Below, in pieces: positions 1 through 64,000 of a DNA stretch of 64,000 nucleotides. This DNA comes from Pecten maximus. Its lineage: Eukaryota. Numbering within the stretch: position 1 is the first letter of the stretch; every line of letters starts with the position of its first letter. The stretch spans positions 35,030,001-35,094,000 of the forward strand of contig NC_047015.1 in assembly GCF_902652985.1 (NCBI RefSeq). Direction: 5' to 3'. Under the pieces are notes generated by a model. It made no database searches, was not told where the DNA came from, and worked only from the letters and a program-made list of their open reading frames with translations. A program made the position numbers and the translations under genes.

Positions 1-50
1 AACGAGAAAAGACATCGGCCATAGCCGTTCTAGATATTTTCGGGTTTGAA
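1..50 (+). CDS. MYO15A: Myosin XV exon (partial), switch II
   Basis: [16 protein letters not shown], then gtaagt. Confidence 0.95.
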
Positions 51-3000
51 GTAAGTAAAAACTAGCATATTATCAAAGTTTATTGATTGATGGTCACACC
101 TTCAAAAGCTTGGTGAAAAAGAATCAAATTTTGTTTCAAATTTCATCTGACATAACCATTGAGTTGATATTGTCCACACCATACAGGAGTGGTGTGTCCA
201 CACCATACAGGAGTGGTGAATTCCATTACTTTTCTATTACAAGATTTGTACAAGAGGTTATAGAATTAGGTCACTGTAACCTCTATTTGATCTTGAACAG
301 TATTATATGATTTCCGAGGCATATTTCAGCCTGTTTTCTGTAAGGATATAAGACATTAAGGATTTACAGTCTGTTACCAAATAAGTGGTTCCAAGATTGA
401 AAACTTTCAGTTTACATTAATTTTCTATTTACAGGACTTTCATGTGAACAGCTTTGAGCAGCTGTGTATCAACTATGCAAATGAGACATTACAGTTCTTC
501 TTCAACCAACACATCTTCCGACTTGAGCAGAAGGAATACGCTAAAGAGAACATTGACTGGTCATCTATAGAATTCCAAGACAACCAGCCAGTCATTGACC
601 TCCTCGCCAGCAAACCCGCTGGAATCCTAGTCATCCTAGACGACGAATGCAGCTTTCCTCAGGTACGTTGTGTCCTTATATCAAGCTAATGATTGTTAAT
701 AACTGTATATTGTGTCTTTATTCAAGTTCACTATTCACTGTGTCAACCTCATTAATATTTTTTCATAATATATATTGAAAAATGTTCAACGCAGCAATAA
801 GAAAAAAATACAATGTCCTGAGTTGTGTCCCCTGACTAAGACAAACCTCTGAAGTCATGAGTTGTGTCCCCTGACTAAGACAAACCTCTGAAGTCATGAG
901 TTGTGTCCCCTGACTAAGACAAACCTCTGTAGTCATGAGCTGTGTCCCCTGACTAAGGCAAACCTCTGTAGTCATGAGCTGTGTCCCCTGACTAAGACAA
1001 ACCTCTGAAGTCATGAGTTGTGTCCCCTGACTAAGACAAACCTCTGAAGTCATGAGTTGTGTCCCCTGACTGAGAAAAACCTCTGTAGTCATGAGTTGTG
1101 TCCCCTGACTAAGACAAACCTCTGAAGTCATGAGTTGTGTCCCTGACTAAGACAAACCTCTGAAGTCATGAGTTGTGTCCCCTGACTAAGACAAACCTCT
1201 GAAGTCATGAGTTGTGTCCCCTGACTAAGACAAACCTCTGAAGTCATGAGTTGTGTCCCCTGACTGAGAAAAACCTCTGTAGTCATGAGTTGTGTCCCCT
1301 GACTAAGACAAACCTCTGTAGTCATGAGTTGTGTCCCCTGACTAAGACAAACCTCTGAAGTCATGAGTTGTGTCCCCTGACTAAGACAAACCTCTGTAGT
1401 CTTGAGTTGTGTCCCCTGACTAAGACAAACCTCTGAAGTCATGAGTTGTGTCCCCTGACTAAGACAAACCTCTGAAGTCATGAGTTGTGTCCCCTGACTA
1501 AGACAAACCTCTGAAGTCATGAGTTGTGTCCCCTGACTAAGACAAACCTCTAAAGTCATGAGTTGTGTCCCCTGACTAAGACAAACCTCTGAAGTCATGA
1601 GTTGTGTCCCCTGACTAAGACAAACCTCTGAAGTCATGAGTTGTGTCCCCTATCTAAGACAAACCTCTGAAGTCATGAGTTGTGTCCCCTGACTGAGAAA
1701 AACCTCTGTAGTCATGAGTTGTGTCCCCTGACTAAGACAAACCTCTGTAGTCATGAGTTGTGTCCCCTGACTAAGACAAACCTCTGAAGTCATGAGTTGT
1801 GTCCCCTGACTAAGACAAACCTCTGAAGTCATGAGTTGTGTCCCCTGTCTAAGACAAACCTCTGAAGTCATGAGTTGTGTCCCCTGACTGAGAAAAACCT
1901 CTGTAATCTATGATATTAGTACTTACTGTTCTCTATTTAATGTTCCTCTTTACATTAAGTTGTCATATTTCTGCAGCCTGTATAATGTGACCGGCAGAAA
2001 GTCTAGGTTACATATGATCACACTAATAGTGCCCCTGGTAGCCAATCATCTACACCTGTTAAATGTTAATCACAAAGTTAGACATTTAATGATGTAATGA
2101 TTGTGTTTTACAGGCTACGGATCTCTCATTCCTGGAGAAATGTCACTTTCATCACTCCAGTAATTCTCTGTATGACAAACCACGGATGTCTGTCCCCGAG
2201 TTTTATGTCCTCCACTTCGCTGGGAAGATCAAATACAATGTAAGTGATAGAGTGAAACCTGTTTAAACTGGGCATGGAAATATTTCTGATTTCTGATTCC
2301 ATGGTTTCAGCTTATTTTCTATTTATACATAGTAAGACCAAACTTTACCGACACTGAATGTAGTTGTTGTGTCGGACAGTGTGTTGGTTAAGTTGGTGTC
2401 AGATATGACAGTGTTACAATAATTTAATTTACGAACTGTTTTAGGTGGCGAAAGAAAATAATTTGATTTATGAACTGTTTCAGGTGGACCATTTCCTGGA
2501 GAAGAACAAAGACACACTGAGGAGTGATGTTGTAGAACTTTTGTGTGAGAGTAAAAACAGGGTAAGTTATCTGGTATTGGACAGTGAGAGTAAAAACAGG
2601 GTAAGTTATCTGGTATTGGACAGTGAGAGTAAAAACAGGGTAAGTTATCTGGTATTGAACAGTGAGAGTAAAAACAGGGTAAGTTATCTGGTATTGGACA
2701 GTGAGAGTAAAAACAGGGTAAGTTATCTGGTATTGGACAGTGAGAGTAAAAACAGGGTAAGTTATCTGGTATTGGACAGTGAGAGTAAAAACAGGGTAAG
2801 TTATCTGGTATTGGACAGTGAGAGTAAAAACAGGGTAAGTTATCTGGTATTGAACAGTGAGAGTAAAAACAGGGTAAGTTATCTGGTATTGGACAGTGAG
2901 AGTAAAAACAGGGTAAGTTTGGACACTGAGAGTAAAAACAGGGTAAGTTATCTGGTATTGGACAGTGAGAGTAAAAAAAGGGTAAGTTATCTGGTATTGG

Positions 3001-6000
3001 ACAGTGAGAGTAAAAACAGGGTAAGTTATCTGGTATTGGACAGTGAGAGAAAAACAGGGTAAGTTATCTGGTATTGGACAGTGAGAGAAAAACAGGGTAA
3101 GTTATCTGGTATTGGACAGTGAGAGTAAAAACAGGGTAAGTTATCTGGTATTGGACAGTGAGAGTAAAAACAGGGTAATTTATCTGGTATTGGACAGTGA
3201 GAGTAAAAACAGGGTAAGTTATCTGGTATTGGACAGTGAGAGTAAAAACAGGGTAATTTATCTGGTATTGGACAGTGAGAGTAAAAACAGGGTAAGTTAT
3301 CTGGTATTGGACAGTGAGAGTAAAAACAGGGTAAGTTTGGACACTGAGAGTAAAAACAGGGTAAGTTATCTGGTATTGGACAGTGAGAGTAAAAACAGGG
3401 TAAGTTATCTGGTATTGGACAGTGAGAGTAAAAACAGGGTAAGTTATCTGGTATTGGACAGTGAGAGAAAAACAGGGTAAGTTATCTGGTATTGGACAGT
3501 GAGAGAAAAACAGGGTAAGTTATCTGGTATTGGACAGTGAGAGTAAAAACAGGGTAAGTTATCTGGTATTGGACAGTGAGAGTAAAAACAGGGTAATTTA
3601 TCTGGTATTGGACAGTGAGAGTAAAAACAGGGTAAGTTATCTGGTATTGGACAGTGAGAGTAAAAACAGGGTAATTTATCTGGTATTGGACAGTGAGAGT
3701 AAAAACAGGGTAAGTTATCTGGTATTGGACAGTGAGAGTAAAAACAGGGTAATTTATCTGGTATTGGACAGTGAGAATAAAAACAGGGTAAGTTATCTGG
3801 TATTGGTGTGACTCTGGACAAGGTCAGCATGGTGTGACTCTGTCTGGACAAGGTCAGCATGGTGTGGCACTGTTTGGACAAGGTCAGCATGGTGTGGCTC
3901 TGGACAAGGTCAGCATGGTGTGGCACTGTTTGGACATGGTCACCATGGTGTGGCTCTGGACAAGGTCACCATGGTGTGGCTCTGGACAAGGTCACCATGG
4001 TGTGGCACTGTTTGGACAAGGTCACCATGGTGTGGCACTGTTTGGACAAGGTCACCATGGTGTGGCTCTGGACAAGGTCAGCATGGTGTGACTCTGGACA
4101 AGGTCAGCATGGTGTGGCACTGTTTGGACAAGGTCAGCATGGTGTGACTCTGGACAAGGTCATCATGGTGTGGCACTGTTTGGACAAGGTCACCATGGTG
4201 TGGCTCTGGACAAGGTCAGCATGTTGTGACTCTGGACAAGGTCACCATGGTGTGGCACTGTTTGGACAAGGTCAGCATGGTGTGACTCTGGACAAGGTCA
4301 GCATGGTGTGACTCTGGACAAGGTCAGCATGTTGTGACTCTGTCTGGAAAAGGTCACCATGGTGTGGCTCTGGACAAGGTCACCATGGTGTGGCTCTGGA
4401 CAGGGTCACCATGGTGTGGCATGGAACAGGGTCACCATTGTGTGGCATGGAACAAGGTCACCATGATGTGGCATGGAACAAGGTCACCATGATGTGGCAT
4501 AGAACAAGGTCACCATGGTGTGGCATAGAACAGGGTCACCATGGTGTGGTATAGAACAAGGTCGCCATGGAAACAATGATCTAACTCAGTTGATAGGAAA
4601 CCCTGCCCAGCATTAGTTATTTTATTAGCAAATAAAAAAATCTTTTCTTTTTTATTTTGTGAATTTCTTAAGGAAAAGGCTTTGTTTAAGGAAAGATCGC
4701 TATAAATTACGAGGAAAAACCTGACATCACTATTGGATGTATACATATAATATAAATATAAATGAAATCAAAAAAATCTAGTTGTTGATATCTTCCTATA
4801 AAGAAAACATTTTTTAGTAAATGGCTGGATTTTTTATTTCAGATGATTGCATCCATGTTCAAAGAAATGCGAGATCGACTTATTACAAAGACACTGAGCA
4901 AGTCAACTGGGCGCTACGTGACCCTCAAACCCAGGACTCCCACAGTGGCAGCAGGCTTTACCGAGTCACTGCTCTCCCTGATAGACACAATGTCAAAGTA
5001 AGTACATTATGTTTTCAGAATATGTGTGTCCATCATGTCTATACTTGAAACAATTAGAATTAGTTGAGTACTCTCAAACGCTTTGACATTAAGACTTACA
5101 CATTAACACTATGACATTAAGACTTACACCCAAACGCCATGACATTAAGACTTAAACCCAAACACCATGACATTAAGACTTAAACCCAAACACCATGACA
5201 TAAAGACTTAAACCCAAACACCATGACATAAAGACTTAAACCCAAACGCTGGGACATTAAGACTTACACCCAAATACCATGACATTAAGACTTACACCCA
5301 AACACCATGACATTACGACTTACACTCAAACACCATGACATTAAGACTTACACCCAAATGCTATGACATTAAGACTTACACTTAAACACCATGACATTAA
5401 GAATTACACCCAAATGCCATGACATTAAGACTTACACCCAAACGCTGTGACATTAAGACTTACACTCAAACACCATGACATTAAGACTTACACCCAAACA
5501 CCATGACATTACGACTTACACTCAAACACCATGACATTAAGACTTACACCCAAACGCTATGACATTAAGACTTACACCCAAACGCTGTGACATTAAGACT
5601 TACACTCAAACACCATGACATTAAGACTTACACCCAAACACCATGACATTAAGACTTACACCCAAACGCTATGACATTAAGACTTACACCCAAACGCTGT
5701 GACATTAAGACTTACACTCAAACACCATGACATTAAGACTTAAACCCAAACACCATGACATTAAGACTAACACCCAAACACCATGACATTAAGACTAACA
5801 CCCAAACACCATGACATTAAGACTTACACTTAAGCCTCCATTATACCCCTCATACCGTCTTTTTTCTCCGTCCACAGATGTAACCCGTACTTTGTGCGGT
5901 GTGTAAAACCAAACAACCACAAGGCCCCGATGCAGTTTGAGAAGACGGTGGTATTAGACCAACTAAGGTACACCGGGATGCTGGAAACCATCCGTATCCG

Positions 6001-9000
6001 TAAAATGGGCTTCCCTATCCGAGTCAAATTCCCAGTCTTCATCGAGAGGTGAGTCGCTTATCTCCAGGTATTGGGAGTTATTTCCCTTTAAGCTTATATC
6101 CATTATTGTTCAATATACATAATTTTACTTATCCAGGTATTTGTTTTACTGTGAAGTTTTTGTTCTATTATATTTCCCTCAATAAATCTTCATTCTATTT
6201 CCAGGTATCGTTTCCTCCTGATGGGTAAAATTAATGACAGATTATTACCAACGGAGGTGTGTAACAAGATTCTGTTAACCCAGGGTCCATCAATGTCACA
6301 CATGTACAGGATTGGGGCCACAAAGGTAAGAACATATCATTTTAATTGAATTTAAACAAAATCAATTTTCCAAATAGAAACATGTAGAATTTTCCGATGT
6401 TAATTGCTAAAATCAAATCTGATATCATTAATTTAAAAACCTTAGATTGCTTACTACTTTGGGTTTATGCTATCTTCCTCTGATTTATGCCTCCAGTCCA
6501 CAACGAGTTTGTTCCTGAGAAACACGGAAAGTCTTTTTTTTAATGGACACATTTGTAAATTTTACACATAAATTTTAACAGTTTAGGGTCCGTTTCTGAG
6601 AAGCATGCATAGCTTTAAAAAAATTGTTATTCCTAATATCTCGAATGCTATTTTTTTAATGCAATTTATTTTCCTCTTTGAAATGATACTATCAATCTTG
6701 TTGAATAAGCTTTTGTTGAAATTTTAGTTTGCACAAGCAAATACCAATTGAAAATGTTTAAAGGGAGGTAACTTCATGATAAATCACAGGTAAAGTGTAA
6801 TGTCGCATGTCTCCTTAATTAAGCATTAACTAGATTTGTTTTCTTTTGACTTCTTAGAGATAATGTGTTTAACAGATGTCCACGGAGATAATGTTCTTTT
6901 CTTTAGATTAATTCTCCTACAGTTTGTTCAGAAATTATTAAGTCTGCATAATTAGATGGCATTGTCACCTAAGCTGCCAACAACTTGCCTAATTTTGACT
7001 ATGACAAACTTGACATGCGTCTGATATAATGGTAACATGTTTGTGTTGATACTTAACGCTACACTGGTTTTATAATTAGACAGAAACTGAAACACTTTAA
7101 TTTTCAAGATAAGTTGGATTAATTAGCCAGGTAATAACTGTGTCCATTTTGAAATTCTAAATGATTACTCATTTTAAAAACAGTTGGAATGTTGTGTCAG
7201 TGTGCTGAGTATGTTTGCTGTAGATATGATATTTATATACAACTGTCTGTTACGAAGAGTTATATATGTACTTAACTCAGTCGACAATATCATGTCGTTA
7301 AGTAAATTATATGTAAATTAAAATGCCTGGTCTGCCCATATTAAGGTAAATGACATACTGGTGTATATGTTATAAAAAGATGGGTGTTTAATGTAGTCAT
7401 AAACATGATTTTTTATGGCAGTTATCTCCCTTTGAATATACCTTATAACCATTCAAACCCTTAAGAAATTGAAACATTGAAAAATAGATAAATAAAATTA
7501 TAGAGTAAACATCTGATTTAGACACAAAAGACAGAATAGTGATATATAAAGAAAACTAAATAGCTACAAACATACAGATTAAACATGAGGTCAGAGAAGG
7601 TTTAAATGGTAGAGCACTATTAGGTGTAGTTCAATTATTTATTAACTGGGTTTTTTTTTATTGATAAGCAACCACAACAGGTTGTTTTCTTGCAACATTG
7701 TGATGTTGTCAACTTTTGTGCTTTTATGATTAATGGCCATGAACAATAAACAGAATAAATAAGTTTTTTGTAACATGTTTTGATCATCTCCAAATAAATC
7801 ATAAAATTATAAAAAATTGTTACATTTTAACCCCTATGAACACTGTCAACAGTACGAGATACCTGTAATAAACGCTGATTAATGTTCGCAGATCCTGAAC
7901 ATGCTGACACAAAGACCAGTATTTATAATACATGTCCGAAAGCTTGTCAGATAGTGTATGATAATACATCATTCTAACGTCATCAAGTTCATCTTCTGTT
8001 TATTTGAATAACATCCTCCAAAACAAAACAAGATATTTTTTAAATGCACAAAGTAATTTTTTTTTATGATTTCCATTATGACAGAGAAATAGTGTCACGA
8101 TAAGAAATTATCACTGAATTAGAAACAAATTCTTCTACAATGGCCGATTGTCATGCTAAAGTTGTTGTGTCATCAAAAGGTCATGTTGTAATATGTGATA
8201 CATTAAGTGCTTGTTTTGGGAACATCCTTAGAAGCAAACAAGACTAGTTATAAATCTTTTGAGATATTGATAAATTTTTGAGATGAAAATTGAAAATTCT
8301 TCCAATTACCAAGATCTTCAGTGTTTCTAGCTAGCATTGATATGTATTTATTTACTGTTATCTGCCAGCTTGAAAATTTGACTTTGTTTTATTTAAGCTA
8401 GCAAATAATCAAATGTGAAGCCTTTGCTAACATCAATTGGACACTGCTGTTAAAAACATTGTCAACTTGACATTTTTCCTATTTTTTTTTTTTTCTTCTT
8501 TTCAACAATTCCAATATTTCCAAAAATGATTTTTTATTATTCTATAGATTATTTGAAGAAAAGGTGTAATTTTTATTTCATTGTTAACTCAGGTTTTCAT
8601 GAAGGAGACATTTGAGCAGCAGCTAGATGTGCATGCCAAGAACATCGTAAACAATTCTGTCGTCACCATCCAGAAACTCACACGCATGTTCCTGGCACGT
8701 AGAAAATTCAAACACTTACAGTCCGCCACATGCAAGATCCAAGCTGTTATAAAGACTTGGGTTGAAAGGTGAGAATTTAGATGTTCAGGTTTTACTTTAA
8801 ATTTCCATGTGCCATCACCAAGGCTGTGGGCTGTATGTATTGTCTCCCACTGTATGTTGATGATGTACAATCTCCCAGGCTGTGGTACCAGTGATAGAGG
8901 GTCTATGTTGATGTACAATCTCCTAGCCTGTGGTACCTGTGATAGAGGGTCTATGTTGATGTACAATCTCCCAGCCTGTGATACCAGTGATAGAGGGTCT

Positions 9001-12000
9001 ATGTTGATGTACAATCTCCCAGGCTGTGGTACCTATTATAGAGGGTCTATGTTGATGTACAATCTCCCAGTCTGTGGTACCTGTGATAGAGGGTCTATGT
9101 TGATGTACAATCTCCTAGCCTGTGGTACCTATTATAGAGGGTCTATGTTGATGTACAATCTCCCAGCCTGTGGTACCAGTGATAGAGGGTCTATGTTGAT
9201 GTACAATCTCCTAGCCTGTGGTACCTATTATAGAGGGTCTATGTTGATGTACAATCTCCCAGCCTGTGGTACCAGTGATAGAGGGTCTATGTTGATGTAC
9301 AATCTCCCAGCCTGTGGTACCAGTGATAGAGGGTCTATGTTGATGTACAATCTCCCAGCCTGTGGTACCTATTATAGAGGGTCTATGTTGATGTACAATC
9401 TCCCAGCCTGTGGTACCTATTATAGAGGGTCTATGTTGATGTACAATCTCCCACCCTGTGGTACCTATTATAGAGGGTCTATGTTGATGTACAATCTCCC
9501 AGGCTGTGGTACCTATTATAGAGGGTCTATGTTGATGTACAATCTCCTAGCCTGTGGTACCTATTATAGAGGGTCTATGTTGATGATGTACAATCTCCCA
9601 GCCTGTGGTACCTGTGATAGAGGGTCTATGTTGATGTACAATCTCCTAGCCTGTGGTACCTGTGATAGAGGGTCTATGTTGATGTACAATCTCCTAGCCT
9701 GTGGTACCTATTATAGAGGGTCTATGTTGATGTACAATCTCCCAGCCTGTGGTACCTATTATAGAGGGTCTATGTTGATGTACAATCTCCCACCCTGTGG
9801 TACCTATTATAGAGGGTCTATGTTGATGATGTACAATCTCCCAGGCTGTGGTACCAGTGATAGAGGGTCTATGTTGATGTACAATCTCCCAGCCTGTGGT
9901 ACCTATGATAGAGGGTCTATGTTGATGTACAATCTCCTAGCCTGTGGTACCTATGATACAGGGTCTATGTTGATGTACAATCTCCCAGCCTGTGGTACCT
10001 ATTATAGAGGGTCTATGTTGATGTGCAATCTCCCAGCCTGTGATACCAGTGATAGAGGGTCTATGTTGATGTACAACCTCCCAGCCTGTGGTACCTATTA
10101 TAGAGGGTCTATGTTGATGTACAATCTCCCAGCCTGTGGTACCTATTATAGAGGGTCTATGTTGATGTACAATCTCCCAGTCTGTGGTACCTGTGATAGA
10201 GGGTCTATGTTAATGTACAATCTCCCAGCCTGTGGTACCTATTATAGAGGGTCTATGTTGATGTACAATCTCCTAGTCTGTGGTACCTGTGATAGAGGGT
10301 CTATGTTAATGTACAATCTCCCAGCCTGTGGTACCTATTATAGAGGGTCTATGTTGATGTACAATCTCCTAGCCTGTGGTACCTGTGATAGAGGGTCTAT
10401 GTTGATGTACAATCTCCCAGGCTGTGGTACCTATTATAGAGGGTCTATGTTGATGTACAATCTCCTAGCCTGTGGTACCTATTATAGAGGGTCTATGTTG
10501 ATGTACAATATCCTAGCCTGTGGTACCTGTGATAGAGGGTCTATGTTGATGTACAATCTCCCAGGCTGTGGTACCAGTGATAGAGGGTATATGTTGATGT
10601 ACAATCTCCCAGCCTGTGGTACCTATTATAGAGGGTCTATGTTGATGTACAATCTCCCAGTCTGTGGTACCTGTGATAGAGGGTCTATGTTAATGTACAA
10701 TCTCCCAGCCTGTGGTACCTATTATAGAGGGTCTATGTTAATGTACAATCTCCCAGCCTGTGGTACCTGTGATAGAGGGTCTATGTTGATGTACAATCTC
10801 CCAGCCTGTGGTACCTATTATAGAGGGTCTATGTTGATGTACAATCTCCCAGGCTGTGGTACCAGTGATAGAGGGTCTATGTTGATGTACAATCTCCCAG
10901 CCTGTGGTACCTATTATAGAGGGTCTATGTTGATGTACAATCTCCCAGGCTGTGGTACCAGTGATAGAGGGTCTATGTTGATGTACAATCTCCTAGCCTG
11001 CGGTACCTGTTATAGAGGGTCTATGTTGATGTACAATCTCCCAGCCTGTGGTACCAGTGATAGAGGGTCTATGTTGATGTACAATCTCCCAGCCTGTGGT
11101 ACCAGTGATAGAGGGTCTATGTTAATGTACAATCTCCCAGCCTGCGGTACCTGTGATAGAGGGTCTATGTTAATGTACAATCTCCCAGCCTGTGGTACCT
11201 ATTATAGAGGGTCTATGTTGATGTACAATCTCCCAGCCTGTGGTACCTGTGATAGAGGGTCTATGTTGATGTACAATCTCCCAGCCTGTGGTACCTATTA
11301 TAGAGGGTCTATGTTGATGTACAATCTCCCAGGCTGTGGTACCAGTGATAGAGGGTATATGTTGATGTACAATCTCCCAGCCTGTGGTACCTGTGATAGA
11401 GGGTCTATGTTGATGTACAATCTCCCAGCCTGTGGTACCTGTGATAGAGGGTCTATGTTGATGTACAATCTCCCAGCCTGTGGTACCTGTGATAGAGGGT
11501 CTATGTTGATGTACAATCTCCTAGCCTGTGGTACCTGTGATAAAGGGTCTATGTTGATGTACAATCTCCTAGCCTGCGGTACCTGTGATAGAGGGTCTAT
11601 GTTGATGTACAATCTCCTAGCCTGTGGTACCAGTGATAGAGGGTCTATGTTGATGTACAATCTCCCAGGCTGTGGTACCTATTATAGAGGGTCTATGTTA
11701 ATGTACAATCTCCTAGCCTGTGGTACCTGTGATAGAGGGTCTATGTTGATGTACAATCTCCTAGCCTGTGGTACCAGTGATAGAGGGTCTATGTTGATAT
11801 ACAATCTCCCAGCCTGTGGTACCTATTATAGAGGGTCTATGTTGATGTACAATCTCCCAGGCTGTGGTACCAGTGATAGAGGGTCTATGTTGATGTACAA
11901 TCTCCCAGCCTGTGGTACCTATTATAGAGGGTCTATGTTGATGTACAATCTCCCAGGCTGTGGTACCAGTGATAGAGGGTATATGATGATGTACAATCTC

Positions 12001-15000
12001 CCAGCCTGTGGTACCTATGATAGAGGGTCTATGTTGATATACAATCTCCTAGCCTATGGTACCTGTGATAGAGGGTCTATGTTGATGTACAATCTCCCAG
12101 GCTGTGGTACCAGTGATAGAGGGTATATGATGATGTACAATCTCCCAGCCTGTGGTACCTATGATAGAGGGTCTATGTTGATATACAATCTCCTAGCCTG
12201 TGGTACCTGTGATAGAGGGTCTATGTTGATGTACAATCTCCTAGCCTATGTTACCTGTGATAGAGGGTCTATGTTGATGTACAATCTCCCAGCCTGTGGT
12301 ACCTATTATAGAGGGTCTATGTTGATGATGTACAATCTCCCAGGCTGTGGTACCAGTGATAGAGGGTCTATGTTGATGTACAATCTCCCAGCCTGTGGTA
12401 CCTATGATAGAGGGTCTATGTTGATATACAATCTCCTAGCCTGTGGTACCTGTGATAGAGGGTCTATGTTGATGTACAATCTCCCAGCCTGTGGTACCTG
12501 TGATAGAGGGTCTATGTTGATATACAATCTCCTAGCCTGTGGTACCTGTGATAGAGGGTCTATGTTGATGTACAATCTCCCAGCCTGTGGTACCTGTGAT
12601 AGAGGGTCTATGTTGATGTACAATCTCCCAGCCTATGGTACCTGTGATAGAGGGTCTATGTTGATGTACAATCTCCTAGCCTGTGGTACCTGTGATAGAG
12701 GGTCTATGTTGATGTACAATCTCCTAGCCTATGGTACCTGTGATAGAGGGTCTATGTTGATGTACAATCTCCTAGCCTGTGGTACCTGTGATAGAGGGTC
12801 TATGTTGATGTACAATCTCCCAGGCTGTGGTACCTATTATAGAGGGTCTATGTTGATGTACAATCTCCTAGCCTGTGGTACCTGTGATAGAGGGTCTATG
12901 TTGATGTACAATCTCCCAGCCTATGGTACCTGTGGAAGATAATGCAAGCTGATGTACAATCTCCCACCCTGTGGTACCAATAGAAGATAATCCATGTGGA
13001 TGTACAATCTCCCACCCTGTGGTACCAATAGAAGATAATCCATGTGGATGTACACTCTCCCACCCTGTGGTACCACTGGTACAGAATCTATGTTGACATA
13101 CAATCTCCCTACCTGTGGTATTTGTCAGCAGATGAGAAAGTTTTATATTGAACCAATGTCTCTCATATTGCCATTGGACAAAAGTTGTCTGATGTATAAA
13201 TTTTACCTGTACGATTGTCAGTTTAACTGTATCATTGATGATTGCCAGGGATTTTCCTCACCTTAACTGGTATGTACAATGTCACATTGGGATGTTCATT
13301 ATCTTCAAACTTAAATCGGTTTTTATTTATTTTTCTTTAAATCTAATCATGGATTTGATAATGACTTGGTAAAAAATGTTATGCATAAAAAATATATGAT
13401 TTTGATAGACACATACATGTCTTTGTGGTAAACACAACTGATGAATTTGGCAGTGTTGGGTGTAACCTATAGCCTCGAGTCCTCAGGATTTTTTTGACTG
13501 CCTACTGTCTAATTATACATACAGATATAACAGTCAAAAAGTATACGATGCCTAGTGGGTTAATGTGAGGTGACAGATACTCCTGTTTTACCTGTGTTTG
13601 GGACAATACATTACCTATTAACTGATTTAAACTGAAGTTTGTAAAAAACTATAAAAACAATTCCATGTTTTATGTTCAAATGTTGGATGCATCGTATGTT
13701 GAATTAACTCTCTGAAACAAACCTAACTTTCATCATTTTTGCCAGACTAAAAATGATTTTAATCGGTTTCACATGAAATGGCAACAAGTGTGATATCTTT
13801 AGGTAAAAATTTATCAAGTAATTATACTCTGAATGACATTGACAATACTTTGTTCTCTTTAATATGACATCACAACACCATGATGTCATATTACTTAAAT
13901 CACTTTGTATGAAATTGCACGAGATATTCCCCTTAACAACAAGATTTTATAACTAGGTAATTAAAATGACAGTTAGCTTGCTGAGACATCTATATAAGTA
14001 CTTCTCTCCAGTACCCTGACACCTGTTTGAAGTACTCACCTGACCTTTTTAAGTCTAAAATTATTATTCATAATCATCAGATATCTAAAGTCTAAGTTGT
14101 CTGTCTGAGCTGAAAATTTAGTTTTGTAGAAGTTTCCAGATAATCCAGGAGAAATTAAGGCAGTTGCTAATGTATAGGGGTCAGATTACACAGGATTTTT
14201 TATACTAAGAAAACCAAGTTAATTGATTTACAGGTAATCCCAGGGTCAGTTAAGACAGGTAACAAGGTAGCTATTGTACAGGTGTCAGATTGTACAGGAT
14301 TATATATATAAACCAAGAGGATCATGTTAATTGATTTACAGGTAATCCGGGGGTAAGTTAAGACAGGTGACAGAGTAGCTCTTCTACAGGTGTCAGATTA
14401 TACAGGTTTTATGTACAAAGATATCCCATGTTGATTGCAGAACTTTGTTAAAGGCCAGGCCAATACTGGTTTTCAGAATATCCAGGGGTCAGTTAAGACA
14501 AATAACAAGGTAGCTATTCTACAGGTGTCAGATTATACAGGTTTTATATACAAATTTATCCTATGTTTATTTTAGAACTTCATTAAAGGCCATGCCAATA
14601 CTGATTTCCAGATTATCCAGGGGTCAGCTAAGACAGGTTATATTTTAGCTATGTCTTTGATAAAGTGATTTATCAAAATGTATAATTATGAATAAATTAT
14701 TGTTTGATATAAGACCATTATAGAGACAGGTTTGTATCTATGATTTTGTCGAGACAGAGTCTACCATTGTTATTTATACAGGTAAGTGTAATTTTATATT
14801 CATTCATCAAATATATTTCAGGGAAAACCATAATTTGTGTTAACATAATTATATGAGATATTAATGGTATCTCCACCTTGTTAACCTAAATTCTACACAT
14901 TGTACAAATCAACATATTTGTCATTGTTCAGAACAAGGACTATCTAATTAATGAACAATTTTTATATGCATGTATAGTTTAATTAGACACAGTGACTCAC

Positions 15001-18000
15001 TGCCTAATTAGGTTAACTATGGCAAAAATTAATGTATGTAAATGATGGTTACCTGAGAGATAAGTGCATATTTTATAGATGTGCAACACATTCAAAGTCA
15101 CATGACCATTTAAGGCTTGGTGTGGAACGGAGTGTAATAAATACTGGAGGGTAACTGTAGGAACATCAAAGTTGACACCAGACTCTAGTTATCTAATATT
15201 GTCAGTGCTGAGGTGGATCCAGGATTTAATTATAAGTTTATCTGTTACTCTGTGATAGCTAGGACATTGATATTTTGTATGGACTTTTTAACACAATATT
15301 TAACTTTGGACTTACTTTGTTTTGTCCACATTCTCTATGTTGAAGGTTTGGCCACATTCTCTAGACTAGAGGTTTGGCCACATTCTCTAGGCTAGAGGTT
15401 TGGCCACATTCTCTAGGCTAGAGGTTTGGCCACATTCTCTAGACTAGAGGTTTGGCCACATTCTCTAGGTTAGAGGTTCGGCCACATTCTCTAGGTTAGA
15501 GGTTTGGCCACATTCTCTATGTTAGAGGTTCGGCCACATTCTCTAGTCTGAAAACGTTTTGGCCATATAGATAAATTTGGGTTTCACATTTCATATGTGT
15601 CAGAGTGTGAGATAGGTGGGGCATACAATATATATGTTTCACATTCCCATGCAAGTCTCTTCTTATCCACAAAGTAGTGAAGATTTTGTATTAGAATAAA
15701 TAATTTTAAAAGGAAAGATGCCTGGCATTTATCACTGGATCCAGTCATGGTATGTCAGCAAAATTAGTCATCTTTATTATGTTTTAGGGATATTAAGTCA
15801 CTGCACTGCATACATTTCTAAATTTATTGCAAAAAATTCTTTATGCTGTACTTTTCTATAAGAATCTGATTTTAATTAAATTCATACCAAACTAACCAAA
15901 AAATTCTTATCTCTGTGGAAATGTAAAATTAAAATTGAGTGTGAGGATATGAAGTCAATGTGCCCCTCCCCTTCTGTATAAAGTATACCACAGATTGAGT
16001 GTGAGGATATGAAGTCAATGTGCCCCTCCCCTTCTGTATAAAGTATACCACAGATTGAGTGTGAGGATATGAAGTCAATGTGCCCCTCCCCTTCTGTATA
16101 AACTATCCCTCAATTGCTTTGATGATACGAATATGAAGCTGAACTTTGTGAAAAATTACCGAAGGGTGTCAGGAATTATCCAACTCTTGGTTGGAATGTA
16201 ATCAATTGGAATGTTTGGTAAAAAACACATTTTCTGGTAACAATGAAGATACTGTGTGTTACAGAGTACGGGGAATCCAGATCACACAGGTGTTGTAAAT
16301 ATACCATGTGGCTTAAGTTTTAATTTTTCTCTGTAATTAAAAAATGGGTGTCTTAAAAAGAAATATTTGAGTTCAGTATACTTTATTTTAAATGAATACT
16401 TGTAGTCCTCGGGGGACTTCTGGTCCAAATCAAGCATTTATGGAAGAATTGGCCATATAAGAAATTTGGAAAAACAATTACTACATTTTTAATATAATCT
16501 GAATTATAAAAAATTATATGTCTACTACAGGAGAAAGATGTAAGAACAGTTTTGTTTGTATCCCAAACATACGAAGGACCCAAGTACATGGTATCCGGGG
16601 CATCAAAGTGTTTGATGTCTATGGACATCACAGGGTTTGTGTGTAAGCAATTTCATGTAGACACACTATGTGATGTTAGCCTGGGGTCAGTCTAAGGTTC
16701 CTACGAAAAATCTCCTTTTTGTTGAATCTCATCTTAACATCAGACATTGGGACAGGAATAATGCGTAGACTACAACCAATCATGTATGACTATCCTTTGT
16801 TTTAATGAATATTGATCTTTCACTGGCCTCAGGTATTCTCCGGTACTATCTGATCATTCTGTATACTTTTAGGACATATGTAGTTTATCAATTTGGGGGA
16901 GTCACCTGTGTGTGTGACCTCAGATCCAGGAGGGAAAACCTCTATATGACGGAAACCTCTGTAAAATGACAATAAGTGATATTGGGACCATCTCCATAAG
17001 TCAACACACTATTGCCATATCTGTATATTGATGTTCTCAGTTAAAGAACAATCTCTATACAGGGAACCGTTTCTATAAATTGACGAACTAGTGATGCCAT
17101 CTATATATTGTTGCTTTGGTAAAGAGACAACCTGTTTATAAGGACTATTTGGTAAAGAGACAACCTGTTTATAAGGACTATTTGGTAAAGAGACAACCTG
17201 TTAATAAGAACTATCTCTGCAAATTGACAAATAGTGGTATTATCTTTATAATGCTATTCTAGGTAAAAGGACAACCTGTCTGTATGGACAACCTGTCTGT
17301 ATGGACAACCTGTCTGTATGGACCATCCCTGTAAATCAACAATCTAGTATATGTGACATAGGTGTATATTGATTCTATCAGCAAAGGGACAGCCTGCCTA
17401 TAATGACCATCTGAGTAAATCAACAAACTTGTGAAATCATCTGTATACAATGTTGCTGTCACCAAAGTCTCATTCTGTAGTATTAAAATGTTGATTAGTT
17501 ACTGTCCAAGTACATTTTGATTTTAACAAATCTACTAAATAACTTTTATAGTTATATAATGAGGGATTTAAATTGGTCTCTCCCTAGTACCAATTTTCCC
17601 CATAATGTGTCAACATTAGATTTAGAACATGTATGTATGTACATGAGTCTAAGGAATTTCCACAGCCATTGATTTTGGTCAAAACAAAATACTACCATAA
17701 TTGTCTGGCTTTTCACATTGGTTTTGTAAAAGTTTCACTACAATGAGGCGTAAAGTCTCTTAACTTTAGAAGATTGAGTTGTCAATTGTGGCTGAGCATT
17801 TATAAGATTCTCGTCAAATATATATAATATATAAGCAGCTGTTTAAATTGAATTTTCATCAATCTAGGTCATTTAAATGTTTTATTCTGTTAATCCTGAA
17901 AAAATCTATTGGCCATTTAGCTGGTAGTTTTGTGCACTTCTGCAAAAACATGTTGGAGTCACCTGAAGGCTTCACAACTCTTGTTCTGACAATTAAGGTA

Positions 18001-21000
18001 TTTCATTGTTAATTTAAAAGATATTAGTTTAAACGTTTAATTCTCATGTTTAAAATTAATCTTTTTTCTTGATGTGAGGTACAAGCAACACCTTCACTTT
18101 ACCTTTCAGTGTTTACAGTTACCTGAAACTTAAGGCTGGAGTATTACACTGACTTAAATTCTGTTGGAATTTACTAAATTTCCTCACCAGAGGGGAAAAC
18201 GCTGAAAGGTCAAAGTGGGACATATTTGAATAGTTGCCAATCATGATTAATCTTGGTGTCATCTTAAATACTGCACAGGGAATTCATCTTTTAAGTAAAT
18301 AAAGTAGCACAGGTATATCAGAGTGGTTCTAAAACTGGCAGTCTGCAGGTGATGTGTTCAGTTTTATTTACCTGTGTCTTTCTCACCTGGGAGGTGACGC
18401 GGAATACCTGGATTTGATTAATCACTTGTGGGAATATATATCTTATCATGGCTGTTTATATACGGTTTCTTTCAATAGTTTGTATATTTTCCAAAATAAT
18501 TGAATTGTAACTGTATCAGTTTAATTAAAACATATGGTTTTTAATTTGTATTATATATATATATTATATTTCCGCTGAACATATATAAATGGGCATGTGA
18601 CAATTGTATGTATTTCCTTGGCCAAGTGGTTAAGGTGTCCCGACACTTTATCACTAGCCTTCCACCTCTGGGTTGCGAGTTCGAAACCCACGTGGGGCAG
18701 TTGCCTGGTACCGTAGGTCGGGGTACTGACCGTAGGTCGGTGGTTTTCCTGCAGGTTCTTCGGCTTTCCTCCACCTCCGGCACGTTCTTAATTAAATAAC
18801 CCTGGGTGTTAATAGGACTTTAAACAGAAATAAACCAAATCAAATTCCTTGAATAATTGACTTTTTCTTTATATTTTATTATTTTCTTACATTAAATCAT
18901 TGCCAGATAGCACTATTCAAAGTTAAATTTTCGAATGCAGTAATTATTTTAAAAAGTATATATAATGTATGTTGGAATTTTCTCATTTACAAAAATTAGG
19001 AAAATACAATTAAAACAAATGTTTTTTTTCACTCCCTGTTAATCTATCCACACATCACTGAGAAATAACCAGTTTTTTGTTTGTTTTTTCCAACGACCAA
19101 ACTATGGTAGCTCCAGGCTACTTGATCAGCTGTGACCACTACATGCATCAGTTAAATGTTTGATACCTTCTTGTCAGTTTTAAGGAAATTCATCTAATTT
19201 AAGCTTTATTAAGACAAGAACCAACCTTAACTAACCTAAAATTCTAATATGGACTCTACCACTCTTTGATCTGGAGATGAACACTTACTGGTAATGTTGT
19301 ACGGAAGGTTGGTGCATTGAAAAGGAATTCATTAAATTGATGGAGAAAGTTTGATCAGGTGTCAGACTTCGAACTAAAACAAGTTTTAATGGGCGAAGAT
19401 TTGGTCGTCTGCCAGCTAGTGAAGATGTTTTATAGAGTTATTTGCATGTAGGTATGAATATGTAGTGTTAGGATCAATATTATGTATGCTTGTTATGTGT
19501 GGCAGACCTGTCACATACTATTATTTATTGTGTAAAATGGGGAGAAAAGACAATGAAAGTGCATTGTTGTTAAGGCAATGTTTGGGGATTTTTCTGTGAT
19601 AGATGGTAAAAGGAAATCCATTTCACATTGCATAGAAAATGATATAGAAATATCCAATACTATTACAAAATTATTGCAGATGCTGAATGATAGATAGCTT
19701 ATGTATGTGATGATTGAGGGATGTCCAAAGAATTGTGCCACTGAATATTTTTAATATGTTATAATGCACTACACAAACTGTGGTAAAAAAACATTTAAAA
19801 CTGAAGGTTTTTGAGTGATCTTACTGATATGGCAGTGGTATAAAGGGGAGGTAGAGTTGATATTGGCACCTGACAGACACAGAACAGAAATTTAGAGGAT
19901 TAATGAACAACCAGAAAAACCAACCTTTCTTTCCTACTTATACCTGTAAGTTTTGGACACATTTTCCTCTCATCGTAACTAACCAGTCAAGCTCTTGTGG
20001 TCCAACTACAGAGCAATGGTCACTTAAGATATAATTAATTGAGCATTCTCTGGAACGTAGAGACTTGACATAATGCTTATCTTTCATGTGTAGCTAGGAG
20101 GTTATTCGTGTGGACATGATGAACAGCTTGGTACACTCCTCACTCACGCTGTCCGATGGATAACTGGGGGCTGTGTACCTTAGCCCAGCTACTCCAAGTC
20201 AGAGCATCTTAAAATTATATAAAAAACATTTTGTAGAATTCAAAAATGGCAAATTTGGAAACAAGTTATTTTGTTTCAATGCGGAGTTAGTGCAGCACCA
20301 AGCATCAAAAGTACTCAAAATGTTTTAGTACAAATGAAATAAAAATGATGATATTTAGAAAGAATTGGTACAACCTAACCAGGCTTTGAAAAAATGGAAG
20401 AATTACTTTGGTTAAGCTAAAATTTCACTTAGTGATTATTCATTGTTTTTGATTTGATTAATTTAGATTGAATGTTGAAATGATACACTTTTTTCTATCT
20501 CTTTCAGAAAGAAGTATCTGAAGGTTCGGAATGGAATCATCAAAGCTCAAGCCCAGATTCGAATGCGTAGGCAGCGCAGAAAATATCTTTATGTAAGGCC
20601 CCTTATATCAATGATAATAGCTCCTTAGGTACATTAATACCTCACCAGGTCATGACCTGTAGGTTTGGCTGCAGGAGGTTGGTGAGCTTAGGTTTACCTT
20701 ATGAAGTTGTGGTATCTGTGTATTTATTGTATGATGGCACTATGTTCCACCCTTACCAACCCCAGGGCGATAGTCATTTGACAAGGGCTGGCGCTGTATT
20801 AGTCAGTTTCTATGAATATGGCCTCAATCAAACTCGCGCATCTTGAATCCACCCAAATCTGCCCACCTTCCTCAGCTATACTGTGTATCTATGTACATTG
20901 TAGTCTTGTCCGACAGGTTAACAGGATCTCGGAATGGAGCTGAGTGGCCACACTGTAAAATTCTTCCTGGATTTAAATTTCTAACTTTTTATTTCGGGTT

Positions 21001-24000
21001 TTTTAAACCAGGTAAAATTTTAAAGAAAAAAAAACTGTTAAATATCTTTGACATTCTTGAAAAAAAAAGTGCTTATGAACAGCTGATTTACATGAACACT
21101 CCAGAGACGGTGTAGCTGTTGTCAGACATGGTCAATCACCGTCACGGTTGATTAGTTTTATCTTGTGTTTTAGGTCAGTATTTCGTCTGTCATAGCCAGG
21201 GGATTTTAGTGCTGTGTCCATGGTTTGATGGTTGGGTTTTGGACAGTTTCCATTAAGCATGAGTGATTATTCCAGGATTAAGATCCAGAGACGTTTTTAG
21301 AGCGGATGTCTATATTAAATCTTTATACTCAGCTAATAGTTTTTATTTTGTGATACACACTTGTTGGATAGGACAAGGGACTCCGTAAGAAATTATCTTA
21401 CACTTTTTACAGACAAATGGAAATAATACCACAGTGAATCTTAAAACCAGCATCAAAATGCCGTGTTCCGTGATGGAATCTATTTCATCCTCTCCGACAT
21501 ACGATTCTGTGTGTGATGAAGTTAAATTTTACTTTTCCCAGGCTCGGGAGGAAATAAAACGCAAAGCTGAACAAGAACGGATTGATCGCCGAAAACGTGA
21601 GGAACAAGTCAAAATGGAACAAGAAGAAAAAGTAAGTTTATCAATTTAAATATTTGTTTTATTCCACTTTTTTTAGAGATTCCAAATTGCTGAAATTTGC
21701 TCAAGGCTCTGAATATACTTTAAAACAGAGCTAAACAGAAAAAAAATGTTATCTGTACCTGACTCATACCTGTAGTTTTGTTTATGTTCTGCTTCCATCC
21801 ACCATTTTCAATAATAATGGTTGGAATGAAATGATAGGAATAAAATGGAAAAAAATAATTTAAAAGATAATTACGGTATTCAAAAATGTGAATTTGAAAA
21901 GCATAACAATATCAACAACTATTTTTCTACTTTCTTCAATTTAAAAAACTTGATTAGAAAAGTAGAATATGAGGTATATAGAAGTGTATACAGGGGCAGG
22001 GTGTTTCCAAACAACACAAAATATAGTGGTAGATGTGACGTCCATTTCAACAGGTGGACGCAAATATATGTTTATACCTCGGGGACAGTCATCAGATGGG
22101 GCGAGTCGGTGAACTTGTCTCCAGATCAGAGATATATATCAACATGTAGTCAAAACAGTTTGTCTCACCAATAAAATATCTAATTAGCACATCAAAACAA
22201 CGTGGAGACTTTGTAAAATAAAACCGTTACAGTTTGTGGAAGGTAATCAAACTCAGGTCATTATGAACAATTTTTGTTTATATTTTCCTTTCACTGAATG
22301 AAATTCATTAAAAAGATAATTGAAAAAATTATCAGTTTATTTCACCAATTTTTTTAAAACACATAAGTTTATAAATAAAGGAAATGTCTGATTTTGTTTA
22401 TGAAGTTCAGGGATATGATAGATTTGGGTTACAGAAAATTAGCTAAAAGCTTGTTTTCAGCAGTTGTTTTACATACCAAATTAGCAGTTTTCTGGATTTA
22501 TATCCCAATGAACAGTCAGGGTTAATTTGAGGCTGGATCTTGATGTAGTAGCTGGTGGCTACCTCACTGAACATTATACAAGAAGCCTGTCGATATATGA
22601 TTTACATGATCCTATTTAATTTTATAAGCAATCATTATAACAGCATTACCAGACAAATTAAGTTGTTATTGTAAATCTCAATATGTTGACATTGATTGAC
22701 TTATGTACATCAGTGAAATGACATGGCAGATTCATAATTTTTACTTGGTTGAAAATTTGAACTTACTTAAGAGTCATAATTAGTTAATAATAGAGGGCTA
22801 ATATAAAAATAATGAAATGAAACATGAGCTTGTCAATTCTGTGACAGGCTATGTTTTTCTTTGGGGTTATAGATATTAATTCTGATGAATTTGATTTCAT
22901 CAAATTAATTCATCACACAGAAACATCTCATTGACACCTTGACAGAGTTATAAATGCTGTTAAAAGTCTGTACTTGAAAAATATATTTTGAACATTTGAT
23001 TGAGTGCTCAGCCTTTGATTTGAAGCCCCACTTCCCAGACTGAGCCTCTCCCAGAATACTAGTATATAAATCAGGCATTGCCTCACAGTTTTGACTTTCT
23101 GCACAATGAAAGGTCTCCAGATCTCAGAAACTCTTAAAAATTGCATATTGTATCTGAAGCTTCTGTCTTTGGGAAACCCAATAACATTACCTATGACATG
23201 TTTTCATTGAACACTCCTGTCCAAAATCAAGTTTCATTTAATACCATTTATTTCATATTTGTTCCAGGAATTTCATATTTCATTTAAAGCCTGGAGCTTT
23301 CAAATTCATTTCATTTCATTAAAACCCTGAAACTGTATATTTCATTAAGTTCTAGATTTGATTGACCTCTAAAACTTCTGGTTTTATTTGAACCCTAGAA
23401 CTCTACCAGATTTCAACTGAACCTAATTAAGCATGTTTTCCTGGGAAGCTCATAACTATCTGATAGTATATGCCCTATAAAAACATTTCCTGTATTCCTT
23501 CTCTTTGTAATTGTTAATTATTTCTACTCTTTCATTTCCAGTTGAAAAAATAGCCACTGTTAATGTATTCTTGTACATTTAATAAATAAAAACCGTTTTA
23601 TACAAATAAAATCTTCAGTGATACAGAGAGTCAGAAGAATGTATGATAAATGATGGGAGTGTCCTTGTATCTTGACCATGGCATTCTATTGGATCGGTCA
23701 GTAGCCAACGTCACATGATGAATGACCAGGGCCGAGTGTTCCCTTATTACAGCTGTTAGACTGTTTATGATCGTATAACACTGACTGTCATTGTTGACTA
23801 GTGTCAAGGTGACACGTGGACGTTGTAGAACATATCGGTCAGTACTGTAGGACTATGGTGTATAGTGATGATATAGTGCACCTGCATGTAGTTTTTGCAT
23901 TGTCAAACTTTTGACCATTAAATCATGAAAGGGTTATAATATCTAGAACCAGTTTATTAAATAGCAAAATTTGGGTTTTTATTTAACCTTCACTATAGGG

Positions 24001-27000
24001 TCTTATAATTATGTTCAAGGTCATAGCATATGCCAAGGAGATGGCAATAAACAGTCCCGCTCTTGACCATTAATTGATAAACTGGAACTTAATTATCATA
24101 TAAGTTAAAATATCATTTTTCAGTACCAATCAGCATTTACTAGACCACTGTGTATTGTTTGTCTCCAAAGGTCATTTGGCAATTAATTCATGCATAATGG
24201 TCAAGTGATTAGTCAAGCGGCTATCACCCTGGGCAGGTGACCGATCAGATCTCGCTAATCTATTATATCTGACATGTGACCCTTATCAAAGGACAATTAT
24301 CCTGTCTATAACTATTACAGCAAAATAATTAGGTCAAGATCTAGTTAAGTTTAGATGCTATAGCAGTTGTTTCAACATATTAATTAATGGCAGTTGTTAG
24401 CTATGAAGATTCTTCTTGAGGGATACACGAACCTATGTGTCACCTGTATATAGAGACAGCTCAATCTCCTTGAGGGATACTGTACCTATGTATCACCTGT
24501 ATATAGAGACAGCTCAATCTCCTTGAGGGGTACTATACCTATGTATCACCTGTATATAGAGATAGCTCAATCTCCTTGAGGGATACTGTACCTATGTATG
24601 ACCTGTATATAGAGACAGCTCAATCTCCTTGAGGGATACTGTACCTATGTATGACCTGTATATAGAGACAGCTCAATCTCCTTGAGGGATACTGTACCTA
24701 TGTATGACCTGTATATAGAGACAGCTCAATCTCCTTGAGGGATACTGTACCTATGTATCACCTGTATATAGAGACAGCTCAATCTCCTTGAGGGGTACTA
24801 TACCTATGTATCACCTGTATATAGAGATAGCTCAATCTCCTTGAGGGATACTGTACCTATGTATCACCTGTATATAGAGACAGCTCAATCTCCTTGAGGG
24901 ATACTGTACCTATGTATCACCTGTATATAGAGACAGCTCAATCTCCTTGAGGGATACTGTACCTATGTATCACCTGTATATAGAGACAGCTCAATCTCCT
25001 TGAGGGATACTGTACCTATGTATGACCTGTATATAGAGACAGATCAATCTCCTTGAGGGGTACTGTACCTATGTATCACCTGTATATAGAGACAGCTCAA
25101 TCTCCTTGAGGGATACTGTACAGCTCAAGCGTAAGACATCACATAATCTAATTCTTTAATGTCAAGGATATTTAGAAAGGTAAAAGTTCGGATGACTGAC
25201 ATATAAACAACACACATTTTTTCATTAAAAGACTCTGCACTCAATTTAGGAGATCATGATCCAGATTTATAACTTTCTGAATGGTACAAATATATGGCTC
25301 CATTAAAAACAGATCAGATTGGTTTTTAGCTGCACCAAGTATCTAGCTATTATCTTCATTATACGATATGGTTGGTCTCTTTTAACTTCATGCAATTACA
25401 AATATATATATATAATGATTTGAAAGAAAATCAAGTACTTGTAAACATTGATATTCATTAACATTTAAGTACTCCTAGATATCTTAAATATTCATGAACC
25501 AACTCAGAAAAGAAAAACATTATTTGTTTTGATCAATTTTATGCTGTAAAATTTGTAATATCAGGAAGATGTACATGATGTTCCATAAATTAATGCACAT
25601 TTTCAGAGTTTAGATAACAATCCCCCAATATTATTAAGTTATTTATAGTACAGAATTGACACATGTTGATATAAAAATAACAATAAAAAGAACAAGGTAT
25701 TGATTAGATCAGAGAAAAAACATGACAGAATATTCTAAATACTTCGAAAAATCGTATTTTCAATATATTTGGCTAAACATTCATTGGTCCCTGTAAGAAA
25801 AAAACAGACAGACAATGGAATTTTACACATTGTTGATGTTTAGGCCTGTGGCAGGTAATGATATTGATCTTTGTGACATTTCAATACAAGATGTATCTTG
25901 AGGCTATATGACCGATTTGTACAGTAAAACCCAGGACAGGGTGTTATGATACTTATAAAGTCAATGTCATTAACATATATATATTATGGGTTTCATTATT
26001 TAAAAAAAAAAAAATCATTTTAACCCCCTTTTTGTTATAAATCACATTTTTGGAATCTGAGAGTGCATGGAAAAAATTTATGGTTAAATGTATTTTTAGC
26101 AGCATCAATGTAAATATGTCTGGCATTTCATTATTTACTTAACGGTTAGGTAAACGGCTTTGTCTCATGTTACCAGTGACATCTAAGTAATGGACAGGAG
26201 TTAAACTAGAATTCAAACTTGTTATTTCCTTTATTCATGAGAAGTGCCCAGGGGACATATCTTATAAAATAAATAAAATATGTACCATATCTTTATCTCT
26301 AAATCATGTTTAACTTAAAATTTTTTACACTTATGGACATTTGTGGAGGTGAATATAGGTGGTTATATGAACACAAGAAAAAGAGATATAAACGGAGGTA
26401 AGGTTGAATTAACAATTGTATTCACTAAAACCTTCTTGAACCTGAGAATAGTTAAACCTGTGTAATCAGGCAATCATATAGACAGATAGTTGTTATAGAC
26501 AGGTGGTTGTTATAGACAGGTAGTTGTTATAGAGAGGTGGTTGTTATAGAGAAGTGGCTGGGAGAAGTAGTTGTTATAGAGAGGTGGTTGTAATAGACAG
26601 GTAGTTCTAGAGCAGTGGTTGTAATAGACAGGTGATAGTTATAGAGAATTTTAATCGGTTGTTATAATGAGGTGGTTATTTTAGACAGGTGTTAGTTATA
26701 GAGAGGTAGTTATTTTAGACAGGTGTTAGTTATAGAGAGGTGCTTATTTTTAGACAGGTGTTAGTTATAGAAAGGTGGTTATTTATTTAGACAGGTGTTT
26801 GTTATAGAGAGGTGGTTATTAGTCCCCCACCGGAATCCGGGGGGGACTATAGGTTTGCGTTGTGTCCGTCCGTCTGTCCGTCCGTCCGTCCGTCCGTCCT
26901 TCCGCACACTATTTGTCCGGGCTCTATCTCCCATACTATAAGACACTGGAACTTCATACTTAGTGTGTGGGTTCCCTGTGGGAAGGCGGTGTGTCGCATA

Positions 27001-30000
27001 CAAAAACCGGGTCACTGTGACCTATATTTTGACCTCTGACCTACATTAAAGAAAAAGCTTGTCCGGGCTCTATCTCCTACACTATAAAGCACTAGAACTT
27101 AATACTTAGTAGTATTGTTCTCTGTGGGAAGGCAGTGTGTCGCGTACCAAAACCGGGTAACTGTGACCTTTATTTTGCTATATTTTGACCTCTGACCTAC
27201 ATTAAAGTAAAAGTTTGTCCGGGCTCTATCTCCTACACTATAAAGCACTAGAACTTAATACTTGGTAGTATGGTTCCTTGTGGGAAGGCGGTGTGTCGCG
27301 TACAAAAACCGGGTCACTGTGACCTATATTTTGACCTCTGACCTACATTAAAGAAAAAGCTTGTCCGGGCTCTATCTCCTACACTATAAAGCAATATACA
27401 GTACTGTTGAATTCAATGTAAGCATAACAAACAACATCTTGTTATTATTATTACAATTTCATGTCTATTGCAGTAAAACCTGTCTATAAAGGATACCCAA
27501 TAGAAAAACTAAAGGTGTCCTTCATAGACTTGTGTCCTTTATATAGAGATCATTTATAGAGTATACCTACAGTGTACATGTATTTAGTGAGAATGGGATG
27601 GTTCCTGTATAGAAGCGGGTCTCTGTAAACTACATCTTCACCTTTCAATACATTGAAGAAAATACATGACCTTATTGCATCTCGAGATTCACACTCATTG
27701 CTATTGGATCTCGAGATAACAACCCGGTGGGGGACTGTAATTCGTTGAATTATCTTGTTTTAGACAGGTGCTAGTTATAGAGAGGTGGTTATTTTAGACA
27801 GGTGTTAGTTATAGAAAGGTGGTTATTTATTTAGACAGGTGTTTGTTATAGAGGTGGTTATTTTAGACAGGTGTTAGTTATAGAAAGGTGGTTATTTATT
27901 TAGACAGGTGATAGTTATAGAGAGGTAGTTATTTATTTAGACAGGTGTTAGTTATAGAAAATTAAGATTGGTTGTTATAGACTGGTGATAGTTATAGAGA
28001 GGTAGTTATTTTAGACAGGTGATAGTTATAGAGAGGTAGTTATTTATTTAGACTGGTGTTAGTTATAGAGAATTTAGATTGGTTGTTATAGACAGGTGAT
28101 AGTTATAGAGAGGTAGTTTATTAGACAGGTGTTACTTAAAGGGAGTTACAGATGCTGCAAGTTACTAAGAAGAGAAAGTTTTCAAAAATTCAGAAAATTC
28201 AGAAAAAGGTAATTATGTGTCCCTGAAACAATGTATTTGTTGATTTCAGTTAAGATAAAGTTCATCAGTAGATAATTTCATGACAACAGATGTTACAATG
28301 ATGGTTCAGAGGGTATAATTCTGTCTTCACATTGTATTGTAATATCAACACCCAATATTAGTCATATATAATTATCAACAACAGCTGTAAGTCATAATCA
28401 TCCTCGCCCAGATAAAACTTCTACCACCTCGTAACAGATACTGTGTACGATATGAATTGATCGTAATTTTTGACGTGAATAATTCTTACAATGTAAACCA
28501 CCTCAGAGTGAAAAAAAAAACCTGTGGAAAATCAATTAAAGGCATTTATTAATGAAGGACTGAAATAACACTTACATGTGTAGATATGTACATGGCTAAA
28601 GACCTTCACCATTTCTAATCAGGGCTACAGGTAATTAGTGTGACAAAGATTTCAAGGAAATTGCTGTCTGTATTGGTACTTTCCATGAGGTGGAAATGTA
28701 CTTTCCTTAATTTAGTTCTATAAGGAAAGTATTAAATACTATTTCTGACTACATGTGGTCAAATTACATTGATATAACTTAGAGTAGGACCTTAATTTAG
28801 AATTGATTATCATAAATTGTAAGTATACTTCTATAATCATTTATAGGGCATCTTTTTTCCTACTGTTATTTTAGTGAACAATTTGGATTATCTTATGGAA
28901 TTTTGAATTCAGGGAGATAATGGTTTAGAGAAGTATACTAATTGAATTGATTATCAGTACATATACATGGTAGTTAGTGAGACATCTAATTAGTGATTAA
29001 TGGTATAAAATATATGACTCACAAAAACTCAGATATTTGCAGTAATACTGACTGTACTAAAGTACCTGTTGGTTTCCTTGTTCCTGTCTGACTAAACATT
29101 GTTTATCGTAACAATAAATATGTGGTCAGCATAACTGACCAGTCCATGATCAGTGATCATTTGCTGGATGTCCAGTGGGACTGACATAAAAATCATGCAG
29201 TAGACATTTCGGGCCATTGAAGTCGGACATTAATTGTCACAGTTTATGAATGGCCAATCATTTAATTTCCCACTATTTACGCGTTAACTGGTCATTATAT
29301 TGTCATACTCATTCCTCTTTATACCTTGTAGGAAGACTCCATGCCTTTTTATCTTACTTTTGATCAGTATTTTCTACTTTTGCGGGGTTTATTTTTTTTA
29401 TTTTTTTTTCAAATATAACAATTTTTTGTATAGAATACTCTAATTTAAAATATTTTGTCAATAGACATCATCATTGAAATTTTTTGCTGACATCCTTTTA
29501 TTTTAATTTTAAAGGTAATTGTTTCTTATTTCTTACTTGCTTCACGGAATTGAAGAATATGAAAAACATTCACTCAACAGTTGAAATAGAACTGTTATTC
29601 AACAAGAATCCAGTAGTTTTATATTAGATATGTTTACCTTTGTAGAGATAAATATATAATTTATATGTTCTGACTATTATATACAGATCAATATTTATAG
29701 CGTATGTTGGATATTTCCCAGCTATCAAACTCTATTATTTATAAAAGTCTCTTACCTCAAACTGATGTTTTCTTTTGTCATAATGATGGCCATACTAGTA
29801 GGCAAAATCCTACACACAATGAAGTATTATTTTGTTCACCAAACTATTGTTTAGGCGTTGCTGAATCTACCTTCAGATCAGCCCGAGTAGACGGCCACTT
29901 CTAAGGAGTGTTGTGTCTTTTAATTCTTAAACTTTGATTTATGAATTTTCAACTGTTATCTTTAAATTCAGAGAAGAATATACAGAGTTATTTTCAGTTG

Positions 30001-32666
30001 AACTTAAAAATTATATATTTTTTTTGCACTTAATACTAATTTTTGTTTGTTTTTCATGTTTTATAGGAGAGACAGACCAAGGCGATGGAAGCTATCGCCA
30101 ACCTGGAGATCCCCGGGGAGCTAGCCTATGTTTACAGTAAACTGGATGGTAGGTTTACAAAACCTTTCATTTTACCTTTACTGGAACAGATATTCATTAC
30201 CTGGTTATGGATTCTTATTAACATTTTAGTCAGCAAAAAATTAAAGGATTTAAATCAAAATGGCGTTATAAAATAATGTTTTTATTGCAGACTGGCAGTC
30301 GGTACACACAGAGCGTCACATTGGCCAGGTGTCTGGTACTGTAGCCCACATGGATCAGAAGTACCAACTTCCAACAGATGTTGATTCTCACGCATTCAGC
30401 AAATTTGCCAATGTCTATTTTAGTGTAAGTTGAGTAAACCACACAAAATGTCTTCTTTAAGGGGGATGTTTGTTTGTGGTTTCACAAGTCAGATGGTGAT
30501 GATTAATTTCAATAATTAGCTATTTATCCTAAGATTTAAATAAGGAGGGGTTTCCATAGCTAGGTCAGTTTGTATGATATTTGAAATTATTCAGGAGAAA
30601 AGCATTCAGGCGAGCCCTCAGAAGCTATCTAAGAAATGGTGCAAAATCCTGCACTCTGAGAAAGTGATCTATGGTATATATGATCTACATTCAGCTGTCA
30701 CCTCATACCATCACATAGTGGTACAGCTGTCACCTCATACCATCATATAGTGGTACAGCTGTCACCTCATACCATCATATAGTGGTACAGCTGTCACCTC
30801 ATACCATCACATAGTGGTACAGCTGTCACCTCATACCATCATATAGTGGTACAGCCTTCTCCTCATACCATCATATAGTGGTACAGCTGTCATCTCATAC
30901 CATCATATAGTGGTACAGCTGTCACCTCATACCATCATATAGTGGTACAGCTGTCACCTCATACCATCATATAGTGGTACAGCTATCACCTCATACCATT
31001 ATATAGTGGTACAGACTTCTCCTCATACCATCATATAGTGGTACAGCTGTCACCTCATACGATCATATAGTGGTACAGCTGTCACCTCATACCATCACAT
31101 AGTGGTACAGCTGTCACCTCATACCATGATATAGTGGTACAGCTGTCACCTCATACCATGATATAGTGGTACAGCTGTCACCTCATACCATCATATAGTG
31201 GTACAGCTGTCACCTCATACCATCATATAGTGGTACAGCTGTCACCTCATACCATCATATAGTGGTACAGCTGTCACCTCATACCATCATATAGTGGTAC
31301 AGCTGTCGCCTCAGACCATCATATAGTGGTACAGCTGTCGCCTCATACCATCATATAGTGGTACAGCTGTCGCCTCATACCGTCATATAGTGGTACAGCT
31401 GTCGCCTCATACCGTCATATAGTGGTACAGCTGTCGCCTCATACCGTCATATAGTGGTACAGCTGTCACCTCATACCGTCATATAGTGGTACAGCTGTCA
31501 CCTCATACCGTCATATAGTGGTACAGCTGTCACCTCATACCATCATATAGTGGTACAGCCTTCTCCTCATACTATCATATAGTGATACAGATGTCACCTC
31601 ATACCATCATATAGTGGTACAGCTGTCACCTCATACCATCATATAGTGGTACAGCTGTCACCTCATACCATCATATAGTTGTACAGCTGTCACCTCATAC
31701 CATCATATAGTAGTACAGATGTCACCTCATACCATCATATAGTGGTACAGCTGTCACCTCATACCATCATATAGTGGTACAGCTGTCACCTCATACCATC
31801 ATATAGTGGTACAGCTGTCACCTCATACCATCATATAGTGGTACAGATGTCAACTCATACCATCATATAGTGGTACAGACCAGGATGATTCTCTTCAAAT
31901 GTCCACAAGCTATTTTCAGCTGTCAATGAAAGATCTTTTGAACTTTAAAGTGTATTATTAACACTTGTCAATTTAAACTACAAACCTATGTATCACCTTT
32001 TGGTAGAGGAAGATAACTCTAGTTTCTCACTCAATCCATTGAAACCATATCTAAACTGGACTGACGAAAGGAAATTTGAAGTGTTATCTTGTCTGATGAA
32101 ATAGACATTGATGTAGATTGATACTCTTATCTTGAGATAAAACAAGGCATTTGACTGGTCAAATATCAGATGAAACAAGGCATTTGATTGGTCAAATATC
32201 GGATGAAACAGTATTTGATTAGAATCGATAAAACTTATTCAAGATATTAAGATTGATACTTTATCATTAATAATGGTTCCAGCCTCCGGCCCACCCAGTA
32301 AGTATGTAATCTGTGATGAGTAGAGGTTCATGGACATACATCTATTGCATGTGATAACATTATATATATGAATGTTTGCTCGATTTTAGAGAAGTAGAAA
32401 ATGTATTTATGAATTGTTTTGATATATGTATGAACTTTACTTATTGTTATGAAATTTTAAAACCAGTGTTTTGGATAATATAAAATATAAAACTTTGCAT
32501 GATGTAATTTAAAAACAAAATTTCTACAAGAAATGAAGATATTTTATGGGTCCTTATAACTACTCCTTATACTGTGAATATTTAAAAAGATTCACTAAAA
32601 TGTGGAAATTGTCACTGATGAAGTTTTTCTCACATGCCAAATTTCAAATCAAGAGTATATGTGCCC

Positions 32667-32697
<31 letters not shown>

Positions 32698-35600
32698 AAA
32701 CAAAGAGGGAAAAAAGCAGCAAACAAAAAAAAAAACAAAAAAAAATTGTAATAACGAAATTTTGAACTTCTGAAAAATGTTCTCCCACACAACACATCAA
32801 GTTATTATCAATTATTAATATGGTATGAATATTGGTATTGCATGTATGAATGTTTGCATGTTGGTGATTTTCAGAATCCCGATTGGGGTGTGCTTATGAC
32901 GCCTATTAAGGCAGGTCTTACAAAACTCCAGGGTGAAGACCTCAACAATCGGGCTGTGTCCGTCTTCAAAATGGTGGGTATCGCATCATTTTATACGTCT
33001 TGAAATTTACAACTACAATATGTTTATTTCATGGGTATACTGTATTTATCGTGAAATTAGCCCAGGGGGCCAACAATAATCTTGTGGGCTTATAGCTGAA
33101 AATTGAAATGGCATTTATTAGCATTTTGAGTGCAATGCAATAGACATGAGTGTGTTTATTACCAGGCATGGGTTTATTGTCGTAATATGTATGTTATTTG
33201 GTTAGTGTATCCCGGATTAATGACAGATTTGTTTTAGTCCAATGTAATTGTGAACAGGGAATGGAAAAAATAAGAAATATTATCAGAAATATTAGCTAAT
33301 TATTTAAATATTTATGCATATACAATGTACCTTGATTGATCTATTTCTATTGAAGTTATATATTTGTATTTCAAAAACTCATCTTTGAAATTAATATTTT
33401 GATTTTTTATTGAAAAGTTTTTAAGAGAAAGGACAACATTGTGTTGGTTTTGAGGTACATTTTGTGTCTTTTAACAAATTTAAATATTTTCCGAATGTTT
33501 TCACTTGAAGATTTTGCGGTACATGGGAGATTCTCACCTAAGTAAAAGGAGAGAGAAGGCTATGGCAGACTACATAGTACAGATGGTAAGTTGCTCTCCT
33601 GAAATCTTGATAAAAAAAATGTACCTTTATAGTAATTTTCTCATACGAATGCTTCACACCTGTTTTGTGTTTGTGATACAGGGTCTGAACAACGAAGGAC
33701 TTTGTGATGAAATTTACTGCCAGGTTGCTAACCAGTGCTGGAACAACCAGGACCTAACAGCTTTAGGACGGTCCTGGAGTCTAATGGCCGCCTGCCTTAG
33801 TGCTTTCCCTCCTAGTGAAAGACTCTTCAAATACCTACTCAAGTATGTAGAGTGTCAAAACCTGGTCAAATTATGTATAAGTGTCAAAATTGACATAAAT
33901 TCTTACATGTAACTGCTCAAGTGTATGTACAGTGCTGGAGTCAGTAGCTTATAGATGTGTGAAACAGAATTCTGTCGATGTCAGTTTCTGTTAGCTTTAA
34001 AGGTATGAAGAAATCTGATGATTAAATTGTTCTTTTTGATATCACCATCAGTTGAAATGATGATAGAAGATACTATTACCTTGAGACAGTTAATATTTAT
34101 TGGATAGACATATACTACACCAGCTGGTATGGTTAAATAATAGAATGTGAAAGTGGGGCAGGAAAAAGCTCAAGACTAAGAGGTCCAACACAATTAGGAT
34201 TTCACTAAGAGGTCCAACACAATTAAAATTTTGCTAAGGAATCCAACGCAATTAAGATTTCACTAAGAGGTCCAACACAATTAAGACTTCACTAAGAGGT
34301 CCAACACAAGACTTTACTAAGAGCTAAACTTGTTATTCTACCTCCTGTACTATCTGTAACACCGAGCTCCACTATAAGATACAATCCTGTCATGGTATCA
34401 TAAACTGCTGTAGGAGAAAGTAGAAAACATTCAAAATAAGTTTGATTTACATTTGCTGAAATTTATCCTATAATAGGAATTGGAAAAACTAAAGCTGCCT
34501 GAAAAATAATGGTTGTGTTTTGTTTTACCTGTTGTCAGGTTTGTTTCGGATGTTGGATTTTGTTTTACCTGTTGTCAGGTTTGTTTCGGATGTTGGATTT
34601 AACGGCCATAAGATAACATGTCAACACAAGGCATTACAGTGTGCCAACATTCAACCCCAGTTAAGTCGCAGTTATCCCCCCTGTCTACTGGAGTGGCATG
34701 CCATACAGCAATTCACCAACATGGCACTACCTGTCCGGTTCGCTGATGGTAAGTCTATTTCATTACCGACTTTGTATTGAGGATTTGCGAAGTTTTCATT
34801 GATTATAGGGGTCATAAAAAGTGTCAAAAGCTTAAGTGAATTTGATGAATGTTGTGGAAAGTGTTAATTGGGTGACTACTGCACTATAGTAGTAACTTGT
34901 TTAATGTGTGTGTGGTCATGTCTGTTACAGATGTGTGGAAATCAATGATGAACTTAAAATGAAAAAAAAATTCATTACAAATTCAGTAACATCAATACAA
35001 ATCAAAATTGATTTTACTAATTCTCTAAAAAAGAAAAAAGTCCATAGACCTTGAGATATGGCTGTACAAACCTTACCAAAATTTATTTATTTATTTGTTA
35101 AACATTTTTGGTACAGATGTCAAAATGTTTGGACCGGTAGAGTCGTGGACATCTGGAGAAATCTTTACAAGTCATCTTGTCAGCAGTCGGTAGGTACACA
35201 TAAATCACTGTTATCAAAATATACATCATAAATATATATATGCATAGCATACTGATTGTGTAATCAGCTAAACCCTCTTATTAAGCAACCTGTTCAAGAT
35301 TCTGCAATAGCCATTTTGAAAACGTCTGTTTCTGAACTATATCACTATTGCTTGATTTAAACAGATTTCAATGTATTAAGTTGGTGAGTCCATTTGACTT
35401 CTGGTTCTAGGGGTCTGACGGAAAACAAATACGGCTGGACTGTGGTTCTTCAGGAGGAGACAGATTTCTATGAGTTGATGGGGTATGACTATGTCCTGGA
35501 TCTAATTAGTGAGATGGAAGTTCCCCCAGGATTTCCTGCCAAGCCTGCATACTTCCTCGTGTCCCGAGACAAGATGAGGGAACCAGTTGGAGCTGTACAT

Positions 35601-38600
35601 CATCTATACAAAGATTCGTAAGTAGTTAAATTAAAATCAATCTGTAGAATTGTGTGGCAGGTTGTCTTCTAGCTTCAACATATTATTGAGAAACATAAAT
35701 GAAGCTTTACATAATGACTCCTAGGTGCTTTGAGCTGACATAGAAATTTCACTTACCGGTAATAAAATGGCTCATTTTATTTTGAATGATTATAGGCCAC
35801 ACAGTGTTAACAAGGACAGGTTCATGGTGCTAGTGGGCAGACTGCCAGAATTATTAAAGGTAGAAGCATCACGTCTGGAGAACCGAACATTCACACCACG
35901 TACAAAAGAGAATGAAGATAAAAAGAAAATAGAATTTTCGATGACCAGTGCTCTCAACCGACGTCCGACTGAGATCATGATGGATGGACTGTCTGCAAAT
36001 TCTGCCTTGAATCTGCGTTACACAAAAAGGAAAGCTCCGGGACCACCACCATCGGTCACAAGTAACGGTCATAACGGCCACAATGTGACAAATGGACTCA
36101 GCAATGGCCACATAACTCCAATCTTAGAGGATGAAGGCACTACCCACGGACTAGCAGGGACTAAGTTAAACCAACGGTACAATAGCGGTTTAACAAATGG
36201 AACACCGCGTGTACAAGATCTGAGTTCTACGTCCAAACTAAACGCTAGATATGTGAAATCTTCAGCAGTGGCGAAAAGGATGAAAAATGGAGCTGCTGAT
36301 AGGATATCTAGACGGGATCGTGGTTTGGAAAAAATGTCAGCTTCATCTGATAATATGTCTGTGGGTACCGGACAAGAGTCGGATTGGTCCCATTGGGTGG
36401 AGGATGTGTTCAATAGTGCTCTCAATGAGCATGTTGAAACCCTGAGTGACGCACGGTCCATGGAAAACCGACTGAAGGGTGGAGGTAAAGGCGTTCCTGG
36501 CCCGGGGATGCAGCCTCCACCTGCACCGCCTTTGTCACTCCCACTCATGAACAATGTTAATGTACTTCCTGTAGGGGGAGCCACTGGGCTCGGATCTTCT
36601 CCATCCACGGCACAAGGAAGCACAGGTAGGGGCAATAACTCTATCATTAAACCTATTAGAGTCGAAGTTCAGGCAAACCTTGGGATATAGTATGGTATGG
36701 TGTAAGGCAAATGTGAAATTATCCTGAATTGTTAATGTTGATAGATATCCTGATTTGTTGTTTTGATCCTTATATGTCATTTGACTGACATCCTGTTGTG
36801 TCGCTTATTTTGACAGACACACTAATGCAGCAGATTCAACAACAGTTGGCAGTCCAACAGTTGGCTCAACAACAGGCTCAGCAACAAGCTCTAATGCAGG
36901 CCTACCTTTCTCAGATGGTACGTTACTAAATATCAATTTGATTCATTACATACTTTATTCACAATCTAGGAAAAATATGTAAACATTATATATTTGATGT
37001 AATACAGAACATTTACCAAAATTGAGTACTTATTAAATTTGTTTTCATTTTTAGACCCAAATGCAAGCCCAAGCTCAAGCACAGGCTCAGGCTCAGATGC
37101 AAAACCAGGCGGCACGACAACAACAAGCCCTGTTTCAGTCAGCACAACAGCAGGGACTCCAGCAACAGCTGTTACAGGCAGGATTAGGAGGGGGTGTCAA
37201 CGGGGTCCCCGGACTACCCGGTATGGGGGCTACAAATGGGATGGTTCCTAATATTGTGAGCCCTGGGTCCAGCATGAACTCTGTCGGACCTTCCCCGTTC
37301 GTAACTCCCAGGGATCAGCCTGTGAATGGATCTGTAGCTTCTTCGTTTAGTACTACACAAACTGTACCTGTGACAGGCATAAACACGATCCAGACAAATG
37401 TAGGGGGTGTACCAAAGAAAGTGTATAAAATACGGACACAATTTGAGGGTCGCACCGAGACAAACGAGTTCAAACCGGCTGAGCATATTCCTCCCCTCAT
37501 TACTGCCAATCACGATAAAAGTTTACATATCACCGAACAAAACACAGAAAGTGAAAGTCATAAAGTGCGACAAATGGCACTACCTACACTTCCTCCTCCA
37601 CCTCCTCCTGCTTTCCAGGATCAGTCGGTGGTCAGTCCACGAATGCCAGCCCTGCCACCTGCTCCACCACCACCACCTATGATTCCCATAAATAGTGACT
37701 CCTTCAATAGGGAGGACGGCACCTTCACCTTCACAGATAAGAAAGGTCGTGCTAGAACTGTAAGAATTGGCAGAGTAGTGTGGCCTCCACCTGTGGAAAA
37801 AGAATCTAAATCACGGCCAAACGTGGGCAGGCTGGAAATTGACGAAGGTGTTGCAAACTCCATTGAAGAGCAACATGGTGCTCGTACACAGCAGAAAAAA
37901 CCAGCACCGGCCCCTCCACCAAAGGTTAGTCATATTTACTATTAAAGGTGTTTGTTTATGTATCTAAAAATATATGTGGTTAACCATTCATGTAAGGAAG
38001 TTCACCAACATAGCACCACCTGTATGGTTCATTACCTCATGTCAAAGTGAGAGTTTGATTTCTGACTTATTTCAGCATGAACCGGTCAAGTCAACAAAAT
38101 CACTCACAGAATCTGTTCATCTTGCCACTCTCCAACTATTGGAGCAGAAACTGGGAACCAAGGAGCAGAAACTGGGAACCAAGGAGCAGAAACTGGGAAC
38201 CAAGAAAGCAACCCCACCTCCATGTAAGTACACCCACAAGAACCTCTGAGTGTTGTCTGCTCATAACTGATCTGCTTGGTAGTGAAACATGTTGGAGAAC
38301 CTTTGAGTGTAGTCTACTTGACAGCTGATCTGCTCCCAGTTTCATCAACAATTCTATACTTAAGGAAGTTCCTTAACTTCAATTTTTTCCCTAGAAAAGC
38401 GTTACAGAATTTAAGGAAGATTTCTTAAGATTTTTCCTTTAAAAATTTCCAAGTTAAGGAACGTTGACTCAAAAGCTAGAGCTTGCTCCATAGTGAAGCA
38501 GAAATAAAAAACAATCACAAAGACAAATCTAAGTTCATTGTATTTATTGGCATAGAAACTCTGCAAGATTATTTCAAGAACAAAAATTTGAGGATGGCGT

Positions 38601-41600
38601 TACTCTGAAAAAGCCCAGCAGACATATATGTAAGTACCACAGACTCCATTCCTTCATCAGTTGTTGTACATGAATAATTAATGTTGACAGCTCCTCCTCC
38701 ACTACCCAAAACCCTCCCGCCAGTTATACCACCCCCTACGCAGCCAGTCCTGGAAACCAAGGTCATCGAAGTGGCACCTCCCCCGAAGAAGGAGAAGAAG
38801 ATGAACATCGACTTTTCTTCTCTGGAGCGTGTGGTGTGTCGTCTCTACCCACAGGGCAAGGAAAATTATCTAACCTACAACAATGTGCCCTGGTCGCTGA
38901 ATGTCCGTAAAGAGGTTAGCTTTTATGGTGATAGAGTGATTCTCAATAGCAAGATTTGTGAATTTTTTAAAACTTTATAAATCTGTTGTAAGGCTGAAAT
39001 TATTGTTGTTTTTTGAAATCATGATTTATTTAATATTTGGTTCAAAAATCAAAAAAAAAATTATATTATTACTGGATAATTATGAGAAAATATTGAACAG
39101 ATGACAAAAGATGATCTAAAAGATCTTGACGTGGTTAGAAAACTTGTACTTTAATATTGCCCTTTATACTTTAAGGTGTTTCACCCTCGAGAACGCCTGG
39201 AGAATCCTACCGCCCTTCATGTCATCTTTTGCCAAGTTGTAGAGGATGTTTACAACCATGGTTGTATTCGCATTGGCAAGGATGAGCGTATAAAGATGAG
39301 AGGCATGCTGGGTAAGGGCAGACATTTTGTTTGGTATGATAACTCACCATCCTTGATAGGTTAGGTACTCAGCCTGAGAAATCTCTTTAGTTAAGAGTTA
39401 TGTCCTTCATTGCCGGTCAAATAAAACGTTCAACTTGTTCTTCTGAATTGTCAAAAAATTTTCATGGAATGGGCAAACAAATTTATTCAAGGACATATAT
39501 TTTTTATAAATGGTATGAAAGTTTCCCATAATTAGATAAAATCTTAAGCCCTTCGTTTTGTTTACGGAGGAAGTTTTTTCTTAGTATCGTAAGGTTTCTC
39601 GTACATTAAGTACAGTCTACCTTGTTGTTGTAAGGTCTTCAGCTATTGGTTGATATTTGTTGGCATGACTGAACAGTTTTCACTAATATAATAAGATATT
39701 TGTATTTAAGTAAAAACTATTTTCTACCTCTGTTTTCATCAACAGAGAATTACGGTATAAACAGAACAAACTACTTGACTGGTAGTTTCTCCAATCAAGT
39801 GAAGAAGATTGTCGTGGATACCGCCAAGGAATGGGGGACATACTTCTCTCGTCTCTTCGCTGTCGCCGTAAGTTTTATAAGATCTATAAAGGACATAACA
39901 GAATCTGAGTCTGCCAATCTGTCAAGTAGAGTTGGTATCAGGTAGTTATGTGTATAGATGACAAAAGTTTTAACTTTAAATTTTGTTCCCTTTTTGGATA
40001 CATAATTGGTCAACGTCCTTTTTGTGTCTATATACAGACCTGCTCAAAAGGTTACCTATGTAAAACAAAAACCTGTGTATAAAGGTCACACAAACAGTGA
40101 ATCACTATATAAAGACTGCCTGGCTATAGAGGCCACTTCTCTCTGTTCCTGGAGTGGTCTTTTTAGACAGGTTTGTCTGTATTTTATCAATGGATCAGTA
40201 TTGATTATACTCCGACATCAGTAATACTGTGATTCTAACGAACATAGAACCATGAGTGTCATCACTATGCTGTTGTCTGTGTTTAGGGTCAGTCAGAGAG
40301 AGGTACAGTACGTTACATTGGAGTGAGCCATTCTGGGATCCACCTCATCGACCGTGAGCGGTCTATGGTCGATGATAATCTAGAAGTACTTGAACACTTC
40401 AAATTTGAGGATGTCATTGATATTGTCATGCCGACCAAGGACACAGTTCAAATCAACCTCAAAGACAAATCCATGGTGTTCTACACAAATCGGGTAAATA
40501 GAACTGTCATTACTCATTTTGAGATATATTGTGTAGTATTTATTTAGTGACATTTTTAGCATGATTCTGTATAGAATATATTAAAAAAAATTAAGACAAG
40601 CCAAATTTTCTTTTTCAATGTTTTATTTTTTGTGAATTTCTATATTATTATTTGTCATCTTGATCAAGATGAATACTAGATACATGGAATAATATGTAAT
40701 GAAAATAGCAATTATTTTGCAGATTCTGACATTTTTTAACCACTTTAACTTGTTTTAGTATTGTATAACTTTATTTTGACATTTTATGTGGAATATTTTG
40801 GACTGTTGTTACAGGCGCTGCAATTGAAACAGATGATTGACATGTACCTCAATGAAAGTGATAAGGTATGATATTGTTTTGTGAAAATTTTGTACTATAC
40901 AACTTTTCAAATATGACTTTGAAATTCTTAGATTTAACTCTGATTTATAATAACTGTCACAAAAAACTGAATATTTTCATTTTCTCTGATATTGATCTCC
41001 AATGTGTTGATATTTGACTTTCGATCTTTCCAGGGTAACAAGTATGTTATAGCTGTGAAGGATTACATCACGCGTGAATCCACGTTACTCAGCTTCAAGC
41101 GTAGTGAGATCATCAAGCTTGTTGATGCTGAACTACCATTGGAAGATGGTAAATATTGAATTCTCACAAAATGATTTCTGTAAATGACATTTTTTCAGCA
41201 ACTGCATTAAAGAATATAAAGTACTGGCTTGGAAAATTAATTTTAATTTTTTCATTGAATTTTTTTTAAATATTGAATTTTGTTTCTTCCAATAAGGTTT
41301 CATTATTTGTTTTCCTGCTCTGTAGGTTGGCTGTATGGTTCATTGAATGGTGTCCTTGGATACTTCCCGGCCGAGTATGTCAAACCTCTACAACGACACG
41401 AGGTCGAGAGGTCAGGGGGTATGAAGGTAACTATCACTTCAGACAAATTTCTCCTTGTTTCCCCTGTTCGATCATTTGGAGGATAAAGATTAAAGTTAAA
41501 ATGTGAAGGGTCCAAATGAACGACCTTGGGATCCTAGAGGTCAAGATTACAGTTTATGATATTTCACCTGATGTTGCTGTTTCTCATGACTATTTAATCT

Positions 41601-44600
41601 TTGCAGGCCCAGCTGACTGAACATGTTGTACACAGGATTATTAGACCTCCTAGCAGAGTGAGTAATTTACTTCGGAACAAAAACTGTAATCAATAATCGA
41701 TATACATAATGTATCATATGAAACGAAGCTACCAGGTATAAGAAAATTTCATTATACAGATTATACATGTTATACGTAATGTGACAGATTATACATGTTA
41801 TACGTAATGTGACAGATTATACATAATATACGTAATGTGACAGATTATACATAATATACGTAATGTGACAGATTATACATGTTATACGTAATGTGACAGA
41901 TTATACGTAATATACGTAATGTGACAGATTATACATAATATACGTAATGTGACAGATTATACATAATATACGTAATGTGACAGATTATACATAATATACG
42001 TAATGTGACAGATTATACGTAATGTGACAGATTATACATAATATACGTAATGTGACAGATTATACGTAATATACGTAATGTGACAGATTATACGTAATAT
42101 ACGTAATGTGACAGATTATACATGTTATACGTAATGTGACAGATTATACGTAATGTGACAGATTATACGTAATGTGACAGATTATACATAATATACGTAA
42201 TATGTTTCAGACGGAGGGCCACACAGATAACAGGAGTGAGACCAGTCAGGGTACTGTGGTTCCGGACGGAAAGTTCTCCATGATGGAGTTTGCTCTCCTT
42301 CACTTCCGCGAATCAATGCAGAAGTATGTATACTCAAAGGCAGTCTGTCATACATTGAGCCAGTCTCATCCATTTAATAGATCAATTTCATATTTATGCA
42401 TTGTTTTCAATTATTATTTTTTTATTAACGTAAGCACAAGGTAAACTTTAATTGAAGATTTCAACTACATATGTATATGGAAATTGTGTGTCCATAGACA
42501 TTAATTTTCAACATTTGAAATTTCAGCTATAAATCTTTAAGTGTTATTAATTAGAATATTAATTGTCAATTAAGTGTTATTGATTTGAATATTAATTGTC
42601 AACAATGGTGACTGGGTTTGATTTACCTGTGTTCTGGGTTGATATACCACTGATAACCATGTCAACAAACAAACAAGGGAGGTAATTCAAACAGGTAATT
42701 TACTCGAAAATGTGAATATAATCGCTTTACATCCTAAAAAAGCTAAGTTAATTAATATCATAGGGTAAATCTTAGTGATTATTTCTTAAAACATTATATT
42801 ACAGCTTTTTGAGGACATATCAATATGTGAGGGTAGAAATTTATCATTATCAATTTCATTACCTTTCTATTGCCAAGTTCTTTTCTTATGTTGACTGAAA
42901 AGATTTGAAATGTTTGCTTCTTTTATCAAATCATGGTTGTATAAAAAAAATCTTTTACAGGCGAGAGCTAAGTAAACCGTATAAACAAGGTAATAAAACG
43001 AAAGGTCTATTTTAAAGGTTAGGGGTCAGTGTCAGAGATTGACCCCAGTGACCTATGACCTTTGTTTGCTGCACCAAACCTCTATATTTTAAACTGTACT
43101 TTTTACTGCTGTACCTAGCATGCTTTATGTATACTGCATTCCTGCTGATGGAGATAGACTGCGCAGTGCTGGGGAGAATATGCTATCAGTTCAGATTTAT
43201 TCTGGTTTAACTGCATGGTACAGGTATGATTTAATGATGGCTGGTAATTTATTTGAAAATGAGACAAAATATCCTTTTTTTGAACGACGCATTTTCATTA
43301 ATACTATTTTCGTGATAGTGAAAAGATAGTTTTGTCAGTGTTTTATAGAAAAAACTTTTCCCCCAAAATTTCAAGTTAATAACACTACAATTTTTTTTTA
43401 GTTTAAACTTGATCTCTAAACCATCACATCCTTTGTCCATTAAAAAAAACTTTGTGAATTGTTATCAATGCTCCTAGTTTTACTGAAGTTTGTTGATCAT
43501 TTTCTGCCATCATTGAATTAACCTGACCAAAAGGTCATGCATGATATTATTCCAGAGCCTTGCGTTATGTCTAATTTAGTTAGACATTCATCTGTCATTG
43601 TTGTGATTTGAACCAAACAGAACCCAATTTTACTACTTGTTGAACTTTTATTCAAATTTAAAAAAAAAAAAAAAAACAGATTATGTAGTGATAACACCTG
43701 GCATTGCCGTTTTTCTTTCAAACAAATCATGTAGTTATGTCAGTGGTTTCTGTTTGTGTCCACATCAGTCATTTTATAATCCTTCCATTCATTTCTCCAG
43801 TACATGTATACGTCTGTATACATCGCACCGGTGTCTTTTTCTTTTGTTTCCATGTTAACATGTTGTTATGCCTGTCGTCTGTTTATTTCAAGGTTTGAAA
43901 CTGAAAGAGGAGACGACGGTTCAATACGAGGAACAGTCAAACATATAGAGAGCATCAAGCTTCGTAATCTGGACCAGCAAAAACTGCACCGCAGAGGTGA
44001 CGGTCGCTAAGCTTCGCCCCACGTATAATGGCTCTGATCATGGAATATTCCTACAGAATTCTGATATCTTGATTCCATGATCATAGACATTGTGTCTCCC
44101 TTAACTCATCAACTAATATCCCATAACTAAGCTCTCTTATACTTATATTCTCCCAATTATACAACTAGACTAACATTGCAATAAGCTCTGGCCCCAAACA
44201 TTTGGCTCCATCCACTAACTAAAGGTCCAAACACTTGGCTCCACCCACTAACGTTCCCAAACACTTGGCTCCGCCCACTAACGTTCCCAAACACTTGGCT
44301 CCGCCCATTAAAGGTCCAAACACTTGGCTCCGCCCACTAACAGTTCCTTACAATTGGCCCTGCCCACTGATATATTAATGGACCTATGCACTCTGAAGTT
44401 CCACATACTTACAGTGACCTTCACATTTGATGGAGGGTAGTATCTCACACCACATACTTACAGTGACCTTCACATTTGATGGAGGGTAGTATCTCACACC
44501 ACTTACTTACAGTGACCTTCACATTTGATGGAGGGTAGTATCTCACACCACATACTTACAGTGACCTTCACATTTGATGGAGGGTAGTATCTCACACCAC

Positions 44601-47600
44601 TTACTTACAGTGACCTTCACATTTGATGGAGGGTAGTATCTCACAACATAAAATATTCAAAAGTAAATATGACTTGGAACACTCACAGACTCATGAAAAA
44701 GTCGAGACAATTGAGATAAATATGGTATGTTTTCATTGGAAAGGAAATTTGTTTTAAAACAATTGTTAAAAATAAAACAATTCCATTCATACTAAGACAG
44801 AAAATATTTAAAGAAGCATTTTAAATTAAATTTTGACTAAAAATGCCTTTCCAGAAACAAGAAGTAGTGTTTAGTTCAGTCTAAACCTATATTGTCTAGA
44901 TATAAAGAAATATAGGCATTATAACTTGTCAGTATTTCTGATTTTCAGGAATTCAGTTTTAAATACTTTTTCCATAATATTTAATTTTGTCCTGAACAAG
45001 CCTAGATTTGATGTAAATATCACTGTTGTGTTGTGGTTGTACTAACATTTGCTTGCTTTGGTGTTGTACTAATACATATACCACTTAACCCTGGTACATC
45101 TGGTTATCTTTTCTTTGTGTCGTACATAGAACAGATTTAATGAGCGCCATGTCGTTAATAGTTACCATAAAACTCTTAGATTACGGTGTTATACTTATTC
45201 TGATTTTAAGATAAATAACATGTCATTATGGTATTTGGGTGGATTTTACTTTTAGTTTCTTACATCCTGTTCTGGCAGATGATAACATAAATTGATGGTT
45301 TTAGACAAAATAGATTGGTTGCTAACAAATGGCATGAGATATTCTGTGATGTAGAAATACCATGCAAGATAATGATTATAAATTGCTCCATTATTGAAGA
45401 AATTTAAAGAAAAAAAAAAGTTTAAAAAAAAGGACCCATTTTATAGGTCCAAATTTAGATATTTTAGATCAGCCCATATTGTTTTCTTGTGATTGTAAAA
45501 TTTCTCCAGATAATTTTATTGTGTTTGAATAAATAAAAAATAGATGCTAAATATAGTTACTTAAAGAGGCTTACCCGCAGACGGACCGGTAAACGGCACA
45601 TCTCCGATCACTAAATAAACTTCAGTACACGTTTCTATGTGACAAAATTAGAGGCTTTCCAACTTTATTTCTTGAAAACAATTACAGAATATGTATTTAA
45701 AAGACGTTTTAAAACTCAACCTGAGAGGGAAATGTATGGAATATAACGGCAAATCTTCTTTGTAAATCGCTGCTGCCTTTGAAGTTATCACTGTGCGGCA
45801 CTGTGCACGTGCTTGTTTCTTTGATGTGTCAATCAAATTAGACTTATTGCGGGTTGCGATTAAATAAAAAATATTTAAAAATGAGGTTTTAATATCACTT
45901 TTCAGCTTTTTATAAGGAAAATAAAATGAAAAACTCAACAATTCCAACAATCTGTCATGTGTAAAAAATCTTTTTCTATTAGCCATTTTTTCTGATCTCT
46001 CTGCGGGCAAGCCTCTTTAAGGATTTCTGATATAGATAATACCCAGCATACTAAAACAATACATAGAGCACAATAACAAATATCTATATTGTGGTTTCAA
46101 CGCCCTATAAGGAATTCCCTTTTTGAACAATTTTAACACGATCATTAAAATTGATCTCGCTAGGGAGATTCTTCATGTTTGTACACTTGGCCGATAACTG
46201 AGATCTGATGTTACAGGTTCCGGTGAATGGTCATGGAAGGAGCAAGCTGATATGGTCAAGTGGACACGGGTGAGTGAGAAACACTGTAAAACAATAAACT
46301 AACAATAAATTGATAAAACGTAATTGTCTAAAATAAAATAAAGGCTATACTTTTGTTTTGTTCTGTCCATTTCAAACCACGTTACACAGTGGACCAGGGT
46401 TAGGAAAAACACAATGGTTTTTCTTTAAACTATATTCAAGAAGACTTTTTTTTCTCCTTTTTACCACACTATGTTTTTATATACCAGGGGTACCTGTTGA
46501 AGTTTGATGGGCTCATTATTGTGTAGCGTCTGAGTCCATCCAGTTAAAAGTTTCCTCGGTGGTCTACAGCTCAGTCAGATCCTGTTATTGTCCATATTTT
46601 TGGATGGATGTTTATGTGGGTTCTAATAAGGACAATGTGGATTTAATTTTGGAAAACAATTTCTACTTTTTGAAATTTGGACATGTTTGGTGCAATATCA
46701 ATTTAAATATTGGTTATGATTTTTTTTAATTATTATTTCTTACCCATTTTGGACTTTACTTTTTTAGGACAATTATTACTAGGTATAATAATACATTAAG
46801 TATCAAACGAACAAATCAAATCACCGAATATGGTGTATTAGGCATCCATTTGTAGTGCTCGCGTTCAAACAGTTATTTAAGATTGAAGTTGTTTGGAAAT
46901 TTATTATTTCAAAATTGGTGTCTACACTTTGTTTCTTAAAAACTGCACAGTATTTCTTAAGTGTTGACAAACACCAACATATGTAAGAAAAAAATTTAAA
47001 AGGGAATCTCAAAAAGATGAGAGGCAGAATGATAGAAATCAGTAAAACAAATCAAGACTTTTTTTTTCATGTAAATTTATTCTTTTTCCCCATGGTTTAC
47101 AATTGTTCATGATGTTCATGCCATTTTGATGAAGTATAGGCACTTACAAATAGGTGTTTTATCGGGATCTATGTGTGTTTGAAATAAAGCTGTTAAAAAT
47201 TCAAAATTCAGTATAAAATTACATTTTTGTTAATTTCTTTGATCATTTTGCATGTATGAAAATTTCACAAAAGTCATAACAAGGTGCATTCAAAATTGAT
47301 TTTTGATTTATTCAACATTTCCAAGAACTCCATATCCTAGTTTTACCAAGGTCTAATTAATTTCTAATTTTATTTTAGATGATTTCTTAAATAATCAAAT
47401 CATAAAACTGTTGTTTTAAGTTTGTTTATATTTTTGTTCCAGTCACCCATTCAATCATCACTCCTGAAGTTACAGACAGCGGAGTTCAATAAGCTAGCTT
47501 TGGAGTGTTTCCTCTGTAAGTGTTTATAAGGATGGAAAATATTAGGAATTATCGGAAAATGTAGCATTACCTCAATATGATTAGATTTTCGTTTTCTTTC

Positions 47601-50600
47601 TTTAAAGCAAATGCTCAAATCTTAGTGGTCAATGTTTTCTTAAGAGGTGTTCTCCCTTCTTTTCAGTGTCAACATCAAAAGATGACATTTCACAGTTTAC
47701 TTCTCTGCTCTACCTTTGACCTTGACATTTTCCTCTATTGTTTGACTGTTACCTGCAATGTTTTAACTGTTATACTTCGTTTGATTTCACAGGTGTGATG
47801 AAGTTTATGGGAGATTATCCTATGGGCTCCAACCAATCAGAGTATGACTGCGTTCTCAAAGTTCTCAGGGTAGGTAACTCTCTGAATTATTGCTAACACA
47901 ACAGAATTTCAATCACCTGTCTGAGATTGAATTATAGAATGATTCTTATCAAGAAACATGAAAAATGATATGATATGAAGAATTATTTCATTTTCTTTAC
48001 AAGGAAATTTATTAAAAATGATACAAATTGCTGATATTAAAATGTTCCTGTTACAGTCGTGTCACAAACATCCGGAGATGAGGGATGAAATCTACTGCCA
48101 GCTTTGTAAGCAGACGACGAGTAACAGAAGTATGAAGCCGTAAGTATCAGTAGGACAAATCATTCTCGTCACCTAAACCCTGACTGATGCAGAGGGGAAC
48201 AAGTGGTATAATTACACTTATTATACACATATATGTATAGGTACATTGTGGTTACCATGCTTTACATTCCTATACCTTTAGTTACCACTGGTAACCATAG
48301 GTACCATACAGGTAACCTTTGGGTTTATATTTGTGTAATTTGTTTTTATTACCATTTCAGGAAAAGCTGCATAATGGGTTGGAGGTTGTTTTCAATCATT
48401 GCCTGTTATTGTGACTGCTCAGAAAGCTTAAGACCATATTTGTTCAAATATCTGGAAACAACGGCATCAGATTCTTCTAGAACATTCAGTGGAGCTGCAT
48501 CAATATGTCTGCAGAATCTTAGAAAGACCTTCAAATATGGAGGACGAAAGAATGTTCCACTGAAGGCAGAGATTTCAGCCTTAGCGGTAATTTGAAAGAA
48601 AAAACAACCAAAAATGGTTAAATTGCCAACATTTGCAACAATAAATGTTTTTATTTTGATGAGGAGTTTTGTGATTATAAGTCAAGGAAAAGAACAGTAT
48701 TAAGGTTGGAGGTAAACGTATTAGTCAGGTGACAGAAGAAGTGAAGTATGTCTCGGGGATTTAGATATTGTTTGGTTTTGAAATGATGCCATACAACAAT
48801 GGAATCAATATCTGTGTTACATAACTCATCAGTACAGGTGATATTTGAATTTAATAAGGTACTTTGACCAATGTTCATAATCTTGATGGCCTTCACCTTG
48901 AATCTAACCTTGACCATGATTTGATATATTTTAATGTATTTGTCATTTACAGGATGGACGGGTGTCGAAGAGGTACTCGTTTATCTACAGCGGTTCTGAG
49001 CGTGAGGGTATGCTCCAAGTTCGACCATCTCTCGTAAGTTAATGTACAATGTTGTTCCTTATGTTTTCTCAGTAATCATTATAGCCTCATATGTCCAGTA
49101 ACCATCAAACAAATTCTCCGCCGCCCACGATCACCTCCACATGTGATTGAGGTTCAATTATAACGTTTGTTGATTAAACATTTATAGATAGATTTATATT
49201 GAGATAGATGGTCAGCAGTTTGCCAAGCTAAATAAAATACAGGTGAATGTCTGTACAGATAAACTAATTAACAGGTGTATTCTATGTACAGATAAACTAA
49301 TTAACAGGTGTATTCTATGTACAGATAAACTCATTAACAGGTGTATTCTATGTACAGATAAACTAATTAACAGGTGTATTCTATGTACAGATAAACTCAT
49401 TAACAGGTGTATTCTATGTACAGATAAACTAATTAACAGGTGTATTCTATGGTAGCAGTGTACAGTAAAAATGCCAAATTCTGAAAAATATGGCACATGC
49501 TTTAGATATGTAAACATTGCCAGTTAACCTTACATATAACCTCTAATAAAGTATATATATTTGAAATCTGTACAACATTTGCAATTTTAATAGAGCTCTG
49601 AAGGATAAGTAAACTGATATTTTCTGTGATTTTTAGAGCTGTGAATACCATGGTAACAGCTTAAAAAATTCTCAAAAATTGCAAAATATTATGATATTTG
49701 ACCCAAAATGGCACAATTCTCTACACAATTTTTTTTCTGAAACCTATTTAAAATTAAATATCTCTATCCCAAAGACAGAATTAATCTTGTTTGGACATAT
49801 GTTGTAAATTAAGTTTTTACGCTATCTTACCTTTTCTGTGGGCTTCCATTTTGCGCTGTAGGCCAAACTAAATTTCCTGTGTAAACACACGTTCGGAAAA
49901 TCCGGATATTTAAAATCCGGAACCAATTTATTGATTTTTGTTTTGATAAATGTGAAGCCTGTATGTACTACTTCATACTGGATATACCAATTATAGTGTA
50001 CATTTATTTTTTCATTTTTTATACATATCATAATACAGGAGTTATTTGCTTAACAAAAAAATTGCCCATGGCCAGGCTGTCTTACTGTGGTGTGCTACCT
50101 TATACATCACTTTTGTTAATTCTAATTTTACTAAAAAGCCCATGAATGTCTAGAATATGTTCCGACGAACAAAATGACATATCGGGTTACTGTGTATCTT
50201 TAATAGTCACCGAGTATTGCTGATTTCCCTGAGAGGTGTATTTTGACAACTTTTTCTCCCAATCCAGTAATAAGGGGAGGTAATTTTAAAGATGAAAACT
50301 CCCATAATTCTGTATATCTCTTGAATAAAGTTGTGTTTTGAGTTGAATGTGGTACTTTGAGTCTCTGTGCATGTAATCAAGCAAAAAATACTGTACAACT
50401 ATCAAATTTAGCCTTGTAATATGACGTCATAGTTACCATGACGTCATCAGTAACTATGACGTCATCAGATGGTATCTATGACGTCATAAATACTCAATGG
50501 TGTCATAATAAATAACCAAATTCCTTTCCAAACCTCAGCTTATAATTAGCAACACATGCAATATTCTAACTGATAAATCATGACATGACATCCAAGATTT

Positions 50601-53600
50601 CAAAATGTCATGCCTATGACATCACAGTCATCTGTTTCCACCCCGGTAATTCAGATATGTACCAATGATCATATGAAAGTGTCCGCTGATCCCATTTTAT
50701 GCAGAAAATGCTATTTTTTCTGCTTTACCGAAGGAAGTGACAATAATTGACAATATTGTATCAACCGTACACTCCATCAATTGAAATTACATGCTTACCA
50801 ATGTATAAATAAATTGAAAATAATGGTTTCACCAAATATTTCAAAAAATAACACTTACTGTAATAGTTTCCATGGATACGGGGTAATAAATCAGGTAAAA
50901 CAAACCAGAATTCAGTCTATATGGTTTGTTAGATACCCAATAAGTTATTTTGGGTTTGTTATAAAACATAGAATATCTTTTCAATTTACACTGACTCATT
51001 AACATTATGCTTAATTAACCCACCCTTAAAATGGGTAAATATGCGAGTTACCTCCCTTGATTCCTCTAATATGACAAGCCTGATAATAAACAAGTTTTAA
51101 ATTGTTTTTATGCATTTTTGAGCAATAATGAACTAAAATGAAGCTTAATCAAGCATAATTAAGCACAATTTCCAAAAAATAACATTTTTCAGCCCTTATA
51201 AGGTAGCAGTGTACAGTAAAAATGCCAAATTCTGAAAAATATGGCACATGCTTTAGATATGTAAACATTGCCAGTTAACCTTACATATAACCTCTAATAA
51301 AGTATATATATTTGAAATCTGTACAACATTTGCAATTTTAATAGAGCTCTGAAGGATAAGTAAACTGATATTTTCTGTGATTTTTAGAGCTGTGAATACC
51401 ATGGTAACAGCTTAAAAAATTCTCAAAAATTGCAAAATATTATGATATTTGACCCAAAATGGCACAATTCTCTACACAATTTTTTTTCTGAAACCTATTT
51501 AAAATTAAATATCTCTATCCCAAAGACAGAATTAATCTTGTTTGGACATATGTTGTAAATTAAGTTTTTACGCTATCTTACCTTTTCTGTGGGCTTCCAT
51601 TTTGCGCTGTAGGCCAAACTTAATTTCCTGTGTAAACACACGTTCGGAAAATCCGGATATTTAAAATCCGGAACCAATTTATTGATTTTTGTTTTGATAA
51701 ATGTGAAGCCTGTATGTACTACTTCATACTGGATATACCAATTATAGTGTACATTTATTTTTTCATTTTTTATACATATCATAATACAGGAGTTATTTGC
51801 TTAACAAAAAAATTGCCCATGGCCAGGCTGTCTTACTGTGGTGTGCTACCTATGTACAGATAAACTCATTAACAGGTTTATTCTATGTACAGATAAACTC
51901 ATTAACAGGTGTATTCTATGTACAGATAAACTAATTAACCGGTATATTCTATGTACAGATAAACTCAATAACAAGTACATTCTATGCACAGATAAACTTA
52001 TTAAAAGGTTTATTCTACATATAAATTGATTAACACCTATTTTTTTATTCAGGTTGTAAAGGATGCCATTGAGGAGATTTGTAATCGACTCGACATTTTT
52101 GATCCAGTGGAAATGGAAGAATATACTTTGTTCCTGAGAACTAGTAAGTTTATGTCTGAATCAAGCAAGGTTATTTTCAAACTCTACACTAGTTGAACAT
52201 GTTAGCTGAAGTAGGAAGTACACAATTACATAATATCATTCCTTAAAGCTTCTAATAAGTACAGCCTCACATCAGCTAAGTGAGTTTTACTCACTCTCAT
52301 TGTACTTGTGAGTTTGTTATAGCTCTCATTGCTGCTGTAAACCGGTAACCTTGACCTTGAACCTGTAACCTTGACCTTTACAGATGATGATCACTACAGC
52401 CGACTTAAGTCGGAGGAATACATCCTGGACGTGACTTCAGAGTTTATCCGTGGAAACAAGGACTACCAACTGGTGTTCCAACGGACTGTTTGGTTCTTCC
52501 CATTCCGGGACACGGACAACATTATATACAATGAATTAATGTTCTTCCAGGTAACCACATTATGATTGTACAGGGCAATTGTTGGGGTTTGTGGTAGATT
52601 TTTGGAAACCCAAATCCATCACTTTTCCTGACCAAATGAAAGAGATAAAAACAAATTTAAATTGAAAACAAAAAAGTATTTTAAAAGGTTAATACCATAT
52701 TGTTTTTGAAAAAAAAAGAAGATTAAATCAAGAATTTTGAAAGTTGTCCTTTATCTTCTAAAACTGAACAGTAAAATAACTTGTGTTGACAGTGTCTGCC
52801 TGACTACCTAGAGGGACTCATGATAACGTTACAGAGTGGCCGTCTGTCCAGACAAGAGGAGGTAAGTGACTTGGACATTTAAATATAACATATATATTGG
52901 AATTTTTAACAATTTCAACAAATTTTATTTCAAAAAGGAAAAAGGATCAAACATATAAATTAGAAAGCATATGTTACCAGGTTCAGGGCCAAACTTTCAT
53001 ACAGCATTAAAATGACTTTTTAACAATTGATTATATAATATCTACATTTTGTTTTGTAATGCCAACAGAACACAGACTATAGCCGATGAGACAGATTCTA
53101 GTGATAGGTAGTCATATGACCAGTTACTAACTAATTTCATTTTACAGGACGACCTCCCCTCGCTTGGTGCTCTCCTGTTTAAGGCTTTTGACAGAGTGGG
53201 CACACCAACCATGTAAGTCAGAAAAATACTTTGTTGAACTATTTAAGCAATGAGTGATGGTCACTGGATCGAGGATATTTCAAATTTAGTGGATGTTTGA
53301 AAAACAGAAAAGTCATTTGACAGACCCTGTACACATCCTTTGGTTAAATTACTGTTCACATTGGACAAGTGGTCACTATAGGAAGGTGATCAATTAAAAT
53401 GAGTAGTCACAATGACAGGCAATCAGTATCGACAGGTGGTTATTATCAATAGGTGGTTAATATAGACAGGTGGTTATTATCAACAGTTAGTCAATATAGA
53501 CAGGTGGTTATTATCAATAGGTGGTTATTATCAATAGGTGGTTAATATAGACAGGTGGTTATTATCAATAGGTGGTTAATATAGACAGGTGGTTACTATC

Positions 53601-55224
53601 AACAGGAAGTAAATATAGATAGTGGTTACTATCAACAGGTGGTCAATATACACATGTGATCGCTTTTAACAGTTTGTCAATATAAACAAGTGGTCGCTAT
53701 CAACAGGTTGTCAATATAGACAGGTGGTCACAATCAACAGGAAGTCATTACCAGATAGTTACCCAGGGTTGTAAACATGGGTGGGCTTATTACCAGACAT
53801 GAGTCATTACCAGATAGTTACCCAGACTAACACTGTGTTACATTTTCAGTAAGGACCTGGCCTACCTTCTGCCTAAGACAATGAACAAGTTGTCGGACTT
53901 TCAGCCACAACAATGGGTTAACAGAATACACCACGAAATGAATGCTGCCAACCGTCTTGGACCTCTTAATTGCAAAGCTAAATTTGTTTGTAAGTCTTTA
54001 GTAGTTATCATTTTTGATAATTCTGCAGTCATGTGGTTTTCATCATGGTTTCAATCATTTTCATTAAATATGTACAAATATACTTCTCAATGCATGATTA
54101 TACTGCATACCTTTTAAACATTTTTTTTCAAAATTTGAATTGTTATCTAAAATTTGTGAATCTCTCTTTTTCACAAAATCTACCCTAGAAATAAGGAAAA
54201 ATAGAGAAAAAAACACCAGAGGTTTGTTTGTATTTATTTTACTGTCATAGCTAATTACACCCACATTTCTATATTACAGCTATTCTTTCGAGGTGGCCTC
54301 TGTTCGGATCTATATTCTTCATGGTCAAGGTAAGAACAAGGAAGATAAACATGTACAGTTTTATAAAATTAAACATGGTCTAGATAGATTTGCTCTTGTA
54401 GCTGAGTTTTAATATAATTGACTTTCATGAAATTGAATTTTGTACTTTTTGAGATATCAAATCATGTGATTCCTGACCTTCATGATGATATAAACAACAT
54501 ATGTTTACAGAATGCCCCCACACAGCCAGTCATCAGAGGAGACACCATTTTGGCTGTCAACAAAAATGGCATCCACTTCCTCAGTGAGGCAACTCATGTA
54601 AGTATTAGGCCTATTAATATAAAGTAAAATATTCTATAATTATTTTTCCATCAAACAAACAATATAGACCTTGATCACCTGAACTAATACCTACGCCGCA
54701 ACCTTCTGGAAAGGTGGATCTTTGATATGTAAACCTTGGTACTTCCTCCGACACATAACCCCATCACCATTAAATCTGACCTGACCTGTGACTACATACA
54801 TTGTTCATATTTTTGGTTGTGTTTCCTAGGAGACGATAATCCAGTACCAGTTTAGTGAAGTGATGTCAACGCGGCGCTACAGGAGCGACAGTAATCAGAA
54901 CTACCTTGATATGAAACTCGGCAATCTCATGGTGCAGAAAATAGTTCGCATTGAAACAGATCAGGTAAGTTTCAGGACATGCATGGTTCAAAAAACATTG
55001 TCTTGGTTTTTATAAATGATGATTGTTAAAATCTGACTCTTCATTGAGTTTTTGGTCTTAATCAAAAAAGCAAAACTAAAACGTCACAGCAAAAATTGAC
55101 TTTTTTTCTTCTTTTTTTTTTACAGGGATCCGACATTTCTAGCCTTATTGGACAATATATGCAAGTAATAAATCGTCATCGGAAACGACCCGCTGATAGA
55201 AATAGCATAGCACACAGGATGTGA
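1..55224 (+). CDS. MYO15A: Unconventional myosin XV-like gene (5'-partial; 47 exons in window, ~2315 aa): motor C-half, 3xIQ, charged helix, MyTH4-FERM, SH3, MyTH4-FERM
   Basis: Myosin motifs [27 protein letters not shown] and [14 protein letters not shown]. The tail order MyTH4-FERM(with long insert)-SH3-MyTH4-FERM matches class XV. All introns are GT-AG and the phases join without a frameshift (summed length 6950 nt, frame starts at nt 3). Confidence 0.9.
435..662 (+). CDS. MYO15A: Myosin XV exon, relay helix
   Basis: tttacag|[17 protein letters not shown]...DDECSFPQ|gtacgt. Confidence 0.95.
818..1905. repeat. 39-bp minisatellite, ~28 copies
   Basis: Unit gagttgtgtcccctgactaagacaaacctctgaagtcat. 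Confidence 0.97.
2114..2239 (+). CDS. MYO15A: Myosin XV motor exon
   Basis: [11 protein letters not shown]...[13 protein letters not shown]|gtaagt. Confidence 0.95.
2484..2561 (+). CDS. MYO15A: Myosin XV motor exon (its donor is amplified in the downstream array)
   Basis: [26 protein letters not shown]|gtaagt. Confidence 0.93.
2545..3806 (+). repeat. 39-bp minisatellite, ~32 copies, each containing the exon end plus 5' splice site
   Basis: Unit gtgagagtaaaaacagg|gtaagttatctggtattggaca. Confidence 0.97.
3807..4575. repeat. 25/30-bp compound minisatellite
   Basis: Core tggacaaggtca(g/c)catggtgtg; degrades toward the 3' end. Confidence 0.95.
4843..4997 (+). CDS. MYO15A: Myosin XV exon, loop 2 region
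   Basis: MIASMFKE...[19 protein letters not shown]; phase 0 to 2. Confidence 0.93.
5075..5830. repeat. 28-bp minisatellite, ~27 copies
   Basis: Unit gacattaagacttacacccaaacaccat. Confidence 0.97.
5878..6048 (+). CDS. MYO15A: Myosin XV exon, SH2/SH1 region
   Basis: [12 protein letters not shown]...[19 protein letters not shown]. Confidence 0.95.
6205..6325 (+). CDS. MYO15A: Myosin XV exon, converter
   Basis: YRFLL...YRIGATK|gtaaga. Confidence 0.93.
8593..8768 (+). CDS. MYO15A: Myosin XV exon, converter end + IQ1/IQ2
   Basis: VFMKE...[14 protein letters not shown]...IQAVIKTW. Confidence 0.93.
8850..13120. repeat. 48-bp minisatellite, ~85-88 copies, interspersed variant repeats
   Basis: Unit atgttgatgtacaatctcccagcctgtggtacctgtgatagagggtct. 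Confidence 0.98.
14130..14640. repeat. Degenerate dispersed/tandem repeat (MITE-end-like)
   Basis: Recurrent ccaggggtcagttaagacagg and acaggtgtcagattatacagg blocks. Confidence 0.6.
15340..15548. repeat. 26-bp minisatellite, ~8 copies
   Basis: gaggtttggccacattctctag(a/g)cta. Confidence 0.95.
15934..16105. repeat. 60-bp tandem repeat, ~3 copies
   Basis: attgagtgtgaggatatgaagtcaatgtgcccctccccttctgtataaagtataccacag. Confidence 0.95.
16935..17450. repeat. Degenerate gacaacctgt/aaacctctat repeats (MITE-derived)
   Basis: Recurrent agagacaacctgtttataaggac and ggacaacctgtctgtat. Confidence 0.5.
18619..18845 (+). mobile_element. tRNA-derived SINE
   Basis: A-box tggccaagtgg, B-box gagttcgaaac, body ggtggttttc...ggctttcctccac, tail taaaccaaatcaaa. 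Confidence 0.85.
20508..20592 (+). CDS. MYO15A: Myosin XV exon, IQ3
   Basis: ctttcag|[28 protein letters not shown]|gtaagg; phase 2 to 0. Confidence 0.9.
21542..21631 (+). CDS. MYO15A: Myosin XV exon, E/R/K-rich helix (SAH or coiled coil)
   Basis: [30 protein letters not shown]|gtaagt. Confidence 0.9.
24415..25127. repeat. 53-bp minisatellite, ~13 copies
   Basis: gagggatactgtacctatgtatcacctgtatatagagacagctcaatctcctt. Confidence 0.97.
26450..28135. repeat. Degenerate 17-20-bp tagacaggtg/gagaggtggtt array interrupted by a HINE
   Basis: The same units occur on both sides of 26817-27760. Confidence 0.9.
26817..27760 (+). mobile_element. Helentron-associated non-autonomous element (HINE/Pearl-like)
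   Basis: 5' subTIR agtcccccaccgg (26821) with adjacent inverted copy, (GTCC)n microsatellite, ~3.2 internal ~150-bp tandem repeats, 3' subTIR ccggtgggggact (27724), hairpin taattc-gtt-gaatta, T-rich ends. Confidence 0.88.
30067..30148 (+). CDS. MYO15A: Myosin XV exon
   Basis: [27 protein letters not shown]. Confidence 0.9.
30291..30424 (+). CDS. MYO15A: Myosin XV exon
   Basis: WQSVHTERH...[12 protein letters not shown]|gtaagt. Confidence 0.9.
30692..31880. repeat. 32-bp minisatellite, ~37 copies
   Basis: cagctgtcacctcataccatcatatagtggta. Confidence 0.97.
32875..32973 (+). CDS. MYO15A: Myosin XV exon, MyTH4-1 start
   Basis: [18 protein letters not shown]...AVSVFKM. Confidence 0.9.
33511..33585 (+). 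CDS. MYO15A: Myosin XV exon, MyTH4-1
   Basis: ILRYMGD...DYIVQM|gtaagt. Confidence 0.93.
33682..33842 (+). CDS. MYO15A: Myosin XV exon, MyTH4-1
   Basis: [12 protein letters not shown]...[14 protein letters not shown]. Confidence 0.93.
34175..34325. repeat. 29-bp tandem repeat, ~5 copies
   Basis: actaagaggtccaacacaattaagatttc. Confidence 0.9.
34518..34600 (+). repeat. Exact 40-bp tandem duplication spanning a 3' splice site
   Basis: tgttttacctgttgtcag|gtttgtttcggatgttggattt x2. Confidence 0.95.
34579..34748 (+). CDS. MYO15A: Myosin XV exon, MyTH4-1 end (duplicated acceptor upstream)
   Basis: [11 protein letters not shown]...[10 protein letters not shown]...FAD; only the second of two identical acceptors keeps frame. 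Confidence 0.9.
35117..35189 (+). CDS. MYO15A: Myosin XV exon, FERM-1 start
   Basis: [14 protein letters not shown]. Confidence 0.9.
35411..35617 (+). CDS. MYO15A: Myosin XV exon
   Basis: GWTVVL...[22 protein letters not shown]. Confidence 0.92.
35796..36625 (+). CDS. MYO15A: Myosin XV large exon, disordered insert
   Basis: Within ORF 35767..36690; tatag acceptor, cag|gtaggg donor; phases fit. Confidence 0.88.
36817..36917 (+). CDS. MYO15A: Myosin XV exon, Gln-rich
   Basis: [33 protein letters not shown]. Confidence 0.88.
37055..37924 (+). CDS. MYO15A: Myosin XV large exon, Gln/Pro-rich insert
   Basis: Within ORF 37061..37945; includes [16 protein letters not shown]. Confidence 0.9.
38076..38223 (+). 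CDS. MYO15A: Myosin XV exon with 3x EQKLGTK coding repeat
   Basis: ttcag acceptor, gtaagt donor; phase 0 to 1. Confidence 0.85.
38141..38204 (+). repeat. Exact 21-bp coding tandem repeat x3
   Basis: gagcagaaactgggaaccaag x3. Confidence 0.95.
38691..38914 (+). CDS. MYO15A: Myosin XV exon
   Basis: PPPLPK...[13 protein letters not shown]. Confidence 0.9.
39176..39311 (+). CDS. MYO15A: Myosin XV exon, FERM-1
   Basis: [11 protein letters not shown]...IFCQVVEDV...CIRI. Confidence 0.92.
39746..39867 (+). CDS. MYO15A: Myosin XV exon, FERM-1
   Basis: [15 protein letters not shown]|gtaagt. Confidence 0.92.
40287..40493 (+). CDS. MYO15A: Myosin XV exon, FERM-1 F3 lobe
   Basis: [12 protein letters not shown]...VFYTNR. 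Confidence 0.92.
40815..40865 (+). CDS. MYO15A: Myosin XV exon
   Basis: [17 protein letters not shown]|gtatga. Confidence 0.9.
41034..41148 (+). CDS. MYO15A: Myosin XV exon, SH3 N-half
   Basis: YVIAVKDY...[12 protein letters not shown]. Confidence 0.93.
41326..41426 (+). CDS. MYO15A: Myosin XV exon, SH3 C-half
   Basis: [19 protein letters not shown]. Confidence 0.93.
41607..41657 (+). CDS. MYO15A: Myosin XV small symmetric exon
   Basis: ttgcag|[17 protein letters not shown]|gtgagt; phase 0-0. Confidence 0.75.
41750..42200. repeat. 28-bp (and 18-bp) minisatellite abutting an acceptor
   Basis: cagattatacataatatacgtaatgtga. Confidence 0.95.
42211..42323 (+). CDS. MYO15A: Myosin XV exon
   Basis: [15 protein letters not shown]. 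Confidence 0.9.
43893..43996 (+). CDS. MYO15A: Myosin XV linker exon (possibly alternative)
   Basis: [23 protein letters not shown]...; phase 2 to 1 bridges the flanking exons; donor gtgacg is weak. Confidence 0.75.
44192..44370. repeat. ~30-bp repeat carrying ACTAAC, ~5-6 copies
   Basis: ccaaacacttggctccgcccactaacgttc. Confidence 0.9.
44401..44645. repeat. 49-bp tandem repeat x5
   Basis: ccacatacttacagtgaccttcacatttgatggagggtagtatctcaca. Confidence 0.95.
45565..46016. mobile_element. Non-autonomous TIR element with TTAA TSD (Kolobok-like MITE or solo repeat)
   Basis: ttaa|agaggcttacccgcaga ... tctgcgggcaagcctct|ttaa; 17-bp TIR with 1 mismatch, AG...CT termini. Confidence 0.88.
46217..46269 (+). 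CDS. MYO15A: Myosin XV exon
   Basis: [17 protein letters not shown]|gtgagt. Confidence 0.9.
47443..47515 (+). CDS. MYO15A: Myosin XV exon, MyTH4-2
   Basis: [10 protein letters not shown]...LALECFL. Confidence 0.92.
47793..47869 (+). CDS. MYO15A: Myosin XV exon, MyTH4-2
   Basis: VMKFMGDYP. Confidence 0.92.
48057..48139 (+). CDS. MYO15A: Myosin XV exon, MyTH4-2
   Basis: [16 protein letters not shown]. Confidence 0.93.
48361..48586 (+). CDS. MYO15A: Myosin XV exon, MyTH4-2
   Basis: [11 protein letters not shown]...[15 protein letters not shown]. Confidence 0.93.
48953..49033 (+). CDS. MYO15A: Myosin XV exon, FERM-2 start
   Basis: [12 protein letters not shown]...|gtaagt. Confidence 0.9.
49235..52035. 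repeat. 33-bp minisatellite split by a 2.4-kb insertion
   Basis: aacaggtgtattctatgtacagataaactaatt at 49235-49450 and 51851-52035. Confidence 0.93.
49451..51850. mobile_element. Non-autonomous element with 649-bp long terminal direct repeats, each bounded by 18-bp TIRs (KolobokP-like architecture)
   Basis: Near-identical repeats 49451-50099 and 51202-51850; ends ggtagcagtgtacagtaa / ttactgtggtgtgctacc; TAT duplicated at the insertion site; 1.1-kb non-coding core. Confidence 0.85.
52053..52143 (+). CDS. MYO15A: Myosin XV exon, FERM-2
   Basis: [10 protein letters not shown]...EEYTLFLRT. Confidence 0.9.
52384..52550 (+). CDS. MYO15A: Myosin XV exon, FERM-2
   Basis: EEYILDV...[11 protein letters not shown]...YNELMFFQ. 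Confidence 0.92.
52793..52861 (+). CDS. MYO15A: Myosin XV exon, FERM-2
   Basis: [10 protein letters not shown]. Confidence 0.92.
53148..53212 (+). CDS. MYO15A: Myosin XV exon, FERM-2
   Basis: [13 protein letters not shown]; upstream TACTAAC branch site. Confidence 0.9.
53410..53745. repeat. Degenerate 16-17-bp acaggtggtt array
   Basis: gacaggtggttattatcaataggtggttaatata; related to the 26450-28135 array. Confidence 0.85.
53850..53989 (+). CDS. MYO15A: Myosin XV exon, FERM-2
   Basis: YLLPK...PQQWVN...KAKFV. Confidence 0.92.
54280..54329 (+). CDS. MYO15A: Myosin XV exon, FERM-2
   Basis: [16 protein letters not shown]. Confidence 0.92.
54511..54597 (+). CDS. MYO15A: Myosin XV exon, FERM-2 F3
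   Basis: [12 protein letters not shown]. Confidence 0.92.
54830..54964 (+). CDS. MYO15A: Myosin XV exon, FERM-2 F3
   Basis: [10 protein letters not shown]...[21 protein letters not shown]. Confidence 0.93.
55126..55224 (+). CDS. MYO15A: Myosin XV terminal coding exon
   Basis: [11 protein letters not shown]...RNSIAHRM then TGA. Confidence 0.92.
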   Translation, partial: GSDISSLIGQYMQVINRHRKRPADRNSIAHRM

Positions 55225-57906
55225 GAAGATCGAGTATGCCACATTGCCTGACTTTATAGAATGTTATAAAGGAGCCAGCTCGTGACATTCCTTAGTGTGA
55301 GATATGACATCATTATAGAAATCAACATGGCTGCAGGTGTTATATTGAATACAAAACTTCAACCCTTGTGTTTGTGAAAGTCATGATGGCAGATAAGATG
55401 TGGATTGGCCTGCTGGTGGGAGTTTGTTTTCAGGAGACATATGAAAGCAGTGTGAAGGTCTCTGTAGACATTATTATTATTTCCAAGGCCTTTGATGGTG
55501 AAGTCAAGATTTCAGGCCATAACACAAGGATGTCAACCTTCAAAAACTGCCAAAGGAATGATAGATTTATAATGTTAAGAGTTCTTAACCAAAAAAAATT
55601 TGTATATTATTAACTAGTTTTACTGGGAAAATAAATGGAAACATTATGATTGTGTGGTAAAATATAGACTTTGATATGGCTGTGTTTTATAGACCGCAAA
55701 CAAGAACGGTCATGTGCTAATAAATATTATATGGATAGATGAAATGTTCACGCCAAATCCTATAAGAGTAGCAGCACCATATGTGCTATATAAACCATTC
55801 CTAAAGTGAAAGTACACATACTGAGCCTCGGTGTGTTTAGTAGAACATATCTGGTGTGTGTTGGAATCACAGTAACTTATACATAATATATGTGATACTT
55901 ATATCGGGGGTTTGTGAGTCATTTCATTTGTTTATAGAGAACTCAAAAATCCTGTACATTTATGTAACAGATATCTACTGTATGTTACCAATTCGTTTGT
56001 AATCAGATTTATGCATATAATGCTTATAAATATAATTCTATATATATATATATATATATATTTGTGTTTATCAGAGGCTATTGTGATATATATAACATTC
56101 CATTGTTGTTTGTTGCTATGGTTACAGAATTTTTGTTTTCCCCTTATACAGGAAATATTGGTTCTGTAACTCTGTACAGAATTCTACGTAGACATTTATC
56201 ATTGTTAATGATTACATTTATATTTTGCCTATTTGCATAACACTGAGAAAAATGTTAGTTGTATTCATTAAGGGAAAAAATAAAAACAGACTTCTGGAAA
56301 GGACACAACTGCTTTTAGTGAACCAATGCTGTCCCATTATCACAAGAAATATGACTTTAACAAGAACATTAATTCACTTCAAGTTTTTATTGAGATAAGA
56401 TACACACAGAGGAGAGGCAATGACAAGTTTCCTTCATAAAAACACTGATTTGGTTATGTTGAGAAAGCCTGTATTTGACCTGAATCGAGGTAATACTGTA
56501 ATACTGTTATATACTACATATTTAAATGAAATTCTATAAGGATTAATGTATATCTATTGTTATTGTTCAGTTAATATGATCACATGACTAACACTACACG
56601 TTATGGCCGTCACTGGTAAGGGGAGATAATTAGGTTACCTCCCTTTGTCAGTTTCTCTTGTATATTGATTATCACTTCTATTCAAACTTTGTTGACAAAA
56701 TAAAAAAAAAAAAGCATGTTCATCATAAGCTGATTTAGTCTGCACATATTTAGAACAACCTGGCTAAATCCCAAGTCAAACAACAACAACAAGATATTTA
56801 TTCTTGGGAATCCATATATGCAAGTAATAGAACCCAACACTGAAATATTACCAGGTTCAATTTAGACAGGGTCGTTTTAGACAGGGTTTCAGTTTGTACT
56901 GATGGAGGTTTTAATGACTGTACTCTACGAGATTCTTAAGTTCTCTTGTGAGGAGAGTTTGTGAAGTGAAATATGTATTTCATTGTGAAGATAAATTTCT
57001 TGTGAAAATTTACTGAGACACAATTATAAATTGAAGTATCTTTATATCTTTCATCATTCATTTTCCAAAGTGGAGTCCTCATAAGTCATTCATTTGAAAC
57101 ATTTGGAGAAATCAAGATATATATATATATTTATCACATATGATTATAGAAATGTTTAATTTCCCATGCTGTATCTGTATAGACATTTAACATGAAGAGG
57201 CAAAGGCATACATGTTCTGCAGGCAAGTTTGAATGAAGAATGTTAATTTACATAAATAATACATTAATAAATATCAAACATATTAATCCGTCATGTTTAT
57301 ATACCAAGTTGTATTCAGTGTGTACTTGGCAAGGTCAGTTAAGCTTGTTCTGTTAAAAAAGTTTGTTTGACATTTGACCTTTACCTTACCTGCTGACAAA
57401 GCTAATTAGCATATATATAGCTGATGTAACTTGCTGTGTGACCCTTGTTGCTAAATAAGTCAATGCTAGATGAAAGTTGCTATGGAAACAATTTCAAATC
57501 CAAGGATCTGATATCATTTGCAAAAAATGTCTACAAATAATTTTCATGGATGTATGTGTTGGTAAAATTTTTGTTTTAGAGATCTGAAATGGTGATCTGG
57601 AAATAAGATATGTGGAATGAAATCTACAGGTATATTGACAAAAGTACATAGGCCTTCTGTTATTCATAATTGCCAAGTGTATACACATGGCAATGTGGTA
57701 TTCATTGGGACACGAAGCCGAGGGTCTCATTGGTCATCTGGTTTGTTTCCTTTCTTTTCGCAATATTTGTTGACGTATTTGTAATTTTAATCTCACTGAC
57801 AAAGTTTGAAAAACTTAAGCTGCCAAATGAACATTTGTACAGAGTGACTGAAATCATAAACAAAATTGTCTTTGTGATTTTAGTTTGTCAGTTGTGTCCA
57901 AGTATA

Positions 57907-57980
57907 AATAAATGTTCACATTCAATGACATGAATATTACATGATTAATAAAATATTCAGTGATCAAATTATGTTTTTGT
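57907..57980 (+). terminator. Probable polyadenylation signals of the myosin XV transcript
   Basis: AATAAA at 57907 and 57947 followed by a GT/T-rich tract; other AATAAA sites exist upstream (e.g. ~56699). Confidence 0.4.
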
Positions 57981-59879
57981 CAGGTATAGGAATAAATTAA
58001 TCAAAATGAGGAGGGTCCACAAAATTAATTTGTTTCATATTGTCTCAATATTTGTGACACAGGAGTAAAAAAAAAGTTGAGATTTTTTAAACCCAGAGAA
58101 ATGTTGGGAAGACACTGAAACAATTTACGGTAAATTATTTGCATATTCAAATTTCTCACATTTCTTGCAATTTGCATATTCGAATTTTTCACTTATCTTG
58201 CATCATAAGATAAGTGCTAATGTTTGAAAGATGATTTTTTTCAATGAGATAGAAAGGAATCAGTGAAGTATAGAATGTCATTTAAATCATGATGTGAAGG
58301 CTTCTTATTGACTGTATTAGATAGAACAGATGACCAGTACCGCCACTGTTTTAATTCAATACAGATGCTTTATAAATATACTGTACTTATGCAAATCAAA
58401 ATATTTATGATTTTTACTTTACAATACACTACATGGTAGTTTACATATATTCTTCCATAAATCAAAGATTTGTATAGTTTTCATTTCGAGCCACACTTAT
58501 CCATTGTTCTTTCTTCACTTTTAATGCTTCCAGACAAATACAAGTAGGAGTGGTTATAATCGGAATTACACCAAACAATAGAAATTATTTTACATTAGAA
58601 TTAGTAGAATTATTGGATATGGTTGAAGAATATTATTTCATGTCTCAAATGTTTCTAGTCCAAAACTCACTGGATATTTTTTAAAAGACAAAAAATTAGA
58701 TTGTTCCAGGGAATGTAAGATATTCGGTGCAAATTAAACAGACAAGCTTCTTTTTTTAATTTCTTAATCAAACACATTTTTATACATTGTAGCAGTCAAA
58801 CATTCTTCACAGTTTCACACAGAGTTATGGCAAAGCTAAAGTTGCCAATGAAGAAAAGCGAACTCTTTATGCTAGGTTAAGTCAAGACACTGTAAAATAC
58901 GTTGTATTCATGGTAATTGGATAGTTTGAATTAATTCAAGTTAAAAGTTATTTCAGTTTTAGAAGGGAGTTAACTCATAATGTCAATCTAAAATCTAAGG
59001 TAGCACGTTCCCATTCAAAAATGTGTACATTATTATCTACAGTATTGTCCACATAAACTAATAGACTGTAGTCATGGGTGTATATCAAAAGTTTAATTTC
59101 TATCATCAAAGAAATTAGTTTTCTATGTTCTCACCAGTATGGTAGACCAATATTTTTTCGTGTTCTGAAAAAAAAATGGAAAAAATATGCTGAATTCATT
59201 TATATATAATTTGCATAAAAATGATCACAGAAAAAATTTTCCTTTTATTTATATCTTAAACAATTTGAAAAGTAAGCAGATATATTTCATGAAATATATT
59301 CATGAAAATCCCTTCTCTTGTATAAGAGCTCAAATTACATTATGAAAATTTGAAGGTTGATAGATTATAAAGCTATGTGTTTATGACAAATTATATATGT
59401 GCAATCATGATATAGCGTCTGTTGTAAATTATATACAGTGGGGTTTATATGCTACAATTAGTATGTCAATTAACCTTCTATATTTTTATATTTTCATGAG
59501 CAATAAACATTTTAAGTAATCAAAATAATTAAGTTTTGTTTTGTTTTATATAAACTTGGCCAATAACTGATTGTCTGATCTTGGTGCCCACTATTCTTTG
59601 GTTCTGCATAAGTTCCTTGTTGCTATTTGCTGTACATGTATATCTTGTATCGGCAGCTGTACCAATGGTAAATGAATAATTAAGTAGCATGTTCATTGCT
59701 TCATATTCCTGGAGATAATGTTGATCACATATAGACTAGAAAAGTTAAGTATACACTAGAGAAGATGTGAAGGTTGGATCAGTACTTTCTCTGATAGACT
59801 TAAAGTATTGCTTTTAAAAAACCATCCTGGTTTCGTTTCTGATCTTAATCAAACGCAGTATGCACAAGTAGCAGCAGAA

Positions 59880-60170
59880 CCCTGAGAAATAGCAGATCCC
59901 TTCAGTAATATCTGAGAGTAACAGATCCCTTAGTAATATCCGAGAAATAGGAGATCCCTTCAGTAATATCCGAGAAATAACAGATCCCTTCAGTTATATC
60001 CGAGAAATAACAGATCTCTTTGGTAATGTCTGTGAAATAGGAGATCCCTTCAGTAATATATGAGAAATAGCAGATCCCTTCAGTAATATCTGAGAAATAG
60101 GAAATCTCTTTGGTAATGTCTGTGAAATAGGAAATCCCTTCAGTAATATCTGAAAAAGAAGATCCTTCCA
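59880..60170. repeat. 30-bp tandem repeat, ~9 copies
   Basis: gagaaatagcagatcccttcagtaatatct. Confidence 0.92.
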
Positions 60171-60264
60171 GAAACAGCTAGCACCATTGAGTTTCAGGAT
60201 CAAAGATGACTACCTATCTTGGTTTTCGATCAGTCCGAAAATACAATATAGGTACCTAGGCACC

Positions 60265-60895
60265 ATGAGAGGTCTGCTGGTGTTGCCACAAACAAGACCA
60301 TATACAGTGATGAGGTCTTCTGGTGTCGTCACAAACAAGACCATATACAGTGATGAGGTCTGCTGGTGTCGCCACAAACAAGACCATATATAGTGATGAG
60401 GTCTACTGGTGTCGCCACAAACAAGACCATATACAGTGATGAGGTCTGCTGGTGTCGCCACAAACAAGACCATATATAGTGATGAGGTCTACTGGTGTCG
60501 CCACAAACAAGACCATATACAGTGATGAGGTCTGCTGGTGTCGCCACAAACAAGACCATATATAGTGATGAGGTCTACTGGTGTCGCCACAAACAAGACC
60601 ATATACAGTGATGAGGTCTGCTGGTGTCGTCACAAACAAGACCATATATAGTGATGAGGTCTGCTAGTGTCGCCACAAACAAGACCATATACAGTGATGA
60701 GGTCTACTGGTGTCGTCACAAACAAAACCATATATAGTGATGAGGTCTGCTGGTGTCGCCACAAACAAGACCATATACAGTGATGAGGTCTGCTGGTGTC
60801 GTCAGTGACAAGACCATATATAGTGATGAGGTATACTGGTGTCGTCACAAACAAGACCATATATAATGATGAGGTCTGCTGGTGTCGTCACAAAG
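60265..60895. repeat. 43-bp minisatellite, ~14 copies
   Basis: gatgaggtctgctggtgtcgccacaaacaagaccatatacagt. Confidence 0.96.
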
Positions 60896-60954
60896 CAGCC
60901 CCACTTAATGATGGGATATGATGGTGTCATCATAAATGAGGCCCATATCATACT

Positions 60955-61675
60955 CAGTCGTTCCTTTTTTGAGTTATTCGAATGACAAGGTTTTGTACGA
61001 GTGTGTTTTTAGGATCTCCTTATTGTAAACTCTGAAGGACAGACAGCGAGTCAGAACAAATTATTGCCTTTTTAATGCGGTGTTCGAGGGCCAAACCGAT
61101 GGCACTTGCTTCCGCAGAGAAAATCGAGGCACCATCTGGTAAACGGATTAAAGAACAATGGTGATCGGTGTAACATGCTGCTGAGACATTTTTACCATAT
61201 TTTGAGCATCAGTGTAGATCTGAACATGATCGTGAAAATCTGCAATGCACTTCCGAAAGGAGGATTTGTGTTCTTCGCGTAATGCACACGACTTTGCCCT
61301 CTCATGCAGAGCAAGGTTAATATCGAGTGTTTCATTAAGCCACGGTGGTACATCAGATACGATGTACTCGACTATGATGTCTAAACTGATGTTTCGTTCC
61401 TGTAGAAAGTTTGAGATTCTTATGCCAAATGTTAGCAATAGGTTTTGGTTTTTAATGAATATGTGTTCGGTATTGCGGATTGAAAACAAGATTGAAAGCT
61501 GTGTTTTCATGTCCGACTTCAATTGAACAGCATACTGTAGAGCCAGTTTTTTTTCCTTCCATCATTTGAAGATGGCTCTTTTGCCTCCACATAAAGGCTT
61601 TGCACTGGTGTTGTTCGAAAAGCACCAAGTGTTAGACAGTAGTCCTTGGTTATGGATAGGATCAAACATCTTGAG
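60955..61675 (-). mobile_element. Degenerate I/Nimb-group non-LTR retrotransposon fragment (post-RT region + RNase H)
   Basis: Minus strand, across frameshifts: LKMFDPIHNQGL, LGAFRTTPVQSLYVEAKEPS, PPW, QIYTD, RLPDGASIFSAEASAIGLAL, IICSDSLSVLQSL. Confidence 0.85.
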
Positions 61676-62000
61676 GTCTGCTGGTGTCGTCACAAAGGTG
61701 GTCCACATGATGACGAGGTCTGCTGGTGTCGTCACAAAGGTGGTCCACATGATGACGAGGTATGCTGGTGTCGACACAAAGGTGGTCCACATGATGATGA
61801 GGTCTGCCGGTGTCGTCACAAAGGTGGTCCACATGATGATGAGGTCTGCTGGTGTCGTCACAAAGGTGGTCCACATGATGACGAGGTCTGCTGGTGTCGT
61901 CACAAAGGTGGTCCACATGATGACGAGGTCTGCTGGTGTCGTCACAAAGGTGGTCCACATGATGACAAGGTCTGCTGGTGTCGTCACAAAGGAGGTCCAC
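61672..62000. repeat. 42-bp minisatellite, ~8 copies (same family as the 43-bp array)
   Basis: gaggtctgctggtgtcgtcacaaaggtggtccacatgatgac; two more diverged copies at 62363-62445. Confidence 0.96.
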
Positions 62001-63919
62001 TTAAACAATGAACAGTGGTTTTAATGTTGTTATTGTCGATATGGCAGCAAGATGTATGGTGGGCAAATGGCATGGGAACCCGTTAGGGTTTCCATGCTAC
62101 ATTTGCCCAACTTACATCTTGCTGCCATATCGACTATAACAACATTAAAACCACTGTTCAATACTTATATTTACATTGTCTTACCATTTTTGTCAACTTT
62201 GAAAAAAACTAAACCAAAACAAAAAAAAAATCCCGTTTTTTTAAATGTCACATGACCCACTGGGTGTTATAGCCTGGGGTACTGGGTGTTATAGGCATAT
62301 GGTGGCAACTGCCTCTTAGCATTATGTCAATGGGGAAATGCGGAGCAAATGTAAATATATAATGATGCGGTCTGCCGATGTCGTCACCAAGGAGTCACAC
62401 ATAATGATGCGGTCTGCCGGTGTCGTCACAAAGGAGGCCCACATGAAGATCATTAAACCAAGGTTCGTTAATCGGCTATGGAGAGATGGTTCTCATGAAA
62501 ATGTTTGCACGATAATCTATGTAACCCTTGGCATGTCAAGAGTCCGCAAGATGGATCAAAGGAAATCTTGATGTTCAGGCTTCCTAAAACATCATTCGGG
62601 GGCCTCTGGGCATTTAAAATAACCCAGAGATCCCGCGTACACGTTTTAAAGAGTCCATGCAATGGAAGTACCCTTGTGTATCTCTCCAAAGAAATTCTGA
62701 TTGTTACCTGGTTTAGCTGTGGTCACTTAAGTATCTAATGGTGTATTGTTGATAGAGTATAGCCATGCTCATCTCCTCACCCAAGTGATTTCTGCCTGTT
62801 CAGAAAAAAGATGTCATATTTCTATAGAACCTGACGGTACATTAATCCTGTAAGATATCGTGGCTGCCATAGAATAGTCCTGGTTTGAGGACCAATCTCA
62901 AAGACTTCTATTTCAAAAGTGTAAACCAATCTGTAGGAAAAACTGGTTACGGTACATTGAGGTAAATGGGGACTAAATCTAAAATAAAAATGGTTCAGTG
63001 AACGGCCAGTTGTTGTAATATGTATATTCTCGCACGTACCTCGTTCTATAAACCTTTTACTGCTCAGACAATTTGGTCAATGTCATATTTTGATTGGTTG
63101 GGACATTAGTATCAGGTCACATGCGAGATATATTGACAAATAGGTAGGGTACTGTTGTAACCAGAACACGTTAGACCAAGGGGTCTTACCAACATTGTGT
63201 ATTGACTGGAGGGGAAGGTAACCATTAGTAACGGACAGACGCTGGGCCAACTCTAAAGACCTGATTAAGTTGTTCAATCAACACACCCTGACAGGTAAAA
63301 CCCACACATTTAATACTGCTATCTAAATATTCTTTAATTCCAGCATGCATGTACTTGTTATCTCATGATAAGATAAAATATTGCCACTATCGCTCAAAAA
63401 AAAAAAAGCTCACCATTTATAATCTCACAAGGTGCCACTGAAACATGACCAATGTTACTGTCTCAACAGTTTGAAATGCATGAATTATTTCTTATTGTAT
63501 ATTACACGGATCACTTAACACTGTGTATGTATATGTATTTACATTAAACAATATATATTAAAAATATGTATTCGTAAAAATATCAATATACATGTATAAC
63601 ATACAAAATGTATATGTATTTTTAGATGTATACAACTTAAACAATTATTTTTATATAAAATCCAAAACCGGTTTCGTTGATGACTATTACGTAATGCATT
63701 GTAGGCAAAACGATAAAAATATGTTTATAACAATCACACATTAAAAATGAATGAATAGCAATGCCAATGGTACAGTTTTTATAATGATAAGATTCTCAAA
63801 ACAATGTGTACATTCTACATTGCTGTGAAATTGAGTACACTTCTAGTCATGCCAGAGAAAACGTTTGTCGTTGAGTAAATCCGCTAAATGTTCGGTGTAC
63901 GGTTTGTAGAATTCTGTTA

Positions 63920-63945
63920 CTAGGGCTTCCGTTTCCGGTAACATC
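63920..63945. promoter_or_regulatory. Possible ETS-type promoter motif of a neighbouring gene
   Basis: cttccgtttccggt in a locally CpG-richer stretch at the window end; motif only. Confidence 0.2.
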
Positions 63946-64000
63946 TTTCCAACATTTAGTCCTTTAGACTTGCTGCTGTTTATTTTTGTCTCTACCATTG

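What the first reader, a model, noticed from the sequence alone, without database searches (positions are those of the whole stretch)
49448..51853. Young composite element: two 649-bp direct repeats, each a self-contained TIR unit, flanking a 1.1-kb non-coding core
Seen in the sequence: repeats 49451-50099 and 51202-51850 differ by only one substitution that I could find. Each starts GGTAGCA and ends TGCTACC (18-bp imperfect TIR). There are no TG...CA ends, and no PBS or gag/pol is evident. The host 33-bp satellite reveals the empty site: ttcTAT[element]TATgtacag, a 3-bp duplication (CTAT or TATG if one end is read 1 nt shorter). The whole 2.4 kb therefore moved as one unit. The inner junctions are cc|ttata and ttataa|gg. 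The layout resembles an LTR element or a bacterial composite transposon but has DNA-transposon ends. From memory, not verified here, the KolobokP subgroup of Kolobok has this architecture. This would be a non-autonomous member at a non-TTAA target, or a MITE pair mobilising intervening DNA.
Basis: partly seen in the sequence, partly recalled or inferred. Interest (0 to 1): 0.7.

Follow-up and report, generated by a model that had tools for sequence, protein, structure and literature searches.

The report
Gene-less KolobokP transposon with twin ends
This is one recent, gene-less copy of an already described kind of shellfish jumping DNA (KolobokP), present hundreds of times in this genome; its one point of interest is that the two end repeats of each copy match each other far better than they match other copies, likely because both are copied from one template.

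Summary
Observation confirmed: 649-bp arms (one mismatch), 14/18 TIRs, 3-bp TAT duplication in a 33-bp satellite, inside an intron of a MyTH4-domain gene. It is a non-autonomous KolobokP of the ~660-bp-LTDR class (PMC9587614). G000 holds 1,113 exact arm starts and about 350 arm-core junctions, as solo arms, monomers, multimers and core-core runs; 48 of 50 intact insertions have 3-4-bp duplications. The core is a deletion relic: its 5' part and a decayed His-Me nuclease fragment align to a broken coding relative (arm 77% identical) with a Kolobok DDE transposase and a His-Me nuclease. I found no intact partner with these ends. Added here: arms differ by 0.44 substitutions within a copy and 5.6 between copies, with no left/right lineage, so the twin ends are homogenised, likely at mobilisation. 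This family is not among those in the paper's Table S1. The scan has met KolobokP before in other genomes, once with the same arm observation. Verdict: new member of a known kind, modest interest.

The parts
49252..49450 (.). 33-bp host satellite, left part (6.1 units); insertion site
49448..49450 (+). left copy of the 3-bp target-site duplication TAT (site C|TAT|G fits the family preference Y|TWA|R loosely)
49451..50099 (+). left LTDR, 649 bp, with its own imperfect TIRs (49451-49468 and 50082-50099, 14/18 complementary)
50100..50518 (+). core, 5' part: homologous (61-74% in pieces) to the non-coding 5' interior of coding relative L143, up to about 20 bases before its transposase frame
50422..50486 (.). 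four perfect TGACGTCA palindromes (CRE-like; label recalled); the only four in the window; a similar cluster lies just upstream of the L143 transposase, so likely a promoter relic
50556..50752 (-). decayed remnant of the N-terminal half of the His-Me finger nuclease gene (DNA-level match only; stops in frame)
   Evidence: 0 of 1000 shuffles vs L143 and vs L175, 141 of 1000 vs L176; protein HMM negative
50753..51201 (+). core, 3' part: weakly collinear with the 3' interior of L143; ends TTATAA
   Evidence: score 139 over core 457-1093; 200 shuffles max 119
51202..51850 (+). right LTDR, 649 bp, one substitution from the left
51851..51853 (+). right copy of the target-site duplication TAT
51851..52017 (.). 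33-bp host satellite, right part (5.1 units)
48953..49033 (+). host exon upstream of the insertion (AG/GT ends read from the sequence); the element lies in intron 49034-52052
   Evidence: no Pfam hit for this exon
52053..52143 (+). host exon downstream; weak FERM_f0 match (E 0.098); exon 48057-48137 of the same gene matches MyTH4 (E 2.5e-10), so likely a MyTH4-FERM myosin tail

Best explanation
The element is a young, non-autonomous KolobokP DNA transposon (LTDR-interior-LTDR, ~660-bp class), likely derived from a coding element by loss of the transposase and half of the nuclease gene, and likely moved by a Kolobok DDE transposase supplied in trans. Shown: the structure, copy number, 3-bp duplications, solo/monomer/multimer forms, homology to a coding relative, and near-identity of the two arms of each copy. 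Inferred: the transposase pairs any two inverted ends, so it can move one arm, a monomer or a multimer, and inserts with a 3-nt stagger at Y|TWA|R-like sites. It can also cut an inner arm out of a multimer, leaving core-core joints that lack exactly 3 bases. Inferred, about 0.5 on its own: new copies come from an intermediate with a single arm (an arm+core circle or its concatemer), which would reset both arms to one sequence at each round, as reverse transcription does for LTRs. Unequal exchange in place then changes the unit number in arrays.
For: 1,113 exact arm starts, 352 arm|core and 357 core|arm exact junctions, controls 0. Of 36 loci on C1: 20 arm-only, 10 monomers, 3 multimers, 3 partial. 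TSD 3 bp in 45 of 50 and 4 bp in 3 of 50 intact insertions, including multimers (9 of 59 loci dropped for truncated, mutated or contig-cut ends). Coding relative L143: arm 77% identical with near-identical termini; interior starts TTATACA like the core; PF20700 transposase on + and PF05551 nuclease on -. Its relatives keep D256, D348 and E513, the C/DxxH histidine and both zinc fingers (numbering of P0001). Published ~660-bp LTDRs (KolobokP-1_CGi, 3_MyEd, N1_MyEd, 7_MeMe, 8_DrPo) also start ggtagca and end tgctacc. First-vs-last arm distance is 0.44 within 25 copies, against 5.8 (left-left), 5.4 (right-right) and 5.6 (left-right) between copies; 74 variants are shared by both arms and 11 sit in one arm. 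Arm haplotypes recur at unlinked loci and in solos, and arm and core distances are linked (Mantel rho 0.63, 0 of 2000). 11 of 13 exact core-core joints lack exactly 3 bases.
Against: No intact partner with these ends was found in G000. L143 has an interrupted transposase and no right arm; the other relatives are fragments. The coding ~460-bp-class elements have different termini. The nuclease remnant is seen only at DNA level, against 2 of 3 relatives, and a protein profile missed it. No arm-end-to-arm-start joint, which an integrated transposase-made circle might leave, exists in G000 (0 matches). L184 (arms 2 and 3 share a terminal change absent from arm 1) and the C6 array (neighbouring cores share 5 variants) show duplication in place, so homogenisation after insertion is a real alternative. 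Only 25 multi-arm copies and 19 solos of about 1,100 arms were compared, partly chosen as best matches to this copy.
Confidence: 0.9

Rival explanations
1. Same family, different homogenising step: the element moves by plain cut-and-paste of the whole monomer, and the two arms are kept alike afterwards by nuclease-induced unequal exchange or gene conversion between sister chromatids (the model of PMC9587614 Fig. 5a/5c).
For: Duplication in place is shown by L184 and by the 15.3-kb C6 array, whose arm-less core runs repeat the same joint type and share variants. The lineage encodes a His-Me nuclease. It also predicts identical arms and linked arm and core haplotypes.
Against: Changes after insertion stay in one arm: 11 one-arm substitutions at 11 different sites, and one-arm truncations or insertions in L015, L026, L184 and L218. 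No left/right difference recurs among 25 copies, which donors caught before conversion would produce.
Confidence: 0.4
2. Two independent MITE insertions, or a MITE pair, captured 1.1 kb of host DNA.
For: Solo arms with their own 3-bp duplications are the commonest form.
Against: The same core lies between arms about 350 times with fixed junctions, is homologous to the interior of a coding element, and its haplotypes track the arms.
Confidence: 0.01
3. A non-autonomous LTR retroelement (TRIM/LARD), whose arms are reset by reverse transcription.
For: LTR-like layout; solos and tandem arrays; arms identical within copies but not between them.
Against: GG...CC ends with TIRs rather than TG...CA; 3-bp TSD; the homologous coding element has a DDE transposase and a His-Me nuclease; core-core joints with 3-base loss point to arm excision.
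Confidence: 0.02
4. Monomers are rebuilt when an arm+core circle recombines into an unrelated solo arm elsewhere (PMC9587614 Fig. 5b1/5b2).
For: L150 (1 of 6 multimers compared) has a first arm carrying a variant of another subfamily, and two cores that differ at 5 sites.
Against: It predicts within-copy arm distances near the between-copy value of 5.6; the observed mean is 0.44. At most a minor route.
Confidence: 0.07

Closest known systems
Non-autonomous KolobokP families of the ~660-bp-LTDR class (Kojima and Bao 2022, PMC9587614), e.g. KolobokP-N4_CGi (2,723 bp, LTDR 650, TSD 3, TIR 18), KolobokP-7N1/7N2/7N3_CorFlu (2,450-2,453 bp, LTDR 663-664), KolobokP-N1_MyEd (2,070 bp, LTDR 663, TSD 3)
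   Same: LTDR-INT-LTDR layout, LTDR length class, short imperfect TIRs, GGTAGCA...TGCTACC termini (seen for N1_MyEd and for 1_CGi, 3_MyEd, 7_MeMe, 8_DrPo), 3-bp TSD, solos, multimers and INT-INT joints with micro-deletions.
   Different: This family (about 2,394 bp, LTDR 649) is not a row of Table S1, and three 22-25-base motifs of it were absent from the supplements (line breaks can hide a match). The C6 array has seven cores in a row, more than the (INT)4 the paper cites. The paper's main text gives no within-copy versus between-copy arm comparison.
Bacterial composite and pseudo-composite transposons (IS26 translocatable units; as discussed in PMC9587614)
   Same: A cargo between two direct, self-contained TIR modules; either module can move alone.
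   Different: The transposase lies in the interior of the coding relative, not in the modules; the cargo is the element's own decayed interior; the arms are homogenised within each copy.
TRIM/LARD non-autonomous LTR retrotransposons (definition recalled; TRIM arrays mentioned in PMC9587614)
   Same: Direct terminal repeats identical within a copy; solos; tandem arrays.
   Different: No TG...CA ends, 3-bp TSD, TIRs on each arm, DDE plus His-Me relative.

Membership tests
KolobokP | [quoted passage not shown] | tested here: met
KolobokP | LTDR about 450 or about 660 bp (648-688 in Table S1) | tested here: met
   649 bp
KolobokP | Each LTDR has short TIRs (11-18 bp) with 5'-RR...YY-3' ends | tested here: met
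   GG...CC, 14/18
KolobokP | 3-5-bp TSD (mostly 3 in the ~660 class) without strict target sequence | tested here: met
   45 of 50 3-bp, 3 of 50 4-bp, 13 different triplets
KolobokP | Solo LTDRs, (LTDR-INT)n-LTDR multimers and INT-INT joints with micro-deletions | tested here: met
KolobokP | Interior encodes a Kolobok DDE transposase and an opposite-strand His-Me nuclease (in the autonomous partner) | tested here: met
   Met through homology: relative L143 (arm 77%) has PF20700 and PF05551 tail to tail, with the DDE, C/DxxH histidine and zinc-finger cysteines conserved. The core keeps its 5' interior and a nuclease remnant.
KolobokP | An intact autonomous partner with the same ends exists | tested here: inconclusive
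   None in G000 among 69 of 69 and 70 of 87 candidates scored. P0001, a 634-aa intact relative from Logan contigs, is at most 71-82% alike to anything in G000, and its DNA could not be seen.
KolobokP | Transposase falls in the KolobokP (~660-bp) clade on a tree with the published families | not tested
Kolobok superfamily (classical) | TTAA-specific 4-bp TSD | tested here: not met
   3-bp TSDs. The paper's KolobokP families do not meet it either.
LTR retrotransposon / TRIM | TG...CA termini, 4-6-bp TSD, RT/integrase partner (recalled) | tested here: not met

The most novel reading that the evidence does not exclude
KolobokP is a DDE transposon that regenerates LTR-like twin ends without reverse transcription. 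Each round passes through a single-arm circle or its rolling-circle concatemer, from which the transposase cuts solos, monomers and multimers, and it excises arms almost seamlessly through 3-nt overhangs (core-core joints keep either TAA or TTA). This young family of about 1,100 arms is a ready system for proving it.
Probability: 0.4. Interest if true: 0.6.

Novelty: new member of a known kind. Interest (0 to 1): 0.27.

Why it matters
As an element it is ordinary: one more family of a lineage with 228 described families. Its use is as data on the open question of how KolobokP keeps its composite form, a model that a 2026 review says still awaits experimental confirmation (PMC13565253, passage). 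The arm comparison rules out independent left and right ancestry, and rules out rebuilding from unrelated solos as the main route. The family is also a recent, abundant mutagen in this genome, and its core carries a cluster of four CRE-like palindromes into new places, including this intron (any regulatory effect is untested).

Tried and rejected
Presence/absence polymorphism: contigs of other runs break in the 33-bp satellite, no listed piece spanned the satellite-arm junction, and the one raw-read run laid nothing, so no verdict. Protein-level detection of the nuclease remnant with a 19-sequence profile: no signal above shuffles. The core against L176's nuclease region: not significant (141 of 1000); against L143 bases 6690-7300 alone: not significant. 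Head-to-tail arm joints: none. Rfam: only a sub-threshold MIR4371 match over the palindrome cluster (24 bits against a gathering score of 110), taken as chance. tRNA: none. Orphan junctions on C1-C6 checked for a longer coding interior: all were truncated or mutated non-coding copies. The coding elements with ~454-465-bp LTDRs in G000 (L123-L131, L134) were rejected as partners because their termini differ. A GGTAGCA at window 58999 has no matching end within 3.5 kb and no arm homology. Literature searches: 'KolobokP' gave 2 papers; 'Kolobok' + 'long terminal direct repeats' 1; 'Kolobok' + 'scallop' + 'transposon' 7; a five-term search on circular intermediates 2. None seen describes this family; Repbase itself could not be searched.
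Full report
Observation. The two arms are at 49451-50099 and 51202-51850, 649 bp each, with one substitution; the core is 1,102 bp; TAT flanks both ends. The 33-bp satellite resumes in register after 2,400 + 3 bases. The TIRs are complementary at 14 of 18 bases and the longest open frame is 86 codons. The insertion lies in intron 49034-52052, read from splice signals, of a gene with a MyTH4 exon (E 2.5e-10) and a weak FERM match; two of the four exons scanned had no Pfam hit.

The family in G000. The core search gave 42 near-full-length matches at about 99% identity from the 40 of 771 candidates scored; in all 30 loci fetched the core abuts an arm or another core. Exact counts are 1,113 arm starts, 352 arm|core junctions and 357 core|arm junctions, with 0 in the reversed-pattern controls. 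The 51 exact arm starts on C1 fall into 36 loci: 20 arm-only (16 full length), 10 monomers, 3 multimers and 3 partial. Of 59 loci examined, 50 had both ends intact; 45 have a 3-bp and 3 a 4-bp duplication, 2 have none; targets favour Y|TWA|R. An unplaced contig holds about 14 consecutive units of 1,745 bp (its length may be an assembly effect). A 15,294-bp array on C6 reads arm-core-arm-core7-arm-core2-arm-core-arm, with a TCA duplication at its outer ends.

Origin of the core. PF20700 and PF05551 searches led to L143 (G000:C3391). Its single arm is 77% identical to ours with near-identical termini. It is followed by an interior starting TTATACA, a Mutator-like transposase (E 4e-37) and a His-Me nuclease on the other strand (E 1.4e-9). 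In an alignment of seven relatives the DDE triad, the C/DxxH histidine and the cysteines of both zinc fingers are invariant, as PMC9587614 describes for KolobokP. The nearest named protein is from a scallop, 77% identical. Core bases 1-242 and 166-419 align to L143's 5' interior far above shuffles. Core 457-653 aligns to the first half of the nuclease gene of L143 and of L175 (0 of 1000 shuffles each) but not significantly to L176 (141 of 1000), and a protein profile does not detect it. The core is therefore best read as an internal-deletion relic. L143 itself is interrupted and lacks a right arm, and no intact element with these ends was found, so the enzyme that moved this family was not identified.

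Comparison with what is known. Of PMC9587614 I read parts 1-4 of 6 of the text, passages and Table S1 whole, and ran motif searches of the supplements. It defines KolobokP by exactly this layout, two LTDR length classes, solos, multimers and INT-INT joints with 3-4-bp loss. Several ~660-bp families share the GGTAGCA...TGCTACC termini. This family is not in Table S1. Of PMC10294476 and PMC13565253 I saw passages only. Earlier notes of this scan report KolobokP in other genomes; they are leads, not support.

Mechanism. Prompted by one of those notes, I compared arms in 25 intact multi-arm copies and 19 solos. First and last arm differ by 0.44 substitutions on average, against 5.4-5.8 between copies, with no left/right split; 74 variants are shared by both arms and 11 are in one arm only. 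Several arm haplotypes recur at unlinked loci and in solos; this copy's left arm is identical to arms of L003, L025, L033 and L034, so it is very young. Arm and core distances are linked (rho 0.63, 0 of 2000 permutations). This excludes independent ancestry of left and right arms, and excludes rebuilding from unrelated solos as the main route (L150 is a possible exception). Two readings remain. In the first, copies are born from a single-arm intermediate; one-arm changes persisting after insertion, and the lack of recurring left/right differences, favour it slightly. In the second, arms are homogenised in place; L184 and the C6 array show that duplication in place happens, and no arm-to-arm joint was found. 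Of 13 exact core-core joints, 11 lack exactly 3 bases, keeping either TAA or TTA between the shared flanks, and 2 lack 2 bases. That fits arm excision with a 3-nt stagger (inference). The sample is small and partly biased to the best matches, and assembly errors may add to the one-arm count.

Verdict. Interest 0.27. The arm-reset question is the part worth following; whether the site is polymorphic could not be decided.

Noticed in passing
G000:C6:35039707-35055000 (L147, L190): 15.3-kb multimer with seven arm-less cores in a row and three kinds of core-core joint; neighbouring cores share five variants, so excision was followed by tandem duplication.
   Followed up: yes
L123-L131, L134 (e.g. 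G000:C2:51977104-51981632): Several coding KolobokP elements with ~454-465-bp LTDRs, some with long open transposase frames (667-682 aa) and 99.6-100% identical arms; tandem arrays on C844 and C18.
   Followed up: partly
L150 (G000:C7:15052653-15056792): Dimer whose first arm carries a variant of another subfamily and whose two cores differ at 5 sites; a possible join of two different copies, or assembly error.
   Followed up: partly
window 50543-50548: This copy's core is 6 bases longer than the usual 1,096 because of an extra TTATAA.
   Followed up: yes
runs X13, X14, X19: About half of the words of this stretch occur in runs labelled as two other organisms (B, C); X19 contigs match the arm start. 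Sister species, transfer or labelling: not examined.
   Followed up: no
window 47790-54330: Many small exons of a MyTH4-FERM gene, likely an unconventional myosin tail (the myosin label is recalled).
   Followed up: partly
P0001: Intact 634-aa transposase of this sub-lineage known only from Logan contigs (9 contigs, longest 3,859 bp, about the length of an interior); a candidate partner or a sister-species element.
   Followed up: partly
L091-L100, L118-L120: Multi-copy PF20700 elements with 968-999-aa open frames, another young Kolobok-like family.
   Followed up: no
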